A stretch of DNA of 64,000 bases from Promethearchaeota archaeon (GCA_048937405.1 JBHLNF010000001.1:480001-544000), one strand, 5' to 3'. Counted from the stretch's first letter, positions 1 through 64,000 are shown. A program made the numbers and translations. The notes: generated by a model not told the origin, from the sequence alone.

Positions 1-368
1 AATATTTTAAAAATATAATTGTTAGAATCTTTACTTATTTCATTTATTTTATTATTAAAAGCATAATCAAATTGATTAATAAGATTCTTAATTGGTACTT
101 CTTTGTTATAGGCATCTAAATAATATCCACACATAGAGCATCCTCCATAATCACTTAATGCCCAACTACATCCTCTCGTCCGTAAAATAATTGTAAAAGT
201 CTTTCCTATTTCATTAAGTAACCTGTCATCTTTAATCCAATAACTTATTGGGTGTGATAATTTTTCTTCCTTATAGACCCCTTTACGTTTATAAGCATTT
301 TGTTTAATTAACTTAATCTTCTCAATTAAACTTTCCTCTTCTTCCAAGAGATTAGTATACCCATTCAT
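1..368 (-). CDS. Archaeosine biosynthesis radical SAM protein RaSEA (TIGR01210-like), 5' part; runs off the window start
   Basis: Manual translation from ATG at 368: MNGYTNLLEE...WIKDDRLLNEIGKTFTIILRTRGCSWALSDYGGCSMCGY. The LRTRGC...GGCSMCGY motif is typical of this family. Overlaps the arcS stop codon. Not in the ORF track. Confidence 0.85.
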   Translation of the reverse strand, partial: MNGYTNLLEEEESLIEKIKLIKQNAYKRKGVYKEEKLSHPISYWIKDDRLLNEIGKTFTIILRTRGCSWALSDYGGCSMCGYYLDAYNKEVPIKNLINQFDYAFNNKINEISKDSNNYIFKI

Positions 369-2436
369 AGATTTTTGCAATTCTCCCATTTTTAGAATTT
401 TTTATGAAATTAGAACCAACAATTAGCTCCCCACTTCCTATTATCTCTTTCTTTCCTTTACTTACTATAATTACTTGACTGTATGGAATAAGGTCTTGAC
501 TATATTCTAATACACCAGTTCGAAATAAAGTATTTCCTTGAATTTCCTCTCCATCAAAAATAATAAAATGTGAATTAATCATCTGAGTAAATTGAATTAA
601 TCTTCTAAATCCTCTAATTGATAATTTAATTTGACCTGTTGATAAGTTAAAAAATCCTAATTTTTCGTGAGTCTTTGAATCATTTAATTCAATCTGATTT
701 TTATCTTTGAAATGAGTCAATTTTAAACCATTTAAATTAACCTTTCTTCCTGAACCAATTCCAAATTGATAATCTAAAATTTTAGCAAACTTTCTACTCC
801 AAGTTTTAGATAAAAATTCTTTATTTAGGTTTTGATTTCTTACTTGGAATAAATCTTTATATTCTTTAACTAATTCCTCTAATGATTGGAGAGATCGAAT
901 AGATGTTGTCTTATCTTCAATTTTAGAGAAATAAAAATTATGTGGTAATTTTGAAGATGCTCTTTTTACAATTTCAAGGTATCCATTCTTCAAATGACAT
1001 ATTATAGGGATATTTTTATCATATTTTTCTAATAATTTGACAAGCATTTCAGATGTTATATTTGTTTCTTCATTATCCCATTCTCCTGTAACGGAAATGT
1101 CATAAGCATTAACTGGATAAACATTTTCTAACTGTCTTGGTATTACTCCTAAAGGTGAAGTTAGAATGAATTCTTGAAATTTAGGAAACTCATTAAATTT
1201 TCTTAAAACACTGGTAAATTTTATATGTGATTTTGAATCCGAATAAGGTTTTTTTGCCGAACATGGTAGCAAAATTATTAAATTTGTCCATGGTTCTGGT
1301 TCGAAATTCTCAATTGTATTTTCTCGAAAAAATTGGAAATCTGGTCTATAGTATGATGAGGGTCCTAAACTTCTTATTATTTTACTTTTTTGTATTACTG
1401 ATGTTTCGTATTTAAGCTGTTCATAATATTCTTTATCCAATACTTTTAATATTGAAATTAAATTTGTATCATCTAAGGAAGATTTTTCTACAAAAGCTCT
1501 AAAATCTTCATAACTTAAATACTGCTTGATCTTATTCATATAATTTGAAGCTGTAATTAAATTATGTAAGCTCAGTAAATTCAATTTTTCAGCAGAATAT
1601 TTATTATCTAATATCTTTTTTAAATTATCATTACAAACTATACAGGAACAAGGAAAATATTTTACTTTATATATTGGTAAGAGATATTCTATTGTATCAT
1701 AGAAGTTTTCTGCAGATAGAAATAAAGAATAAGAACAATCAATAAGATCTATCCCTAAATATATTAATAATGGATAATATTTTGGTATAATTCTACCTGA
1801 TGCCATTAAAATTAAATTATTATCCAACTCAGTTTTTATCTTAGAAATTATTTTTAGAATATTTCTGTAATTGCTTAAATTATCAAAAAGACTAGCTATA
1901 TTCACTATTTTGATATTATCAAATTTATTTATAATTTCTATAAATAAATCGATTAATTCAGAAAAATCAAATGTTCTTATAGTTAAACCAAAATTTAAAT
2001 TTGGATAATCAATTAGTATTTTTTCTGCATTTTGAAGATAATTTTTTATTTCTTTTAAGGCAAATTCTTTAGTAATACTAGTAGTGGGGATATTAAAGGG
2101 AATAATTGATATAATATTATCCTCAGCAAAAATTTCAGTATTTTTTTTCAATATTTCTCGAAATTTATGAATTGTTCCAGAATGAATGAAGACAAATCCA
2201 TTATTTTTAAATTTCTCTCGTAAAAATCCAATTTTCAAGAAAAATTCTTTGGAAATTGTAAAAATCTTGTGATCCTCAAACTCTTGAATGAAATTTAACT
2301 GTTTCATTAATGCACTTTTTATAGGGATGATAATGTTTGGTGTTGAAACATATAGTTTTCGTTCCTTAGAAAAGACAATTCGCCCAATTCTCGAATAACC
2401 AATCTTTGTAGCTAATACTTCAAAGAAATATGTCAT
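352..2436 (-). CDS. arcS: Archaeosine synthase alpha subunit (TGT-like domain + DUF5591 + PUA)
   Basis: TGT-like N-terminus (SRIGRI...TPN; CSCIVC...LHN zinc motif), LLPCSAKKPYSDSKSH and ILTSPLGVIPRQLE..YP motifs, C-terminal PUA-like domain; adjacent to RaSEA. Confidence 0.88.
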   Translation of the reverse strand: MTYFFEVLATKIGYSRIGRIVFSKERKLYVSTPNIIIPIKSALMKQLNFIQEFEDHKIFTISKEFFLKIGFLREKFKNNGFVFIHSGTIHKFREILKKNTEIFAEDNIISIIPFNIPTTSITKEFALKEIKNYLQNAEKILIDYPNLNFGLTIRTFDFSELIDLFIEIINKFDNIKIVNIASLFDNLSNYRNILKIISKIKTELDNNLILMASGRIIPKYYPLLIYLGIDLIDCSYSLFLSAENFYDTIEYLLPIYKVKYFPCSCIVCNDNLKKILDNKYSAEKLNLLSLHNLITASNYMNKIKQYLSYEDFRAFVEKSSLDDTNLISILKVLDKEYYEQLKYETSVIQKSKIIRSLGPSSYYRPDFQFFRENTIENFEPEPWTNLIILLPCSAKKPYSDSKSHIKFTSVLRKFNEFPKFQEFILTSPLGVIPRQLENVYPVNAYDISVTGEWDNEETNITSEMLVKLLEKYDKNIPIICHLKNGYLEIVKRASSKLPHNFYFSKIEDKTTSIRSLQSLEELVKEYKDLFQVRNQNLNKEFLSKTWSRKFAKILDYQFGIGSGRKVNLNGLKLTHFKDKNQIELNDSKTHEKLGFFNLSTGQIKLSIRGFRRLIQFTQMINSHFIIFDGEEIQGNTLFRTGVLEYSQDLIPYSQVIIVSKGKKEIIGSGELIVGSNFIKNSKNGRIAKIYEWVY

Positions 2437-2591
2437 ATCTTCATTAAAGAGTATTATTTAGTCATTTAAATTTTTTAACTTTAAATTATGAAATCTCTCA
2501 AAAGTATTAAGAATTTATGTATTTAATTTCAATCCTTAAGTTAATATTGAGTAAGACTTAAAATATTTGATAATATATTAAATCATTAAGT

Positions 2592-3563
2592 TTAGAACAT
2601 TCTGAAATTTATATATGGTATTAATTCGTCCAACACAAAATTTGTATATGTATCTTCTATCTCTTCAGAACTATATAATTCTCTTATAAAGATAGCATAA
2701 TCTTCTATTTTTTTTACTCTAACAATTCCAAAGAGTCCATATTGCTCACCTATTCGAAATAAATATGTAATATTTTTGTTCATATCCAGCTTGAGAGCAA
2801 TCTCATTGTATTTTGAAGGATCTTTTGGTTTTATTCGAAGCAGATATTTTCCTTCAAATCCTATTTTTTTTGGACAAAAATTAACAGTATAATTTAAAAT
2901 AATATCTTGTTGTTCGAGTTTTTTAATTCTGTTATAAATCGTTGATTGAGATATTTCATTTTGAAGTTTTTCTTTAAATATATTCTTTATTTCATATGTG
3001 GATATTGGTTTAAGACCTTGATTGTCACGTAGTATATTCAGAATTTTATAATCGATATTGTCTAATTCGCTGGTTTTTAAATTTTTAAGACTAATTCCAT
3101 TTGTTTTAAATACTTTAATAGTTTCAATAATTTGATATTTTTTAAAATAAGACTTAGCCATTATATTATCAATATTGTTTAAAATTTGATAATATTCTTC
3201 AGGGGATTTAAATATAAATAGGGCAAATAATGAAAAATCTCCGATAATACCATCCAACATTCTTAGCTGAGGTATATCTAATAATTCTTTGACTAGCTTA
3301 GGTTCTTTCGGATTGGTTTTAATTTCCATCATTACATATTTCAATGAATTTGGACGAATATTTGGATTAATATTTATTGTAAAATTTTTAATTATTTTTT
3401 GATCTTTCAAAATATCAATTTTATTTTGATAAGTCTGTCTAGAGAGTCCAATCGCACGTGAAATTTTTGAAATTATAAATTTGGTTTTTCCACTTAAGTT
3501 TTTAATAAATTTTTGAGCTTCTACTTGATCAATGATATTATTCAAATTATGACAATTTTCCAA
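2592..3563 (-). CDS. Tandem (double) Lrp/AsnC-family transcriptional regulator
   Basis: Two HTH + ligand-binding units (ISRAIGLSRQT..NKIDILKDQKIIKNFT; ISQSTIYNRIKKLEQQDIILNYT). Divergent from ahcY. Confidence 0.8.
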   Translation of the reverse strand: MENCHNLNNIIDQVEAQKFIKNLSGKTKFIISKISRAIGLSRQTYQNKIDILKDQKIIKNFTININPNIRPNSLKYVMMEIKTNPKEPKLVKELLDIPQLRMLDGIIGDFSLFALFIFKSPEEYYQILNNIDNIMAKSYFKKYQIIETIKVFKTNGISLKNLKTSELDNIDYKILNILRDNQGLKPISTYEIKNIFKEKLQNEISQSTIYNRIKKLEQQDIILNYTVNFCPKKIGFEGKYLLRIKPKDPSKYNEIALKLDMNKNITYLFRIGEQYGLFGIVRVKKIEDYAIFIRELYSSEEIEDTYTNFVLDELIPYINFRMF

Positions 3564-3682
3564 TTTTTTTCTTTACTAATAATTAAGTGTTAAATATTAT
3601 ATATAAATTAATTGCACCTGACCAAAAAGAGCTTTATTAATTAATTAAAATTAATATTCTTATAAAAAACAAAGTGATTTAA

Positions 3683-4951
3683 ATGGTTAATTATAAAGTA
3701 GCTGATGAAAGTCTAGCAGAAAAAGGAAAAGAAGCATTGTATATCGCAGAAAGTAAAATGCCTGTCACTGCTAAGGTTATTCGTGAAAGATTTCAAAAAG
3801 AAAAACCACTAAAGGATATAACAATTGCAGGTTGTTTACACGTAACGAAAGAGACAGGTAATCTTGCTTTAACTCTTAAAGCTGGCGGTGCTGAAGTCTA
3901 TCTGTGCGGTAGCAATCCTTTATCAACTCAAGATGATGTAGCTGCAGCATTAATAAAGGAAGGAATTAATGTTTTTGCTTGGCATGGTAATACTGATGAA
4001 GAATTCTATTGGTGTATAAGGCAATGTTTAGATGCCAAACCAAACATCTTAATTGATGATGGAGGTGATATGATAGTCACTGCCCATCAAGAATACGAAA
4101 ATCTAATAAATTCAGATACCATTCTTGCGTGTCAGGAAGAAACTACCACTGGAGTTAAAAGATTCAAGGCAATGGACAAACAAGGAGTGTTAAAAGTGCC
4201 ATTATTTCCTGTTAATGATGCGCGATGTAAGAATCAATTTGATAACGAATTAGGTACAGGTCAAGGTATAGTCTCTGCGATTTATGGAATGCATGTTCTT
4301 TTTGCGGGGAAAAATGTAATCGTGGCAGGATTCGGTCACTGCAGCAGTGGAATGGCGTTGAGAGCTCGCGGTTTAGGTGCAAATGTAATTGTAACCGAAG
4401 TTGATCCGATTAAGGCTCTCCAAGCTAAATTTGCAGGATATCAAGTTATGCCTATAGCAGATGCTCTTTCTATTGCTGATATTATTCTAACAGCTACGGG
4501 TTGCAAGCATGTAATTTCCCCAACCAAAGAGATGTTTGATAAGTTCAAGGATGGAGTCATTCTCGGTAATCTCGGACATTTTGATATTGAAGTGCCAACC
4601 AAGGAACTTTACGAGTACGCTAAGGAAATTAAACCTATTCGTAGTAATGTAGAAGAATTAATCTTCCCCAACGGTAAAAGAGTTTATTTGCTGGCAAAAG
4701 GCCGTTTAGCCAACTTAGTGTTGTCAGAAGGACATCCTGCTGAGGTAATGGATATGTCATTCGGGCTTCAATCTCTAATGTCTGAATATATTGTCAAGAA
4801 CAAGGACTTATTAAAACCTGGAATAATTGATGTTCCAGTAGAGATAGATGACATGGTGGGCTTCTTAAAACTTCAATCTATGGGCGTTGAGATTGATAAA
4901 TTAACTGAGGAGCAATATAACTACATCCACGGCTTTCTTGAGGGGACCTGA
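3683..4951 (+). CDS. ahcY: Adenosylhomocysteinase
   Basis: GCLHVTKET, GSNPLSTQDD, DDGGD, EETTTG, GHFDIE, GRLANL..GHP.EVMDMSF motifs. Confidence 0.97.
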   Translation: MVNYKVADESLAEKGKEALYIAESKMPVTAKVIRERFQKEKPLKDITIAGCLHVTKETGNLALTLKAGGAEVYLCGSNPLSTQDDVAAALIKEGINVFAWHGNTDEEFYWCIRQCLDAKPNILIDDGGDMIVTAHQEYENLINSDTILACQEETTTGVKRFKAMDKQGVLKVPLFPVNDARCKNQFDNELGTGQGIVSAIYGMHVLFAGKNVIVAGFGHCSSGMALRARGLGANVIVTEVDPIKALQAKFAGYQVMPIADALSIADIILTATGCKHVISPTKEMFDKFKDGVILGNLGHFDIEVPTKELYEYAKEIKPIRSNVEELIFPNGKRVYLLAKGRLANLVLSEGHPAEVMDMSFGLQSLMSEYIVKNKDLLKPGIIDVPVEIDDMVGFLKLQSMGVEIDKLTEEQYNYIHGFLEGT

Positions 4952-4968
4952 GTAATCAGTATTGATAA

Positions 4969-4992
4969 TATTTTTTTTTTCTTAACTTTTGT
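4969..4992 (+). terminator. Probable archaeal oligo-T terminator after ahcY
   Basis: Run of 10 T at 4971-4980, about 20 nt after the stop codon. Confidence 0.45.
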
Positions 4993-5195
4993 TTAATTTG
5001 CACTAGGTAGATGAGATATTTGAAAATAGAATACTTTTTATTTCATAATATTTTTTTCTTTATTTTTTTCTGAATAGCATAAACAATGGTAAAACCAGCA
5101 TTCATTAAAAGATAGATTATGTTTAAAACAGGTTTTATCTAAACATTTAATTTGAAATTGAGAAAAAGAAATTAAATATAACTAGTAATGTGAAT

Positions 5196-6092
5196 CTATT
5201 TGAGGTTTTTTTGGATGAAGTTTCCTATTTTTTCAATAGCTTCTCTACCTTCTGGAGTAGAAGCCCCAACTCCTGCAAACACATGAATCATATCTTCCCA
5301 TACATCTAAGGTTACATCAACACCTGCTTTTTTAGCGCGTTCTGCAAATCGTGTGCAGTCATCAAGCAACATTTCAGATGTTCCGACTTGAATAAAAAGA
5401 GGAGGGAGTCCTTTAAGGTCTGCATATAAAGGAGAAGCTAAATAATCTTTAGGATCAGTTTCCCCTAAATATGATTCCGTCATTAATTTAGCATATTCAG
5501 GAGATAGAAATGGATCTACATCCACTTTTGTTGTCATCGATTCTCCTGTCCCTGCTAAATCTGTAGCTGGTGATAGACAAACAGCAGCAGCAGGAAACGA
5601 TACACCTTTTTCTTTCAAAGTCACTAAAGTAGATAATGTTAAACATCCGCCAGCAGAATCACCTCCAATAATCAAATTATTCGGGTTGATTTTTTCATTT
5701 GTAATAAGCCATTGATATGCCGCTACAGAATCACTTATACCAGCGGGAAAAGGATGTTCAGGAGCTAAGCGGTAGTCAATTGCTAGCATCCGAATTTTAG
5801 CTGCCCGAGAAATTCGGTAAATTAAATCCCGATGAGTTGCTATTGATCCTGCGATAAATCCTCCTCCGTGTAAGTATAACATTACATGGTCATGATTTAC
5901 ATTTGGAGTGGTAATCCATTCTGCTGGAACGCCTCCAGCATCTACAGGTTCACAATTTACATCTTTCGGTAGCCCTGCCATTTTGCCTAACTGTTCTAAA
6001 GCATTACGTATGATTTCAACTGTTGGTTCCCTTGTGATTTCCTGAACTCGTTTCAATATTTTAATAACCCTTTGCATTCCCTTGCTAACCAT
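5196..6092 (-). CDS. Alpha/beta hydrolase, hormone-sensitive-lipase family esterase
   Basis: HGGGF oxyanion motif, YRLAPEHPFPA, GDSAGG nucleophile elbow, late E/D and H residues. Confidence 0.92.
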   Translation of the reverse strand: MVSKGMQRVIKILKRVQEITREPTVEIIRNALEQLGKMAGLPKDVNCEPVDAGGVPAEWITTPNVNHDHVMLYLHGGGFIAGSIATHRDLIYRISRAAKIRMLAIDYRLAPEHPFPAGISDSVAAYQWLITNEKINPNNLIIGGDSAGGCLTLSTLVTLKEKGVSFPAAAVCLSPATDLAGTGESMTTKVDVDPFLSPEYAKLMTESYLGETDPKDYLASPLYADLKGLPPLFIQVGTSEMLLDDCTRFAERAKKAGVDVTLDVWEDMIHVFAGVGASTPEGREAIEKIGNFIQKNLK

Positions 6093-6186
6093 TATAAATT
6101 TCCCTCTCTCGATTAAATTAAGTTGAAAAATTTCTAATTCTTATGCCTAAATTTTATATTTTAATTTTAAGCATTTAATTAGAATT

Positions 6187-7632
6187 TTATATAGATTTTT
6201 TAAAATCATTTTTGTCATTTAAAGTTTTTTTCCCTCTCATAAATGACAAGAAAGCTCCAGCAAGGCAAATTATTGAGGAGACAATTAATAAAATTTGCAT
6301 TCCTATTACGAATTCTTGCTTAGCAGTAGGATCTGTTATTAATGTTGAATTTGATAATATTGGATTTAGAATGGAGAGAGGGATGAAAAGAGTTAATATT
6401 GCACTTAATAATGCTACACTAATTGATTGTCCAACCACACGCATGGTAGAAAGAGTTCCAGCAGCAATCCCGTGATCTTTTGGTTCTACAGCATTCATGA
6501 TAGCAGAATTATTCGGAGAAGAGAATAGTCCAATCCCAAATCCAACCACAAATTGGGTTATTAGAATATATATTATAGGTAAAAATCTTATAAATATACT
6601 TAAAATGATATATCCAATCGCCATAATAACCATCCCTAACGTCGTTAAAATCCTAGTTCCCCATTTATCTGAAAATCTCCCACTTAATGGGGCTATACTG
6701 GCCATTGTGATTGTTGTCGGTAATAAGAATAAAGCCGTAATAGCAGGCGAGATTCCTAATATTGATTGAAGATATATTGAAAGTAAAAAACTAACCCCCG
6801 ATATAGCTGTATAATTGAATAGAGCTGCAAAATTAGCAAATGAAAACACTTTATTTCTTCTAAATAAACTTAGTTTAAATAATGGATATTTTGCTTTACT
6901 TTCTATATAAATGAATAAGATAATACTTGATGTTGAAATAATCAATAATAAAATAACTTGAATAGAACCCCATCCAACTAGGTTAGCGATGGTCAATGCT
7001 AAAAGCAAAGTAACTAAGAATGACATAAAGAGTAGTGTCCCCCAAATATCAAATCTCTCTTCTTTTATTCCCGGATTTACTTTTCTTAGTTTAAACCATC
7101 CCACAATTATGAGAATAATTCCTATTGGAACGTTTATAAAGAATATAAGCCTCCAAGTGGAAAATTGGACAATTATTCCTCCTAAAACAGGTCCAATAAT
7201 TAATCCTAAATATATAGTTGCAACATTAATACCTAATGCTTTACCAGTCTCTTCTCGAGGAAAAATGTCTGTTATCATAGAAGGTGCATTCGCTGATATA
7301 AAGGAACTTCCAATACCTTGGATTGCTCTAAAAATTACTAATATAATTCCAGAGGCTACAAATGTAGAAAAAAAACTTGCAAATGTAAAAAGAAAGATTC
7401 CAAACAAAAAAAATAATTTTCTTCCTTTCAAATCCGATAATCTCCCGAAACTGATGAGAGTAACTGCTTGAACTAACAAATATATTATCGGAATCCATTG
7501 GACAACTTCAAATGATGTTTTTAAATCTCTTGAAAGAGAAGGTATCGCAATATTTACGATACTTGCATCTAAAGAAGACATAAATACTCCGATAGTCGTT
7601 ATTATTAATACAGTCCACTTATAACGTACCAT
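6187..7632 (-). CDS. MFS transporter, DHA2 (14-TM, EmrB/QacA-like)
   Basis: LDASIVNIAIP, GRLSDLKGRK and WRLIFFINVPIG motifs. Confidence 0.92.
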   Translation of the reverse strand: MVRYKWTVLIITTIGVFMSSLDASIVNIAIPSLSRDLKTSFEVVQWIPIIYLLVQAVTLISFGRLSDLKGRKLFFLFGIFLFTFASFFSTFVASGIILVIFRAIQGIGSSFISANAPSMITDIFPREETGKALGINVATIYLGLIIGPVLGGIIVQFSTWRLIFFINVPIGIILIIVGWFKLRKVNPGIKEERFDIWGTLLFMSFLVTLLLALTIANLVGWGSIQVILLLIISTSSIILFIYIESKAKYPLFKLSLFRRNKVFSFANFAALFNYTAISGVSFLLSIYLQSILGISPAITALFLLPTTITMASIAPLSGRFSDKWGTRILTTLGMVIMAIGYIILSIFIRFLPIIYILITQFVVGFGIGLFSSPNNSAIMNAVEPKDHGIAAGTLSTMRVVGQSISVALLSAILTLFIPLSILNPILSNSTLITDPTAKQEFVIGMQILLIVSSIICLAGAFLSFMRGKKTLNDKNDFKKSI

Positions 7633-7875
7633 TTTAATAATTCCTTATTTATAGGATTATGAATTCAAACATCTTCTACATTAAAAAGATTTTTCTAATG
7701 ATTTATTCATAAAAATAGAGTAGTACAAGCAAAAAAGAGACATCTTTTTTTCTCTGATTCAATTTATCCTATAATGAACTATTAATGCTTTTTTCTAACA
7801 AATTTTCGAGTTCTGACAAATATAGAGCTCTTTTACTTAACGCTTCAAAATAACTGGAGTATTTCTTAAGTATCT

Positions 7876-7970
7876 ATGATAGGATTCCTAAAACTACTAT
7901 CAATGGGCGTTGAGATTGATAAACTGATTGAAGAACAATATAACTACATCCACTGTTTTTTTTGAGGGGA
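7876..7970 (+). pseudogene. Displaced, diverged copy of the ahcY 3' end
   Basis: Translates MIGFLKLLSMGVEIDKLIEEQYNYIH versus ahcY 4853-4930 MVGFLKLQSMGVEIDKLTEEQYNYIH (23/26 identical), followed by a +1 T frameshift before GAGGGGA. Confidence 0.9.
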
Positions 7971-8112
7971 AAATATATTCAATATTTTTTATTTTTCATA
8001 TATTCTTTCAAAATTACCTTTAACTTATTTAAAAATGTTTTATTATTAGAATTATCAAGTATTTTTATTAATAAAAAATACTGATAATACCAAATCAATA
8101 ATTTAACTAATT

Positions 8113-9267
8113 ATGTTTGATGTAAATGATTGTGTTAGATGTGGAGTATGCTTAAAAAGCTGTCCTATAATAGATTTGGATATCGATCAAGCTAAGGAAG
8201 AAATTGAGAATCTTATTGCTGGTTCGAGTTTTATTGTTGACCAATGTGCAATCTGTGGGACATGTGATTTAAATTGTCCTAATGATTTAACTCCATCATA
8301 TTTAATTAAAGAATTGAAATTAGCAAAAATAAAAGAATTAGAAGAAAATGGCAAAATTCGACGTTCAAGTAAATTTATATTCCCTTTTAATAAACCAAAT
8401 GTTTTTGAGTTTTATGAAAAAGTAATGATGAGTTCTGATGAAGCAAAAAATTTGAAAGAATGGAAATCACCTTCAAAATCTGAAGATCTGGTTTTACTAG
8501 GATGCTCTATTTCATATTTTATGCAGTATTTATTCAAAAATCCTACACTTGAAGGATTATTAGAAGGAAAAAGCTTTGCTGGAGGTATTGATTTTTGTTG
8601 TGGCGAAGTTTATCATAGAACGTGTATGCCTCTTCCGAATATTGATTTTGAAGAGCATTTATATTCTAAATTTTCTGACTTAGGAGTTAAACGATTAATT
8701 ATTTTTTGTAATGAATGCTATGAAGCTTATAAACATGAATATAAAAGGATTTCTAATGATTTTGAAATAATCTCAATTTGGAAATATATTGTAAGAGCAA
8801 TTGAATCAGGCAATTTAAATATAACAAATAAATTGAATCTTAAAGTCGCATTTCACGATTCATGTGTAGTAAAAAAATATCCTGAGTTATTGGATTATCC
8901 TCGAAAAATCGTTGAACTAACAGGTTGTGAAATAATAGAATTAGAACATAATCGCGAAAATGCGTTATGTTGTGGTTTATCTCTTGGTTTACTGGATCAA
9001 AAATTTATGGAAAAAATCCGAACGAAAAGATTTAGAGAATTTAAGAAAGCAGATACAAAATATATAATTAATACTTGCCCTGGGTGCATTTCTAACTTTG
9101 CATTTGATTATCGAATTCAAATGAAGAAATACAAGGTTTTATCTGTATTAGAACTCTTAAGAATGAGCTGTGGTGAAGAAATTAATTTATTTAAAAATGT
9201 AGAGGTTTTTAATGGTATATTAAATAAATCTATGGAGCTGTCAAGAAAAAGAAAGATGGAAAGGTAA
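8113..9267 (+). CDS. Fe-S oxidoreductase, HdrD/GlpC-like (2x[4Fe-4S] + CCG domains)
   Basis: CVRCGVCLKSCP and CAICGTCDLNCP ferredoxin motifs; two CCG motifs; HDSC; CPGC. Confidence 0.85.
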   Translation: MFDVNDCVRCGVCLKSCPIIDLDIDQAKEEIENLIAGSSFIVDQCAICGTCDLNCPNDLTPSYLIKELKLAKIKELEENGKIRRSSKFIFPFNKPNVFEFYEKVMMSSDEAKNLKEWKSPSKSEDLVLLGCSISYFMQYLFKNPTLEGLLEGKSFAGGIDFCCGEVYHRTCMPLPNIDFEEHLYSKFSDLGVKRLIIFCNECYEAYKHEYKRISNDFEIISIWKYIVRAIESGNLNITNKLNLKVAFHDSCVVKKYPELLDYPRKIVELTGCEIIELEHNRENALCCGLSLGLLDQKFMEKIRTKRFREFKKADTKYIINTCPGCISNFAFDYRIQMKKYKVLSVLELLRMSCGEEINLFKNVEVFNGILNKSMELSRKRKMER

Positions 9268-9450
9268 AATATTGCTGAATCTCTTTTTAATCTTAGGTAA
9301 TTTAGTTAATAATAGTTAAGAAATATAATGAAAAATAGAATAAGATCTTAAAAACTTATATCATTTCTGCTTTTTCTTAAATAATAAAAAATCACTATTC
9401 CATAACTTATCATCCAAGATTATATTATTATTTTTTTGGATTACCCAGAA

Positions 9451-9900
9451 TTATTTGTTTACTAATTCGATTGTTTTTCTATCTTCAACTTTTATTTCCA
9501 TTACAATTTTACCAAATCCTCCACATTTTAAACCGACATCCCCCGTACAATCAGAACGTTTAAATCTCATTTTATTAGAATCAACACCAGCATAATACAA
9601 TTCATTTGCAGCAAAGATTAAATGAGCTAATGCACTTAAAGCATATATACAAATTTTTTTAGGGCCATATTTTGTAAGTAATTGTCCAATCCCATTAAAA
9701 TAAAATTTATCGCCTACTTTATGTTGTGCAGTACAACCATGAGAGCAAACGACTTCAGTAATTATAGTTCGATCTAATAGTTTTAATGATTTTGAAATTG
9801 CCTCTAAATTTCTAGGATTTTCAAATAAAGTTTGTAATTCCTCATTTGTTTATCCATAGTGTTCCTTAATTTTATTCTTCATATCATCATTTATTTTCAT
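9451..9900 (-). pseudogene. 149-codon Cys-motif protein gene interrupted by an in-frame TAA at codon 17
   Basis: GGAGGT SD, then ATG at 9900: MKINDDMKNKIKEHYG*TNEELQTLFENPRN...SHGCTAQHKVGDKFYF...ICIYAL...CTGDVGLKCGGFGKIVMEIKVE; stop at 9850-9852. Not in the ORF track. Confidence 0.75.
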
Positions 9901-10056
9901 AATTTACCTCCATTATGGTTTTTGATTCTTAAATTTTTTAGTTTCACAAAATAGATTCTATTTTAAAAAGACTTTCGATAAAAGAAAACTAATTTTAAGT
10001 TGAAATTGAAAAATTAATATCCATCAATAATCAAAAATTACTCACTTCATTTCAAA

Positions 10057-11082
10057 TTATGTTTTAGGATTTAAAATTTCATCAGCACTGATCTTATCTC
10101 CATACACTTCATAAGCAAGAAATCTTAAACCATCCAAGCCTATAGGTTCTTCTTCAAGCTTTCTCGATTGCCAAATTTTTAATTTTTTGAATTCCTTTTT
10201 AATTGCTTCTACATAACCAAGTTGAAGGTTTCTAATTTTATTACAAAAATCACACTTTTTTGGTTCTGGTACAATCATATTTATATGAACACCCTCTAAA
10301 TTAATATAACGTCGTGTTAAATCTCTAGCTCTTTTGATCTCTTCAAAACTTGGCTTCTCAGCTATAGTCACTAATCTAAGTGACCCAATCTCGTGAATCA
10401 GATCTGAGATTCGTTCTCCCCGCCTTTCTAATTCAACAATCATATTAAAAATATCCTTTCCTAACTCTCGTCTTTCCTCGTAATCATCAAAGGGTTTAAC
10501 TATATTTCGCCACATTTTTGAAACATTACGAATAGCACCCTTAATGGAATTGTAAAAATTTAATGAGTATTTGAGAACAACTTTTACTTGGTCTTCAGGT
10601 ATCTCAAAAAGAGTAATCATGTTTGCTGTAGGGGGAAAATCTGCAATTATTATATCAAATTGAATATCCTGAGTATTAATATCCTCAGCATCTAATATTT
10701 TTTGAAAAAACATAGCATTTTTTAAAGCTAACGGAATGGAATCAGGAGTAAAAGTTTTATCTATAAACTTTTCAATTTGGGGAAGCATTCCTATTAGTGG
10801 CATTTGCCTTGTAAGGTTTTTCATTTTTTCAATTAAATCCTTCGTATATTTCTTAGCATAACTATCCGCATCGGGCTCAATACCCCATAAATTTTTAGTA
10901 AGAGTAGTTACTTTATTTCCAATTTTTAATTTGAATAAATCACTAAGGTTATGGGCCATGTCAAAAGAAATAAGTAAGATTTTTTTTTCAGGAAGTAAAT
11001 CTGAAAGTAAAACTGCTGTAGCAGCACTAATAGAACTTTTCCCTACACCCCCCTTTCCTCCCAAAACAATAATTTTTTCCAT
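10057..11082 (-). CDS. ArsA/Get3(TRC40)-family ATPase, single domain
   Basis: GGKGGVGKS deviant Walker A, D.AHNLSD switch I, C-terminal CDFC. Confidence 0.88.
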   Translation of the reverse strand: MEKIIVLGGKGGVGKSSISAATAVLLSDLLPEKKILLISFDMAHNLSDLFKLKIGNKVTTLTKNLWGIEPDADSYAKKYTKDLIEKMKNLTRQMPLIGMLPQIEKFIDKTFTPDSIPLALKNAMFFQKILDAEDINTQDIQFDIIIADFPPTANMITLFEIPEDQVKVVLKYSLNFYNSIKGAIRNVSKMWRNIVKPFDDYEERRELGKDIFNMIVELERRGERISDLIHEIGSLRLVTIAEKPSFEEIKRARDLTRRYINLEGVHINMIVPEPKKCDFCNKIRNLQLGYVEAIKKEFKKLKIWQSRKLEEEPIGLDGLRFLAYEVYGDKISADEILNPKT

Positions 11083-11627
11083 ATCTCAATTTGGTTTAAA
11101 AGCTTTAATTTATAATATCAAAAATAAAAATAACATAAAAAAATTAACTAAATAGTTTAGAATATTACTATAAAATTCTTCTAATTAGCAAAAAAATAAA
11201 TTGGTAGAATAATTTTAATAGATATTATAGTAAATGTTATCAAGATTATTTATTATATTATAAAAAAAATAATCAATCATAATATTACATTTAATTTATT
11301 AAATTTCCAAATAAATTTATTAAATATTTTTACCAATTAATTAAACCAATTAACAAAATAATAAAAAAAAAATAAAATAATAAAAAGTTCAGTAAATCAA
11401 ACTTACTAGTAAGATAAATAATTATAAATAAGAAGTAGAGCTACATTTCAAGTTTAATAATAATTTACAATATTCTAATAATAGATAAATTTTTTTAAAA
11501 TTTACTAGAAATAGTTAATTTAATATAAGTTCTAATCTAGTTGGCTAGATTCTACTTCTATTTCACAAGACTTCCTTTAAGTTTTTTTTTATTGAACAGA
11601 TTAAAAATTTATAGAATTGAAAAGGAA

Positions 11628-12812
11628 GTGACTAAAATAACAAATCAAAATGAGTTTACAACCAAATACATTATTGAAGTTAAATTCATAATTAAAGGGG
11701 TTGTAGAAAAGTCTGATGTTGTCGGTGCTATATTTGGGCAGACTGAAGGATTACTTTTAGATCTAGATTTAAGGGATCTACAGAAATCAGGACGTATTGG
11801 AAGAATTGAAGTAGAAAATGAATCTAAAGAAGGAATTTCTGAAGGTATTATTAAAATTCCTTCATCCTTAACTAGGAGAGAAACAGCTTTATTAGCTGCA
11901 ACTGTAGAAACTGTATCCCGAGTTGGGCCTTGTGAAGCGGAAATTAAATTAATTGATATTCGAGATGTGAGAGAAACTAAGCGACAAAAAATCATTGAAA
12001 GAGCCACTGAACTCTTAAAAGAATGGGATCAAAAATCATTAGACCAAAGTGAGATCGAAGAACAAATTGATACAGATATTAAACTTGGAGAAATAATTTC
12101 ATGGGGATCAGAAAACCTCCCAGCTGGTCCGGAAGTAGAAACTAACCCAGAATTAATTATTGTTGAAGGTCGAGCTGATGTTCTTAATTTATTAAGAATT
12201 GGGGTTAAAAATACTATAGCTGTTCAAGGAACTCATGTACCAAAATCCGTTATTAAATTAGCTAAGCAAAAAAAATCTGTAACTGCTTTTGTAGATGGAG
12301 ACCGGGGTGGAATGATTATCCTCAATGAACTTCTACAAGTCACTAAGATTAACAAAGTTGCTAGAGCACCTGATGGATATGAAGTTGAAGAATTGACTCG
12401 AAAACAAATGATAAAAGCTTTACAAAATAAAAAACCAGCAAAATCTATAAAAATACCTAAAGAAAATGGCATTGATAGAAAATCTATTGGAGAACATACA
12501 ACAAATTTTCAAAAAATCTTAAAAAAACTTAAAATTAAAGATGAAAATATTATAATCGAAGCAACTAAGAATATTAATGCTGGTTTTGCTATTGGCTTTA
12601 ATAAGAATCTTGAAAAATTGTTTGATATACCTGTAGGTGAAATATTTGAAAAAATTAGAGATTTTAAAGATACCAAGTTTTTGATTATTGATGGGATTTT
12701 AACAAAAAGGCTTCTTTCTCTCTCATTAAGTATGAAAATCAAATTCATTGCATGTAAAAATAAAGAAGAAGAATTAACAATTCCAGAGCAAATATTGATA
12801 CATTTCTTTTAA
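11628..12812 (+). CDS. dnaG: Archaeal DnaG-like primase / exosome-associated protein
   Basis: GVVEKSDVVGAIFGQTEGLL..DLRDLQKSGRIGRI and TOPRIM IIVEGRADV, FVDGDRGG. The likely start is GTG at 11628 behind AAGGAA rather than TTG at 11541. Confidence 0.93.
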   Translation: MTKITNQNEFTTKYIIEVKFIIKGVVEKSDVVGAIFGQTEGLLLDLDLRDLQKSGRIGRIEVENESKEGISEGIIKIPSSLTRRETALLAATVETVSRVGPCEAEIKLIDIRDVRETKRQKIIERATELLKEWDQKSLDQSEIEEQIDTDIKLGEIISWGSENLPAGPEVETNPELIIVEGRADVLNLLRIGVKNTIAVQGTHVPKSVIKLAKQKKSVTAFVDGDRGGMIILNELLQVTKINKVARAPDGYEVEELTRKQMIKALQNKKPAKSIKIPKENGIDRKSIGEHTTNFQKILKKLKIKDENIIIEATKNINAGFAIGFNKNLEKLFDIPVGEIFEKIRDFKDTKFLIIDGILTKRLLSLSLSMKIKFIACKNKEEELTIPEQILIHFF

Positions 12813-12842
12813 ATGTAAATTTTTTCTCTTATAGAATTATTT

Positions 12843-13082
12843 TCATTTAAGAAAATCTAGAACAGAAAAGATAGATTGTATCACATATGAAACTACACCC
12901 AAGACTAAGATTCCTATTATACAAATTTTGAAAACTAAGAAATAATCTTTCCTTTTTGGCTTACTTGCCACTTTCATTATTCTTCTTGAATTTCGGAAAA
13001 AAATTACCAGTCTCTCATAAAGACCTGGTTTTTTTTTTTTCTTTGCCTTACTATACTTATCATATTTCGGGTAGGTTGACAC
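12843..13082 (-). CDS. secE: Protein translocase SecE / Sec61-gamma
   Basis: RRIMKVASKPKRKDY followed by a single C-terminal TM helix; downstream of ftsY. Confidence 0.88.
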   Translation of the reverse strand: MSTYPKYDKYSKAKKKKKPGLYERLVIFFRNSRRIMKVASKPKRKDYFLVFKICIIGILVLGVVSYVIQSIFSVLDFLK

Positions 13083-13143
13083 ATTAAAAATAAAGAATTT
13101 TCAGATAAAAATTTATCTCTTAAGCCTTGAGAATTATTTGATT

Positions 13144-14037
13144 TTAAACAAGATCTAAAATATTTGATACAAATAATTCACGATCAAATAGAATTAAATC
13201 ATCATAATCTTGTCCTACTCCACAAAAAATTATTGGCTTCTTTGTTTCAAAAGAAATTGACAAAGCAGCACCACCTTTAGCATCCGCATCAAGTTTAGTT
13301 AATATATTTGCATCAATCCCAACATGCTTTTTAAACTCTTTTGCTTGAAATAGAGCATCATTACCTGCTAAACTATCACCTATAAAAAGAATTAAATCAG
13401 GTTTGGCAACTCTACATATTTTTTGAATTTCAATCATCAAATTCTTATCTGTAACTTGTCTTCCCGCTGTATCAACTAAAACAACATCTATATTTTTAGC
13501 TTTTGCATGTTCAATGGCGTCATAAGCCACAGAAGCAGGATCAGATTTATACTCATGTTTTATGACTCTTATTCCTACATTATCCATATGATATTTCAAC
13601 TGTTCAATTGCAGCTGCTCGAAACGTGTCCGCTGCTGCTGCTACAATTGAAAAACCATCTTTTTTTAAATAATTAGCGATTTTAGCCATAGTGGTCGTTT
13701 TTCCAGTACCATTTACACCAAGAAATACAATCACATAAGGTTTCGGTGTTTTCTTTTTTATATCTTCATATAAATTGATATCTTCTTCTGGTGTTAAAAT
13801 CTCAGTTATCGTTTCTTTTAAAGTCTCAAATAACATTTTTTGGGTTGATAATAATCTACTTAGTTGTTCTCCTTTAAAAGATTCAGTAATTCTTCTGCAA
13901 ATTTCATCAGCGGTATCGATAGCTACATCATTACTTAAAAGTAGTAATTTTAAATCTTGTATCGCATTAGTTATTTTTTTTTCAGTTAGAGTTTTTTTTA
14001 CAAAAGAAGAAAACGTACTTTTTAGTTTTTCAAGCAT
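13144..14037 (-). CDS. ftsY: Signal recognition particle receptor FtsY
   Basis: GVNGTGKTTT, DTFRAAA, DTAGR, TKLDADAKGG motifs. Confidence 0.97.
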   Translation of the reverse strand: MLEKLKSTFSSFVKKTLTEKKITNAIQDLKLLLLSNDVAIDTADEICRRITESFKGEQLSRLLSTQKMLFETLKETITEILTPEEDINLYEDIKKKTPKPYVIVFLGVNGTGKTTTMAKIANYLKKDGFSIVAAAADTFRAAAIEQLKYHMDNVGIRVIKHEYKSDPASVAYDAIEHAKAKNIDVVLVDTAGRQVTDKNLMIEIQKICRVAKPDLILFIGDSLAGNDALFQAKEFKKHVGIDANILTKLDADAKGGAALSISFETKKPIIFCGVGQDYDDLILFDRELFVSNILDLV

Positions 14038-14096
14038 TTATCTCTCCTAAAGGATTTAAACTATATTTTATCTAAAACAAGTCTAATTAAATAATT

Positions 14097-14522
14097 CTAT
14101 TCTTTTGAATAGGTTTTCTGAACAATATCAGAAATTTGTCTGAGTGTCATTTCCACTTTTTGTAATTGAGTTCGTAAGTATTCAATTTGTTGATTATGTT
14201 GTTCCATACTTTTATCAAGGAATTCAATTGCTCCATTTATATCTTTCTCGATAACAACATCTTGAGGAATAGATACTAAAACCTTCTCTGGGTTTTTAAT
14301 AATTGCTTTAATATTTACTAAACCACCAATTGGTATAAGTATTTCATCACCTTCTTTTACACCTTCTTTTATATTTTGAAGAGTTGTTTTAATATTCAAT
14401 AAATTACCTAGAGAAGCATTCATGAATTCTAACTGTCCTTGAATCATATTATATTGTTCCCTAAAGTATTGTATTTGTATTAGTTGTTCTTGATATTCTT
14501 GAGAAACGTCCATTTTTATCAA
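14097..14522 (-). CDS. pfdA: Prefoldin alpha subunit
   Basis: Coiled coil - EILIPIGG beta-hairpins - coiled coil; canonical position before ftsY. Confidence 0.92.
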   Translation of the reverse strand: MIKMDVSQEYQEQLIQIQYFREQYNMIQGQLEFMNASLGNLLNIKTTLQNIKEGVKEGDEILIPIGGLVNIKAIIKNPEKVLVSIPQDVVIEKDINGAIEFLDKSMEQHNQQIEYLRTQLQKVEMTLRQISDIVQKTYSKE

Positions 14523-14545
14523 TTCAATTTACATTTCTTTTTTAT

Positions 14546-14773
14546 TTATTCTGATAATTCTCTAATAAGATGATCTTGTGATTCATTTAAAGATATTTCT
14601 TTTATTTCTTGGATTTTAATTTTGCGCCTAAAAATACCAATTGATGTAATTTGACTTAAGATATTTTCAAGTGCATCTTCTTTCTTCAAGGCGCGAATCT
14701 CTTTTCGAAACAAATATTTCTTATGATTTTTATTATAGTTTCCAATAATTCTGAAAATTTTTATTTCTGACAT
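14546..14773 (-). CDS. rpl18a: 50S ribosomal protein L18Ae/LX (eL20)
   Basis: FRKEIRALKKEDALE motif; canonical position between aIF6 and pfdA. Confidence 0.88.
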   Translation of the reverse strand: MSEIKIFRIIGNYNKNHKKYLFRKEIRALKKEDALENILSQITSIGIFRRKIKIQEIKEISLNESQDHLIRELSE

Positions 14774-14869
14774 AACTAATTATTTCCACAGTTTAAGAAC
14801 TTTTAAAATTGGAAAATTTTTCAAAAAATATTAATTTTTCCATTTTTCCGCTTCGATAAAGAAATAGGT

Positions 14870-15541
14870 TTAAAGTTTAAGAACCGATGTAAGTCTCATT
14901 AATTCTGGACCTGTAGAAGCCATTCCAAATATTCCACTTTTATCGTTTACTATTGCTCCTGAACTTAAATATGGTACTCCACGATTAATAGTTGAAACAT
15001 CAACCTCATTAACCTTTAAAACCGATGATATAAATTCAATCTCCTCATCTGTAGATAGGGGATGTACTAAACAACCAAAATTGTTTGTTATTGATATTGA
15101 TCCCGGAAGGAAATAATTCGCAAAATCAAAGATAACAGTTTCAACATTTAGAATATCTTCAATCTCAATCCTATAATTTTCTAAGAATGAACTAATTATC
15201 GCACCTTTATCATTACATAAGATTAAATTACCAAAGGTATTATCAATAGACTTTAATACCCCTATATTACACGATTTGTCTACGAATGATCTTAAATTGT
15301 TTAATTCATCTTCTCGTATAATATGTGGAACAATTATTCCATATTTATTCGATACTGAATAAACTCCAAGTAAATTAGAATTATTGATTGTAAGTGGATA
15401 GAAAGGTTCTTCAAAAATAGCTTTGATTTTTTTTAATGTAGATTTTAATAATGTTGGTGGATAAAGGATAAAAGAATTATTTCCAGTTAAAAATATTCCC
15501 ACTAAATTTCGACCAAAAATTTGAGCCTTAATAATAGCCAT
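14870..15541 (-). CDS. eif6: Translation initiation factor 6 (aIF6/eIF6)
   Basis: GNLILCNDKGAI, TINRG and STGPEL motifs; operon context. Confidence 0.93.
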   Translation of the reverse strand: MAIIKAQIFGRNLVGIFLTGNNSFILYPPTLLKSTLKKIKAIFEEPFYPLTINNSNLLGVYSVSNKYGIIVPHIIREDELNNLRSFVDKSCNIGVLKSIDNTFGNLILCNDKGAIISSFLENYRIEIEDILNVETVIFDFANYFLPGSISITNNFGCLVHPLSTDEEIEFISSVLKVNEVDVSTINRGVPYLSSGAIVNDKSGIFGMASTGPELMRLTSVLKL

Positions 15542-15627
15542 TTATGATAAACTGATATAATTCTAATTCTTAAATTTTAGTTAAAAAGAGTATAAGGTTT
15601 TTAAAATTTTCTTGTACTTAGAAAAAT

Positions 15628-16074
15628 TTAACTTAAATAAACAACAACTAACCCATCTATATTTTTAGTTGCTCTTACTTTTATTTTTCGTGGTGGCTTT
15701 TGAATTCCTCTGGACCAAATATGTTCATTCACTTCTTGAGTTATAATTAAAGATTCTGGCTTGAAATGACGTGTCATATATTCTTTTAAATATTTAATTG
15801 CCTTTTTAGCTCTTTTGTTTCTTGGTCCTTTTCGAGCCTTAGCAAGAGGGATAATATATATCCTTTCATCAATAATTTCTTCTTTTGGAGCTTCTATTTC
15901 CTCCTCTTCTTCTCTTTCTAAAATCCCTTCTTCAAAAACTTCCCTTATTTCTTCTTCTTCAGAGATTTCATCTAAACTAAATTCTTCAATCTCTTCAATT
16001 TCTTCTGGTTCTTCAGAATCTCCTAATTCCTCTTCCAAATTCTCTAATTCAATTTCTTTTTCCTTTTTTCCCAT
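15628..16074 (-). CDS. rpl31e: 50S ribosomal protein L31e with a long acidic N-terminal extension
   Basis: ERIYIIPL...RAKKAIKYLK...VNEHIWSRGIQKPPRKIKVR; the first ~65 aa are Glu-rich. Confidence 0.93.
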   Translation of the reverse strand: MGKKEKEIELENLEEELGDSEEPEEIEEIEEFSLDEISEEEEIREVFEEGILEREEEEEIEAPKEEIIDERIYIIPLAKARKGPRNKRAKKAIKYLKEYMTRHFKPESLIITQEVNEHIWSRGIQKPPRKIKVRATKNIDGLVVVYLS

Positions 16075-16102
16075 TATCCTTCATTTTGATATTTTATATT
16101 CT

Positions 16103-16264
16103 TTAATCTCGTTTTATTCGTGTATTCCGCCATTTTCTATCTGTATGAGGGCTACTTCTTATTCTGCGATTTGTCTTTATCATAACCCAATTTGGAATTG
16201 ATTGACTCTGCTTATATTTCTTTGCTCTTCGTAATTTCGAAGGTAAATCCTTATTTCTTGCCAT
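16103..16264 (-). CDS. rpl39e: 50S ribosomal protein L39e
   Basis: Manual translation MARNKDLPSKLRRAKKYKQSQSIPNWVMIKTNRRIRSSPHTDRKWRNTRIKRD (53 aa); canonical position; below the ORF-track cutoff. Confidence 0.93.
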   Translation of the reverse strand: MARNKDLPSKLRRAKKYKQSQSIPNWVMIKTNRRIRSSPHTDRKWRNTRIKRD

Positions 16265-16302
16265 AAATCTTAATCTCTTTAAAATTTTAATGATTTTTTA
16301 AA

Positions 16303-16644
16303 TTATTTTTTTATTTTAAATTCTTTCTTTCGTCCCATTGAAGATATTTGTTCTAAAAGCTTTTTAAATGCTTTATCTGGTAAAGGAATTGCACCTCTCA
16401 GTTGTCCTGTTTGAAATAACTGAATCAATTGTAATTCAATTTGTTGTGCAAATTCTGGTTTAACCATCCGGATATTTTCTAATCTTTGTCTTCCTTCTTG
16501 ACTTAAGATCTTTCTCATAAGTTGATATTTTTTATTTTCAAATTCTTTTTGTTGGGCTTCTGCTATTTGTTGTTGAACTGCTTGTTGTTGCAATTCCTGT
16601 AGCTTTCTTTTTCTGATATTATCTAATTCTTCGTCATTACTCAC
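16303..16644 (-). CDS. PDCD5/TFAR19-like DNA-binding protein
   Basis: DEELDNIRKRKLQELQ...ILSQEGRQRLENIRMVKPE motif; follows rps19e. Confidence 0.92.
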   Translation of the reverse strand: MSNDEELDNIRKRKLQELQQQAVQQQIAEAQQKEFENKKYQLMRKILSQEGRQRLENIRMVKPEFAQQIELQLIQLFQTGQLRGAIPLPDKAFKKLLEQISSMGRKKEFKIKK

Positions 16645-16675
16645 GTTAGACCCCTAAAGTTCTTATATTTTAGGT

Positions 16676-17095
16676 TTAATGTCGTAAAATTAAATATGCT
16701 GTTCTTTCTAATAAACTTGTACCTTCAGCAGAAACTATTCTTCCTTCTTTTTCAACCTTTAAGAGTAATTTTGCATTTTCTAACTGTTGTAAAGCTACTC
16801 TAATAATTTTCCCACTTCCCTTAGCAGAATGACTTCGACCAGGACCTTTTCTATTTCGCCCCCCATAAAATTTTCGAAGTTTGTTTACCCCAATAGGTCC
16901 AAATTTCTTCACCTTCCTAAGAAGTGAGGCACATCTGATATACCAGAAGTTTTCAGAATCGTGTGGTGCTAATTCTTTAAAAAAGGCAGTTTTCCAAAAT
17001 TCTGATCCTTCAGGAGGGGAAATTTCTGGATACTCTCTCAATTTTTCTGCTATTGCTTCGACAAGTTTTTCTGGTTGAACGACATATATAGACAT
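16676..17095 (-). CDS. rps19e: 30S ribosomal protein S19e
   Basis: WYIRCASLLRK...GVNKLRKFYGG...GSGKIIRVALQQLE. Confidence 0.96.
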   Translation of the reverse strand: MSIYVVQPEKLVEAIAEKLREYPEISPPEGSEFWKTAFFKELAPHDSENFWYIRCASLLRKVKKFGPIGVNKLRKFYGGRNRKGPGRSHSAKGSGKIIRVALQQLENAKLLLKVEKEGRIVSAEGTSLLERTAYLILRH

Positions 17096-17187
17096 GATCT
17101 TTAATTCTATACTTCTTTATTAACTATAATACGTTTAAAAAGTCAGAATAAATTAAAAATTTTTCCTATTTTTTGTGTTCTAGAACG

Positions 17188-17460
17188 ATGGATTACCAAA
17201 AAGAATTTAAGAAGGCTTTATTATCGCAACCGGATTGTATTTTGGGAAAAAATGGGATAACGAATGAGTTTATTAACCATGCAAATAAGTTATTAAAAAG
17301 ATATAAAATAATAAAAGTCAAAGCATTAAAATCCATAGCAACAAAATCGAATATAAAAGAATTAGCTAGTAAAATTTCACAATTAACATGCTCTTATCTA
17401 ATCGATGTCAGAGGTAAAATATTCATACTTTCCTTATTGAAGTTAGATAAGCCAAAATGA
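17188..17460 (+). CDS. YhbY/CRM-domain RNA-binding protein
   Basis: ILGKNGITNEFI...IIKVK...IDVRGKIFIL. The ATG at 17188 is the more likely start than TTG at 17173. Confidence 0.82.
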   Translation: MDYQKEFKKALLSQPDCILGKNGITNEFINHANKLLKRYKIIKVKALKSIATKSNIKELASKISQLTCSYLIDVRGKIFILSLLKLDKPK

Positions 17461-17483
17461 AAAAAGTTATAAAGATAATTTAG

Positions 17484-17819
17484 ATGCCAAAAAGGAGTAA
17501 AAATTCAAAACATATTGTAAAAAAAATTGCAAATTCCAGAATGCTTTATTTATTTCAGAAAGCTCACGAAATATTTCCTAAAGATCCAAAATTAGCAAAT
17601 CGTTACACGTATTTGGCAAGACGGTATGCTCAAAGAACAAGGATAAAAATTCCTGAGGAGTGGAAAAAAAGAATTTGTAATAAATGTAAAATGTTTTTAT
17701 ATCCAGGATTGAATTACAGGATTAGAATGCATTCAAAAGGAAAAGGCTCTCATGTTTCTTTAACTTGTTTTGAATGTAATAAATCTACAAGATACTTTAT
17801 AAAATTAAAAACATACTAA
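17484..17819 (+). CDS. rnp4: Ribonuclease P protein subunit Rpp21
   Basis: IA..RM..LF..A, LA.RY...AR, and zinc ligands CNKC...CFEC. Confidence 0.92.
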   Translation: MPKRSKNSKHIVKKIANSRMLYLFQKAHEIFPKDPKLANRYTYLARRYAQRTRIKIPEEWKKRICNKCKMFLYPGLNYRIRMHSKGKGSHVSLTCFECNKSTRYFIKLKTY

Positions 17820-17856
17820 ATTAGAAGTAACATTCAAAAAATCTTTTGTAATTGTT

Positions 17857-18531
17857 ATGCCATTAATTATTGTCTTTACTGAATGTGGTTTAGAATTAAT
17901 TCCTAAACAAATACGCTCTCACCCTGCAGTTAAGAAAAATTTAACACCAAAAATTTACGCCTCTCAACTCTTAGATAACACATTACATTTTTCTGCGATG
18001 AAAAATTTGAAAAATTTTCAAAAAAGAGGAAGACCAGATATCACTCATATATGTTTACTCAATGCATTAGGATCATCTCTCAATAAAAGTGGAAATCTAA
18101 TCTTGTTTGTTCATACGTTTAATAATAAAATTTTCAAATTTAATCCTGAAATTAGGATAGCAAGAAATTATAATCGATTTAAAGGGCTGATAGCTAAAAT
18201 GTTAATAGATGGGAGAATTGAGATAGAATCTTTAAAACTTATTACTCCATTCGAAGGTAATCTGCAGAACCTTATAGATAATTTTGAAGATCCAGAAGTA
18301 TTTATCTTATCGAGTAAGGGTAAAAGAAATAAAGATTATAAAGAATTATTTGCAAAGGATATAAAAAAAAATTATATTGCACTTATTGGTGGATTTCAAA
18401 AAAATGGATTCTCGAAATATGTCATAAATCTTTCAGATAATTTAATTTCTATTTCTGAATACTCTTTGGATGCTTGGATTGTTACCAATAGAATTATAAC
18501 TTACTATGAACTTATTTATGGTATTCTTTAA
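17857..18531 (+). CDS. nep1: 16S rRNA pseudouridine N1-methyltransferase Nep1/Emg1 (SPOUT)
   Basis: LLD...H, RGRPDITH..LL, RNYNRFKGL, IGGF motifs. Confidence 0.93.
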   Translation: MPLIIVFTECGLELIPKQIRSHPAVKKNLTPKIYASQLLDNTLHFSAMKNLKNFQKRGRPDITHICLLNALGSSLNKSGNLILFVHTFNNKIFKFNPEIRIARNYNRFKGLIAKMLIDGRIEIESLKLITPFEGNLQNLIDNFEDPEVFILSSKGKRNKDYKELFAKDIKKNYIALIGGFQKNGFSKYVINLSDNLISISEYSLDAWIVTNRIITYYELIYGIL

Positions 18532-18593
18532 AATCACTAAAATTAAAAGAAATGATAAATTTTTAAACTTACACTGACTTCTAAAATTTTCAA

Positions 18594-18665
18594 GCGCGAT
18601 TAGTCTAGTGGTCAGGATCTCGGCCTTCCAAGCCGATGACCCGGGTTCAATTCCCGGATCGCGCA
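18594..18665 (+). tRNA. tRNA-Gly(UCC), intronless, CCA not encoded
   Basis: Acceptor GCGCGAT/ATCGCGC; anticodon arm TCGGC-CTTCCAA-GCCGA; T-arm CCGGG-TTCAATT-CCCGG. Confidence 0.96.
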
Positions 18666-18819
18666 TATCGTCAACATTTTTATCACTTTAAAATCAAATC
18701 AATAAAATAAATCTTCGTGAAAGGATGGTTTCACGATGTTTTCACCAAAAAAAAAAAACCAATTTTTTATTTATAATTAAAAAGACAAAAAGTTATATTT
18801 ACATAATTGTATATAATTG

Positions 18820-18888
18820 GTGAAAAAACGTCTCTAATTACAATTTTAGATCACTTCAAAATTTTCTGTAAAAACGGCGTTTTTTCAC
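18820..18888. repeat. 13-bp imperfect inverted repeat pair
   Basis: GTGAAAAAACGTC (18820-18832) versus GGCGTTTTTTCAC (18876-18888), 12/13 complementary. Confidence 0.55.
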
Positions 18889-18976
18889 TTCTTTTAGAGT
18901 AAATATAGATTATTAGAATTAATCTTAAATTTTTTCCTTTACTATTGACCTTTACTGAAAAAATGTATTCATTGTA

Positions 18977-20113
18977 ATGGTTAAGTATATTTATAAGGAA
19001 TTTAAATCTGTTCTAAATAAATTAAAATTTCCAGATTCATGGTTTTGGTCTCGCTATACCCTGAATACTTATTCAGGATGTGCTCATGCGTGTATTTATT
19101 GTGACGCCCGTAGTCAACGATACTATATTGAAGACTTTGAGAATGAAGTAATCATTAAGACAAATTTTGACAAAAAATTAGATCAGAGATTTAAAAGAGC
19201 ACGAACATTATTACCTGATATAATAGCCCCTGGTGGAGTAAATGATGTTTATCAACCAATTGAAAAGAAGATTGAACATACTAGAAAAATTTTAGGAATC
19301 ATAGCAAAACATAAATTTCCTATCAATATTGCAACTAAATCTAACTTAATCACTCGAGATATAGATATTCTTGAAAAAATCGCTTTCGATACGTGGTGTA
19401 CTATCGGATTTTCAATTAGTACAAGTGATGATGAACTCGCTAAATTCTTAGAACCTTTTTCATCCAAACCCTCTGAAAGACTTGAAGCTCTTAAGACCAT
19501 TAAAAAACAGGCCCCTAATATTCAAATTGGTACATATTTTATTCCAATTATCCCATTTTTAGAAGATAACGATGAAGATCTAGAAGATGTAATAAAAAAA
19601 TCAAAAGAAGTAGGGGCGGATTTTATTTTATTTTCTCCTGGTTTGACACTACGAGATTCTCAAGCTCAATATTTTATCAATAAATTGAAAAAAAGTAAAT
19701 ATTCCAACATTGTTAAACCACTATTAAATTTGTATAAAGGACAAATTCATCCACCATCAGATTATACCAAAAGAATCAACACACGATTATGGAATTTATG
19801 TCAAAAATATAAAGTTAATATCCGAGTAAAACGTTGGATTCCTTCAGATTTCCGGAAATGGAATTATATATTATCAGAATTTCTCCTAAATAGCGAATAT
19901 ATAGATGCTTTAAAAACAGGGAAAACTAATAAAAAATTAATGTGGGCAGGATTAAATCTAAATAACCTGGATGAATCGATTCTGGATGTTTATAAAAGAG
20001 GTGAATTACACACTATTAAGAGTTTTACCCCTAAAATAATTAGGATTGTTGAATCTTACTTAAAAAAAAGAATAGATTTAAAACAAAAGACGGGGTTAGA
20101 GAAATTTCTATAA
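18977..20113 (+). CDS. Radical SAM protein, SplB-like / Rv2578c-like (putative DNA repair)
   Basis: NTYSGCAHACIYCDAR, D.YQPIE, TKS.LI.RD.D, LEP....S.RL motifs. Confidence 0.85.
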   Translation: MVKYIYKEFKSVLNKLKFPDSWFWSRYTLNTYSGCAHACIYCDARSQRYYIEDFENEVIIKTNFDKKLDQRFKRARTLLPDIIAPGGVNDVYQPIEKKIEHTRKILGIIAKHKFPINIATKSNLITRDIDILEKIAFDTWCTIGFSISTSDDELAKFLEPFSSKPSERLEALKTIKKQAPNIQIGTYFIPIIPFLEDNDEDLEDVIKKSKEVGADFILFSPGLTLRDSQAQYFINKLKKSKYSNIVKPLLNLYKGQIHPPSDYTKRINTRLWNLCQKYKVNIRVKRWIPSDFRKWNYILSEFLLNSEYIDALKTGKTNKKLMWAGLNLNNLDESILDVYKRGELHTIKSFTPKIIRIVESYLKKRIDLKQKTGLEKFL

Positions 20114-20145
20114 AAACAACAATAACTCAGGAAATTAAACTCGAA

Positions 20146-20850
20146 TTGAAAAAGTCTACTCCTAAATTAACACCTGAACAGATTATTCGAAGAAATAAAA
20201 TATTGAATACTGATAATCCTAATTTTTTTGGATATGGTCATAAAATCTCTGATATAGAAAAAATTACGAAAAACGTATATAAAAAATATAGATGCAGTTA
20301 TGAGGATGCTGTCGATATTTGTAAAAATTTAGTTAGTTCTAATATTCTTGAGGAGAAATTTTCTGGGGTATTTTTTCTCAATCACTTTAAAAGCGATTTT
20401 AATCAAGAAACTATTGATTTATTTGAAGATCTGTTCTCTAAACACTGTGATACATGGGCTTTTTGTGATTCTAGTTGTATAAGAGTAATTGGACCCTTTT
20501 TAGGAAAAAAAAATAACCAAAAGCTTGGGAAAAAAACCATTGAGAAATGGTCTATCAATGAAAATCTATGGATTAGACGGGCATCATTAGTAATTCTTAT
20601 TAAAATAATAATGATAAATAAGGAATTCGATGAGAATTATCTATTTGAGTTGGTAGAAAAAATGAAAAATTACTCTGAATATTATATTCAGAAAGCTATC
20701 GGGTGGATTCTTAAAACCTGTTCGAAATATAATCCCGATTCAATTTATAATTACCTATTACGTAATAAGGAGAGATTTTCTCGCCCTGTTCTTAGATATG
20801 CTAGTGAAAAATTGTCAAATGAAAAAAGAAAACAAATTTTAAAGAAATAA
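20146..20850 (+). CDS. AlkD-like DNA alkylation repair protein (HEAT-like repeats)
   Basis: DTWAFCD, W...ENLWIRRAS, YIQKAIGWILK and LRYASEK motifs. Confidence 0.85.
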   Translation: MKKSTPKLTPEQIIRRNKILNTDNPNFFGYGHKISDIEKITKNVYKKYRCSYEDAVDICKNLVSSNILEEKFSGVFFLNHFKSDFNQETIDLFEDLFSKHCDTWAFCDSSCIRVIGPFLGKKNNQKLGKKTIEKWSINENLWIRRASLVILIKIIMINKEFDENYLFELVEKMKNYSEYYIQKAIGWILKTCSKYNPDSIYNYLLRNKERFSRPVLRYASEKLSNEKRKQILKK

Positions 20851-20968
20851 AATCCTTAGACAGAATAACTGTGTAATTATAATTTGATTATTATCAAGTA
20901 GAATAGCTATTTAAAATTCAACAACAAATTAATATTTAAAAAAGAAATTTATGAGATGAAAAAGTAAA

Positions 20969-21997
20969 ATGCGAACCGCAATACTTCAAGAAATTGGAAA
21001 AGTAAGTATAATTGATGTTCCTAAACCCTCTCCCGAAGCTGGAGAAGCCCTAGTAAAAATTACAACCGCAGGGGTTTGTCATACAGATTTACATGTTGTG
21101 ATGGGAGAGTGGATGCAATTACCTACTCCACGTCCCCTGGGACATGAAGGAATTGGTATAGTCGAGGAATTGGGTCCTGATTCTGAATCTAATATAAAAG
21201 TAGGTGATAGAGTTATATTGGGTCTTGGTGGAACATTAGGATACTGGTGTGGAACCTGTGAGTATTGTCTATCAGGAAAAGCTATGTATTGTCCAGAAAG
21301 AAAACCTTTGTTCGGAATATTTAGTGAATACATTTCCGTATGGGCTCAATCTTTGGTAAAAATCCCCGATGAACTAAGTGATACTGAAGTTTCTCTAGCA
21401 TGTGGGGGTTTAACAGCGTATAGAGCAATCAAAAAACTTAAGAGCCTCAAAATTCCTTCTGATAAATATATTGCTATCATTGGGGCTGCTGGTGGCCTCG
21501 GTCATTATGCTGTGCAGATCGCAAAAAGTTTTGGATATAAAGTCATTGGAATCGATAAAGGATCTGAAAAACTAGAGATCGTTAAGAAACTCGGTGCTGA
21601 TCATGCGATAGATGTTAATGATGTTGAAAAGTTCGTTGAAAAAGAGTTAGGGGGAGTTCAAGTAAGTATAGTATTTGCAGCAAATATTTCAGCTTATAAT
21701 CTTGGAATAAAGTTACTCAGAGTAGGAGGAACACTAATTGGAGTAGGTATACCGCCATTCAATGAGGGACCAATATCAGTAACCCCATTTGAAGTAATAA
21801 TAAGAGACCTACAAATAATCGGATCCCTAACTGGTACTGTAGAAGATATGAGGGAATTAGTCCAAATAGCAGTAGAAGGAAAGGTTAAAACTCATGTCGG
21901 GAGAACTGCTAATCTTTCAGAAATTAATGAAGTATTTGAGGAAATGAAAAAAGAAAAATTTGTGGGTAGAGCCATTATTACTAACCTTATGAAGTAA
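20969..21997 (+). CDS. Zinc-dependent alcohol dehydrogenase (AdhP-like, MDR family)
   Basis: GVCHTDLH, GHEG, CGTCEYC...C structural zinc, GAAGGLGH. Confidence 0.92.
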   Translation: MRTAILQEIGKVSIIDVPKPSPEAGEALVKITTAGVCHTDLHVVMGEWMQLPTPRPLGHEGIGIVEELGPDSESNIKVGDRVILGLGGTLGYWCGTCEYCLSGKAMYCPERKPLFGIFSEYISVWAQSLVKIPDELSDTEVSLACGGLTAYRAIKKLKSLKIPSDKYIAIIGAAGGLGHYAVQIAKSFGYKVIGIDKGSEKLEIVKKLGADHAIDVNDVEKFVEKELGGVQVSIVFAANISAYNLGIKLLRVGGTLIGVGIPPFNEGPISVTPFEVIIRDLQIIGSLTGTVEDMRELVQIAVEGKVKTHVGRTANLSEINEVFEEMKKEKFVGRAIITNLMK

Positions 21998-22026
21998 AAA
22001 AAAGACAAATATGATAACAGAATCTT

Positions 22027-22707
22027 ATGAAATATAAGGCTATTATCTTTGATCTATTTGGTACTCTTGTCGATAGTTATTCAGTTCAAGGATACAACAC
22101 ATTATTAACAGATATGGCTTCAGCTCTCGAATTACCTAGTGAAAAGTTTTCAAAAATTTGGCGTGATACAACTTATGAGCGTGGAATTGGGATTTTTAAA
22201 ACCACTGAAGAAAGTATAAGATATATTTGTAGTAAACTTAAAGTTTCTGTAAGTGATGAAAATATTAGGAAATGTGAGCAGATCAGACTAAAAAACACAC
22301 GCAAAACTCTAACTCCCAAAAAAGGAGCAGTTGATATTTTAAAAAGTATAAGAGGATTAGGATATAAGATGGGGTTAATAACTAATTGTTCTACCGATGT
22401 ACCTCTCTTTTGGAAAAAAACAGAATTTTCACAGTTATTTGATGTCGCTATATTCTCCGCTTCAGTAGGGTTGAAAAAACCTGACGCTCAGATATATAAT
22501 TTAGCATGTGAACAATTGGGAGTCGAACCAAATGAATGCCTTTACATTGGAGATGGTGATAGTAATGAACTATCGGGAGCTTCTCAGTTAGGTATGGATG
22601 CTGTTATGATCCGTGATCCCAATGAGATAGATCCCTATCGTTTAGTTGAAGTAGATTGGGATGGTCGGAAAATTGAATCTTTTATAGAGATAATGGATCT
22701 GATTTAA
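22027..22707 (+). CDS. HAD-superfamily hydrolase
   Basis: FDLFGTLVD, ITN, KKPD, YIGDG..EL motifs. Confidence 0.9.
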   Translation: MKYKAIIFDLFGTLVDSYSVQGYNTLLTDMASALELPSEKFSKIWRDTTYERGIGIFKTTEESIRYICSKLKVSVSDENIRKCEQIRLKNTRKTLTPKKGAVDILKSIRGLGYKMGLITNCSTDVPLFWKKTEFSQLFDVAIFSASVGLKKPDAQIYNLACEQLGVEPNECLYIGDGDSNELSGASQLGMDAVMIRDPNEIDPYRLVEVDWDGRKIESFIEIMDLI

Positions 22708-22799
22708 TTTTTAATTACTTTTTAAGTTATAAAGAGAGAATTTCATGTCCTATTCTGAGATATGCAACTGAAAAATTACCAAAGGAAATGAGACTATAA
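22707..22799 (+). pseudogene. Displaced, diverged copy of the 3' end of the AlkD-like gene
   Basis: IFNYFLSYKERISCPILRYATEKLPKEMR versus the AlkD-like gene from 20743, IYNYLLRNKERFSRPVLRYASEKLSNEKR (18/29 identical); starts at the HAD stop codon. Confidence 0.82.
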
Positions 22800-22949
22800 T
22801 TATTGAGTCGGTAGCTCTTATTGTTTCTAATTCTATTACCTTTTAATATAGTATATTATATTTGTTAAGAAATACATTTAATTTGATATTAATAATCAAC
22901 TAAGTTAAGGAACTTAATGTAAAAAAAAGGTGATTATTAAAATTCATAA

Positions 22950-23874
22950 ATGAGAAAAATACTTTCAATGGAAATTAGTTATATTATTACTATTGTTTCT
23001 ATTGCCATTCGCTTTGATTCTCAATATTCCTATTAGTACTGCAAATAATAATGCAATACTAAACAATTTTGAAAAAGTCTATCATTTAGAATACTTTTTG
23101 CGATTCTCACCCACTAAAGATGGTTATTCTGAAACTAAATATGCTTTAGATTTTGAAAAATATAATGAAAGTGGAGAATCCTACATAAAAGTTTCAATTT
23201 ATTATGAAGACCTACAATTAACTATATTTAATGATAATTTTAGTTATATCATTTCACTTTCCTCTCGAGAAATACTTGAAGCAAGTGATAATGATTATAG
23301 TGAATATCTTTTAGGCACCCATACAGAGTTATTCTTAAAACCGTCAGAGTTTGAGAATTCTAATAAAATTCGCATCGATGAACCGTTGACTTTTTCTGGT
23401 TATCTTATAGATTATCAAGATCCTCAATCCCTTAGAAGTGACGTAACTTTTAATTACATGGGAATAGAACAATACACTTTAAATTTGCAATATAATTTTA
23501 CAGCTTACCATTATAAAGTTACACATGTACTATGGTCAGAAGGAGATTTCTGAGATACTTACTACATTGACGTCGATTATTATTTTGATAATAATACAGG
23601 GATCCTCTTGGCAGAAAAAGTTTATGGTTATTTGTATCATTATAAATCTGATTCGATTTCACATGAAATTTATATTACCCGTACTCTCGCTCTAATTAAT
23701 CAAACAACATTATTGAATTCTTATAAGGCGATGAATATAGATCGAAATCCCTCAGATGAACCTGATGAAACAAAAAGACTTGATTGGAATTATTCTATCC
23801 TTCTTATATTCTTATCAGTTTGGATTTCGCTGTTATATAATGGAAAAAAAATAATAAAAAAAAATAGGAATTAA
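22950..23874 (+). pseudogene. Secreted, C-terminally membrane-anchored protein gene split by an in-frame TGA (23551-23553); possible extra A near the start
   Basis: ORFs 22993-23553 and 23608-23874 are in the same frame and the spacer is open (SEGDF*DTYYIDVDYYFDNNTGILL). Removing one A after ATGAGA at 22950 gives a signal peptide MRKYFQWKLVILLLLFLLPF. C-terminal TM helix plus a basic tail. Confidence 0.65.
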
Positions 23875-24130
23875 ATCAATGAAACCGCGTTATAAACCTT
23901 TGGAAACGCGATGGAGAGAAAGGAATGCCCCTTTTTAGTTCCATTCTATACCACCTTTTTTTCTATAATTATTTTGGATCATATACATATAAAAATCGAT
24001 AAAATGAAAGATTTCATCTTAAAAAATTATTCTATAGAAAAAAATTTATATGATATTTTTCCCTTTCTAAATTACGAATTTTGATATTATAAAAACTCAA
24101 GTGTTTTATAAAGTAAGAATTCGCAATATC

Positions 24131-24263
24131 GGCAAAGTGGCGTAGCCCGGAGTGCATTGGAATATTCCCGATGACGGGTAGGAACGCACTAGAATCATCA
24201 GAATTACTGATAATGGTGAAACTGAAGATCTAGGTATCGTGAGTTCAAATCTCACCTTTGCCA
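24131..24263 (+). tRNA. tRNA-Phe(GAA) with two non-canonical introns (D-loop 24151-24181; anticodon stem 24193-24220)
   Basis: Acceptor GGCAAAG/CTTTGCC. After BHB-guided removal: GCGT-AGCCCGGGA-ACGC, CTAGA-CTGAAGA-TCTAG, GTGAG-TTCAAAT-CTCAC. Confidence 0.88.
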
Positions 24264-24343
24264 TACTATTTTTCATTTCTATTTCTTTTTTAAATAACCT
24301 TGGTAATGAATATTTTTTCTTATGATAAATAATTGAAATAAGC

Positions 24344-25603
24344 CTATTTCCATTTTTGCCTTAAATCCTTGATTATTTTCTCCCCATAAAAATTCATTTT
24401 TTTTTTTCTTTCTTTAGATAATCCAGTGTAATTATCATCATACGTCAACATCTTTTCAATCTCCTTAATAAGAGATTCACTACCTACATCATAACCATAT
24501 TTGATACACAATTTTTCCAAATCATCTCTGTATTTAAAGGAATAATTTACTCTTTTATCTTTGTAAATCCTCTGTAACTCCTTTTCTATTTTTACTCGCT
24601 TCTTAGGATCACTGATACTCTTTAACACTAATCCAAAAGTTTCCACTCGGTATTCCCATTTTTTAGGTTTTACCATATATAGGAATTTACTCACATTACC
24701 TTTAGCTTCTAATCCTGTAGTAAAAGTATTTTTTCCTTTAACAGGAGAGATTTTAACAGTCTCAATCCCATTAGCTTTACAAAGGAATTTAAAATCTTCT
24801 AGTAATGGAAAAGAGGCGTTATTAAAGCTAATATGTAAAGTTTTATTATGTTTATGAATATGAATTGAGCCATCTGTATCAACTAATCTTCTTATTGCTA
24901 CTAAATGAAATTCCTTGTTTTTTTTAATCCAATTTGGTACTTTTATTTGATTTTCTTTTTTATCTCCTGATTTATGTCCTTTTTTAATTAATGCTTCAAT
25001 AATTTTTTTCCTATGGACTGAAAGTTTAATTGCATCTGCTTCTTTTGGTTCAAATATCCTTGGTCTTTTTTTCAATGTTTTTTTCATTAAATCATAAACA
25101 TATTTAATGTATTGTGGTTCTTGAGATTCATTCAGTGTAATTTTGTATTCGCTTTTACTGCATGGGATAGTTCCATCACCAAGACCAATACAAATCATCT
25201 CTACTAATTCCTTATTTTCTACAAGTGGCTCATTAGGATTTTCTTTGAATTCCAAATCGTTTTTATCTTGTTCTTGTAAATATTCCTTTATTCTTATTTT
25301 TTCAAGTTGCTTCTTAATAGTGTCATTCTCCTTTTGATGGGAAGAGACTTCTTTTTTAGAATTTTCTTTAACATTTTCTTTTCTTTTAAATTTCATTTCA
25401 AATTGATAGATATCAGATTTGTCTTCATCATTAAATTGAAATTTAGTATAATTATTTTTAATTAAATCTTTTTTTCTATCAAGAGAATTGACCTTTTTAT
25501 CAAAAAATTCTTCATCTTTCTCCTTTTTATTTTTAGCTTTTAAATTATAGCGTTTATTAACAAATTCTTTATTATTATAATCTTTCATCAAATTATACTT
25601 CAT
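24344..25603 (-). CDS. Free-standing double-motif LAGLIDADG endonuclease-like protein
   Basis: LVEMICIGLGDG and IRRLVDTDGSI motifs, IKVPNWI linker; ~130-aa Lys/Glu/Asn-rich N-terminus. Confidence 0.8.
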   Translation of the reverse strand: MKYNLMKDYNNKEFVNKRYNLKAKNKKEKDEEFFDKKVNSLDRKKDLIKNNYTKFQFNDEDKSDIYQFEMKFKRKENVKENSKKEVSSHQKENDTIKKQLEKIRIKEYLQEQDKNDLEFKENPNEPLVENKELVEMICIGLGDGTIPCSKSEYKITLNESQEPQYIKYVYDLMKKTLKKRPRIFEPKEADAIKLSVHRKKIIEALIKKGHKSGDKKENQIKVPNWIKKNKEFHLVAIRRLVDTDGSIHIHKHNKTLHISFNNASFPLLEDFKFLCKANGIETVKISPVKGKNTFTTGLEAKGNVSKFLYMVKPKKWEYRVETFGLVLKSISDPKKRVKIEKELQRIYKDKRVNYSFKYRDDLEKLCIKYGYDVGSESLIKEIEKMLTYDDNYTGLSKERKKKMNFYGEKIIKDLRQKWK

Positions 25604-25719
25604 TAATTTTGATCAAAATTTTAAACCTATGATTATTTTTCATAGTAGTTCTATAAAAACAGATTTTATTCAAATGCTTTTCTCTAATTATTTAAACTAG
25701 TTTTTTATACTATTAACCT

Positions 25720-26229
25720 TTAATTTCTTCTCAAATCATTTCTAAGGAAGACCTTAAATTTTTTATTATTATCATCTATTAATTCCCAAAATTCATCATA
25801 TATCTCTTTGAGGCTCATTTTTTTTTTCTGAGAAGTGATTTCTTTATTCTTTATACTATTACTTATTTTTTTTATGGTTTTACATGGATTATATTCAACA
25901 TAATTACCTTCAAGTATTAAATTTTCAATAAGTTCACAATCGTCTTGTTTGGTATTGCTAGAATCTAAAACATTTTCTTGATGAACTTTATTTTCAAATT
26001 CAAAATCTACTTTTTGATATCCTCGAACCTGATAATTTTTATCTACATAAGCTTGAAATTGATGTTGACATACTAATCCACGTGCTATTGACATTGTAGT
26101 TAATTGTTTTGCCTCTTCTATAACAGATTTAGGTACATCAAGAGTTTTTTTAGTTTTACAGACTGGACAAATAAATTGAATACTAGCGATACTAATATCT
26201 ATATTTTTCTTAGCTTCTGTAATGGCCAT
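25720..26229 (-). CDS. Hypothetical protein with N-terminal zinc ribbon
   Basis: CPVC...CQHQFQAYVDKNYQVRGYQKVD. Confidence 0.7.
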   Translation of the reverse strand: MAITEAKKNIDISIASIQFICPVCKTKKTLDVPKSVIEEAKQLTTMSIARGLVCQHQFQAYVDKNYQVRGYQKVDFEFENKVHQENVLDSSNTKQDDCELIENLILEGNYVEYNPCKTIKKISNSIKNKEITSQKKKMSLKEIYDEFWELIDDNNKKFKVFLRNDLRRN

Positions 26230-26346
26230 ACTAACACCTTCTTGAATTCATTTAAAAATAGAAATAAAAACCCCATTTATTTCTTAAAGAAAATTTTGAA
26301 ATTTAAGTAATAGGACAGAACTTAATAAGTAATTTATAATAGGGTA

Positions 26347-26937
26347 TTAGGCATTATTCGGATTGAATATAATATTCATATTGTTTTCATCCAATTCAAA
26401 ATTAATCAATAGATTAGATATCAATTCACTTTCAATTTTAAAATAATGAGTTCCTTTGGTAAATTTCTCCATAGATTCCTTGTCTATTTTTATTAAAATA
26501 CTGATTGTATCATTTAGGTTAATAGTTCTGCCACTTAATTTACCTTCTATAATATCATTTAAATTAAACGAATCTCCTTTGTGATAAATTAGGATACGAT
26601 TCTTTATTGCATCTAAATTAACACTTTCTTTTGAAAAATTTAATTCAACATTATCCAAATAAAATTTCCCATATTTAGAAAAATCAAGATCTTCAGGATT
26701 AAAATTATTCAAATTAAAATCTCCAATTTGAATTTCTTTAGGAATTATAAAAGGAAGAAGTAAATTAATGAATTTTATTTGCAATGAATCTACATTCCCG
26801 TCACCATCAGTATCCACAGTAAAGACGCATTTTTTTGGTGGAAAGAGTTTTTTTATTAATACTTTAAAAGCAGTTAAATCATAAGACATAAGTAGTTGAC
26901 TTTTTGATTTTATATTAATCATTATAAATCGAAGCAT
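26347..26937 (-). CDS. Hypothetical protein
   Basis: 196-aa ORF abutting iolG; contains DTDGDGNVD, an EF-hand-like Ca-binding motif. Confidence 0.65.
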   Translation of the reverse strand: MLRFIMINIKSKSQLLMSYDLTAFKVLIKKLFPPKKCVFTVDTDGDGNVDSLQIKFINLLLPFIIPKEIQIGDFNLNNFNPEDLDFSKYGKFYLDNVELNFSKESVNLDAIKNRILIYHKGDSFNLNDIIEGKLSGRTINLNDTISILIKIDKESMEKFTKGTHYFKIESELISNLLINFELDENNMNIIFNPNNA

Positions 26938-27962
26938 TAATAGTTTTCGACTTCTGAAATCTTTACAGGACGATTCTCTTTATGTGATTTCTGAGCAGCT
27001 AAAGCTACTAGAACATTTTTTAATCCGTCTTCTCCATTAGGTTTAGGCTCCAAATTTTTACCTAAGCAATCAAAGAAATATTTCAGTTCAGCTGAGTATG
27101 ATTCTATATATCTATCCATGAAAAAATAAGGGATTTTATCGATACTAGTACAATCAGCAGTATAAATACGGACAGTGTTAGTAGCTTCATTATCCGCTAT
27201 GGCGCATCCTTTGGATCCAAATATTTCAACACGTTGATCATATCCATAGACTGCTTGACGAGTATTATCAATTATTCCCATTGCTCCATTTTCAAATTTC
27301 AAAACAGCTACAGAGGTATCAATATCTCCTGCTTTCCCAATTTCGGGATCGATAAGTACACCTCCAGTTGCATAGACTTCTTCCACTTCACTTCCAACCT
27401 GGTATCTTGCCATATCCCAATCATGGATAGTCATATCAAAAAACATACCACCCGAACCTTTTATATATGAGATTGGAGGAGGGGCTGGATCTCGCGAAGT
27501 TATTTTAACAATTTGAGGTTCACCGATTTGACCAGAAACAACTGATTCATGGCATCTCATAAAATTACGATCAAAACGTCGATTATATCCCATCATGAGT
27601 TTTACATTTTTTTCTTTAACAACTGAAAGAGTTTTTCTAATCTTCTTTATATCTGAATCAATTGGTTTTTCACAAAAAATGTGTTTATTCATCTTGGCAG
27701 CTTCCTGAATAATTTTAGTATGAGTATCTGTAGGTGAACAAATTACTACTATCTCAATTTCAGGGTCATTTAAAATTTCAAATGGATCATTGGCGAGTTT
27801 TGGTATACCTTTCTCTTCTGCCCATTCTCGTAATTTTTCATCAATATTAATATCAACCACAATTTTCATATTAATATCAGGAATTTTACGTAATAAATTT
27901 TCAATATGTATTTTTCCAATTCTCCCAGCTCCAAATACTCCAACAGTAAATTTATTTACCAA
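26937..27962 (-). CDS. iolG: Inositol 2-dehydrogenase (Gfo/Idh/MocA family)
   Basis: GAGRIGKIH, CEKP, GYNRRFD, ITSRDP, SGGMFFDMTIHD, YGYDQRVE. Confidence 0.9.
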   Translation of the reverse strand: MVNKFTVGVFGAGRIGKIHIENLLRKIPDINMKIVVDINIDEKLREWAEEKGIPKLANDPFEILNDPEIEIVVICSPTDTHTKIIQEAAKMNKHIFCEKPIDSDIKKIRKTLSVVKEKNVKLMMGYNRRFDRNFMRCHESVVSGQIGEPQIVKITSRDPAPPPISYIKGSGGMFFDMTIHDWDMARYQVGSEVEEVYATGGVLIDPEIGKAGDIDTSVAVLKFENGAMGIIDNTRQAVYGYDQRVEIFGSKGCAIADNEATNTVRIYTADCTSIDKIPYFFMDRYIESYSAELKYFFDCLGKNLEPKPNGEDGLKNVLVALAAQKSHKENRPVKISEVENY

Positions 27963-28127
27963 AATTTATCACTTAAATCATTTACATTTGAATATAAAAT
28001 TTGAAAAAGTTCGAGTAAATTTATACTTACAAATTTTCTAATTAAATATTAAAAATTTATATTTGTTAAAGTCTAAATTGATTTAATTAATTAAAATTAA
28101 TTATCAAACAATAAAAGTGTTAACTTA

Positions 28128-29330
28128 ATGAATGAAACAAGTATTCAAGTCTATCGGTACCGCTGGATCGTTCTTTTACTGTTTATGCTAGAAAATATTA
28201 TACTACAAATGTTATGGATATGTTTTGCTCCAGTGAATGAAATTGCTCAAACTTTTTATGGAGTTAATAAACTTTTAATAGATTTACTAGCATTGAGTTT
28301 TATGATTGTATATATTCCAATAGCTTTTTTATCAGCTTGGATTATTGATAAATATGGTTTTAGAATAGGAGCTGGGATTGGAGCAATAATCACAGGAATT
28401 TTTGGGTTTTTAAGATTTGTTGCATTTGATGATTATATATTATTACTAATATTCCAAATTGGAATTGGAATAGGACAACCTTTTATCCTTAATGCTGTAA
28501 CAAAATTATCAGCAAACTGGTTTCCTGATGATGAGAGAACAACAGCTACAGGAATAGCTTTAATATCACAATTTTTAGGTATTGCTTTAGGAATGTTTAT
28601 CACACCCCTCCTAACAACTACAGAAGATCTTCTACCAATGCTGTTTATATATGGTATCTTATCTTTAATTATTAGTGTTATTTTTATTATACTTGTTAAA
28701 GATAAACCACCAACACCACCTACAAAAGATCTTTTAGAAGAGAAAGTTTTAATGTCTGAAGGTTTGAAGAAATTATTTAAGAATAAGCATTTTATACTTC
28801 TTTTCATCCTTTTTTTCTTGGGTCTTGGAATATTCAATACAATAGCCACTTATATTTTTGGAATTGTAGAACCCAGAGGTTATAGTGAAACGTTTTCTGG
28901 AATATTAGGTGGTCTAATGTTATTAGGGGGGATTGGAGGTTGTATTATAATGGCTACATTATCAGATAAATATGAAAAACGTAAACCTCTTTTGATAATT
29001 TCACTTATATTGGCAACAATTTCCTTATTCTTATTTACTTTTACATCTGATAGAATAATGTTAATTACGTTTTCATTTCTTTTAGGTTTCGGTTTACTTT
29101 CAGCAGGACCAGTAGGACTTGAATATGCTGTAGATATTACAAAACCAGTACCAGAAGCAAGTTCAAATGGAATGTTGATGATGATAGGGCAAATTGGAGG
29201 AATTTTATTTATTCTTATTTTTGAAGATGTTACAATAAATGGTGATTATTGGCCTGCTTTATTAATTCAAACTGTTTTTTTGGTAATTGCTGTAATAATC
29301 TCATTTTTCTTAAAAGAAACTAAAAAGTAA
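28128..29330 (+). CDS. MFS transporter, FLVCR/SLC49-like
   Basis: VYRYRWIVL start, WFPDDERTTAT, KPPTPP and PVPEASSNG motifs; about 12 TM helices. Confidence 0.8.
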   Translation: MNETSIQVYRYRWIVLLLFMLENIILQMLWICFAPVNEIAQTFYGVNKLLIDLLALSFMIVYIPIAFLSAWIIDKYGFRIGAGIGAIITGIFGFLRFVAFDDYILLLIFQIGIGIGQPFILNAVTKLSANWFPDDERTTATGIALISQFLGIALGMFITPLLTTTEDLLPMLFIYGILSLIISVIFIILVKDKPPTPPTKDLLEEKVLMSEGLKKLFKNKHFILLFILFFLGLGIFNTIATYIFGIVEPRGYSETFSGILGGLMLLGGIGGCIIMATLSDKYEKRKPLLIISLILATISLFLFTFTSDRIMLITFSFLLGFGLLSAGPVGLEYAVDITKPVPEASSNGMLMMIGQIGGILFILIFEDVTINGDYWPALLIQTVFLVIAVIISFFLKETKK

Positions 29331-29445
29331 TTATTTTACTTTTTCTTTTCTTAAATCTATAATTAAAGAGTGGAATAAATAATAGGAATTAATAACATAT
29401 ATTATTAAAATTATCAAATACAAAAAATAAATGGAGAATGATTAA

Positions 29446-29931
29446 TTACATTTCCGCTCCACAATAAGAACAAAATTTTGCAATCTCATTTTTAGTGGGT
29501 GTTCCACAATTAGAACAATATTTTCCTTGTTGTTCTGGAGGGTTTTCTTTTTCTTGTATTGAAAAATATTTAATTTTTCTAGTTGTCTTATTAAATTTAC
29601 CTCTTAATTGTCCTGTAGCTTTTAAATCTAATATTATTGCTTGAATATCTTTAGGTGAGATTCCTGTACTTTTGCTAATATCATCTATCATAGCTTCTGG
29701 ATTTTCTTGAAATTCTGATAAAACCACATTCCTCAGTTTACTTCTATTAGTTATTGCAATTATTTGACTAAGTATGAGAGCTATTCCAATTCCAGTCGAT
29801 ATAAATCCCCACAACTCAAAACCATTTCCCCAATGGATAAATTCATTAATTCCCCAATACAAGAAGACTCCTGCAATAATCAAAGCACAAATCGAAAATC
29901 CTTCTGAATATTGATTTCTTTCATATCTCAT
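29446..29931 (-). CDS. Membrane protein: 2 TM + winged-helix-like domain + C-terminal zinc ribbon
   Basis: Two hydrophobic helices, IDDISKSTGIS helix-turn-helix-like segment, CSNCG...CSYCG. Confidence 0.7.
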   Translation of the reverse strand: MRYERNQYSEGFSICALIIAGVFLYWGINEFIHWGNGFELWGFISTGIGIALILSQIIAITNRSKLRNVVLSEFQENPEAMIDDISKSTGISPKDIQAIILDLKATGQLRGKFNKTTRKIKYFSIQEKENPPEQQGKYCSNCGTPTKNEIAKFCSYCGAEM

Positions 29932-30061
29932 TTTAAATCACTTATATTTCTCACGAAGATATCCCTTTAATGAAATTGATCAGTTAATATTTTAAGAATT
30001 TTAATGATCTATAGTTTACAATTTTGAATATCTACTTAATTAACACATAGAATCTTATTAA

Positions 30062-30415
30062 TTAATTTGTTACGATACATTTGTTAATTATTTCAAAAAT
30101 AGATGAAAATTCAACTTGATCCTCAGTAAGAATTATGATGATATTCCCAAGTATTTTGATCGATATTATATAAAAATTATCTGAATGGATGACGTTGAAA
30201 TCTGGAGCATGAACTCCAATTTCAGAAGTAATTTCTTCTGCTAATTCATACAATTGCGACATATTTAGCCCAATTGAGGATTTATTGAATTCTTCATTGA
30301 TATATGATTTAATTACAGCACCATTTTCAGATGTAATTAGAATAAAATAAACCTTGGCTCCAAAGGTTTTAATTAAATTATCGAGGACAAGGTCAAGTTG
30401 AAGTGTTGCTGTCAT
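30062..30415 (-). CDS. Roadblock/longin-like small protein
   Basis: 117 aa with the helix-ILITSENGAVI-helix-beta3-helix pattern of the roadblock/profilin-like fold. Confidence 0.55.
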   Translation of the reverse strand: MTATLQLDLVLDNLIKTFGAKVYFILITSENGAVIKSYINEEFNKSSIGLNMSQLYELAEEITSEIGVHAPDFNVIHSDNFYIISIKILGNIIIILTEDQVEFSSIFEIINKCIVTN

Positions 30416-30622
30416 TATGTTATATATAATATTTGGTATTAATAAATTTAGTAAGTTTTATGATAAAGCTTGTGATATTATTACTTGCTTTAAATATATA
30501 ATTTTAGGGATTAGTTGTAGTTTTATTACTAAATCTTGAATAAATAAAATTATCAGAAAAATTTAGCGAATAATAGTTTTAGTAGTATGCCAAACACGTA
30601 TAAAAAGACTTAATATTAGAAT

Positions 30623-31504
30623 TTAAATTTTGAAATACAGGTCAATCACTTGTTCAAAACTATGAAAAGGTGATAAATCCCCATTAAATTCAACCACATG
30701 AGAGTGGTAATATTTATCCATGAATTCTTCCATTACTAAGTGCATATATCTTTTTAAATTATCGGTATGGTTATCATTATTCACAATGTATGCAAAAATC
30801 ACATTGTTTTTAGTTTTCAAGAACATACGATATCCTCCTAGGTCAATATCTTCAAGCTTTAGCCCATATTCTTCTCTAGCAATGAAATCTTGCGAGTAAA
30901 TTAATATGGCTGATATAAAACCTGCGATTTGAAAGTTATTATTTGCCATATTCTGCCGATTTTTGTTAATCTTTGAAAAATACAAGAATCCTGCTTTATC
31001 TATGACAAAGATTCCAACTATCCCTTCTGCTTTTGGAATTTTTATAGCCTTTGTACAAATTTGTTCAATTTCAATTTTTGATAGATTAGTGGTCATACAC
31101 TTATATAATCGTTTTGAAAATTGATATAAATCATTGTATTTCATGGGATTCTCTATTTTATCAATGTAGGTCATTATTGTCTTATTATTTTCCTCTATTT
31201 CAAAGAAATGCATATATACATTAAGACTACCTATAGTATCTTTAATATACCCTTGTCTTTTTTCAAATATCAAGTCTTTATACAAATCAATTATCTTCAC
31301 TGTAAGTGTGATACCAATCCCTTTTTGAAAAAAAATTTCGATTTTTCCCCCAATATTCACCTTTGTTATACAAAAACCACGTAATTGAAAAATCTGGTTA
31401 TTTTCCTCTAAATTTTGGTAATTTTCATTAACAGTTATCATAGATTCTTGATATTTTTTTGTGCTAAATTTATCTTTTGTGTTAATAAAGTAATCATGTT
31501 TCAA
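30623..31504 (-). CDS. Protein with C-terminal longin/roadblock-like domain
   Basis: GIFVIDKAGFLYFS...IAGFISAILIYSQ...LEDIDLGG...VIFAYIV...EEFMDKY...F..FEQVID pattern. Confidence 0.6.
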   Translation of the reverse strand: MKHDYFINTKDKFSTKKYQESMITVNENYQNLEENNQIFQLRGFCITKVNIGGKIEIFFQKGIGITLTVKIIDLYKDLIFEKRQGYIKDTIGSLNVYMHFFEIEENNKTIMTYIDKIENPMKYNDLYQFSKRLYKCMTTNLSKIEIEQICTKAIKIPKAEGIVGIFVIDKAGFLYFSKINKNRQNMANNNFQIAGFISAILIYSQDFIAREEYGLKLEDIDLGGYRMFLKTKNNVIFAYIVNNDNHTDNLKRYMHLVMEEFMDKYYHSHVVEFNGDLSPFHSFEQVIDLYFKI

Positions 31505-31734
31505 CTATTTAAATTTAATTTATCAAATTAACAAAAATTTTTGACAACAAAAACATATCAAAGATTTTTTATATACTGGTTTTATTCTTCTTGTACTTTG
31601 TGAAATAAAATATGAAGATGGGTTTTAAAATTTATTCCTTAAAAATTAATATGAAATATATTGGAGTATTATCATTTATGGATATATTTCTGTTTAATAT
31701 CAAAATCAGATAAATTAAAAGGTTTTAAAATCTT

Positions 31735-31870
31735 CTACTCCTTTTTGCCATTTTTTAAGACCCTCGGTGACATTTCCACGCCATATGGCCCTCTTTCCTT
31801 CTCGAATTTCTCCATTTCCCTTGTTTTTAGCAATTCTTGTGGGATTTTGTCCCCCTCTAAATCAATTTAT
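31735..31870 (-). pseudogene. Possible frameshifted gene fragment (IDLEGDKIPQELLKTREMEKFEKER / AIWRGNVTEGLKKWQKE)
   Basis: GC-richer, coding-like stretch downstream of tRNA-Arg, broken by a frameshift and a stop. Confidence 0.35.
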
Positions 31871-32073
31871 TTTTTTACATATTTAGTAGTTTTTACACAT
31901 TTAATTTTTTTTGCACCAATATATTATTAAATAAAAAATAGTAAAAAAGGGATTTTATTTATTAAAATAGTCCTAAGTATTACTCTCTAATGAACATTTT
32001 TAATAGGTTATTCAATAAAAGGTCTACTTTTATTTAAGCCATTAAATTACATTCCATTATAAATATTATAGAA

Positions 32074-32206
32074 TGGGCCTGGCAGGATTCGAACCTGCGA
32101 CATTGGGTTCAATGGATTCATCCATTAAAAATCCCAGTCCGAAGCCGGGCACCCTTTCTGGGTTGCTCCCTCTTGGAAACAAAAATCCAGACTAGATTAC
32201 AGGCCC
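32074..32206 (-). tRNA. tRNA-Arg(UCG) with two non-canonical introns (D-loop 32156-32184; variable loop 32102-32130)
   Basis: Acceptor GGGCCTG/CAGGCCC; anticodon arm CCCGG-CTTCGGA-CTGGG; T-arm GCAGG-TTCGAAT-CCTGC; BHB helices CTGG/CCAG and TGGG/CCCA. Confidence 0.9.
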
Positions 32207-32291
32207 AATAAAAACTGGGGATGTAAATTATAATAATAATAATAGTAAAGGTAAATTAAATTTAATGTTTTAGAGGAGTACAGAATAAATA

Positions 32292-32729
32292 TTAGATATT
32301 TTCTGGTTTAAATCCGTTATTCATATATTTCAAAAATAATCGAATTAATTTTATAAATCTTAAGCCTTGTGAAAGATCTCCATCTACTTTAATTAATCCT
32401 CTCATAAAAGCATCAGCTCCAGATATCTCCCGTTTTAAAATCTTAACTAGGATATCTTTATTAAGTTTAATTTGAAAAGATGCACTTCTATTTATCCCTT
32501 TTTTGTAGATAACAGAACCGTGAGATATATTTAAACAGAAATTAAAATTAATATCTGTAATAATGAATTGGAATAAATCTGTATATTCTTCTATCTCTTC
32601 TCGTAGTTCTTCAGTATTCTTGATCTTATTTACTACAAATCTAATGATCTTATCAAAGATCGCGATAAATTCCTCATCTTGATTGTCCAAATCATGGATT
32701 ACAGAACTAAAGCCCTTTGAATTAAGCAT
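32292..32729 (-). CDS. SCP2 sterol/lipid-binding domain protein
   Basis: ISGADAFMRGLIKVDGDL C-terminal SCP2 motif. Confidence 0.82.
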   Translation of the reverse strand: MLNSKGFSSVIHDLDNQDEEFIAIFDKIIRFVVNKIKNTEELREEIEEYTDLFQFIITDINFNFCLNISHGSVIYKKGINRSASFQIKLNKDILVKILKREISGADAFMRGLIKVDGDLSQGLRFIKLIRLFLKYMNNGFKPENI

Positions 32730-32903
32730 AATTAATAAAGCTGTTCCTAATTCAAATAAATTATATTTTTATACCTAAATATTCTATATAATCTACATCA
32801 TCTTTAATTAATATAAATCTTTCTATTAGGTGTATTTAATACTAAACAAAATAAAATTTTTATATTTTCATTTATTCCTTTAATTAAATAACTATAATTT
32901 TTT

Positions 32904-33074
32904 GCGGCTATAGTGTAGCCCGGTCTTTAAGTATCAAACTTCCGTCTACTTAACCGAAAGCATTCGGGACTGTCACTCCTGTCCGAACAAGATGTATCTT
33001 GTACGTGGGAGACCGACGCGGGTTCAAAGGAAAGTTCTTCTCGAGCTTTTTAGAAAATCCCGCTAGCCGCGCCA
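32904..33074 (+). tRNA. tRNA-Asp(GUC) with three non-canonical introns (32927-32958, 32982-33013, 33029-33057); CCA encoded
   Basis: Acceptor GCGGCTA/TAGCCGC + G + CCA; anticodon arm CGGGA-CTGTCAC-TCCTG; T-arm GCGGG-TTCAAAT-CCCGC after splicing. Confidence 0.88.
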
Positions 33075-33392
33075 TTTTGAATTCTATCTTCATATATAAT
33101 ATTATCAAAAAAAGACAGAATAATTGACTTTAAAGCTTTGACAATAAAATCAAAATAATCTCTAAAAATTTCAAATTTATTTTTTAAATTATATTATTTA
33201 TACTATTGAAAAATTTTTTTTAATTTTACTAGTTTACATGTAAAATAGATAATTCTACTAAAAGTTTGAATAGGAGAATAATATAACCTTTTTATATCAT
33301 AATGACCTTTTAATATTGTTATTTATTTAATATTATCATAAATTATTTCCAAAATAAATGAGGAAAATTATACAAAAAGGTTGAAAATTAAA

Positions 33393-33827
33393 ATGGTTGA
33401 CGAATCATTATTAAAGAAGATAAAATCAGCTCAAGATGCTGGAGCAGCTAGTGCTTCTGCTGAGGACGTAATGCAGATGTATGAATTTGTTAAGCAGATC
33501 TCAAAAGAGAATGATGACCTTAAAGAAGAGCTTGAAGATATGGACATTGCCATCCAAAGTATTTTAACTGACATTGATAAGAAGGTCTGGTTAACAGTTA
33601 AAGAAGGTAATTTAGATTATGGTGAGGGAGAAGTGGATAACCCTTCATTTACAATGTCCTCCACACTCGAGGTAGGTGCGGGAATATTAATGGGGGAAGT
33701 AGATGCAACCTCAGCATATATGGCAGGAGATATTACCGTTGAAGGGAATCTTCAAGATGCCATGGCTTTCCAAGAGATTATTGAATTAGCTCTGGAAGCA
33801 TATGAAGATCTTATTGAAGATCTTTAA
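33393..33827 (+). CDS. SCP2 sterol/lipid-binding domain protein (acidic)
   Basis: GEVDATSAYMAGDITVEGNLQDAMAF. The ATG at 33393 is the more likely start than TTG at 33381. Confidence 0.88.
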   Translation: MVDESLLKKIKSAQDAGAASASAEDVMQMYEFVKQISKENDDLKEELEDMDIAIQSILTDIDKKVWLTVKEGNLDYGEGEVDNPSFTMSSTLEVGAGILMGEVDATSAYMAGDITVEGNLQDAMAFQEIIELALEAYEDLIEDL

Positions 33828-34121
33828 AGAATCATCATCCAGTCACAACCTATAAGCTTTTAAAGAAATCTTCTTTTTTTTTATTAAATTTTCTATAATA
33901 ATCTTAAATATCTCTTTTTTTTGACGTAAGTTTTAAAAAATACTCCCTCTATAGTAAGAAAGAAATAAAATTCTCATATAGATTGTGTTATACCTATAAT
34001 ATTTTACCTTAAAAATTGCATTTTAAAACATTTTATGAGATAATATAAAAAAATAAATCTGTGGATTATTATTATTTGGTTAAGGTAAATATCGACAAAT
34101 TTTATTATTAGGTGTTAAACC

Positions 34122-34742
34122 ATAAAAAATGTTTTAAAACAATTATGTGAAGGAACAGATAATCTTATAAATCAACAATTCTATAAAGGAAAAGATGTTA
34201 TTATTGGTAGAACACCTGAAATATCTTTAAAAATAAGTAACTCTGGGCAAATTATAAGAAAATTTAAAGATATATTCAATCAAAATTTAGATTTATTTTT
34301 AAAAGGAAAATACCTAGAATTTCTAAAACTCTTTAAAAGGATAAAAGGAATAGATGAAAATTATATAAGAGAAATCTATAAAGACCTCCAGCTTAAATTT
34401 GAATCTATAAAGGAGGCTGAAAATATTAACACAGTTATTATTTACACCCTTGTATTAAATTCTATTATATCCAGTATCAGAGATCTCAATTTTGGAGTAG
34501 CAATCAAAGAAATTAAAAAACAGATTTTAAAAAGAGCAAATCTACAAGAAACTGTAATTCAGAAAGAATTGGATATGCTATTCATGAAAAATGATAAAAA
34601 TGTTTCAATTTTATATAACATCTCATACCTAGATACATTAGCTGAGTCTTTTAATTACAAAAAAGTTGCTCATATCTGTAAAATTCAGAAGAGTAAATTT
34701 ATAAATCGGATTGCAAAAAGAATTATATCGCAATACAAATAA
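34122..34742 (+). CDS. Hypothetical 206-aa protein, probable ATA start
   Basis: Stop-free frame IKNVLKQLCEGTDNLINQQFYKGKDVIIGRTPEISLKI...NVSILYNISYLDTLAESFNYKKVAHICKIQK..; AGGTG SD-like motif 8 nt before ATA; no ATG/GTG/TTG until about codon 150. Confidence 0.7.
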   Translation: MKNVLKQLCEGTDNLINQQFYKGKDVIIGRTPEISLKISNSGQIIRKFKDIFNQNLDLFLKGKYLEFLKLFKRIKGIDENYIREIYKDLQLKFESIKEAENINTVIIYTLVLNSIISSIRDLNFGVAIKEIKKQILKRANLQETVIQKELDMLFMKNDKNVSILYNISYLDTLAESFNYKKVAHICKIQKSKFINRIAKRIISQYK

Positions 34743-34761
34743 AACTCGCTCAAGAAAAGCT

Positions 34762-35520
34762 TTAAAAATCCTTTAAATCCTCAAATAAAATATCAACAAA
34801 TATTTTAATAACAATTTTTCTCAATTCTTCATTATATATTCTTATTTCATCAGAGATCTCAATCTGAATTGTCTGACTTTTTGGAATAAGGGAAGCACCA
34901 TAAGTTTGCGTTATATACCCTCCAGTTAAAATATATTCCCTCCTTCTTGGATGACCTGGAGCAATTGATATGTCATATTCCAGAAATTTTTGAATAATTT
35001 TTCCACGGATATTATTTCCCCAATTTCTTTTTGGAATTGATTCTGGAAAGAATGATTCTAAATTATTAGTACCTAAAATTACATCAACATCTCGAAATCC
35101 AGGTGGACGATTATATTTTTCAAAACCGTGAATATCTATCAAAAATGAATGATTGTAACTCTTTAGATTATTTAATATCCAATCTTTAATTTTAGAATGA
35201 TAAAAATTATAGATCTCCTTAGCTAGCAATGATTCCTGATTAAAAGCATCTTTCTCAAGGCGATTTAAATCGATTTTACTTCTCCGGATCAAAGAAAAAA
35301 TATGATAAGGATTTTTTTTTTCAAAATTTTTATCTTTAAATTTTTGACTGATCTGGAATATAAGATTCCTAGAAAATTCTATAGTACTTTTATCAATTCC
35401 CAAAACTCCAGTTTTTCTATTAGGTATAGAATCGCATTCTAATATTCCTCCATGTGGAACTGAGATAATTAATGGTATATTACCTTCTTTATATTCAATA
35501 AACTCACTAAATTCAGACAT
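34762..35520 (-). CDS. N-formylglutamate amidohydrolase-like zinc hydrolase
   Basis: PLIISVPHGG, RSKIDLNR, YH, IDIHG, GGYITQTYG, QIEI. Confidence 0.75.
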   Translation of the reverse strand: MSEFSEFIEYKEGNIPLIISVPHGGILECDSIPNRKTGVLGIDKSTIEFSRNLIFQISQKFKDKNFEKKNPYHIFSLIRRSKIDLNRLEKDAFNQESLLAKEIYNFYHSKIKDWILNNLKSYNHSFLIDIHGFEKYNRPPGFRDVDVILGTNNLESFFPESIPKRNWGNNIRGKIIQKFLEYDISIAPGHPRRREYILTGGYITQTYGASLIPKSQTIQIEISDEIRIYNEELRKIVIKIFVDILFEDLKDF

Positions 35521-35556
35521 TTTTAAATGAATATAATTTATAGAATAAAAAATCTA

Positions 35557-36021
35557 TTAAATAATTGGTGAGTTATGTAGAGTTAAGTATCTGAGAATTA
35601 TGAAAATGCCAATCCAAACACCAAATCCAATAATTCCAAAACTATAATAACCAAACGCACTTTTGTCTTTTTCAAATATCAAGTACGCAAAAAGCCAAGT
35701 TCCAAGGCCGCCAATTGCACATAAAATAACATCAGTGGTCATATTTTCCCAACTATCAGGTCTATTTTCAAATTTCCATCCAAGAGCAAGTAATATTGTA
35801 TGTTCAATGATTTCCCAAAGAATCGCACATACAATAGTAAGAATAAAAACAAATAAAAGCGAAAAAATTGGAGTTCTCCCTTTTTTTTTTGGAATTGTGT
35901 AAAATAAGGACCAGAATAGAAACAAGCCAATACCTAAACAAATATGACCTATAGAATAGAAATCAAACCATGAAATTCCTACTTCATCAATATGAGTAGC
36001 AAAAAATTCATTAAATAACAT
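35557..36021 (-). CDS. Small integral membrane protein (H...WE..E...D motif)
   Basis: DFYSIGH, WEIIEH, DSWENMTTD; 4 TM helices. Confidence 0.7.
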   Translation of the reverse strand: MLFNEFFATHIDEVGISWFDFYSIGHICLGIGLFLFWSLFYTIPKKKGRTPIFSLLFVFILTIVCAILWEIIEHTILLALGWKFENRPDSWENMTTDVILCAIGGLGTWLFAYLIFEKDKSAFGYYSFGIIGFGVWIGIFIILRYLTLHNSPII

Positions 36022-36137
36022 AAATGCTTTTCCTAGTCTTTTTTTTCAATTCAATTTTAAAATAATAATAAAAAAATGAATATATATATACATCGGAGTT
36101 CAGATTTTAAGAGTTAAATATTTATATTTCTGAGATA

Positions 36138-37505
36138 ATGAATTACAAATTTATTTTAAAAAATACTGTATTATACAATATCAAACTAATGGTAATAGAA
36201 TATTTTGGTAATTCCAACTTGAAAAAAATCGCATTTCTAATTTATTACCATAAACAAAACTTTTATAGTTTGAATGCAATTGCTGGAGCGCTCGAAACAG
36301 ATGCCATTTTTGACAGTATTGATTTCTATTTTCTTCGCTCCTCAGACAAATTAATTGAAACATTAGAAGAAATTAGTAAAATATACCATACCTTAGTAAT
36401 TGGAATTTCATTTTCTACTATTCAACTTTTTGAAACATATGAATTAATTCAGAAATTAAAAAATCAAATTGAAAGGAGATATTTTATCATCGCAGGTGGT
36501 TCTCATCCAACTGGAGATCCATTTGGAACTCTGAAAATGGGATTCGATATTGTAGTGGTTGGTGAGGGAGAAGAAACAATAATAGAACTCATGCAAACCA
36601 TCATAAATAATGAAGATTATTCCAAAATCAAAGGAATTGCTTATCTTGATAATGAAAATAATTACATTTATACAGGTAAGCGAGCTTTAATTAATTTAGA
36701 TGAATATCCACCATTTCCTATTAAAAATACTAGATTTGGAGCCATTGAAATAACAAGAGGATGCCCTTATGTTTGTTATTTTTGTCAAACACCTTACATT
36801 TTAGGAACTTCTCCTCGACATAGAAGTATCGAATCTATTTGTCAGTATGTTCAAAAATTAGCAAATTATTATAGAAATAAAACCGATATAAGGTTTATAA
36901 CACCAAATGCTTTTTCCTACGGTTCCAAAGATGGAATGAGTTTGAATTTAAAAAAGCTTGAAGACCTTCTAATTAATATCAGAGAAATCATTGGTACTAC
37001 TGCTAAAATATTTTTAGGAACATTTCCGTCAGAAGTACGACCTGAACATGTAAATAATAAAACATTAGATTTAGTCTTAAAGTATGCTAATAATGATAAT
37101 ATCACTATAGGAGCGCAATCTGGAAGTCAAAAGATATTGGATTTTTGCCATAGGGGTCATACAATCGAAGAAATATCCAATGCTGTAGATTTAACTTTAA
37201 GCTATGATCTAAAAATTAATGTGGATTTTATCTTCGGTTTACCTGGAGAAAATGAAGAAGATGTTAAACTTACAATTGGTATGATGAAAGAATTATCCAA
37301 TAAAGGGGCTAGAGTACATGCTCATTCTTTTATTCCTTTACCCCAAACTCCCTTCTCTAAGGCACCTGTTAGTAGAATAAAAGATGTTTATAAAAAAGAA
37401 ATCATATCACTTATTTCAAAAGGTACTGCGTTCGGAGATTGGAAGAACCAAGAAAAATTAGCAATCAAAATTGGTAAATATTTTATGAACAAGAAATTGA
37501 AATAA
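36138..37505 (+). CDS. B12-binding domain radical SAM protein (TIGR04013-like)
   Basis: AGGSHPTG, VGEGE, EITRGCPYVCYFCQTP, RFITPNAFSYGS, FPSEVRPE. Confidence 0.88.
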   Translation: MNYKFILKNTVLYNIKLMVIEYFGNSNLKKIAFLIYYHKQNFYSLNAIAGALETDAIFDSIDFYFLRSSDKLIETLEEISKIYHTLVIGISFSTIQLFETYELIQKLKNQIERRYFIIAGGSHPTGDPFGTLKMGFDIVVVGEGEETIIELMQTIINNEDYSKIKGIAYLDNENNYIYTGKRALINLDEYPPFPIKNTRFGAIEITRGCPYVCYFCQTPYILGTSPRHRSIESICQYVQKLANYYRNKTDIRFITPNAFSYGSKDGMSLNLKKLEDLLINIREIIGTTAKIFLGTFPSEVRPEHVNNKTLDLVLKYANNDNITIGAQSGSQKILDFCHRGHTIEEISNAVDLTLSYDLKINVDFIFGLPGENEEDVKLTIGMMKELSNKGARVHAHSFIPLPQTPFSKAPVSRIKDVYKKEIISLISKGTAFGDWKNQEKLAIKIGKYFMNKKLK

Positions 37506-37511
37506 TACCTT

Positions 37512-38393
37512 TTATTTTAATAATTCTACCATATTTTCCTTTATTTCAATAAATCCTTCTTTTTCTAATTGATAAAGAATAGTTTCAATTCTCTTTAAAT
37601 TATCAATTTTCAATTTCTCCTGGATTGTAATAATTTCCATCCTCCCTTCCTTAATTAAAAGTTTTAGAAGTTCTCCCCTAATTTGTCTAGTAGATCCATT
37701 ATAAGGTGTCTGTTTTCGATAATGTGTACTTTTTTTATTTAGTTCTGGATGTATTTTCTTCAACATTACTCCATAATCCATTAAGGCATAAAACCATTCA
37801 CGAGGATTATCATGATCTACAGTTTTTTTTACTATTGATATGATTTCATTATCATTTACTTTATCTTTATTAGGGAAAAAGAAGTAAATATATACCCTTC
37901 TTATATTTGTTTCTATAAAAGCCACAGGTTTATTAAATGCAAATGCTAAGATAGAGGACGCTGTATTATGTCCTATTTGTGGAAATGACTTCAGAATTTC
38001 TAATGAATCAGGGAGCTCTCCATTAAAATCTTTAACTATAGTCTTTGCAATATTTTTTAGTGCTATTGCTCTTCTGTTATAGCCTAAACCTTTCCATTCT
38101 ATAAGAATATCTTCAACTGAAGCTGATGATAAAGATAAAAAATCTGGAAATTTTTCAATAAATTTTCTAAACTTTTCAGAAACTCTATCAGTTTGGGTTT
38201 GCTGGAGCATAATTTCTGAAACGAGAACTCTATAGGGTGAAATTTTCTCTCTAAAAGGAAAATTCCTCTTATGATTTCTATAATAATCATAAATAAATTC
38301 CTTAAATAATCCAATTATATCTAAAGTTAAACCTTTTTGTTTGTATTTTTTGTGGAAATCAGTAATAAATAGTTCTTCACGAGATTTTGACAT
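37512..38393 (-). CDS. mutY: A/G-specific adenine glycosylase, short MutY-like (HhH-GPD, no Fe-S cluster)
   Basis: PYRVLVSEIMLQQTQ, WKGLGYNRRA, IGHNTA, ETNIRRV, ALMDYG. Confidence 0.85.
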   Translation of the reverse strand: MSKSREELFITDFHKKYKQKGLTLDIIGLFKEFIYDYYRNHKRNFPFREKISPYRVLVSEIMLQQTQTDRVSEKFRKFIEKFPDFLSLSSASVEDILIEWKGLGYNRRAIALKNIAKTIVKDFNGELPDSLEILKSFPQIGHNTASSILAFAFNKPVAFIETNIRRVYIYFFFPNKDKVNDNEIISIVKKTVDHDNPREWFYALMDYGVMLKKIHPELNKKSTHYRKQTPYNGSTRQIRGELLKLLIKEGRMEIITIQEKLKIDNLKRIETILYQLEKEGFIEIKENMVELLK

Positions 38394-38488
38394 AGAATTC
38401 TGTAGAGTATATCTTTAATTAAATTTAAAAAAGAATATCATAATGAAATTTTTACTTTTAGAATATACTTCGTTTAATAATAAAATAA

Positions 38489-40396
38489 TTATGAAAGATC
38501 AAATGCAAATATAAGTACTCCTTCCTCAATTCTCTTGAGTTTTAGCAAATACCCAGAGCTATTAATAATATGAATCATTGGTTTATTTTCAAGTAAAATT
38601 GAACCTGTAAAAGTCCTATAATTAAGCTCTTTTCCAATTTGTACCAAATAATTCAATAGAAATTTAGAGATCCCTAATCCTCTCCAATCTTTATGGATTA
38701 CAAAAGCAAGTTCAGCAATAGAAGGGTGAATTGTTTTGAAAAAAGCACCCAACCCAATAATTTGATCTTCACCTTCATCATTAAATTCACAAACCAAAAT
38801 CATATCCGTTGAATAATCTATATTTACCATAGGTTGAATTTTTTTATGACTAAAATCTTTCATAGGAGTAAAAAATCTTAAATATCTATCTTGTTCGTCT
38901 AAAGAATAATGAAGTTCTTGAATCAATCTTTCATCTGTAGTTTTTACAGGACGGATTTTAATTGTTTTTCCATTCTTTAGATTTAAAAAAGTCTCATATT
39001 TTTCAGGATAGATACTTATTCTCCCATCAATCGAGATTGGTAACTTTTGGTCTGAATATACATATTTCCATTTTTTTGCATGTTCGAGTAACTCTTCTCT
39101 AAAATCAGGATGGGCTATGTTTATCATTTCAAGAACTCTTTCTCGGATATTTTTTCCATAGAGATAAGCAATACCCCATTCAGTAACAACATAATGAATA
39201 TCTCCTCTTGTAATTACCACACCTGAACCTGGTTGAAAATAAGGAACGATTCGAGATACTATTGTTCCATCTTTAAGTGTAGCAGTCGATGGTAGAGTCA
39301 TTATTGGTTTTCCTTCTATAGATCTGCCTGCTCCTCTTACAAAATCCACTTGTCCTCCAATTCCGCTATAAAAACGATGTCCTAAAGAGTCTGAATTTAC
39401 TTGCCCAGTTAAATCAATACTTAATGCCGCATTTATTGCAACTTGTTTTTTATTTTGACTTATAATAGAAGGGTCATTTGTATATTCACATGGATGAAAT
39501 TCCACCATCGGATTATCATCAACAAAATGATATAGCCTTTTAGAACCCATAACAAATGAGCATATAATCTTATCTTTATGTAAAGTCTTTTTTTTGCAAG
39601 TAACTACACCATTTTCTACTAAATCTACAATTCCATCTGAAAATACTTCACTGTGAACACCTAAATCTTTTTTTTCCATTAATTGTTGTGTAACTGCATT
39701 AGGAATTTGTCCTATTCCCATTTGAATAGTAGATTCATCTTCAACAAGGGAAGAAACAAATTTAGCGATTCTTCTAGATGTCTCATCAAGTTCACCATAA
39801 TTGAATTCAATAATTTCATGTTCACTTAATACAAATGCATCTATGTCATTCATATGAATAAAAGAATCACCTAAAGTGCGGGGCATTTTGGGATTAATTT
39901 CTGCCACTACATAATCTGCTGATTCTGCAATTGGTTTAACAATATCAACATTTATACCAAAACTACAAAATCCATAACGATCTGGTGGACTTACTTGGAT
40001 TAATGCAGTATCTAAATGCATTCTTCCAGATTTGAATAATTTTGGAATTTCTGAAAGAAGCATGGGAGTATAATCGGCTTGTCCAGTCTCAATATATTTT
40101 CGTAGTGATTTTCCAATGAAAAATGCATTATGTCTGAACAAATCTTCTATACCACCAGCAGTTTCATAGTAATCTAAATCACTTAGACTAAGAAAGTGTA
40201 ATATCTCAACATCTGGAAGTTCTAATCCAAGATCAATTAATTTTTTGGTAAGATCAATAGGTTCAGAACAACCAGAATCGATAAATATCCGAACACCTGG
40301 CTTAATATACTTTTTAATTGCATCATCTAAAGATACCTTTTTCTCTTGATATTGCTTTAAAAAATTAGTAGTATCTTGATTAGATTTATATGACAA
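38489..40396 (-). CDS. Acetyl-CoA hydrolase / 4-hydroxybutyrate CoA-transferase fused to a C-terminal GNAT domain
   Basis: QMGIGQIP, LGVHSE, SGIGGQVDF, VVTEWG; GNAT part YLRFF..., AELAFVIHKDWRGLGI. Confidence 0.9.
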   Translation of the reverse strand: MSYKSNQDTTNFLKQYQEKKVSLDDAIKKYIKPGVRIFIDSGCSEPIDLTKKLIDLGLELPDVEILHFLSLSDLDYYETAGGIEDLFRHNAFFIGKSLRKYIETGQADYTPMLLSEIPKLFKSGRMHLDTALIQVSPPDRYGFCSFGINVDIVKPIAESADYVVAEINPKMPRTLGDSFIHMNDIDAFVLSEHEIIEFNYGELDETSRRIAKFVSSLVEDESTIQMGIGQIPNAVTQQLMEKKDLGVHSEVFSDGIVDLVENGVVTCKKKTLHKDKIICSFVMGSKRLYHFVDDNPMVEFHPCEYTNDPSIISQNKKQVAINAALSIDLTGQVNSDSLGHRFYSGIGGQVDFVRGAGRSIEGKPIMTLPSTATLKDGTIVSRIVPYFQPGSGVVITRGDIHYVVTEWGIAYLYGKNIRERVLEMINIAHPDFREELLEHAKKWKYVYSDQKLPISIDGRISIYPEKYETFLNLKNGKTIKIRPVKTTDERLIQELHYSLDEQDRYLRFFTPMKDFSHKKIQPMVNIDYSTDMILVCEFNDEGEDQIIGLGAFFKTIHPSIAELAFVIHKDWRGLGISKFLLNYLVQIGKELNYRTFTGSILLENKPMIHIINSSGYLLKLKRIEEGVLIFAFDLS

Positions 40397-40663
40397 AAGA
40401 CCACCTTACAAATTTTAAATTTGATTAACGTAATTTTTATAGAATTTTAAATATTTATTTAATCCAAATAAACCATTCATTTTAGAGAGAAACATCAATA
40501 TATTGATTTTATAATATTTTTTAATTTTTATCATTAATTTTAATTAGTAACTATTGGTTTATGTAGGACTAAATTGTATTTTTGACATAAATAAACAATA
40601 ATAAATATTTAATTTCTTTCTAGAACTTATATTTTTATAAAAAAAGATTTTCCTCGATTTTAT

Positions 40664-41002
40664 ATGGCAAAAGATAAAGTTGATATTGAAGATTTAGAAG
40701 CTTTCATCGATGGTTTAAAGGATTCATTTGATACATTAGAACATATAGATCCTTCTCAAATAAAAGGATTTCAATCACAAATGGCAAAAGCAATTTCAGA
40801 TTTAAGATCAAAACGAGCAGCAATAATCGAACCACTCCCAGAACATATAGGGCATTTTACTAGATTAGACCTTAAAAATCTATTATTAAAGGAATTAGAA
40901 TCTTTACAGAACCATTTAGATTCAGCAGATTACAATTATAGAAAAAAATTTGAATTAGTAAAAAAAATTACTCTACTACGGGAGCAAGTAAATAGTATGT
41001 AG
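40664..41002 (+). CDS. Hypothetical protein
   Basis: 112-aa helical ORF upstream of tatD. Confidence 0.65.
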   Translation: MAKDKVDIEDLEAFIDGLKDSFDTLEHIDPSQIKGFQSQMAKAISDLRSKRAAIIEPLPEHIGHFTRLDLKNLLLKELESLQNHLDSADYNYRKKFELVKKITLLREQVNSM

Positions 41003-41046
41003 CTTTCCTACTGTTTTTTTTTAAGGCTTTTTTGAGGGTTTATAGA

Positions 41047-41802
41047 ATGTTAATAGATATCCATTGTCATGCTAATCTCTATTTGGTAATTGATGAGATT
41101 ATCAAGGAAGCAAAAAATGCTGGAATTGGAAAAATTATCTCTGTTGGAATGAGTGTAATTAGTTTAGAACGGATTTTAGAGATCTCTGATAAATATGATA
41201 TTATATATCCCGCATTAGGAATTCATCCTGAAGAAGTAAAAATAAATAAAGATTTAGATAAACAATTGGATTCAGTAATTGATATAATTAGGAAAAATAA
41301 AGAAAAAGTTTGTGCTATAGGAGAAATTGGTTTAGATCATCACTTTATTAAAGAAACTGAGTTATATCCATTTCAAAAGATAGTTTTTGAAAAAATGCTA
41401 TCATTAGCACAAGAATTAGAGTTACCTGTGAATCTACATACTAAAGGTGCTGAAAAAATTGTTTTTGATATTTTACCATCATACTCCATTCCAAATATAA
41501 ATATTCATTGGTATTCTGGACCTGAACAATATTTAAATACTGGAATAGACAGAGGTTATTATTTTTCAATTACTCCAGCAATAAACTATTCCCCTGCAAT
41601 AAAAAAAACTGTTTTAAAAGTTGAAAAAGAATTTATTTTGCTTGAAAGTGATGGTCCTGTTAAATATTCAGGAGAAATTGGTACTCCTGCAATGATTCGA
41701 GAAGTTTTAAATACAATCTCAAAAATAAAAAAAATAGATTCTAAAGAATTAGAAATACAAATCGAGGATAATACAAATACTATATTTCCTAAGATTTTCT
41801 AA
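41047..41802 (+). CDS. tatD: TatD-family nuclease
   Basis: IDIHCH, GIHP, IGEIGLD, LH, IHW, LESDGP. Likely start is the ATG at 41047. Confidence 0.92.
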   Translation: MLIDIHCHANLYLVIDEIIKEAKNAGIGKIISVGMSVISLERILEISDKYDIIYPALGIHPEEVKINKDLDKQLDSVIDIIRKNKEKVCAIGEIGLDHHFIKETELYPFQKIVFEKMLSLAQELELPVNLHTKGAEKIVFDILPSYSIPNINIHWYSGPEQYLNTGIDRGYYFSITPAINYSPAIKKTVLKVEKEFILLESDGPVKYSGEIGTPAMIREVLNTISKIKKIDSKELEIQIEDNTNTIFPKIF

Positions 41803-41817
41803 TAAACATTGAAAAAG

Positions 41818-42819
41818 TTATTTCATTAAATCCACAATTTCTGGAGGAAATTCCTCTCCCTTGCTTTTCATACGCTCTAACATATCTTTTAGCTCTGAGA
41901 TTGTATTTCCATAAATATGAAGTGAATTACTAAAATCCAAATAATGACCAATTTCAACTCCTAATTTTTCAGCAACAAATTTTTGAATTCTAATCATCCC
42001 ATTTACATTAGCTTCCCAAGCTCTAAATAAGTCTCTACTTCTCCATGTTGTCTGCATTAATAACTTCCCTTCTTTTATACGCATATAAATGCGCTGTAAA
42101 CAAGGGGGATCTGCATGATATGGATCTACTAGTGGTCTCCATGTTATAGCTTGCGCTCGGCGACTATATGGTTTTTCCATTAATTTCTGTATAATATATT
42201 CGATTTGATTAATTCTGGGAAAATCAAGAATACCTAAGGGAATTCTTTTCATTCCCAATTTTTCTGAAATTTTTTTATCTAATTCAAATTCTACACCATT
42301 TTTAAGTTTCCAAACAACTTTATCTTCTGTGGTTTCGATCATTTTTGCATTAATTAACTTCTGATGGTTTTTAACAAATTCAGTATCAATAAATGATAAA
42401 TCATAGTATTTATGAATAGTATCCTCGAGAGAGAATGGACTATAGTTAAAAACTCTATCGTGATAAGAATATGGAAAACTTACTCCAGAATCATGTAAGA
42501 AATGATCATTCACCCCATTTAAAATTTCTTCAATATAACCGCTTTGAATTGACCCAATTAAATACGTATCAGCCATGCAACCATAAATTTCATAAGAATT
42601 TCCATACTTTGATTTAATTTTTATTGTTTTTTCCTTCCGCATTATAGGATTACTAAATGGTTTTTTAATCTCAATTAAAACGGAAGCATCCTTAGAAGGA
42701 GGATCTTCAGGTTTGTCATACTCGGTTTTAATATCATCTCCATTATATAATACTTGACCTACAGCAGACAACCAAGCATCTCGAACATTTTTTTTTGAAA
42801 TAAAAAAAACTTTTGCCAT
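41818..42819 (-). CDS. thyA: Archaeal-type thymidylate synthase with an internal insertion
   Basis: YSYHDR, SRRAQAITW, DPPCLQ, RSRD..AW.AN and SLHIY motifs. Confidence 0.85.
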   Translation of the reverse strand: MAKVFFISKKNVRDAWLSAVGQVLYNGDDIKTEYDKPEDPPSKDASVLIEIKKPFSNPIMRKEKTIKIKSKYGNSYEIYGCMADTYLIGSIQSGYIEEILNGVNDHFLHDSGVSFPYSYHDRVFNYSPFSLEDTIHKYYDLSFIDTEFVKNHQKLINAKMIETTEDKVVWKLKNGVEFELDKKISEKLGMKRIPLGILDFPRINQIEYIIQKLMEKPYSRRAQAITWRPLVDPYHADPPCLQRIYMRIKEGKLLMQTTWRSRDLFRAWEANVNGMIRIQKFVAEKLGVEIGHYLDFSNSLHIYGNTISELKDMLERMKSKGEEFPPEIVDLMK

Positions 42820-43110
42820 TTTTGAACAATAGGTAAAGAATATTTTTGTATTTATTAATAGGGATATTTACAATTGTAGTATTAGAATATATTTGTTAAA
42901 AATTTAATAAATCATTACCGAGATTATTGAATTTTTAATTTGATTTATTCCATTTTTGTTAATAAAAATGGTTTTAGATTTTCAAAACATTTATTAAACC
43001 CGAATTTACATTATCTTAATATAAAAATATACTTATATTTTACCAGAATTTATTTTAAAGATAAAAAATAAGTATTACAAAATTATAAACAGACAATAGG
43101 GTTAAATATA

Positions 43111-43311
43111 ATGGGTGACGACGAGGAAAAAAAGAAAAAAGGCAAAATGGGAAAGAAAATAAAGAAAGGTTTTGCAAAGGGTTTAGGAAAACTAGTGGAA
43201 GGAGTTACTGGATCAGAAGCTGCAGGCAAAGGAGTAAAAAAGGCTGTAAAATCTGGGAGCTTAAAGAAAGGGATTAAGAAAGGAATGAAAGAAGCAAAAG
43301 AAGACGATTAG
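43111..43311 (+). CDS. Small Lys/Gly-rich amphipathic protein
   Basis: 66-aa purine-rich ORF with its own intergenic regions and a T-rich tail. Confidence 0.7.
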   Translation: MGDDEEKKKKGKMGKKIKKGFAKGLGKLVEGVTGSEAAGKGVKKAVKSGSLKKGIKKGMKEAKEDD

Positions 43312-43431
43312 ACGAAAATTGAAAATTATACTTCTTATCTAAACTTTTTATTTTTTATTATAATCATGTTTTTAATTCTTTTATCATATTTAATTTATAG
43401 AAAATATTAAAAGTAGAGTGGATCTTTAAAA

Positions 43432-43722
43432 ATGAGGTTAAATCTCGAATTTTCTCCTCCCTTTAACGAAGTTACTCAAAAATTATTTGAAGTTTTTGAA
43501 TTCGATAAAGAATTGACTATTAATGAATTATTAGACTTTTTTGATCAGAAATATGGAAAAAAATTTACCGAACTAGTCTGGGAAAATGGAGAGCAGGGTA
43601 ATTTTCATAAACTACTTTCAATTATTATCAATGGAAGGAGTTATCGTGATGATAACTTTTTAAAAACAATACTAAAGGATGGAGATCAAATTGTTTTCAT
43701 TTATATATATTTTGGAGGGTAA
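43432..43722 (+). CDS. Ubiquitin-like MoaD/ThiS/SAMP (Urm1-like) protein
   Basis: Beta-grasp pattern, IIING...LKDGD.I, C-terminal GG. Confidence 0.88.
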   Translation: MRLNLEFSPPFNEVTQKLFEVFEFDKELTINELLDFFDQKYGKKFTELVWENGEQGNFHKLLSIIINGRSYRDDNFLKTILKDGDQIVFIYIYFGG

Positions 43723-43765
43723 CTATTTTTAATTTTTTACTAACATTCTTTAACCTTTAATAACT

Positions 43766-44809
43766 CTATATCAAAAATATTACCCATATTCCAAATCCAG
43801 TCAACAAGGGATTTAAAATATTATCAGAAATATTTTGTGTAAATGCATCAACTAATAAAAATAAGATAGTGGCAACCAAACTCATCAAAAATATTTTTTC
43901 AATACCTACTTGTAACCAAGGATAATATATTATAGAAATTAAAATCACTATTATAAAAGTAGTAAAACCACCTGCTATAAAACCCTCAACTGTTTTTTTT
44001 GAATTTGTTTTCAGGTGGTGTCTTCCATATTTTTTCCCGATTAAACACGCTATAGCATCTGCACCTGTAGTTATTAATGCAACCGAAGCGAAAATAGGAA
44101 AAGGTGCAAAAAGGAATGGAATGAATGATAACACTAAAGGTGTGGAGGCAATAAATGTATATAGTTCATTTTGTTTCATATCTCGGTACCACCGTTTAGC
44201 CCAATTAGGAAGCATATAAAATTTATTTAATCGCGCTAAATCAGCAACTTGAAACATTATAACAAAACCAAATCCTGTAGTAACTATCAGCCAATAAGAA
44301 AAACTATAATTATCTAATCCCCATTGAGATAAAACACCCAAATTATTGAGGATTGTTCCTAATGTCCAAAAGAAAAAAATTACAAAACAAGTAAATAGGT
44401 GTAATAATTTACGACCAATTTCAGATTTTAGATTATCTTCCCAATTATCATTAAATTCTTCACAAAATTTATCATAATCCCTTTCAGCCATAATTATAGG
44501 ATTCCTTTTTGAAATAATAGTATTATATATTAATGTTAGAAACCATATACTCATTTCAACTAAAAATAAGGCAGATGTAAATATCCATAAATTATTTAAT
44601 GAACCTTGATTTAAATTTGGGGTATGAAAACTATAGATATAGGGATATAAAATTCCCGCTAATAAAAATAATGAAGCAATAAGTAGTTCATTAGTAAATA
44701 AGTGATTTTCAATCTTTACTTTTCGATTTTTTATAGTATATATCAATGTTAAAATAAAATATCCAATGAAAATTATGCTTGTTGGCAAAAAATACATATT
44801 GTTAACCAT
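43766..44809 (-). CDS. CTP-dependent polyprenol/diacylglycerol kinase family (SEC59/DGK1/phytol kinase-like)
   Basis: RKLLH, ADAIACLIGKKYG, KTVEG, SDNILNP. Confidence 0.82.
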   Translation of the reverse strand: MVNNMYFLPTSIIFIGYFILTLIYTIKNRKVKIENHLFTNELLIASLFLLAGILYPYIYSFHTPNLNQGSLNNLWIFTSALFLVEMSIWFLTLIYNTIISKRNPIIMAERDYDKFCEEFNDNWEDNLKSEIGRKLLHLFTCFVIFFFWTLGTILNNLGVLSQWGLDNYSFSYWLIVTTGFGFVIMFQVADLARLNKFYMLPNWAKRWYRDMKQNELYTFIASTPLVLSFIPFLFAPFPIFASVALITTGADAIACLIGKKYGRHHLKTNSKKTVEGFIAGGFTTFIIVILISIIYYPWLQVGIEKIFLMSLVATILFLLVDAFTQNISDNILNPLLTGFGIWVIFLI

Positions 44810-44861
44810 TAAAGCTGTATAATTTAAAAATTTTTACTAACTTAAAATAAGCTTTTAGGGT

Positions 44862-45965
44862 TTAAAGCCATTGAGCAATAACTGAAAAATAGTCAAAATT
44901 GAAAAAAAATCTAATGAATACAAATAACATGCTTAATCCAATTGGGACTAAAAGATTATCTGATATATTGATTGGTTTGTTTGTTAAAATGTCAAACCCT
45001 AAAAAAATAATACTAAAGATTAAAGACCAAAATAAACCTACAAAAAAAAAACTAATAATAAAAGTTGTAATTGTTCCTGCTATAGTTCCCTCCCAAGTTT
45101 TATCTTGGTTCCAAGAAATGTGTTTTTTTCCCATTCTAATACCAATCTGACTTGTCATCAAATCGCTAATAGAACTTATTCCCAAAATCGCAAGAAATAC
45201 CATTGGAGGACAAATAAAGGCAGCAAACATATGACCAATTGTAAAATATAGATATGTCCCAAAATTCTCCTGTTCCTCCTTTGAAAGATAAACTTTAGAA
45301 AAATAATTAAAAGGGAAAGAAATAAAACGAGATTTTCTTGTAAACTCATTAGCTAGCATAAATAAACTTAAAATATAAAAAGTAATAAATAATAGATAAT
45401 AAAACCATCCTAATGAAAAAAGAATATCCGCAATTGAGTTTGGGGTACTTAAAATTTTGAAATATAAATAAAGCATATTATTTTCCTCAGGAATCATTCC
45501 TTTTGAACTGCCAGTAAAATAGTTAGCGAGTGCTAGACCAATAAACCATATAATTAGAAAACAAATAAAAATTAAAACATGATTAGATTTCCGAAGGATG
45601 TCTTTCTTATATTTACTCAAATTAGCATTTTTACTAATTTTTTTGTTTTTATATTCAGATATATCTATTTTAAATAATTTTTTGATTAAATTTAATAATC
45701 CTGTACTAAAAATAATTAAGATACCGACAGTTAATAGGGGAATCCCAAATATAAATAACCAAAAAGGTACAAAAAACGGATGGAGAACCGGATCTTGATA
45801 CATTAGAATCAGTATAATAGATATATTAAAAAAAACAAAAAATATGGAACCAAATCCAAGAAAATTGTTTAAAAAATCAGGTTTATATGCAAATTTTAAA
45901 TAACTAAAAAGAATAAAAAAGAAAGAATAAATAATTAATAGATAACAAATAAGAAAGTATTCCAT
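44862..45965 (-). CDS. CTP-dependent polyprenol/diacylglycerol kinase family (second paralog)
   Basis: RKSNH, SDLMTSQIG..MG, KTWEG, SDNLLVP. Confidence 0.82.
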   Translation of the reverse strand: MEYFLICYLLIIYSFFFILFSYLKFAYKPDFLNNFLGFGSIFFVFFNISIILILMYQDPVLHPFFVPFWLFIFGIPLLTVGILIIFSTGLLNLIKKLFKIDISEYKNKKISKNANLSKYKKDILRKSNHVLIFICFLIIWFIGLALANYFTGSSKGMIPEENNMLYLYFKILSTPNSIADILFSLGWFYYLLFITFYILSLFMLANEFTRKSRFISFPFNYFSKVYLSKEEQENFGTYLYFTIGHMFAAFICPPMVFLAILGISSISDLMTSQIGIRMGKKHISWNQDKTWEGTIAGTITTFIISFFFVGLFWSLIFSIIFLGFDILTNKPINISDNLLVPIGLSMLFVFIRFFFNFDYFSVIAQWL

Positions 45966-46128
45966 AATTTAGATAATCTAATTAATAATTTTGGGATATT
46001 TGGTTATAAAAATTAATTAAATATATTTGTTTCTAAGATAAATAAAATTTTAATATTAAATAAAATTGAATACAAAAATTTACTAAAATAATGAACTTAA
46101 TTTAATGTAATTATCAATCTTCAAAAAC

Positions 46129-46737
46129 GTGGTTATAATTTTAAATAAAATTATCTTAGCTTCAAAATCAATTGATCGTAGTGAAATGCTTAAACGTGCT
46201 GGGATTCCATTTGAAGTATTTGTTACTAATATTGAGGAAGAGAAGTTCAAAACAAAAATTTCAAATGCAGTTGAACTTGTAAAAGAACTTGCAAAAGCAA
46301 AATTGATATATGCAAAAAATGAATTGAAGAAGAAGAAAATAGATGTAATTATCATTGCAGCAGATACTATCGTACTAATTAATGGAGAAATAATCGGAAA
46401 AGCTCATACTGAAGAACAGGCATTCAATATTCTCAAAAAATTAGTAGGAAAATCACATAAGCTTATTACAGCAATCGCTATCACTGATATACAAAGCTCT
46501 AATTTTATATTGGATTCAGATACTACAATTGTTGAATTTATTGAGCTTTCTGATGAAGAAATATGGCATTATATCAAAACTGATGAATGGAAGGGAAGAG
46601 CTGGAGCTTATTCAATAATGGATAAAGCAAGCTTGTTTATAAGCAAAATTAATGGTTCTACTTCCAATGTTATAGGCTTACCACTACATAAAATTTATCA
46701 AATTTTAAGAAGAGAATTTGGATTAAATTTATTGTAA
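46129..46737 (+). CDS. maf: Maf-family nucleoside triphosphate pyrophosphatase
   Basis: IILASKS..R, AADTIV, IIGK, RAGAY, NVIGLP. Confidence 0.93.
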   Translation: MVIILNKIILASKSIDRSEMLKRAGIPFEVFVTNIEEEKFKTKISNAVELVKELAKAKLIYAKNELKKKKIDVIIIAADTIVLINGEIIGKAHTEEQAFNILKKLVGKSHKLITAIAITDIQSSNFILDSDTTIVEFIELSDEEIWHYIKTDEWKGRAGAYSIMDKASLFISKINGSTSNVIGLPLHKIYQILRREFGLNLL

Positions 46738-46867
46738 TCTAAGAAAATATATTATTAAGGAAACAGATAATCTAGGTTAAGTAGCTGAAAGTGAATTAGA
46801 ATCATTAATTAATATATATTTGAATAATATTATAGATTTGAAGAAAGCAAAATATTTACATTCAAAC

Positions 46868-47032
46868 TTATGTGAATTCTTTCCAAGTTTTTAAATTTTC
46901 ATAAAACCTTAATATTTTTTCAAATTTGGATATCAAATTATTGTAATAACCTTGGTCAGCATATTTTCTTTTAGATAACTCTTTCGCAGCAATGATTCCG
47001 TTTTTATATCTGGTTATTTTTTCTTCAATCAC
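46868..47032 (-). CDS. Small hypothetical protein (54 aa)
   Basis: GTG start: MIEEKITRYKNGIIAAKELSKRKYADQGYYNNLISKFEKILRFYENLKTWKEFT; fills the gap after the DUF1028 gene; below the ORF-track cutoff. Confidence 0.5.
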   Translation of the reverse strand: MIEEKITRYKNGIIAAKELSKRKYADQGYYNNLISKFEKILRFYENLKTWKEFT

Positions 47033-47115
47033 ATTTTTCGTTCAATAACAATATTATTTAAAACCTAAAAATATCGTGATAATATCATGCTTTTATGATT
47101 TAATTTTAGGTAATG

Positions 47116-48060
47116 CTATTCTAATGATAAAATTTGTTTCAGTTCATCATTATTTAGATCTAATAATTCTGAATGGGGGAGCCTTTCTGTAAGAATACGC
47201 CAATTTCTATCTTCCTTGAAAACTTCTTTAAACAACTCTATCGCCTCATTCATTCTTTTCTGATTAGCTAAAGAGACAGCCACCCAAAATTTCAATTCTA
47301 GATTTTCTGGGAGCATTTTCTGAGCAGTATCATATTCTTTAAATGCAATATCTATATCACCTTTTTCTAAAGCAAGATCCCCATTATTCGTATGCTCATA
47401 TGCGCGATAAACTTTTAATAATCTGTTAAGCTCTTTTAATGGTTCTATGTGATCCTCTACTCTAAGATCGATAAGTGGGTCTTCCCATTTATTTTCCGTT
47501 GATTCACCAGCAACAATCAATAAAGCAGCAGACTGCTTTCCTCTCATATCTCCACCAACTGATTCTGCAGCTTCTAAACTTTTAATAATTCGCTCTGGTA
47601 ATGGTAGATTCTCACTTTTTTCATAAACTTCTGCCATAACTGGCCATACTTTGTCAGAAAGCATTAAATTTGCTTGAACAGAAAAATTATTTCCTAACTT
47701 GTGCCCAGCATGCTTAATACACTTTGATCCTGTATGGGTAGCTACCCTCCCTTGAGTATCCAGAATAGAAACCTGCCTTACATCTCTCCCTTCATCATCT
47801 GAGAGTAATATTTCTATAGCCTCTTGAGGTGTTTTTCCTTTTTTTAAAAGATCAAGCCCTCGTAATCCAAAAGACTTATTTACAAATGATTGCGTAGCAA
47901 CAACCCCAATTCCTGCCTCTCCCCACGAGACAACACTCCCAACAGAAAACCAATGGCTCTGTACTCCAACTCCCATCTCTCCTGTTTGAGGGTCTCTTGC
48001 AACAATAGAATATGTATGGGCAAAAACATTATTATTCGTTTGATTGTACTTTAAGCTCAT
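47116..48060 (-). CDS. DUF1028 (Ntn-hydrolase-like) protein with C-terminal TPR-like repeat
   Basis: HTYSIVARDP.TGEMGVGVQS, VATQS, GGD.RGKQSAAL, DLRVEDH. Confidence 0.88.
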   Translation of the reverse strand: MSLKYNQTNNNVFAHTYSIVARDPQTGEMGVGVQSHWFSVGSVVSWGEAGIGVVATQSFVNKSFGLRGLDLLKKGKTPQEAIEILLSDDEGRDVRQVSILDTQGRVATHTGSKCIKHAGHKLGNNFSVQANLMLSDKVWPVMAEVYEKSENLPLPERIIKSLEAAESVGGDMRGKQSAALLIVAGESTENKWEDPLIDLRVEDHIEPLKELNRLLKVYRAYEHTNNGDLALEKGDIDIAFKEYDTAQKMLPENLELKFWVAVSLANQKRMNEAIELFKEVFKEDRNWRILTERLPHSELLDLNNDELKQILSLE

Positions 48061-48202
48061 AATTATAAAATTGGATTAAATGTTAAATAAAGATTTATAA
48101 TCCCCTTTATAATGCTTTCAATATTTCAGAAAAGAAAATATTAAATGCTTTTATTATTTAGAATCTTAATAAAAAATATTCACTAAAAAAAGATGATAAA
48201 AC

Positions 48203-48538
48203 ATGACAAGGAAGTACAAAAATGAAAATTTACTACAAATATTGGTAATACTAGGCGCATTTATAGGACTAGTATCGCTAATTTTATATCTTGCAAGAAT
48301 GGAAAATTATGGTTTTGTTGATCCTTTAGTAGCTTTAAATAGAGTCCTAATTTTCATTGTTGGTTTAGTTATTGTAGTAATAACATTTATAACAGGATTT
48401 AGACCAAATGATCCAATCCCATTTCATTGGCTTACTTTTCTCATTTTAGCAATTTTGCTTGTTGTTTTTGGAGCAGGAATTTGGGCATGTGTATTATTGG
48501 TAATTGCGTTTTTAGTCGCATTAATAGAAGAGCTATAA
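48203..48538 (+). CDS. Small membrane protein
   Basis: 3-4 hydrophobic helices in 111 aa. Confidence 0.7.
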   Translation: MTRKYKNENLLQILVILGAFIGLVSLILYLARMENYGFVDPLVALNRVLIFIVGLVIVVITFITGFRPNDPIPFHWLTFLILAILLVVFGAGIWACVLLVIAFLVALIEEL

Positions 48539-48583
48539 ACATCTACAATAAAATATCTTTTTTTTATTTTTAAATTATGGGCG

Positions 48584-49471
48584 TTAAGATTTAGTATCTT
48601 CAAGAAAGAAGTTAATTATCTCTTCAGCAATATTTATATCTGATACTTTTTGCAAAGCTGTAAAACCGGGAATTGAATTAACTTCGATTACAGAAAAACC
48701 TTTTTCACTTTCTAATATATCAACACCAGCTATTTTTGTTTTTGTTACTTTTGCTGCTTTAATAGCAAGGTTTTTTAATTCATTAGTTAATTCAATAGGT
48801 TCTGCTTTAGCACCCGCATAAATATTTGACTTCCAACTATCACTTACTCGATACATACCAGCGATAACTTTATTTCCTAATACTAAGATCCTAATATCTC
48901 GATTTTGATGCTCAATATATTCTTGTAAATAAAAAACATGGTTTAACTGACTAAGTGTATAAATCACGTTCTCTGCGAAAGCTTTATCATTCAATCTCGT
49001 TATACCAATTCCTTTTGAGCCATATAGAGGTTTTAAGATACAATCTCCCCCCAATTCATCAAAAGCCTTTAAAGCTTTGTTGGGATCTTCACAAATCATT
49101 GTTTTTGGTGTGGGAATTTGATATTTTTCTAAAAATATAGATGTTAAAAATTTATCACTTGCAATCTCTAATGATTCTCTTGAATTAATTAATTTAACAT
49201 CATACTCTTCAATAGCACTTAGTATATCAAGTCTAAAAAAAATCTTTTGAGTGGCTGCGGCACCAAAACCTCTTACTAATGCTGCTCTTGGCTCAAGAAA
49301 TTCAAAGTGTTTGGAAAATTTAGGATCGAATCCAATCCCAACTTTAATTGTTGATGGGATAAAAAAGTGAACCTTATAACCTCGATTTCTAAACTCACTA
49401 GAAAGAATTTGAACTTCAGGATCACCTGAATTTGGAGTAATTATCGTTATATTCTTTTCTTTCTTCATCAC
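48584..49471 (-). CDS. RimK-family ATP-grasp ligase (MptN/CofF-like alpha-glutamate ligase)
   Basis: DKFLT, KPLYGSKGIG, QEYI, DIR, GVDI, EVNSIPG. Confidence 0.88.
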   Translation of the reverse strand: MMKKEKNITIITPNSGDPEVQILSSEFRNRGYKVHFFIPSTIKVGIGFDPKFSKHFEFLEPRAALVRGFGAAATQKIFFRLDILSAIEEYDVKLINSRESLEIASDKFLTSIFLEKYQIPTPKTMICEDPNKALKAFDELGGDCILKPLYGSKGIGITRLNDKAFAENVIYTLSQLNHVFYLQEYIEHQNRDIRILVLGNKVIAGMYRVSDSWKSNIYAGAKAEPIELTNELKNLAIKAAKVTKTKIAGVDILESEKGFSVIEVNSIPGFTALQKVSDINIAEEIINFFLEDTKS

Positions 49472-49723
49472 TACTAAAAATCCCTTCTTTTAGCTTATTC
49501 ATAAATTTGTGAATAGCTTTTCAGAATAATCTATCAACTTATGAGAATATTCATTTGTATATATAAAGTAAAGGCAATCAGACTTTTTTATTAAACTATT
49601 CTCTAATTTATTTAATAGATTCTAATCATATCATACTTATATATTTAAGTCCTTCTATCTAATTAAAATAATAATTGTTAAAGTTCTTCAAAATTATTTC
49701 TTTGAAAAATAACAAAAAACTTA

Positions 49724-51127
49724 TTATAAATCTAAAACCCAGTCCAATATATTACTCTGACCAGGTAATTTACCTGTCTGTTTTATAAACTCTTGCAAAA
49801 TATACTTCTTTCTCTTTGAGACTGAAATAGTATAAGGAACATGAATCAAATAATAACCATCTTTGTTTAACTCTTTAAATAAATCTGCCTTAGCTCTGTC
49901 TCTCTCAAGTTGTTGATTCCAATCAAATCTGTATTCAGCATCAGTCTTATAAATTCCTTTTTCTTCATCTCTAGATCTAACCAACCTCAAAAAATCCTCA
50001 AAATAATAATGTTGTGGTCCTTGATGTTCAACCGCAATTCTAAATTCTTGACTTTTAATAATCGCAACACAGAACATGTCTATATGAACATTAGGATACC
50101 TTATTGATTCATAATTATTTCTTAATAATATTGCAGGATTCGGAAGAATTCTTGACAACTGAAAATCATACACAAAAGATGACGATGAAAAGCCTTGAAA
50201 GGCTTCTTGGAATGCTTCAAATGTCTGTTGCTGATCAATACTAGAATAACATTTGGGACAATATTGTTTGACTTTAGTTTTTTGGATTGCATAGTAAGCC
50301 CTCTCAAAAATAAATCCACAATCTAAATGCTTCCATCTGAGATTGATGTAAACATTTGAATCGGATTTGTAATTATCAGGATCTAGATTCTCCATTTTAT
50401 AAACTTCTAATAAATCTTTAAATTCAATCTCAGTTAATGGTTTGGTATCATCCTTAAACGATATAACTTTTAAACCTCGTTTACTAGCAAGTTGTATAAT
50501 ATTTTGATAATTTAGCTCGAGATTTTCATAATAACAATAACGACACCCTTCTATTAGATCAATACGTACTGAAAATTTATGATCATCATTTTTCTCACAA
50601 CGAACATCAACAACGGGAGCACGTGTCAAGCCCCCATTTTTTAATAACTCAAACCACTGAGTTGAAGTTGTCTCTAGAATTAATCCCTTATCAAAACAAT
50701 TCTTTTTAACACTATGATATGATGTCTTGATTCTACCGCAGGTCATATCATATGTTAGCTTCGCAATACTATGATCTGCAAAAATATCTTGAAAAATAAT
50801 TTTTGTATATTTTCTTATTGTGGTAAGAGAAGACCATCCCGTCTCTGACATAAGATCTCTAGGAGAATATAACCTTACTCCTGTCTTTGAATAATGTTGT
50901 AATTGCCTATAAATAAGTTGCCTTAGCTTATTCATTTTAGCTTTTTTAGATCTTATATAATCTTCTGATAGCCTATCACCCCCCTTCCGATTACTAACGT
51001 TAGGTTCAATATTAGGCTTTTTAAATTTATAATTATCTCCCAAATTAATATTACATGAACTTTTATATTTTTTTCTTTTTTCTTTTCGACAAGAAAAATC
51101 ATCTTGTTCATTTCTTCTATTAAACAT
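49724..51127 (-). CDS. Zinc-ribbon-repeat protein with C-terminal PD-(D/E)xK-like endonuclease domain
   Basis: C..(x)H.F...GCRYC and CGFIF...YCPKC repeats; HIDMF...IAVEHQGPQHY...RDRAK nuclease-like motif. Confidence 0.72.
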   Translation of the reverse strand: MFNRRNEQDDFSCRKEKRKKYKSSCNINLGDNYKFKKPNIEPNVSNRKGGDRLSEDYIRSKKAKMNKLRQLIYRQLQHYSKTGVRLYSPRDLMSETGWSSLTTIRKYTKIIFQDIFADHSIAKLTYDMTCGRIKTSYHSVKKNCFDKGLILETTSTQWFELLKNGGLTRAPVVDVRCEKNDDHKFSVRIDLIEGCRYCYYENLELNYQNIIQLASKRGLKVISFKDDTKPLTEIEFKDLLEVYKMENLDPDNYKSDSNVYINLRWKHLDCGFIFERAYYAIQKTKVKQYCPKCYSSIDQQQTFEAFQEAFQGFSSSSFVYDFQLSRILPNPAILLRNNYESIRYPNVHIDMFCVAIIKSQEFRIAVEHQGPQHYYFEDFLRLVRSRDEEKGIYKTDAEYRFDWNQQLERDRAKADLFKELNKDGYYLIHVPYTISVSKRKKYILQEFIKQTGKLPGQSNILDWVLDL

Positions 51128-51504
51128 AATATATATTCACTAATATTTTCAATTTTTATTTTTCTAGCATTGATTCAAGTTTTTGCTTTAATTATTTCAA
51201 TACAAAACTAAATTAAAAATTGAATGACACAGAGGATTTTTTTATTAATCTTTCTGTCTTATCTAGGGAAGTTGTTATGTAAATCTATAATTAATCACTC
51301 ATGGTGTTGACTTTTTGATGATGGTAACTCTAATATTTTCTTATTTCAATAAGAATTTTTTTCTAATTTCCTAGAAAGATCAATTCAGAGTCTTACTTCA
51401 ATGGAAATATAGTGTTAAAATAAAAAGAATGTTAACTCAATGAATTTCTATTTAAGGGAAATTACGTTGGATAGAAAAAGGTAAAAAAACCTTATAAGTA
51501 GATT

Positions 51505-52593
51505 TTAGGATTGCTTCAGTTTTCTACTTATAAGAATTGCTATAAAAGAAAAAATACCAAACAGAAAGAAAAGATTGTATCCTGAAATTAGTCCATTTTC
51601 TCTACCACAATCATTATTCTTGATATTATTATTAGCTCCACCATATTCATCTGTGATGCAATAATCGTTTCCTAATAATATGTTTCCCGTAATGGTGTTA
51701 TTATTACTATTAGCTAAAAATAATCCATATTGATTATCATTTGTAATATTTCCCGAAATTGTGTTATTATTACTAGACGATAAATGTATCCCAACAAAAC
51801 TATTATTCGCGATGTTTCCCGAGATAATGTTATTATTAGAATGAGATAAAGAAATTGACCTCCCACCAAGATTATCATTTGCGGTATTTCTAGAGAGAGA
51901 ATTATTATTGCATTCCCCTAAAATTATCCCATCAAGATTATTATTTGCGATATTTCCCGAGATAGTGTTATTATCACATGCACCTAAAATTAACCCAAAA
52001 TAAATATTGTTATTTACAGTGTTTCCCGAGATATTGTTATAATCACAAAAGCTTCCATATATCCCATTTCGATTATTATTTGCAATGTTTCCCAAAATGG
52101 AATTATTATAACTATTTAATAAATATATACCCTCATAAAAGCCATTAGAACAATTGTTCTCAATTAATTGGGCGTTTGTAACATTTAATAATCGAATTCC
52201 TTGATTAGAATAATCTCCTGAATTATAGAGCGTACAATTTTCAATCCTAAAATATACATTGGAATTCTCAATTATGATGCCACTTGTTCTTCCTCCCACA
52301 TTGATTACCAAATCTTCTATTATGTAAGGATCTGAATAAGTACCTGAACCTGTACAAATTCCTGCTTCTTTTGCAACAGACCAATTAAAGCTTGGATTGA
52401 TATCATCAATATAAATCGGTCCCGATACAGCGGAAATCTTTAAATTTTTATGAACAAATTGATCAATATAATTCGAACTTGTATTGTATTCTCTGTTTTT
52501 ATTTATAGGGTTATAGATAAAAAGAGGTGAAACAACGAAAAAGATCCCTAAAACTAATAAAATTATTAATTTTGGATTTAAAGTTGATTTCAT
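51505..52593 (-). CDS. Secreted right-handed beta-helix (NosD/CASH) protein with a Loki-CTERM-like anchor
   Basis: Signal helix, GSGTYSDPYIIE, many NNTISGN.ANNN repeats, ISGYNLFFL..TM..RKLK tail. Confidence 0.88.
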   Translation of the reverse strand: MKSTLNPKLIILLVLGIFFVVSPLFIYNPINKNREYNTSSNYIDQFVHKNLKISAVSGPIYIDDINPSFNWSVAKEAGICTGSGTYSDPYIIEDLVINVGGRTSGIIIENSNVYFRIENCTLYNSGDYSNQGIRLLNVTNAQLIENNCSNGFYEGIYLLNSYNNSILGNIANNNRNGIYGSFCDYNNISGNTVNNNIYFGLILGACDNNTISGNIANNNLDGIILGECNNNSLSRNTANDNLGGRSISLSHSNNNIISGNIANNSFVGIHLSSSNNNTISGNITNDNQYGLFLANSNNNTITGNILLGNDYCITDEYGGANNNIKNNDCGRENGLISGYNLFFLFGIFSFIAILISRKLKQS

Positions 52594-52860
52594 TCTGATT
52601 TCATTTATTTTTGATAAATTATATTGAAAAAAAAAAAGATTAGATATTATTTAAGATTAACTTAAGATATTTAGTATATTGACTTATTTTAGATTCATGG
52701 AATATATCAGATCCAAATACCTAATTTTAAGAATAACATGATCGAGTCTTTTCAAATTTTGTAAGTGATTTAATTCCATTTTAATTTCACTAAAAAATAA
52801 ATTACTTAATTAATCTATACCACTCATTTTTAAATAAATTTAAGTTCTTGTAAAACATAT

Positions 52861-53481
52861 ATGAAATCAATGGTTGCTAAAGACAGTGAAAGTGAAATTG
52901 AGAAATTATCACAGATGCTTAGTAAATTACAAGAGATCTATTATAAAAAAAAAGAGCAACTCACAGAATTAGAATTGGAAATAAATGAATTAAGAGAAGT
53001 TATAAATTTTTTAGGGTCTCTAATATCCGGAAAATCATTTCACAGAGCAGATGAGCTTTACTCAAAAGAAATTCTTAATAAGACAAGCATTTCTGATGAA
53101 GACCAATATTTTGTAGAAGAAATACCTAAAAAGAAAGTTGAAGGAACAAATATAAAAAGGAAGATTTTTTCCAAAAGAAAAGGGAAGGATGATGAGTTGT
53201 TATGCATCTTAAATTTCTATGACCTTAATAATGTAAAGATAAAGATAATCAATCCCGTTAAAAGAAAGATAAAGGAAACTTCTGAAGACTTTATACATAT
53301 TTTTTTAAAAGGAGGACTTATTAAAATTAAAGAAAATAATCCAGATCTTACCTTAAAATATGAACACTTTAAAAATACTGAATTTATCGAACAAATTAAT
53401 ATTAATAATTTAAGAACGATAAATGAGTATGACATTATTACCTCAAAAATGAGAGAACTTTTGGCAAAAGAAATTGAATAA
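52861..53481 (+). CDS. Hypothetical protein with N-terminal coiled coil
   Basis: Heptad-rich N-terminus followed by SFHRADELY. Confidence 0.75.
   Translation: MKSMVAKDSESEIEKLSQMLSKLQEIYYKKKEQLTELELEINELREVINFLGSLISGKSFHRADELYSKEILNKTSISDEDQYFVEEIPKKKVEGTNIKRKIFSKRKGKDDELLCILNFYDLNNVKIKIINPVKRKIKETSEDFIHIFLKGGLIKIKENNPDLTLKYEHFKNTEFIEQININNLRTINEYDIITSKMRELLAKEIE
53439..53475 (+). repeat. 37-bp direct repeat, copy 1 (3' end of the 52861-53481 gene)
   Basis: TACCTCAAAAATGAGAGAACTTTTGGCAAAAGAAATT; 36/37 identical to 55781-55817. Confidence 0.92.
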
Positions 53482-53832
53482 TTAACTTGAACCTTCTCCC
53501 TTGTTTTTATCTGTTTAAAATAATTTAAATTGAAAAATTTGAAATCATTGAATTAAATAAATTTTAAATAATTAGTTTCAAATTTAAGAAAAATAGAGAT
53601 TAAATTTAGTCTATAGGAATAAAACAGAGCAAATTGATTAATTTGATAAATATTAAAGTCAATTATTTTTCTATCTTTTTCTCTATTTCTTTCATTAGAC
53701 TCAATAAGAAAATATAACTAAAAAACTGGACTACATATTTCTTTAATATGTATTCACTTGATATTTAAATAACTTGCATTTCAAAAATTTGAACTAGAAT
53801 AATATTCTTATATCTAAAAAGTGAAAACTCAC

Positions 53833-55596
53833 ATGAAAAAGAGATATATGATATTTTTTATTTTCATTAGTTTTTTTATATTAAATTCATTAAAAAGTCG
53901 ATTAAATACTGCTGATATTTCATGTCTAAATTTCAAAATAAGAAATGATTATGGAGTGTATTTTGGCAATAATGAAGATCATGGTATTCTCCAAATTTCT
54001 AATACTGTTATAACTTTTGTGCCGAAAGGCTCAGTATGGTATGATGGCTCAACAATAATGTATGGTGCTGCTATACTTGGCTATACTAATGTAAGTGGAC
54101 TTAGCTGGTTTCAAGGTGGGATGAATGAAAAGGGATTAGCATATGATTCAACATCTGTCCCTCACACAACACCAAATTATCATAGTGAGAGACCGCAGAA
54201 TTTAGTACCAGAATTATTCAGTTGTGAAACAATAACTGAAGTTATTGATTATAAATTATCACATGGAGTTTATCAACAAGAGGGGAGCATTCAATCTATG
54301 TTTCTTGATGTCACAGGGGAATCTGTAGTGTTCAACATAGGATTAGATGGTGAATTTGATTTTTTCCGTAATAATGACACTTTTCAATTAGCTTCTAATT
54401 ATTATTTTAATAATACTTCACGAGGTAATCCAAGTTCAGATGCAATTAGAAGATATAATGCTGCGGAACAAAAACTTAAAGATATTAATGTAAATTATTC
54501 GATATCAATAGACTCTATCACAAATGTTTTAGATGCAGCTCATTTTGAAGGACCACTTGTAAATACCTTATATTCGAATATTTTTGATGTAGAAAACGGC
54601 ATCATTTATCTATATTTTTTTCATCAATTTGGAGAAGTTGTAACATTAGATCTTGAAGAAGAATTAGCGAAAGGATGGCATTCTTATCGAATTTGTGATT
54701 TGTTTTCACAGGATCTTGTAGATAAAGCATTAAATGAATATCACAATTATTCAATTTTGATACGTTTTTTTCCAACGGATATAGCATTTTTATTTGTGAT
54801 TATTATGTTTGATATAATTATTTGTATATACTCAGTATTTCTAATTATTAAGAGATTATTCCATAAAATCGATAAGTCTAAGCAAGAATATAGGCTTAAA
54901 ACGGATATGGACACATCTAAAGGACTACGTTGCCAAATTTTTATTTCCTTAGGTATAATTTGGTCTTTTTTAAGCTTCTCGATGATCTATTGGAATCATT
55001 CTGGAGAATGGTGGCCATTTTTTGATGATATTCCTATTTTGCAATTGCCTCTCCTACCCTTTTATGCCTTTCATAATTTCTTCCTATTAATTAGTATACT
55101 AAGCATTTTTTTAATTGCCTTTCTATTATATTCATTTAGCAACAAAGGAGAGTTAATTTTATTAATAAAAAGTGGTTTAACTCTTGGACAAGAGAACAAA
55201 TGGAAACATATAGTTAACTTTAGTATTCCAATATTAATCGGTATTGTATTTCTCATCCTAGAACTATTCAACTTCATTTCTAAGGTAGATTGGCTCATGT
55301 TCATAATAATGTATCCTTTAATAGTAGTTATGTTAATGATCCTCATTCCATTAGCCAAAAAGAAGTCAGTTAAAGACCAAAATGAACCTAAAGATAGATC
55401 AAGGATATATCTGATAAAAACAAGTGTTTTTCTAATTTTAACATGGGCAATTTGGTTTTTACCACTTCTTTTAACGGGAATCTTGGATCATATGTATATT
55501 TTATTACTGTTGAACTTATCTATATCTTTAGTTATTGTTACCTGTATTGAAATTTTTATTAATTATCGAAAGCATAGAGAAAATAGTAGCAGATAA
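53833..55596 (+). CDS. Ntn-hydrolase (choloylglycine hydrolase/C45-like) domain with a multi-pass C-terminal membrane region
   Basis: Signal peptide, then C-LNF...YFGNNED (N-terminal nucleophile Cys), GGMNEKGL, RY, TLYSNIFD; about 7 TM helices. Confidence 0.78.
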   Translation: MKKRYMIFFIFISFFILNSLKSRLNTADISCLNFKIRNDYGVYFGNNEDHGILQISNTVITFVPKGSVWYDGSTIMYGAAILGYTNVSGLSWFQGGMNEKGLAYDSTSVPHTTPNYHSERPQNLVPELFSCETITEVIDYKLSHGVYQQEGSIQSMFLDVTGESVVFNIGLDGEFDFFRNNDTFQLASNYYFNNTSRGNPSSDAIRRYNAAEQKLKDINVNYSISIDSITNVLDAAHFEGPLVNTLYSNIFDVENGIIYLYFFHQFGEVVTLDLEEELAKGWHSYRICDLFSQDLVDKALNEYHNYSILIRFFPTDIAFLFVIIMFDIIICIYSVFLIIKRLFHKIDKSKQEYRLKTDMDTSKGLRCQIFISLGIIWSFLSFSMIYWNHSGEWWPFFDDIPILQLPLLPFYAFHNFFLLISILSIFLIAFLLYSFSNKGELILLIKSGLTLGQENKWKHIVNFSIPILIGIVFLILELFNFISKVDWLMFIIMYPLIVVMLMILIPLAKKKSVKDQNEPKDRSRIYLIKTSVFLILTWAIWFLPLLLTGILDHMYILLLLNLSISLVIVTCIEIFINYRKHRENSSR

Positions 55597-55780
55597 TTAT
55601 TCTCTATTATTCTTTTCTTTTTTTTTCCCATTTTTCTTTTTACCATCCTAAAGAATTATTGTTAAATTAGTAATTCATTATAGAAAAAGTAAAATAATAG
55701 TACCAAGTCAACTTCTAACATAATGGCTAATTATTCCTAGGAATAAGTTTCGAGTTTTATTGTATTGTATATAATATTAT

Positions 55781-55817
55781 TACCTCAAAAATGAGAGAAC
55801 TTTTAGCAAAAGAAATT
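55781..55817 (+). repeat. 37-bp direct repeat, copy 2 (displaced gene end continuing ...KEISSIT*)
   Basis: TACCTCAAAAATGAGAGAACTTTTAGCAAAAGAAATT. Confidence 0.92.
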
Positions 55818-56003
55818 AGTTCCATTACTTAGATTTTCAATAATAAACCTTATAATTTTCGAGAAGAATTAATTCCGGTTAATTTAAATTAATAAGCATA
55901 AAATTATATTAAGATATTATATTGTTTTATTTAAATAAGAAAAATTAATTATACAGCAATTCTTATATATTTTATCGTTATTATCGTAAGGAGTGTTTTA
56001 ATT

Positions 56004-56816
56004 TTGGCAAAGAAAAAGACATGGCTACAAATGCCTATAATCCACTCGAAGTTTCATGATGAAAAGCTAGAGAGCGTACTAATTGAAAAATCTTTAGAAT
56101 TTTTAACTGGTGAAAAAGCTGAACCCCCCTCATTTCTGTTTCTTTCAGGAGCATTTTTTGATGTAAAATCTTTCGCTTACTCAGGATTGAGAGCATGGAA
56201 GGGGGCGGTAAAACCATCAGAAGCTAATGGTGGCAGAAGACCTGTATTAGAAGCTACTTTTGCTTCATTATCGGTATATTTAAGTTCATTACTGGCTCTT
56301 CAAGCAGATTTTTATTTTGCGTTTGATGAAATAAAAGAAATTTTATTAGAAAAAAAAAGAGAAGATCTCTGGACTATAGTCTCTGAAAAATTACCATTCA
56401 TTTCAATACCTCCAAAAGAAATGTATGGATCACAAGTATCTCCAATTTCTCCTTATTTCATAATTAAACAAGATGAAGAACTTACATTAGGAGAAATTTA
56501 CCCTTCTGCATATTTATCTCAGATTATTAAGAATATTAAAACAAGATTTTTTGTTTTTTACCAATATCAGGGATACTCCGCTTTTGGTTTCTTTAATGCA
56601 CTCCCTGAACTTAGTAAATTTGGATTTGAGGAACAAGCAAGGGAATTCAATGGAGATCCTACAGCAGAAAATTTAATAAAATATTCTCAAAAAGCAAAGA
56701 ATGTAAAAGAAATCCTAGTAGCGCTTATTAATGCACACAATAACGCTTTACTCGAACAATTCTTAATTCCTGATTATGAATTACTATTAAATAAATTATT
56801 AGAGGGTGAAGCATAA
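56004..56816 (+). CDS. Hypothetical protein, tightly coupled to the small GTPase gene
   Basis: 270-aa ORF; AAGGAG SD upstream; stop is 3 nt before the GTPase ATG. Confidence 0.78.
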   Translation: MAKKKTWLQMPIIHSKFHDEKLESVLIEKSLEFLTGEKAEPPSFLFLSGAFFDVKSFAYSGLRAWKGAVKPSEANGGRRPVLEATFASLSVYLSSLLALQADFYFAFDEIKEILLEKKREDLWTIVSEKLPFISIPPKEMYGSQVSPISPYFIIKQDEELTLGEIYPSAYLSQIIKNIKTRFFVFYQYQGYSAFGFFNALPELSKFGFEEQAREFNGDPTAENLIKYSQKAKNVKEILVALINAHNNALLEQFLIPDYELLLNKLLEGEA

Positions 56817-56819
56817 AAA

Positions 56820-57455
56820 ATGGTAAACATCGGACTATTAGGTGATGTCAGCGTAGGAAAAACTAGTATTCTTCGATTATTTGTTAGATATTTAAAAAAA
56901 GGAGACATTGAAAAGGTTAAAGGTGGAACTAAATGTTCTGTGGTTAAAGCAGATTTTTCTGGAGAAGCAACGGTTCCTGGAGGAGAAAAAGAAGATGCCC
57001 TTAACGAGAAAGAAACAAAAACAATTCATCCAAATAGAATTGTATTTAGGGAGGATGCAACAAATAAAGCCCATACTATTTTTGCACCTGGAGGAGATAG
57101 AGCACGTGCAGTAGTGAAAATGGGTATAATTACAATTTCACGTATCGCGACCCAAATCATAGCGGTTTTTTCTCTTGATAGAGACCTTAAGCCTCAGTTT
57201 GAATTTTTCAATGATGTTAGATTCTTCCCTGACAAAATTTACATTTGTATAAATAAAATTGATTTAGTTAAGGGAGATAAAGAGAAAAAACTTGAAGAAG
57301 TGAAAAAGAAAATAGATGAATTTTTTAAAGCTCGAAAAATAGTCATCAATGATACATTTATAACATGTGGTGAGACAATAGAAGGATTTGATGATGTTGA
57401 AACCTATAATAACCAAGTTGCAGAAATGATTCTAGAAATTACTACCAAGAATTAA
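56820..57455 (+). CDS. Atypical small GTPase (Ras superfamily / MglA-like)
   Basis: G1 GDVSVGKTS and G4 NKID; G3 position reads FAPGG instead of DxxG. Confidence 0.8.
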   Translation: MVNIGLLGDVSVGKTSILRLFVRYLKKGDIEKVKGGTKCSVVKADFSGEATVPGGEKEDALNEKETKTIHPNRIVFREDATNKAHTIFAPGGDRARAVVKMGIITISRIATQIIAVFSLDRDLKPQFEFFNDVRFFPDKIYICINKIDLVKGDKEKKLEEVKKKIDEFFKARKIVINDTFITCGETIEGFDDVETYNNQVAEMILEITTKN

Positions 57456-57498
57456 TTTCTTATTCTCTTAATTTTAAGATATTTACAACTATCTTTTT

Positions 57499-58014
57499 TC
57501 AATTTTTTAATTTTAATGCAATTTTCAAAAATAATTTCTCTAGATCAAGTAGATATCCGATTAAAGGAGTTAAGCTAACTTTATTTAAAAGTTTATTAAT
57601 GATAACAAATCCTTTTTTTTCTAATTCTTTAAGATCTTCTAAAACACCTTTTTTTTTTCGCAATTCTTTTATTTTTTGAATAGTAGTTTCTCCTGTACTA
57701 TTAAAACAGCTTATCATGGTACAGTACAATGTGGCAGCTAATCTAGGGTTTCCTTCAAAAGGGTTTGCTGATATAATTTCTGTTGTTTCGGGATCAAAAG
57801 AAATATACCAATAAGAATTCAAGGGATTAAATCTTACTTGAAGTCCTAAAGGTTTAAGATAATTTGAAAGATTAGTTATTAAATTTTGAAAGTAAATCGA
57901 TTTATTTCTATCTTTAATATTTAAATTTTTAAGAATGACTTTTTTAGTAGCTCCAATTTGATAAATATCTGTTTTTTTACTTAATAAATGCAATAAAACT
58001 GTTATTTCATTCAT
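57499..58014 (-). CDS. KITE/ScpB-like tandem winged-helix protein
   Basis: Two wHTH-like halves (LSNYLKPLGLQV; LAATL...LEDLKELEKKGFV...LTP); last gene of the SMC operon; AGGAGG SD before the ATG at 58014. Confidence 0.6.
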   Translation of the reverse strand: MNEITVLLHLLSKKTDIYQIGATKKVILKNLNIKDRNKSIYFQNLITNLSNYLKPLGLQVRFNPLNSYWYISFDPETTEIISANPFEGNPRLAATLYCTMISCFNSTGETTIQKIKELRKKKGVLEDLKELEKKGFVIINKLLNKVSLTPLIGYLLDLEKLFLKIALKLKN

Positions 58015-58030
58015 TTGTAGTTCAATCCTC

Positions 58031-58678
58031 CTATAAATATAAAGTGTTAGTGTTTTTTTCATATTTTATTTTGTCTAATTGAAGTAAATGTAAGAGATAT
58101 ACAAAATTTTCAAAAATTTTCATTTGATCAACTTCATCTTCAAAAATTAATTCATATGAACAAGGTAGTTTACTTTTAATACTGTTAAAAAAAGCCATCA
58201 TTTTATCAGTAAATTGTTTTTCTGGTATTTCTAATAAAAAAGTTTCTTTTAACTTAATTTTTTCAATAGGTTCAATCTTTAATGCTTCTACTTTATTATG
58301 TACTAATCGTTCTTTTGAATTTTCAAGGAATTGCAGTGAAAGAGTGTCAATAGTAAAAGGTTCTCTCCAACAATCCTCAAAAACTTGATAAATTTCCAGA
58401 TCTTTTGGATTTGATTGTAAGAATTTTAAAAATTTATCTTGATTATCCAAATAACTAAGGAAGATTTTTAATTCTTCAAATTTTTGAATAAGCAGTTGAA
58501 ATGCATTTTCATAAGTATTTGAATACTTATTTATGTTATAAATCGTAAGAGAATCCTTTAAATTCTCAAATAACGATACTAATTCTACATCTAAAAGAGA
58601 GATCTCACCAGATAGGACCTTATTCTTAATAAGTTCAATCTTATTATTTATTTCTTCAGAAAAGTCTTTATATTCCAT
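58031..58678 (-). CDS. Kleisin/ScpA-like protein
   Basis: N-terminal GEISLLDVELV (compare ScpA G.ID..DI.I) and C-terminal cap-like FVYLLHLLQLDKI (compare F.ALL.L...GKI); directly after SMC. Confidence 0.7.
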   Translation of the reverse strand: MEYKDFSEEINNKIELIKNKVLSGEISLLDVELVSLFENLKDSLTIYNINKYSNTYENAFQLLIQKFEELKIFLSYLDNQDKFLKFLQSNPKDLEIYQVFEDCWREPFTIDTLSLQFLENSKERLVHNKVEALKIEPIEKIKLKETFLLEIPEKQFTDKMMAFFNSIKSKLPCSYELIFEDEVDQMKIFENFVYLLHLLQLDKIKYEKNTNTLYL

Positions 58679-58691
58679 TCTCCTTCAAAAT

Positions 58692-61600
58692 TTATTCTTT
58701 CTTCACAATTTTTGGTTTAAATACAGAAGAGACCTCCCTTTTTCCCACTCTAGCTATTCCAATCAATTTATCAGCTAATAAAAATAGCGAATTAGAGGAT
58801 TTTGGCAGAAACATGAACAATTGAATTGGATTTTTCTCTAAAGTTGATTTAATTAATTGATACACCACTTCTGAATTCTTTTCATCTAAAAACATCCCTG
58901 GTTCATCAAGCATTGAAAGTGCGGAAGGCTTAATCTCTTGAAGAGATAATATCAGACAAATTGATACTAGTGAAACTTGACCTCCACTTAGAGCAGTAAA
59001 AGATTTTAATTGCTCTTTGGAAGTAGCAGCTTTAATCTCAACTCCCAAATCTTCAAAATTTCCAGTTAATTCAAGAGAACAATAAGATTTAATTTGTGAA
59101 TCCTTAAATTTTTGATTAACTTTCTCTTGCAGATTTTCAATTACAGTACTAAATTTATTGTAATAAGTTGTCTCCATTTTGTTTTCTGCTTTTATCGCCG
59201 CTTTAATATCTTTTTCTAAGTCTGTTTGATTTTTTGTAATTTTTTTGAGAGAATTCAAAATTTGGTCCTTTTCAATTAGAATTGAATCATCAACATCTAA
59301 ATATTTAAGGAGATCTTTGTCAATATCTGAAATATCTGCTTTAATATCTTCAATTGGACGAATTTTAATAATATCTTTCGAAATTAAAGGACCTACTTCA
59401 GAATTAATTCTGATTAAATCATTTTTTTTTAATTCAAGATCTTGATTATAAGAATTTAGTTTTATATTTTCTTGTTCAAAATTTAAAGTAATTTGAATAG
59501 ATTTTCTCTCTAATTCACTTTTTCTGTTTTGTAATCCTAATATCTCCCTTTTTATATCTGAAATTTCTTTTTTAGTAATCTCAAGTTTATCTTCAACATT
59601 CTCTAATTGGCGATATATATTAAAAGCAGTTTTATCCGCTTTTTGAAATGCTTCCTTCTTTGATTGAAAATCCTTTTGAAGTAAATTTTTATCATATGAT
59701 TGTTTGTTTATTTCCTCTCTCACTGCTTTTATAAGATCATTGTTTTCGCTAAATTTTTTATCCCATTTTTTCTTTTCTTCATTTAAAAGAGCTAACTCAC
59801 TTGGAATATCGGTCAATCTATCATTCCACTTAAAAAATTCTGGATCAGTCTGGGCTTTTAGAGAATTTATTTGCAGATCTAATTCTTTAATCTCAGTTTT
59901 AATATTTGAATTAGCTTTTTCTAATTCATGCATTTGATCATATAGTTGATTCTTTTTTGCTGTAATTCTTTGTTTCTGGTTAAAATTGTAGAGAAGATCA
60001 TTAAAAGATTCCTTCTTTTGAAATATTTCTTTTTGAATAGAATCTAACTTTGCTAGATTAACCCTCATCTCTGAAATTTTTTCATTTAATGTTTTAATTT
60101 CTAACTCTAAAACCTCGGATTGTTCTTTTTGTGTTCCAGCACTTAATAATCCTTTTAACCTCTTGAGATAGGGTGTTTCATAGACATAACTATAAGAAAT
60201 TATCTGTTCTCCTTTCAAAGTAACACATTTTCCTTTGAAATCATGGGTACTATAATATTTTCTTCCAGAATGATAATCAGTAGCAACAATACAATTCTTA
60301 ATCTTTGAGTAAATAACTTTTTTGATATCAATATCTTCATTGACAAATTCAATTAATTCTGCTAAATAACCAAGGATACCATTCGTAGATATTTTATTCA
60401 TTGGCTTAATATTGATATTTTTAGGAAGGTAGATATTGCAGTATGCACCAAATTTGTCTTTCAATCTTTTTAACAAGTTTAAAGTGTCCCAATCCTCAGC
60501 AACAAAACTATAAAGTAATTTTTCCCCAAGAACAGATTCAATAGCATAGCTTAAATCATCATCATATTTTAAATAGTCGATAATTGGACCTTTTACCTTT
60601 AAACCTCTTTTATTTATCTCATCCTTGAGAACTGTAATATTTGAAGGAAGAATGACACGACGCTCTCTAAGTGAAGTCTGTAATAATTTTAACTTTTTAA
60701 ATTTTTTTGAGAGTTCAATTTCAGTTCTTTTTAATTCAGAGTCAATTTCATAAATTGCTGTTGATGTCTTATTAAGTTCTCTCTCAAGCTGAACTTGTAA
60801 ATCCTTGCTTGGATTATCCAAGAACCATTCATTTTTTTCGAGTTTATGTTCAATATCTTTAAAGCTTTGAAACAATTGACTAATTTCATTATTATAAGCC
60901 TTGATTGCTTTGTCATTCTCTTGAATTAGCTTTAAGCTTTCTTTTTTCTTAGAATTTATTTGTTCATACTTTTCCAGTAAAGCTTTGTTTTGTTCTATTT
61001 TCTTTATTAATTGATTCTGTTCCGTTATCAATTTATCTATTTGTAATCCTTTACTTTTACTTTCGGCTTTTATTATTTTTATTTCATTTTCTAAACTTAC
61101 TTTCTGTTTTTCGAAATTATTGATTATTTTTTGAATTTCATTAATCCTATTTGATAAAGTGTCTAACTCTTGTTTGGCTTGGACTTTATCTTTTTGCCAA
61201 TTTTGAATTTTTTCAATTAAATCTTGTTTTTTATAGTCTAACTCGCCCAATTGTTTTGAAAGCTCATTTATGACTTGTTGTTTATCTATAATTTTATTAG
61301 ATAGAGCATTTATTTCTCTCTCTGAACCTTCTTTTAATTTTTTTATTCTCTCTAAATCTAATTTAACATTTGTAACTTTTTCTTCTATATCGATTATTTC
61401 TTTCTCTAATTTATCTTTATTGGCCCATAGTAATTCATCACTAAATTTCTTCTTAATATCTAATAATTTATTTTTTTGTTCTAAACGTTCTAATTTAGGA
61501 TTTAAGAGTTCCAAGCTAATATTTAATGTATTTTTCCTACTTTTCAATGAATGTAGATCGTTATTTAATTCATAAACACTTCTTTTCTGATGTACAATCT

Positions 61601-62159
61601 CTTCTCTCAAACCTTTTAATCCGATACCTTCCTCAAGGAAGGAACTTAATTGTGTTGGTTTTAAATTTTTTATTGAATCGATTTTTCCCTGACTTACAAA
61701 TGCAAATTGATTGTCTGGATTAATATTTAAATCAGAAATTAGCTTTTGGATTTCTTGGACTGTTTTTTTTTTAAATTCTATGTCATCCTTTCTCTTAAGT
61801 AAAAAGTATGGCGATTGTCCTCTGATAACAGCCCTTCTTAACTTGATTAATTCATCTTCATTTTGGATATGAATTTCTACCATTGCATGATTTTGACCAT
61901 TTCTAATAAAATCTGACCATTTTTTATATCGTTCATCTCGCTCATTACTTCCCAAAACAAATTTTATCGCTTGAAATATTGAGGTTTTGCCACTCCAATT
62001 TGGACCTACAATAATTACGAATTTAGATTTTCCAAAATCAACTTCATCTTTCTGGAAAGATAGAAAATTTTCCAAAATTACTTTCCAGATAAATATTTTT
62101 CCTTTTTCTGGTGAACCAATATTATTCTTTTTCGCATTTGTATGGGTTTGAGACGCCAA
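58692..62159 (-). CDS. smc: SMC-family ATPase, SMC5/6-like
   Basis: LENFLSF, Walker A GPNWSGKT, Q-loop NINPDNQFAFVSQ, long coiled coils, hinge GPI...AIESVLG, LSGGQ, Walker B MLDE. Confidence 0.92.
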   Translation of the reverse strand: MASQTHTNAKKNNIGSPEKGKIFIWKVILENFLSFQKDEVDFGKSKFVIIVGPNWSGKTSIFQAIKFVLGSNERDERYKKWSDFIRNGQNHAMVEIHIQNEDELIKLRRAVIRGQSPYFLLKRKDDIEFKKKTVQEIQKLISDLNINPDNQFAFVSQGKIDSIKNLKPTQLSSFLEEGIGLKGLREEIVHQKRSVYELNNDLHSLKSRKNTLNISLELLNPKLERLEQKNKLLDIKKKFSDELLWANKDKLEKEIIDIEEKVTNVKLDLERIKKLKEGSEREINALSNKIIDKQQVINELSKQLGELDYKKQDLIEKIQNWQKDKVQAKQELDTLSNRINEIQKIINNFEKQKVSLENEIKIIKAESKSKGLQIDKLITEQNQLIKKIEQNKALLEKYEQINSKKKESLKLIQENDKAIKAYNNEISQLFQSFKDIEHKLEKNEWFLDNPSKDLQVQLERELNKTSTAIYEIDSELKRTEIELSKKFKKLKLLQTSLRERRVILPSNITVLKDEINKRGLKVKGPIIDYLKYDDDLSYAIESVLGEKLLYSFVAEDWDTLNLLKRLKDKFGAYCNIYLPKNINIKPMNKISTNGILGYLAELIEFVNEDIDIKKVIYSKIKNCIVATDYHSGRKYYSTHDFKGKCVTLKGEQIISYSYVYETPYLKRLKGLLSAGTQKEQSEVLELEIKTLNEKISEMRVNLAKLDSIQKEIFQKKESFNDLLYNFNQKQRITAKKNQLYDQMHELEKANSNIKTEIKELDLQINSLKAQTDPEFFKWNDRLTDIPSELALLNEEKKKWDKKFSENNDLIKAVREEINKQSYDKNLLQKDFQSKKEAFQKADKTAFNIYRQLENVEDKLEITKKEISDIKREILGLQNRKSELERKSIQITLNFEQENIKLNSYNQDLELKKNDLIRINSEVGPLISKDIIKIRPIEDIKADISDIDKDLLKYLDVDDSILIEKDQILNSLKKITKNQTDLEKDIKAAIKAENKMETTYYNKFSTVIENLQEKVNQKFKDSQIKSYCSLELTGNFEDLGVEIKAATSKEQLKSFTALSGGQVSLVSICLILSLQEIKPSALSMLDEPGMFLDEKNSEVVYQLIKSTLEKNPIQLFMFLPKSSNSLFLLADKLIGIARVGKREVSSVFKPKIVKKE

Positions 62160-62181
62160 ATTAATCTTCTCCTATGTTGAT

Positions 62182-63432
62182 TTATTTACCAAATGCTTGT
62201 TTTATCAGATCTACTCTTTTTTTTGCTTTTTCTAAATTTATCTGAGCTCTAGGTGGAGAATCATTTAAAATGAATGAATACTTTGCAATCAATTTCATCT
62301 CACCTTCTTCTAATGGTTCTTTTTTTGCTAATTTATCAATTATTAATACAAGCTCAGTATAATATTTTGAAGCAGCATTCTCATATAATTGATTTAGCAT
62401 AAATTCTGAAATATTAGATTCTTGAATATTTTTAACAATTTCACTTACATCCTTGTAATTTTCAACCTCTAAAGAAATTTTTGGGGTAGCAAATTGTTTA
62501 TTTTCAATTTGTTCTTCATTTAATTCTGCTTTTACTTTATGATTTGAATTAGAATGAACAATATTAGGTATGTATTCACCTGATATTATTAAATCAATTA
62601 AAATATCTGTAATTTCATTACTTGTTTCATTTAATTCTGAATTTAAAAAATGTTTAAATATTCCAACCTTCAATAGTTGTTTTACATCTTTAACCTCCCA
62701 ATTTTCAGTGTAATTTACGATCTCATTTATATTAAAGACGATTTTACTGTTTTTTTCTAAAAAATCCCTTAATACTGTTTCTCGCTCTATTTTATTTATT
62801 AATGGGATTCTAATAAAAAGATCAAATATAGAATATAGCTTGTCTGATAAATTGCTAACATCTTGGATATTATAGTTTATCCATACCATAATTAAATTAG
62901 CATCAATAAATTTAAAATTATCCCTCTTCTTTTGCCTACTGTTCAAAAACTCTTCAAGTAAATTCTTCCCTTCCAATTTTTTTTTATTTATGTTTTGCTG
63001 ATTAATCAATAATATTCTTTTTTCGCCACCTTTATCAGACTTTATATTTTTAACTTCCTTGCTATTTTTATATAATAAATCTTTTCCAAAATCATCTATA
63101 ATTCGGATAAAATTTCTTAAAAATTCAATAGGATCTTTGTTGATTTCCTCTTCATCAATTTCAATTATATCTAAGTAATAATTCTTCGAAATTAGTTTTA
63201 AATAATCTAAAATATCCGTTCCAGGATTAGTATTAATTAAAATGGCTCCTTTTGGTTCTATATAACCATTTAACTTAGGATCGTCATGATTGGTTAGCAT
63301 AGCTTTGATAAAATTAATAATATCATTATATTTATCCCGATAGAAAATATCTTCCTTATTGATATCAATTTCTGTAGACGGAATTACTCGAAAATATTTC
63401 GAAAATTCGGGAATATCATCTAATTCTTTCAT
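62182..63432 (-). CDS. Degenerate (pseudo) classical AAA+ ATPase with a helical C-terminal domain
   Basis: IEPKGAILINTNPGTD (compare PKGVLLYGPPGTGKT), ILLINQ (compare IFIDE), FDLFIRIPLINKIERETVL and INEIVNYTENWEVKDVKQL (lid). Confidence 0.7.
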   Translation of the reverse strand: MKELDDIPEFSKYFRVIPSTEIDINKEDIFYRDKYNDIINFIKAMLTNHDDPKLNGYIEPKGAILINTNPGTDILDYLKLISKNYYLDIIEIDEEEINKDPIEFLRNFIRIIDDFGKDLLYKNSKEVKNIKSDKGGEKRILLINQQNINKKKLEGKNLLEEFLNSRQKKRDNFKFIDANLIMVWINYNIQDVSNLSDKLYSIFDLFIRIPLINKIERETVLRDFLEKNSKIVFNINEIVNYTENWEVKDVKQLLKVGIFKHFLNSELNETSNEITDILIDLIISGEYIPNIVHSNSNHKVKAELNEEQIENKQFATPKISLEVENYKDVSEIVKNIQESNISEFMLNQLYENAASKYYTELVLIIDKLAKKEPLEEGEMKLIAKYSFILNDSPPRAQINLEKAKKRVDLIKQAFGK

Positions 63433-63658
63433 TTATATTTTTCCTTTAATTCTTCCTTAATTTTATAAACATAATTTACATGACTTTTAACAAATATATA
63501 TTTAGCGGTAAGTATAGTTTTCGATAATTAAATCTCCGATAAAAACCATAAAACTTATAAGATCGTTTTTTGGGAGAAAGAAAATAAAAAAAAATTAAAA
63601 GCTGAAAGAAATTCTTCTATAATTCTCTTAATCTATGATTTGCATAAATAACTAAAAA

Positions 63659-64000
63659 TTATTTTTTTCCCCCATAAATTGTAAACATCCCATATTTATA
63701 ATGACAATCAACTTCAATAAATCCTACTTCCTTTAAATAATTTAATTGTATTTCTAATGGATCAAAATGATTTTCAGGTTTATTTGGTGCCTTATAAGGA
63801 GCATTTTCATACTTAGTTTGAGTGTTATTTTGATTTTGATATTTTTCAATCCATTCACTCCATAAATCAATATACCATTTAGTATATTTTTCATTATTAG
63901 AAGTTGTAACTTCAATATTTAGAAAGTATCCATTATAATTTAGTAAATCATATAGTATTTTGAAAATTTGTTTTTTTTGTTCCAAAAATAAATGGTGTAT
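63659..64000 (-). CDS. Class I SAM-dependent methyltransferase, C-terminal part (5' end outside the window)
   Basis: IYDLL..NGYFLNIE-like motif and LEIQLNYLKEVGFIEVDCHYKYGMF C-terminus. Confidence 0.75.
   Translation of the reverse strand: MHHLFLEQKKQIFKILYDLLNYNGYFLNIEVTTSNNEKYTKWYIDLWSEWIEKYQNQNNTQTKYENAPYKAPNKPENHFDPLEIQLNYLKEVGFIEVDCHYKYGMFTIYGGKK

What the first reader, a model, noticed from the sequence alone, without database searches (positions are those of the whole stretch)
57499..63432. SMC5/6-like-kleisin-KITE operon headed by a catalytically dead AAA+ protein
Seen: four co-oriented genes with short spacers (22, 13 and about 16 nt), and SD motifs before the last three. The first protein keeps the classical AAA scaffold (PKG..L...PGT, second-region-of-homology-like FDLFIRIPL..ER..L, lid) but has lost the Walker A Lys, has NQ in place of Walker B DE, and has no obvious Arg finger. 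Established: SMC-kleisin-KITE is the architecture of Smc-ScpAB, MukBEF, Wadjet and eukaryotic SMC5/6, and SMC5/6-related proteins occur in archaea. Inference: the pseudo-ATPase is a dedicated fourth subunit (loader, scaffold or regulator) of an archaeal SMC5/6-type complex. I know of no described SMC system with such a partner.
Basis: partly seen in the sequence, partly recalled or inferred. Interest (0 to 1): 0.85.

Follow-up and report, generated by a model that had tools for sequence, protein, structure and literature searches.

The report
Dead AAA gene heading Asgard SMC operon
A Loki-type Asgard archaeon carries, besides its ordinary chromosome-folding genes, the already published second SMC-kleisin-kite operon. 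In every lineage that has this operon, it starts with a conserved AAA-type gene that has lost its ATP site. This is probably an undescribed helper subunit, but binding has not been shown.

Summary
Four minus-strand genes (416, 1155, 215 and 171 aa) are separated by 22, 13 and 16 nt, with Shine-Dalgarno motifs before the last three.

- **Gene 2:** a divergent SMC with a hinge. It is the genome's second SMC, since a canonical Smc and ScpA/ScpB lie elsewhere.
- **Gene 4:** folds as a tandem winged-helix KITE (ScpB Z 12.0, Nse1 Z 9.9).
- **Gene 3:** a kleisin by position and by the literature only.
- **Gene 1:** has a classical AAA fold (Rpt/PAN/p97/Msp1, Z 11-13). None of 21 diverse orthologues has a Walker A lysine. 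Its most conserved part is a family-specific C-terminal helical domain.

The order AAA-like, SMC, kleisin, KITE recurs in over 100 loci from Loki-, Thor-, Baldr- and Freyarchaeum-type genomes. The AAA-like gene and the KITE occur in the same families of 201 Asgard genomes, and one near-complete genome lacks both.

The SMC-kleisin-kite operon is published (van Hooff et al.; Yoshinaga and Inagaki). I found no paper that mentions the AAA-like gene. The "SMC5/6" label rests on elimination plus those papers, not on a tree made here. Physical binding is untested, and one complex prediction gave no verdict. This scan has flagged the same gene set in at least 39 other genomes.

The parts
63462..63590 (-). 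Non-coding block upstream of the AAA-like gene, conserved almost base for base. It holds two TATA-like boxes (cgatcttataag; ctaaatatatat) and a direct repeat, TCGnnAAC / CCGCTAAA. It is probably the operon's promoter and operator.
   Evidence: In an alignment of 12 genomes whose AAA-like proteins are 58-80% identical, runs such as CCGCTAAATAT are invariant. There is no Rfam match, no conserved RNA fold and no small ORF. The motif occurs only here in the 4.47-Mb genome.
62182..63432 (-). Gene 1: a 416-aa pseudo-ATPase derived from a classical AAA domain (alpha/beta core plus lid, residues about 2-290). A variable linker and a family-specific helical C-terminal domain follow.
   Evidence: AF2 model with pLDDT 62. 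Foldseek finds PAN, Msp1, FtsH, p97 and Vps4 at E about 1e-6. VIA-align gives Z 11.3-13.1 to Rpt subunits, Trip13, Msp1 and p97. Thorarchaeota orthologues pass Pfam AAA PF00004. The family profile hits Cdc48/PAN-type frames at 1e-12 to 1e-16.
63205..63243 (-). Degenerate Walker A position (ILINTNPGTDILD, residues 64-76). The GK[ST] motif is replaced.
   Evidence: None of 21 orthologues has the lysine. An active AAA from another Asgard family aligned beside it has GPPGTGKT where the Thor orthologues read GPPGTDFE.
62995..63015 (-). Degenerate Walker B position (ILLINQQ, residues 140-146).
   Evidence: An Asp-Glu pair is present in only 1 of 21 orthologues.
62185..62412 (-). C-terminal helical domain (residues 341-416). 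It is the most conserved part of the protein and carries the family signature QLY..AA...Y.EL..IIDKL....PL......LA.YPFIL.D.P..A...L.KAKK.
   Evidence: Model pLDDT is 75-91 here. Mean pairwise identity is 42%, against 22% for the AAA core, and every orthologue has the domain. It is the only part that a single-sequence search detects in distant families. No informative structural neighbour was found.
58692..62159 (-). Gene 2: a 1155-aa divergent SMC with intact ATPase motifs (GPNWSGKT, LSGGQ, LDE) and a hinge. It is the second SMC of the genome.
   Evidence: Pfam SMC_N at both ends plus SMC_hinge at 25.3 bits (cut-off 22.5). TIGR02168/02169 score far below their cut-offs. A canonical 1483-aa Smc lies at C7:37.8-42.2 kb. 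The alignment has invariant G52, K58, S1058, G1060, D1085 and E1086.
58031..58678 (-). Gene 3: a 215-aa candidate kleisin.
   Evidence: It sits between the SMC and KITE genes in all loci. The family profile touches the ScpA C-terminal winged helix only at E 1.2, and there is no Pfam match. van Hooff et al. call the corresponding in-between gene of P. syntrophicum an Nse4-related kleisin.
57499..58014 (-). Gene 4: a 171-aa KITE (tandem winged helix).
   Evidence: AF2 model with pLDDT 85. Foldseek finds ScpB, Nse1/Nse3, JetB, MukE and MAGE. VIA-align gives ScpB Z 12.0 (148 aligned, rmsd 3.2) and Nse1 Z 9.9 (157 aligned, rmsd 5.9). It has no Pfam ScpB match, whereas the genome's other kite has one.

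Best explanation
The locus is the second, non-ScpAB SMC-kleisin-KITE operon of a Lokiarchaeia-type Asgard archaeon. Published work calls this kind "SMC5/6-related".

It is transcribed from a strongly conserved promoter region as one four-gene unit. Its first gene encodes a protein that descends from a classical AAA ATPase (the Cdc48/PAN/Vps4/FtsH clade) but can no longer bind or split ATP.

The most likely mechanism is that this protein is a non-catalytic accessory partner of the SMC ring: a loader, an ATPase-cycle regulator or a targeting adaptor. It probably docks through its conserved lid and C-terminal helical domain, while the decayed AAA core serves as a scaffold.

Shown:
- the fold, the dead motifs and purifying conservation;
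- strict gene linkage and matching presence or absence with the operon.

Inferred:
- co-transcription (spacers of 13-22 nt);
- physical association and the regulatory role.

My odds:
- functional partner of this SMC system, about 0.75;
- stable physical subunit, about 0.45.
For: - **Fold:** Foldseek and VIA-align place residues 2-285 in the classical AAA clade. Thor orthologues pass Pfam PF00004, and the family profile hits Cdc48/PAN-type frames.
- **Dead site:** 0 of 21 orthologues have a Walker A Lys and 1 of 21 has a Walker B DE pair. An active AAA aligned beside them shows what was lost.
- **Linkage:** the order AAA-like, SMC, kleisin, KITE holds in 20/20 loci from four families of the sample. 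It also holds in five further loci of three more families. In 80 further Loki loci, 60 of the 63 with enough flank have the full order and 17 short ones are consistent.
- **Phyletic match:** in 201 Asgard genomes the AAA-like gene and the KITE occur in the same families. Families f3 and f13 have only Smc-ScpAB and no AAA-like gene. Genome G144 (98% complete) lacks both.
- **Second complex:** a canonical Smc and ScpA/ScpB lie elsewhere in the genome.
- **KITE fold:**
- **Selection:** the C-terminal domain averages 42% identity across classes. The family has only 106 representative clusters among 1.84 billion proteins, and all named members looked up are Asgard.
- **Not a known defence system:**
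Against: - Nothing here shows that the proteins touch.
- Co-transcription is inferred from spacing only, because no RNA data could be obtained.
- The kleisin assignment is positional.
- Membership in an SMC5/6 clade was not tested by a tree. Similarity to solved SMC5/6 chains is no higher than to SMC1-4 or Smc.
- In one Thor-type genome the KITE gene is inverted. In one Thor genus a transporter gene is inserted between kleisin and KITE, so the unit is not inviolable.
Confidence: 0.6

Rival explanations
1. The dead AAA protein is an adaptor that brings an active AAA+ machine to the SMC ring, to unload, unfold or recycle it. That machine could be a Cdc48/PAN-type unfoldase or the MoxR-VWA pair. 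The dead protein would then not itself be a structural subunit of the complex.
For: - A MoxR-type AAA_5 ATPase and a VWA-like protein sit next to the operon in five other Asgard families of the sample. They lie co-oriented directly upstream in f8 and f9, divergent in the Thor-type family (f7) and f26, and downstream in f20.
- The pair is conserved, but unlinked, in this genome.
- From general knowledge, inactive AAA paralogues are known to co-assemble with active ones (FtsHi/Ycf2).
- Chains of the Ycf2-FtsHi complex are among the fold matches.
Against: - In Lokiarchaeia the MoxR-VWA pair lies on another contig.
- MoxR belongs to a different AAA+ clade, so a mixed ring is unlikely.
- The Arg fingers are gone, and by eye I see no aromatic pore-loop motif. 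That argues against insertion into a working hexamer.
Confidence: 0.17
2. The four genes form a plasmid- or virus-sensing defence system of the Wadjet or Lamassu kind. The AAA-like protein would be its sensor or effector, taking the place of JetD.
For: The layout is a four-gene SMC, kleisin, KITE and extra-protein set, as in JetABCD. The KITE model also matches JetB. The SMC head gives weak PADLOC hits to mad3, LmuB and JetC.
Against: - PADLOC has no hit for the AAA-like protein, the kleisin or the KITE. Its SMC hits (at most 65 bits) are far weaker than the match to the Smc model TIGR02168 (218 bits).
- No nuclease or other effector domain was found.
- The operon is single-copy, present in 37-38 of 40 genomes of the family, and keeps a conserved promoter. 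That pattern is typical of vertically inherited core genes, not defence islands.
Confidence: 0.06
3. The AAA-like gene is a passenger. It shares a promoter with the SMC genes but acts elsewhere in the cell.
For: No binding evidence exists. The gene has no recognisable functional site.
Against: - The gene keeps its position directly before the SMC gene across several Asgard classes with only 15-33% protein identity.
- Its presence and absence match those of the operon, and one near-complete genome lacks both.
- Passengers rarely keep their position over such evolutionary distances.
Confidence: 0.1

Closest known systems
Archaeal "SMC5/6-related" SMC-kleisin-kite operon of TACK and Asgard archaea (van Hooff, Raas, Tromer and Eme, bioRxiv 10.1101/2024.01.07.573240; Yoshinaga and Inagaki 2021, PMC8665677)
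   Same: It is a second SMC, followed by a small kleisin and a non-ScpB kite, in that order, in a genome that also has Smc plus ScpA/ScpB. The papers describe exactly this for Prometheoarchaeum syntrophicum, genes 495-497.
   Different: Those papers list three genes and never mention an AAA-like gene. "AAA" has 0 occurrences in the main text and appears only inside taxon names in the supplements. Here a fourth, upstream gene is as conserved as the other three. I assigned the window's operon to that class by elimination, not by a tree.
Eukaryotic SMC5/6 holocomplex with its Nse5/Nse6 loader
   Same: It is an SMC-kleisin-KITE core plus a dedicated extra, non-catalytic factor. The proposed role (loading, or control of the ATPase) is modelled on Nse5/6, which inhibits the Smc5/6 ATPase (PMC8327961; title and abstract seen).
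   Different: Nse5/6 are alpha-solenoid proteins, not AAA-derived. Homology is neither expected nor found. Here there is one SMC and one KITE gene, so homodimers are presumed. No Nse2-like gene was seen.
Classical-clade AAA ATPases (PAN/Rpt, Cdc48/p97, Vps4, Msp1, FtsH; Pfam PF00004) and their inactive relatives such as FtsHi in the Ycf2 complex
   Same: It shares the alpha/beta core plus four-helix lid fold and the order of elements. There is sequence-level homology through the Thor orthologues.
   Different: The Walker A Lys, the Walker B Asp-Glu and the Arg fingers are lost. It has a unique C-terminal helical domain and lacks the N-terminal substrate domain. The window's own protein does not reach any Pfam AAA model.
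Smc-ScpAB (bacterial and archaeal condensin)
   Same: The three-part architecture is the same, and the KITE model superposes best on ScpB (Z 12.0).
   Different: The genome has its own Smc and ScpA/ScpB elsewhere. The window's kleisin and kite miss the ScpA and ScpB Pfam models. The SMC scores 63 bits against an archaeal Smc structure, where the canonical paralogue scores 404.
Wadjet JetABCD
   Same: It is a four-gene SMC system with kleisin, KITE and one extra protein.
   Different: The extra protein of Wadjet is a Toprim nuclease (general knowledge). Here it is a dead AAA domain. PADLOC gives no JetA, JetB or JetD match. The inheritance pattern is that of a core gene set.

Membership tests
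Classical AAA ATPase (PF00004) | Alpha/beta nucleotide-binding fold followed by a helical lid | tested here: met
   Foldseek E about 1e-6 to PAN, Msp1, FtsH and p97. VIA-align Z 11.3-13.1 with 178-242 residues aligned.
Classical AAA ATPase (PF00004) | Walker A GxxxxGK[ST] | tested here: not met
   NPGTDILD in the window. None of 21 orthologues has the Lys.
Classical AAA ATPase (PF00004) | Walker B hhhhDE | tested here: not met
   ILLINQQ in the window. DE is present in 1 of 21 orthologues.
Classical AAA ATPase (PF00004) | Arg finger(s) in the second region of homology | tested here: not met
   SDKLYSIFDLFIRIPL has no Arg at the finger positions. Some Thor orthologues keep one Arg.
Classical AAA ATPase (PF00004) | Pfam model matched above its cut-off | tested here: not met
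   The window's protein has no hit. Thor orthologues score 40-43 bits against a cut-off of 21.2. The protein is therefore derived from the family but is not a working member.
SMC protein | Split ABC-type head: Walker A at the N end; signature motif and Walker B at the C end | tested here: met
   GPNWSGKT, LSGGQ and LDE are present. SMC_N matches at both ends, and these columns are invariant.
SMC protein | Central hinge domain between two long arms | tested here: met
   PF06470 matches at residues 522-634 with 25.3 bits (cut-off 22.5).
Canonical prokaryotic Smc (TIGR02168/02169) | Score above the equivalog cut-off | tested here: not met
   218 and 197 bits against cut-offs of 567 and 729. The canonical paralogue lies elsewhere on the same contig.
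SMC5/6-related archaeal SMC clade | Branches with eukaryotic SMC5 and SMC6 in a phylogeny | not testable with these tools
   No eukaryotic sequences could be obtained. By bit score against solved chains: SMC4 73, Smc 63, SMC6 26. The canonical paralogue scores Smc 404, SMC5 48 and SMC6 27. This is uninformative about the clade.
SMC5/6-related archaeal SMC clade | Encoded with a non-ScpA kleisin and a non-ScpB kite, in a genome that also has the ScpAB set | tested here: met
   This matches the description.
Kleisin | N-terminal helical domain and C-terminal winged helix that bind the SMC neck and cap | tested here: inconclusive
   No Pfam match. The profile hits the ScpA C-terminal winged helix only at E 1.2. 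hhalign against the genome's own ScpA-like protein gave nothing. The gene order fits.
KITE | Tandem winged-helix fold | tested here: met
   Model pLDDT 85. ScpB Z 12.0 and 11.6; Nse1 Z 9.9 and 9.5; JetB, MukE and MAGE by Foldseek.
KITE, Nse1/Nse3 subtype | Closer to Nse1/Nse3/MAGE than to ScpB | tested here: inconclusive
   The fold is nearer ScpB by 2 Z units. The sequence misses Pfam ScpB as well as the MAGE and Nse1 models. A weak Atlas lead points to MAGE at 0.83.
Wadjet / Lamassu defence systems | Matches to JetA/B/D or LmuA/C models | tested here: not met
   PADLOC gives only weak SMC-head hits and nothing for the other three proteins.

The most novel reading that the evidence does not exclude
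The dead AAA protein is a stoichiometric fourth subunit of the Asgard SMC5/6-related ring. It would be an analogue of the eukaryotic Nse5/6 loader, gating DNA entry or throttling the SMC ATPase. In other Asgard classes it would work with the neighbouring MoxR-VWA pair as a machine that remodels SMC rings. That would mean SMC5/6-type complexes already had dedicated accessory factors before eukaryotes arose.
Probability: 0.35. Interest if true: 0.78.

Novelty: new variant of a known kind. Interest (0 to 1): 0.6.

Why it matters
Asgard archaea are the closest known prokaryotic relatives of eukaryotes. Their second SMC complex is the proposed forerunner of SMC5/6, which guards genome stability.

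How SMC5/6-type rings are loaded and regulated is an open question, and the eukaryotic loader Nse5/6 has no known prokaryotic counterpart. A conserved, catalytically dead AAA protein tied to this operon in every Asgard class where I found the operon is a concrete, clonable candidate for such a factor.

The finding also corrects database labels. One orthologue is deposited as "FtsH 4" and another as "ATP-binding protein".

The four proteins can be co-expressed, and Loki-type archaea exist in culture, so the idea is directly testable.

Tried and rejected
- **Complex prediction:** Complex prediction with the SMC head plus neck (residues 1-245 and 925-1155) and the full AAA-like protein gave "no answer". 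This is neither for nor against binding. Arm, hinge, kleisin and KITE were not tried, because only one job was allowed.
- **Locus search:** The search for related loci with the diverse alignment failed for lack of a conserved stretch. The rerun with the Loki-only alignment returned almost only Loki-type contigs, so TACK operons were not surveyed.
- **Profile comparisons:** hhalign of the kleisin and KITE profiles against the genome's own ScpA-like and ScpB proteins gave nothing.
- **H-loop test:** a 76-residue SMC tail found no PDB match. I therefore could not check whether the FLPK motif at the H-loop position is shared with SMC5.
- **C-terminal domain:** the Atlas search gave only generic helical neighbours.
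- **Longer family members:** Pfam found nothing in ten longer proteins of 514-623 aa.
- **Upstream block:** no Rfam match, no conserved RNA fold, no small ORF and no second copy in the genome. A riboswitch, a small RNA and a regulon were therefore dropped.
- **Rate covariation:** I compared evolutionary rates among protein regions in 75 loci. Known contacts were recovered (kleisin-head 0.40, kleisin-KITE 0.39, arm-hinge 0.51). The AAA-like protein gave only weak, subset-dependent signals, with head and KITE at 0.24-0.34. I treat this as a lead only.


Full report
**What is in the window**

On the minus strand lie four genes: 63432..62182 (416 aa), 62159..58692 (1155 aa, TTG start), 58678..58031 (215 aa) and 58014..57499 (171 aa). 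The spacers are 22, 13 and 16 nt. Each of the last three genes has a Shine-Dalgarno motif. The window is G000:C7:480001-544000 of a 4.47-Mb, low-GC Loki-type Asgard genome.

**The SMC, the kleisin candidate and the KITE**

Gene 2 matches Pfam SMC_N at both ends and has a hinge in the middle. Its Walker A, signature and Walker B motifs are intact and invariant in 21 orthologues. It falls far below the cut-offs of the canonical Smc models.

The genome has a canonical 1483-aa Smc at C7:37.8-42.2 kb. It also has a ScpA-like/ScpB pair at C7:79.5-80.8 kb. The window therefore holds a second SMC set.

Gene 4 gave a confident model (pLDDT 85) with two winged-helix domains. Its best structural matches are all KITEs:
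- ScpB: Z 12.0, 148 residues aligned, rmsd 3.2.
- Nse1: Z 9.9, 157 residues aligned, rmsd 5.9.
- JetB, MukE and MAGE, found by Foldseek.

It is a KITE, but the subtype is not resolved. It misses the Pfam ScpB, MAGE and Nse1 models.

Gene 3 has no family match. Its profile touches the ScpA C-terminal winged helix only at E 1.2, so I call it a kleisin by position and literature only.

**What is already published**

van Hooff et al. (10.1101/2024.01.07.573240) and Yoshinaga and Inagaki (PMC8665677) describe two SMC complexes in TACK and Asgard archaea. One is a condensin/cohesin-related set with a ScpB-like kite. The other is an "SMC5/6-related" set with an Nse4-related kleisin and an Nse1/3-related kite. 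In Prometheoarchaeum syntrophicum each set forms a three-gene cluster.

By elimination, the window's operon is the second kind. I could not test this with a tree, because no eukaryotic sequences could be brought in. Against solved chains the window's SMC scores as follows:
- Window SMC: SMC4 73, Smc 63 and SMC6 26 bits.
- Canonical paralogue: Smc 404, SMC5 48 and SMC6 27 bits.

So the protein is simply distant from everything, and the SMC5/6 label stays literature-based.

**The first gene is a dead AAA protein**

The window's protein has no Pfam, NCBIfam or PDB sequence match. Four lines of evidence place it in the classical AAA clade:
- Its AF2 model (pLDDT 62; the core and the C-terminus are reliable, the linker is not) matches PAN, Msp1, FtsH, p97 and Vps4 by Foldseek.
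- VIA-align gives Z 11.3-13.1 to Rpt subunits, Trip13, Msp1 and p97 over residues 2-285.
- Syntenic orthologues in Thorarchaeota pass Pfam AAA above its cut-off.
- A profile of the family hits ordinary Cdc48/PAN-type frames at 1e-12 to 1e-16.

The catalytic motifs are gone. None of 21 orthologues from seven families of the sample has the Walker A lysine: Loki-type proteins read NPGTDILD and Thor-type proteins read GPPGTDFE. Only one keeps an Asp-Glu pair at Walker B. The Arg-finger positions are unoccupied in the window's protein.

The loss therefore dates to the root of the family as sampled, and the protein has been kept ever since. The best-conserved part is a helical C-terminal domain (residues 341-416):
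- C-terminal domain: 42% mean pairwise identity.
- AAA core: 22%.
- Linker: 12%.

In one family (f8) the protein is cut down to 271-276 aa. It lacks most of the core but keeps the lid and the C-terminal domain. That points to the lid plus C-terminal domain as the working module.

The family is small: 106 representative clusters among 1.84 billion proteins. Every named member I looked up is Asgard: Loki, Thor, Baldr, Freyarchaeum and Sigyn.

**Linkage to the SMC operon**

- The order AAA-like, SMC, kleisin, KITE held in 20 of 20 loci fetched from four families of the sample.
- It held in five more loci of families f8, f19 and f26. Two further loci of f7 and f20 were cut off by contig ends.
- In 80 additional Loki-type contigs, 60 of the 63 with enough flank had the full order, 17 short ones were consistent and none contradicted it.

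In a sample of 201 genomes of the phylum, the AAA-like gene and the KITE occur in the same families: f1, f2, f7, f8, f9, f19 and f26. The one exception is an incomplete f20 genome, where a contig end removes the AAA-like position. Neither gene occurs in about 19 other families.

Two sampled families without the AAA-like gene (f3 and f13) have only Smc-ScpAB. One 98%-complete genome of the window's own family lacks both genes. The binding criterion remains untested.

**How it most likely works**

The spacing and the Shine-Dalgarno motifs suggest one transcript. A block of about 130 nt upstream (63462-63590) is nearly invariant in 12 genomes and unique in this genome. It holds two TATA-like boxes and a direct repeat, and shows no RNA structure. 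I read it as the operon's promoter and operator.

I propose that the dead AAA protein is a non-catalytic partner of the ring: a loader, an ATPase regulator or a targeting adaptor. It would dock through its lid and C-terminal domain. The model for such a role is Nse5/6 of eukaryotic SMC5/6, which has a different fold.

This step is inference. The one complex prediction I could run gave no verdict. Rate covariation gave only weak hints toward the head and the KITE.

**Rivals**

- **Adaptor for an active AAA+ machine.** This is the strongest rival. A MoxR-type ATPase plus VWA-like pair flanks the operon in five other Asgard families and lies unlinked in this genome.
- **Defence system.** This is unlikely. 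PADLOC finds nothing beyond weak SMC-head similarity. No effector domain was found, and the inheritance pattern is that of a core gene set.
- **Passenger gene.** This is unlikely, given that the gene keeps its position across classes.

**Novelty**

The three-gene operon is known. The AAA-like fourth gene is mentioned in none of the papers or supplements I searched. This same scan has flagged and followed up the same gene set in at least 39 other genomes, with the same conclusion. My results agree with those notes and were obtained independently on this window.

Noticed in passing
window 63462-63590 (minus strand): A non-coding block of about 130 nt upstream of the AAA-like gene is almost invariant in 12 genomes whose proteins are only 58-80% identical. 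It has two TATA-like boxes and a TCGnnAAC / CCGCTAAA direct repeat. There is no Rfam match, no conserved fold and no small ORF, and the motif is unique in the genome.
   Followed up: yes
L033:3-2790, L029:5502-8457, L028:1-2484, L030:2-2153, L036:1-2526, L038:3-3148, L035:9520-11217, L039:573-2901; own genome G000:C17:61678-65110: A MoxR-type AAA_5 ATPase (about 570 aa) and a VWA-like protein (about 560 aa) lie next to the AAA-like/SMC operon in five non-Loki Asgard families. Their orientation varies between families. In this genome the pair is conserved but sits on another contig.
   Followed up: partly
window 62157-62159; L015:8130-8520, L022:3560-4000, L024:3620-4060: The SMC gene starts with TTG here. 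In 16 of 78 loci the called ORF starts more than 130 nt after the AAA-like stop. In the three such loci I inspected, the frame is open from just after that stop but has no ATG, GTG or TTG before the Walker A region. This suggests a non-canonical start codon or translational coupling.
   Followed up: partly
L126:3048-10134 (genome G041, family f16): An apparently active classical AAA protein (309 aa; GPPGTGKT, IDE, Arg fingers) lies directly upstream of, and overlaps, a different 1063-aa SMC-like gene with a hinge. A 950-aa Hsp70-like gene follows. This protein lacks the C-terminal domain of the dead family.
   Followed up: partly
window 58800-58820 (SMC residues 1113-1119): Where canonical SMCs usually have the H-loop histidine, this SMC reads IQLFMFLPK. 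Gln1113 and Pro1119 are invariant in 21 orthologues. Walker A also carries an unusual Trp (GPNWSGKT). From memory, SMC5 reads ITPK at this position, but I could not verify that here.
   Followed up: partly
L031:4070-6577, L032:4415-6913 (Freyarchaeum-type genomes): The SMC of this operon is only 832-835 aa in family f19, so its arms are much shorter. The AAA-like partner there is longer (459-463 aa).
   Followed up: no
L036:7956-9305, L037:4188-7515, L038:9381-9893: In one Thor-type genus an MFS transporter gene (L036), or a Kelch-repeat gene plus a 446-aa gene I did not scan (L037), is inserted between kleisin and KITE. In another Thor-type genome the KITE gene is inverted. In G195 the KITE lies on a different contig from the rest.
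   Followed up: partly
L033:2787-3617, L034:2451-3266: In family f8 the AAA-like protein is reduced to 271-276 aa. It lacks the Walker B and sensor-1 strands but keeps the lid and the C-terminal domain.
   Followed up: partly
L030:2740-3810 (TXT55942.1), L031:2694-4073 (WXG40903.1), L113: Public labels look wrong. The Thor orthologue is deposited as "ATP-dependent zinc metalloprotease FtsH 4" and the Freyarchaeum one as "ATP-binding protein". A contig labelled Nanopelagicaceae bacterium encodes a Loki-type AAA-like protein (50% identical) and is probably mis-binned.
   Followed up: no
KITE family (alignment A3): Six of 17 KITE orthologues weakly match Pfam PF25212 (HVO_A0114, a Haloferax plasmid protein family), with a best E of 3.8e-5. 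I did not pursue what that family is.
   Followed up: no
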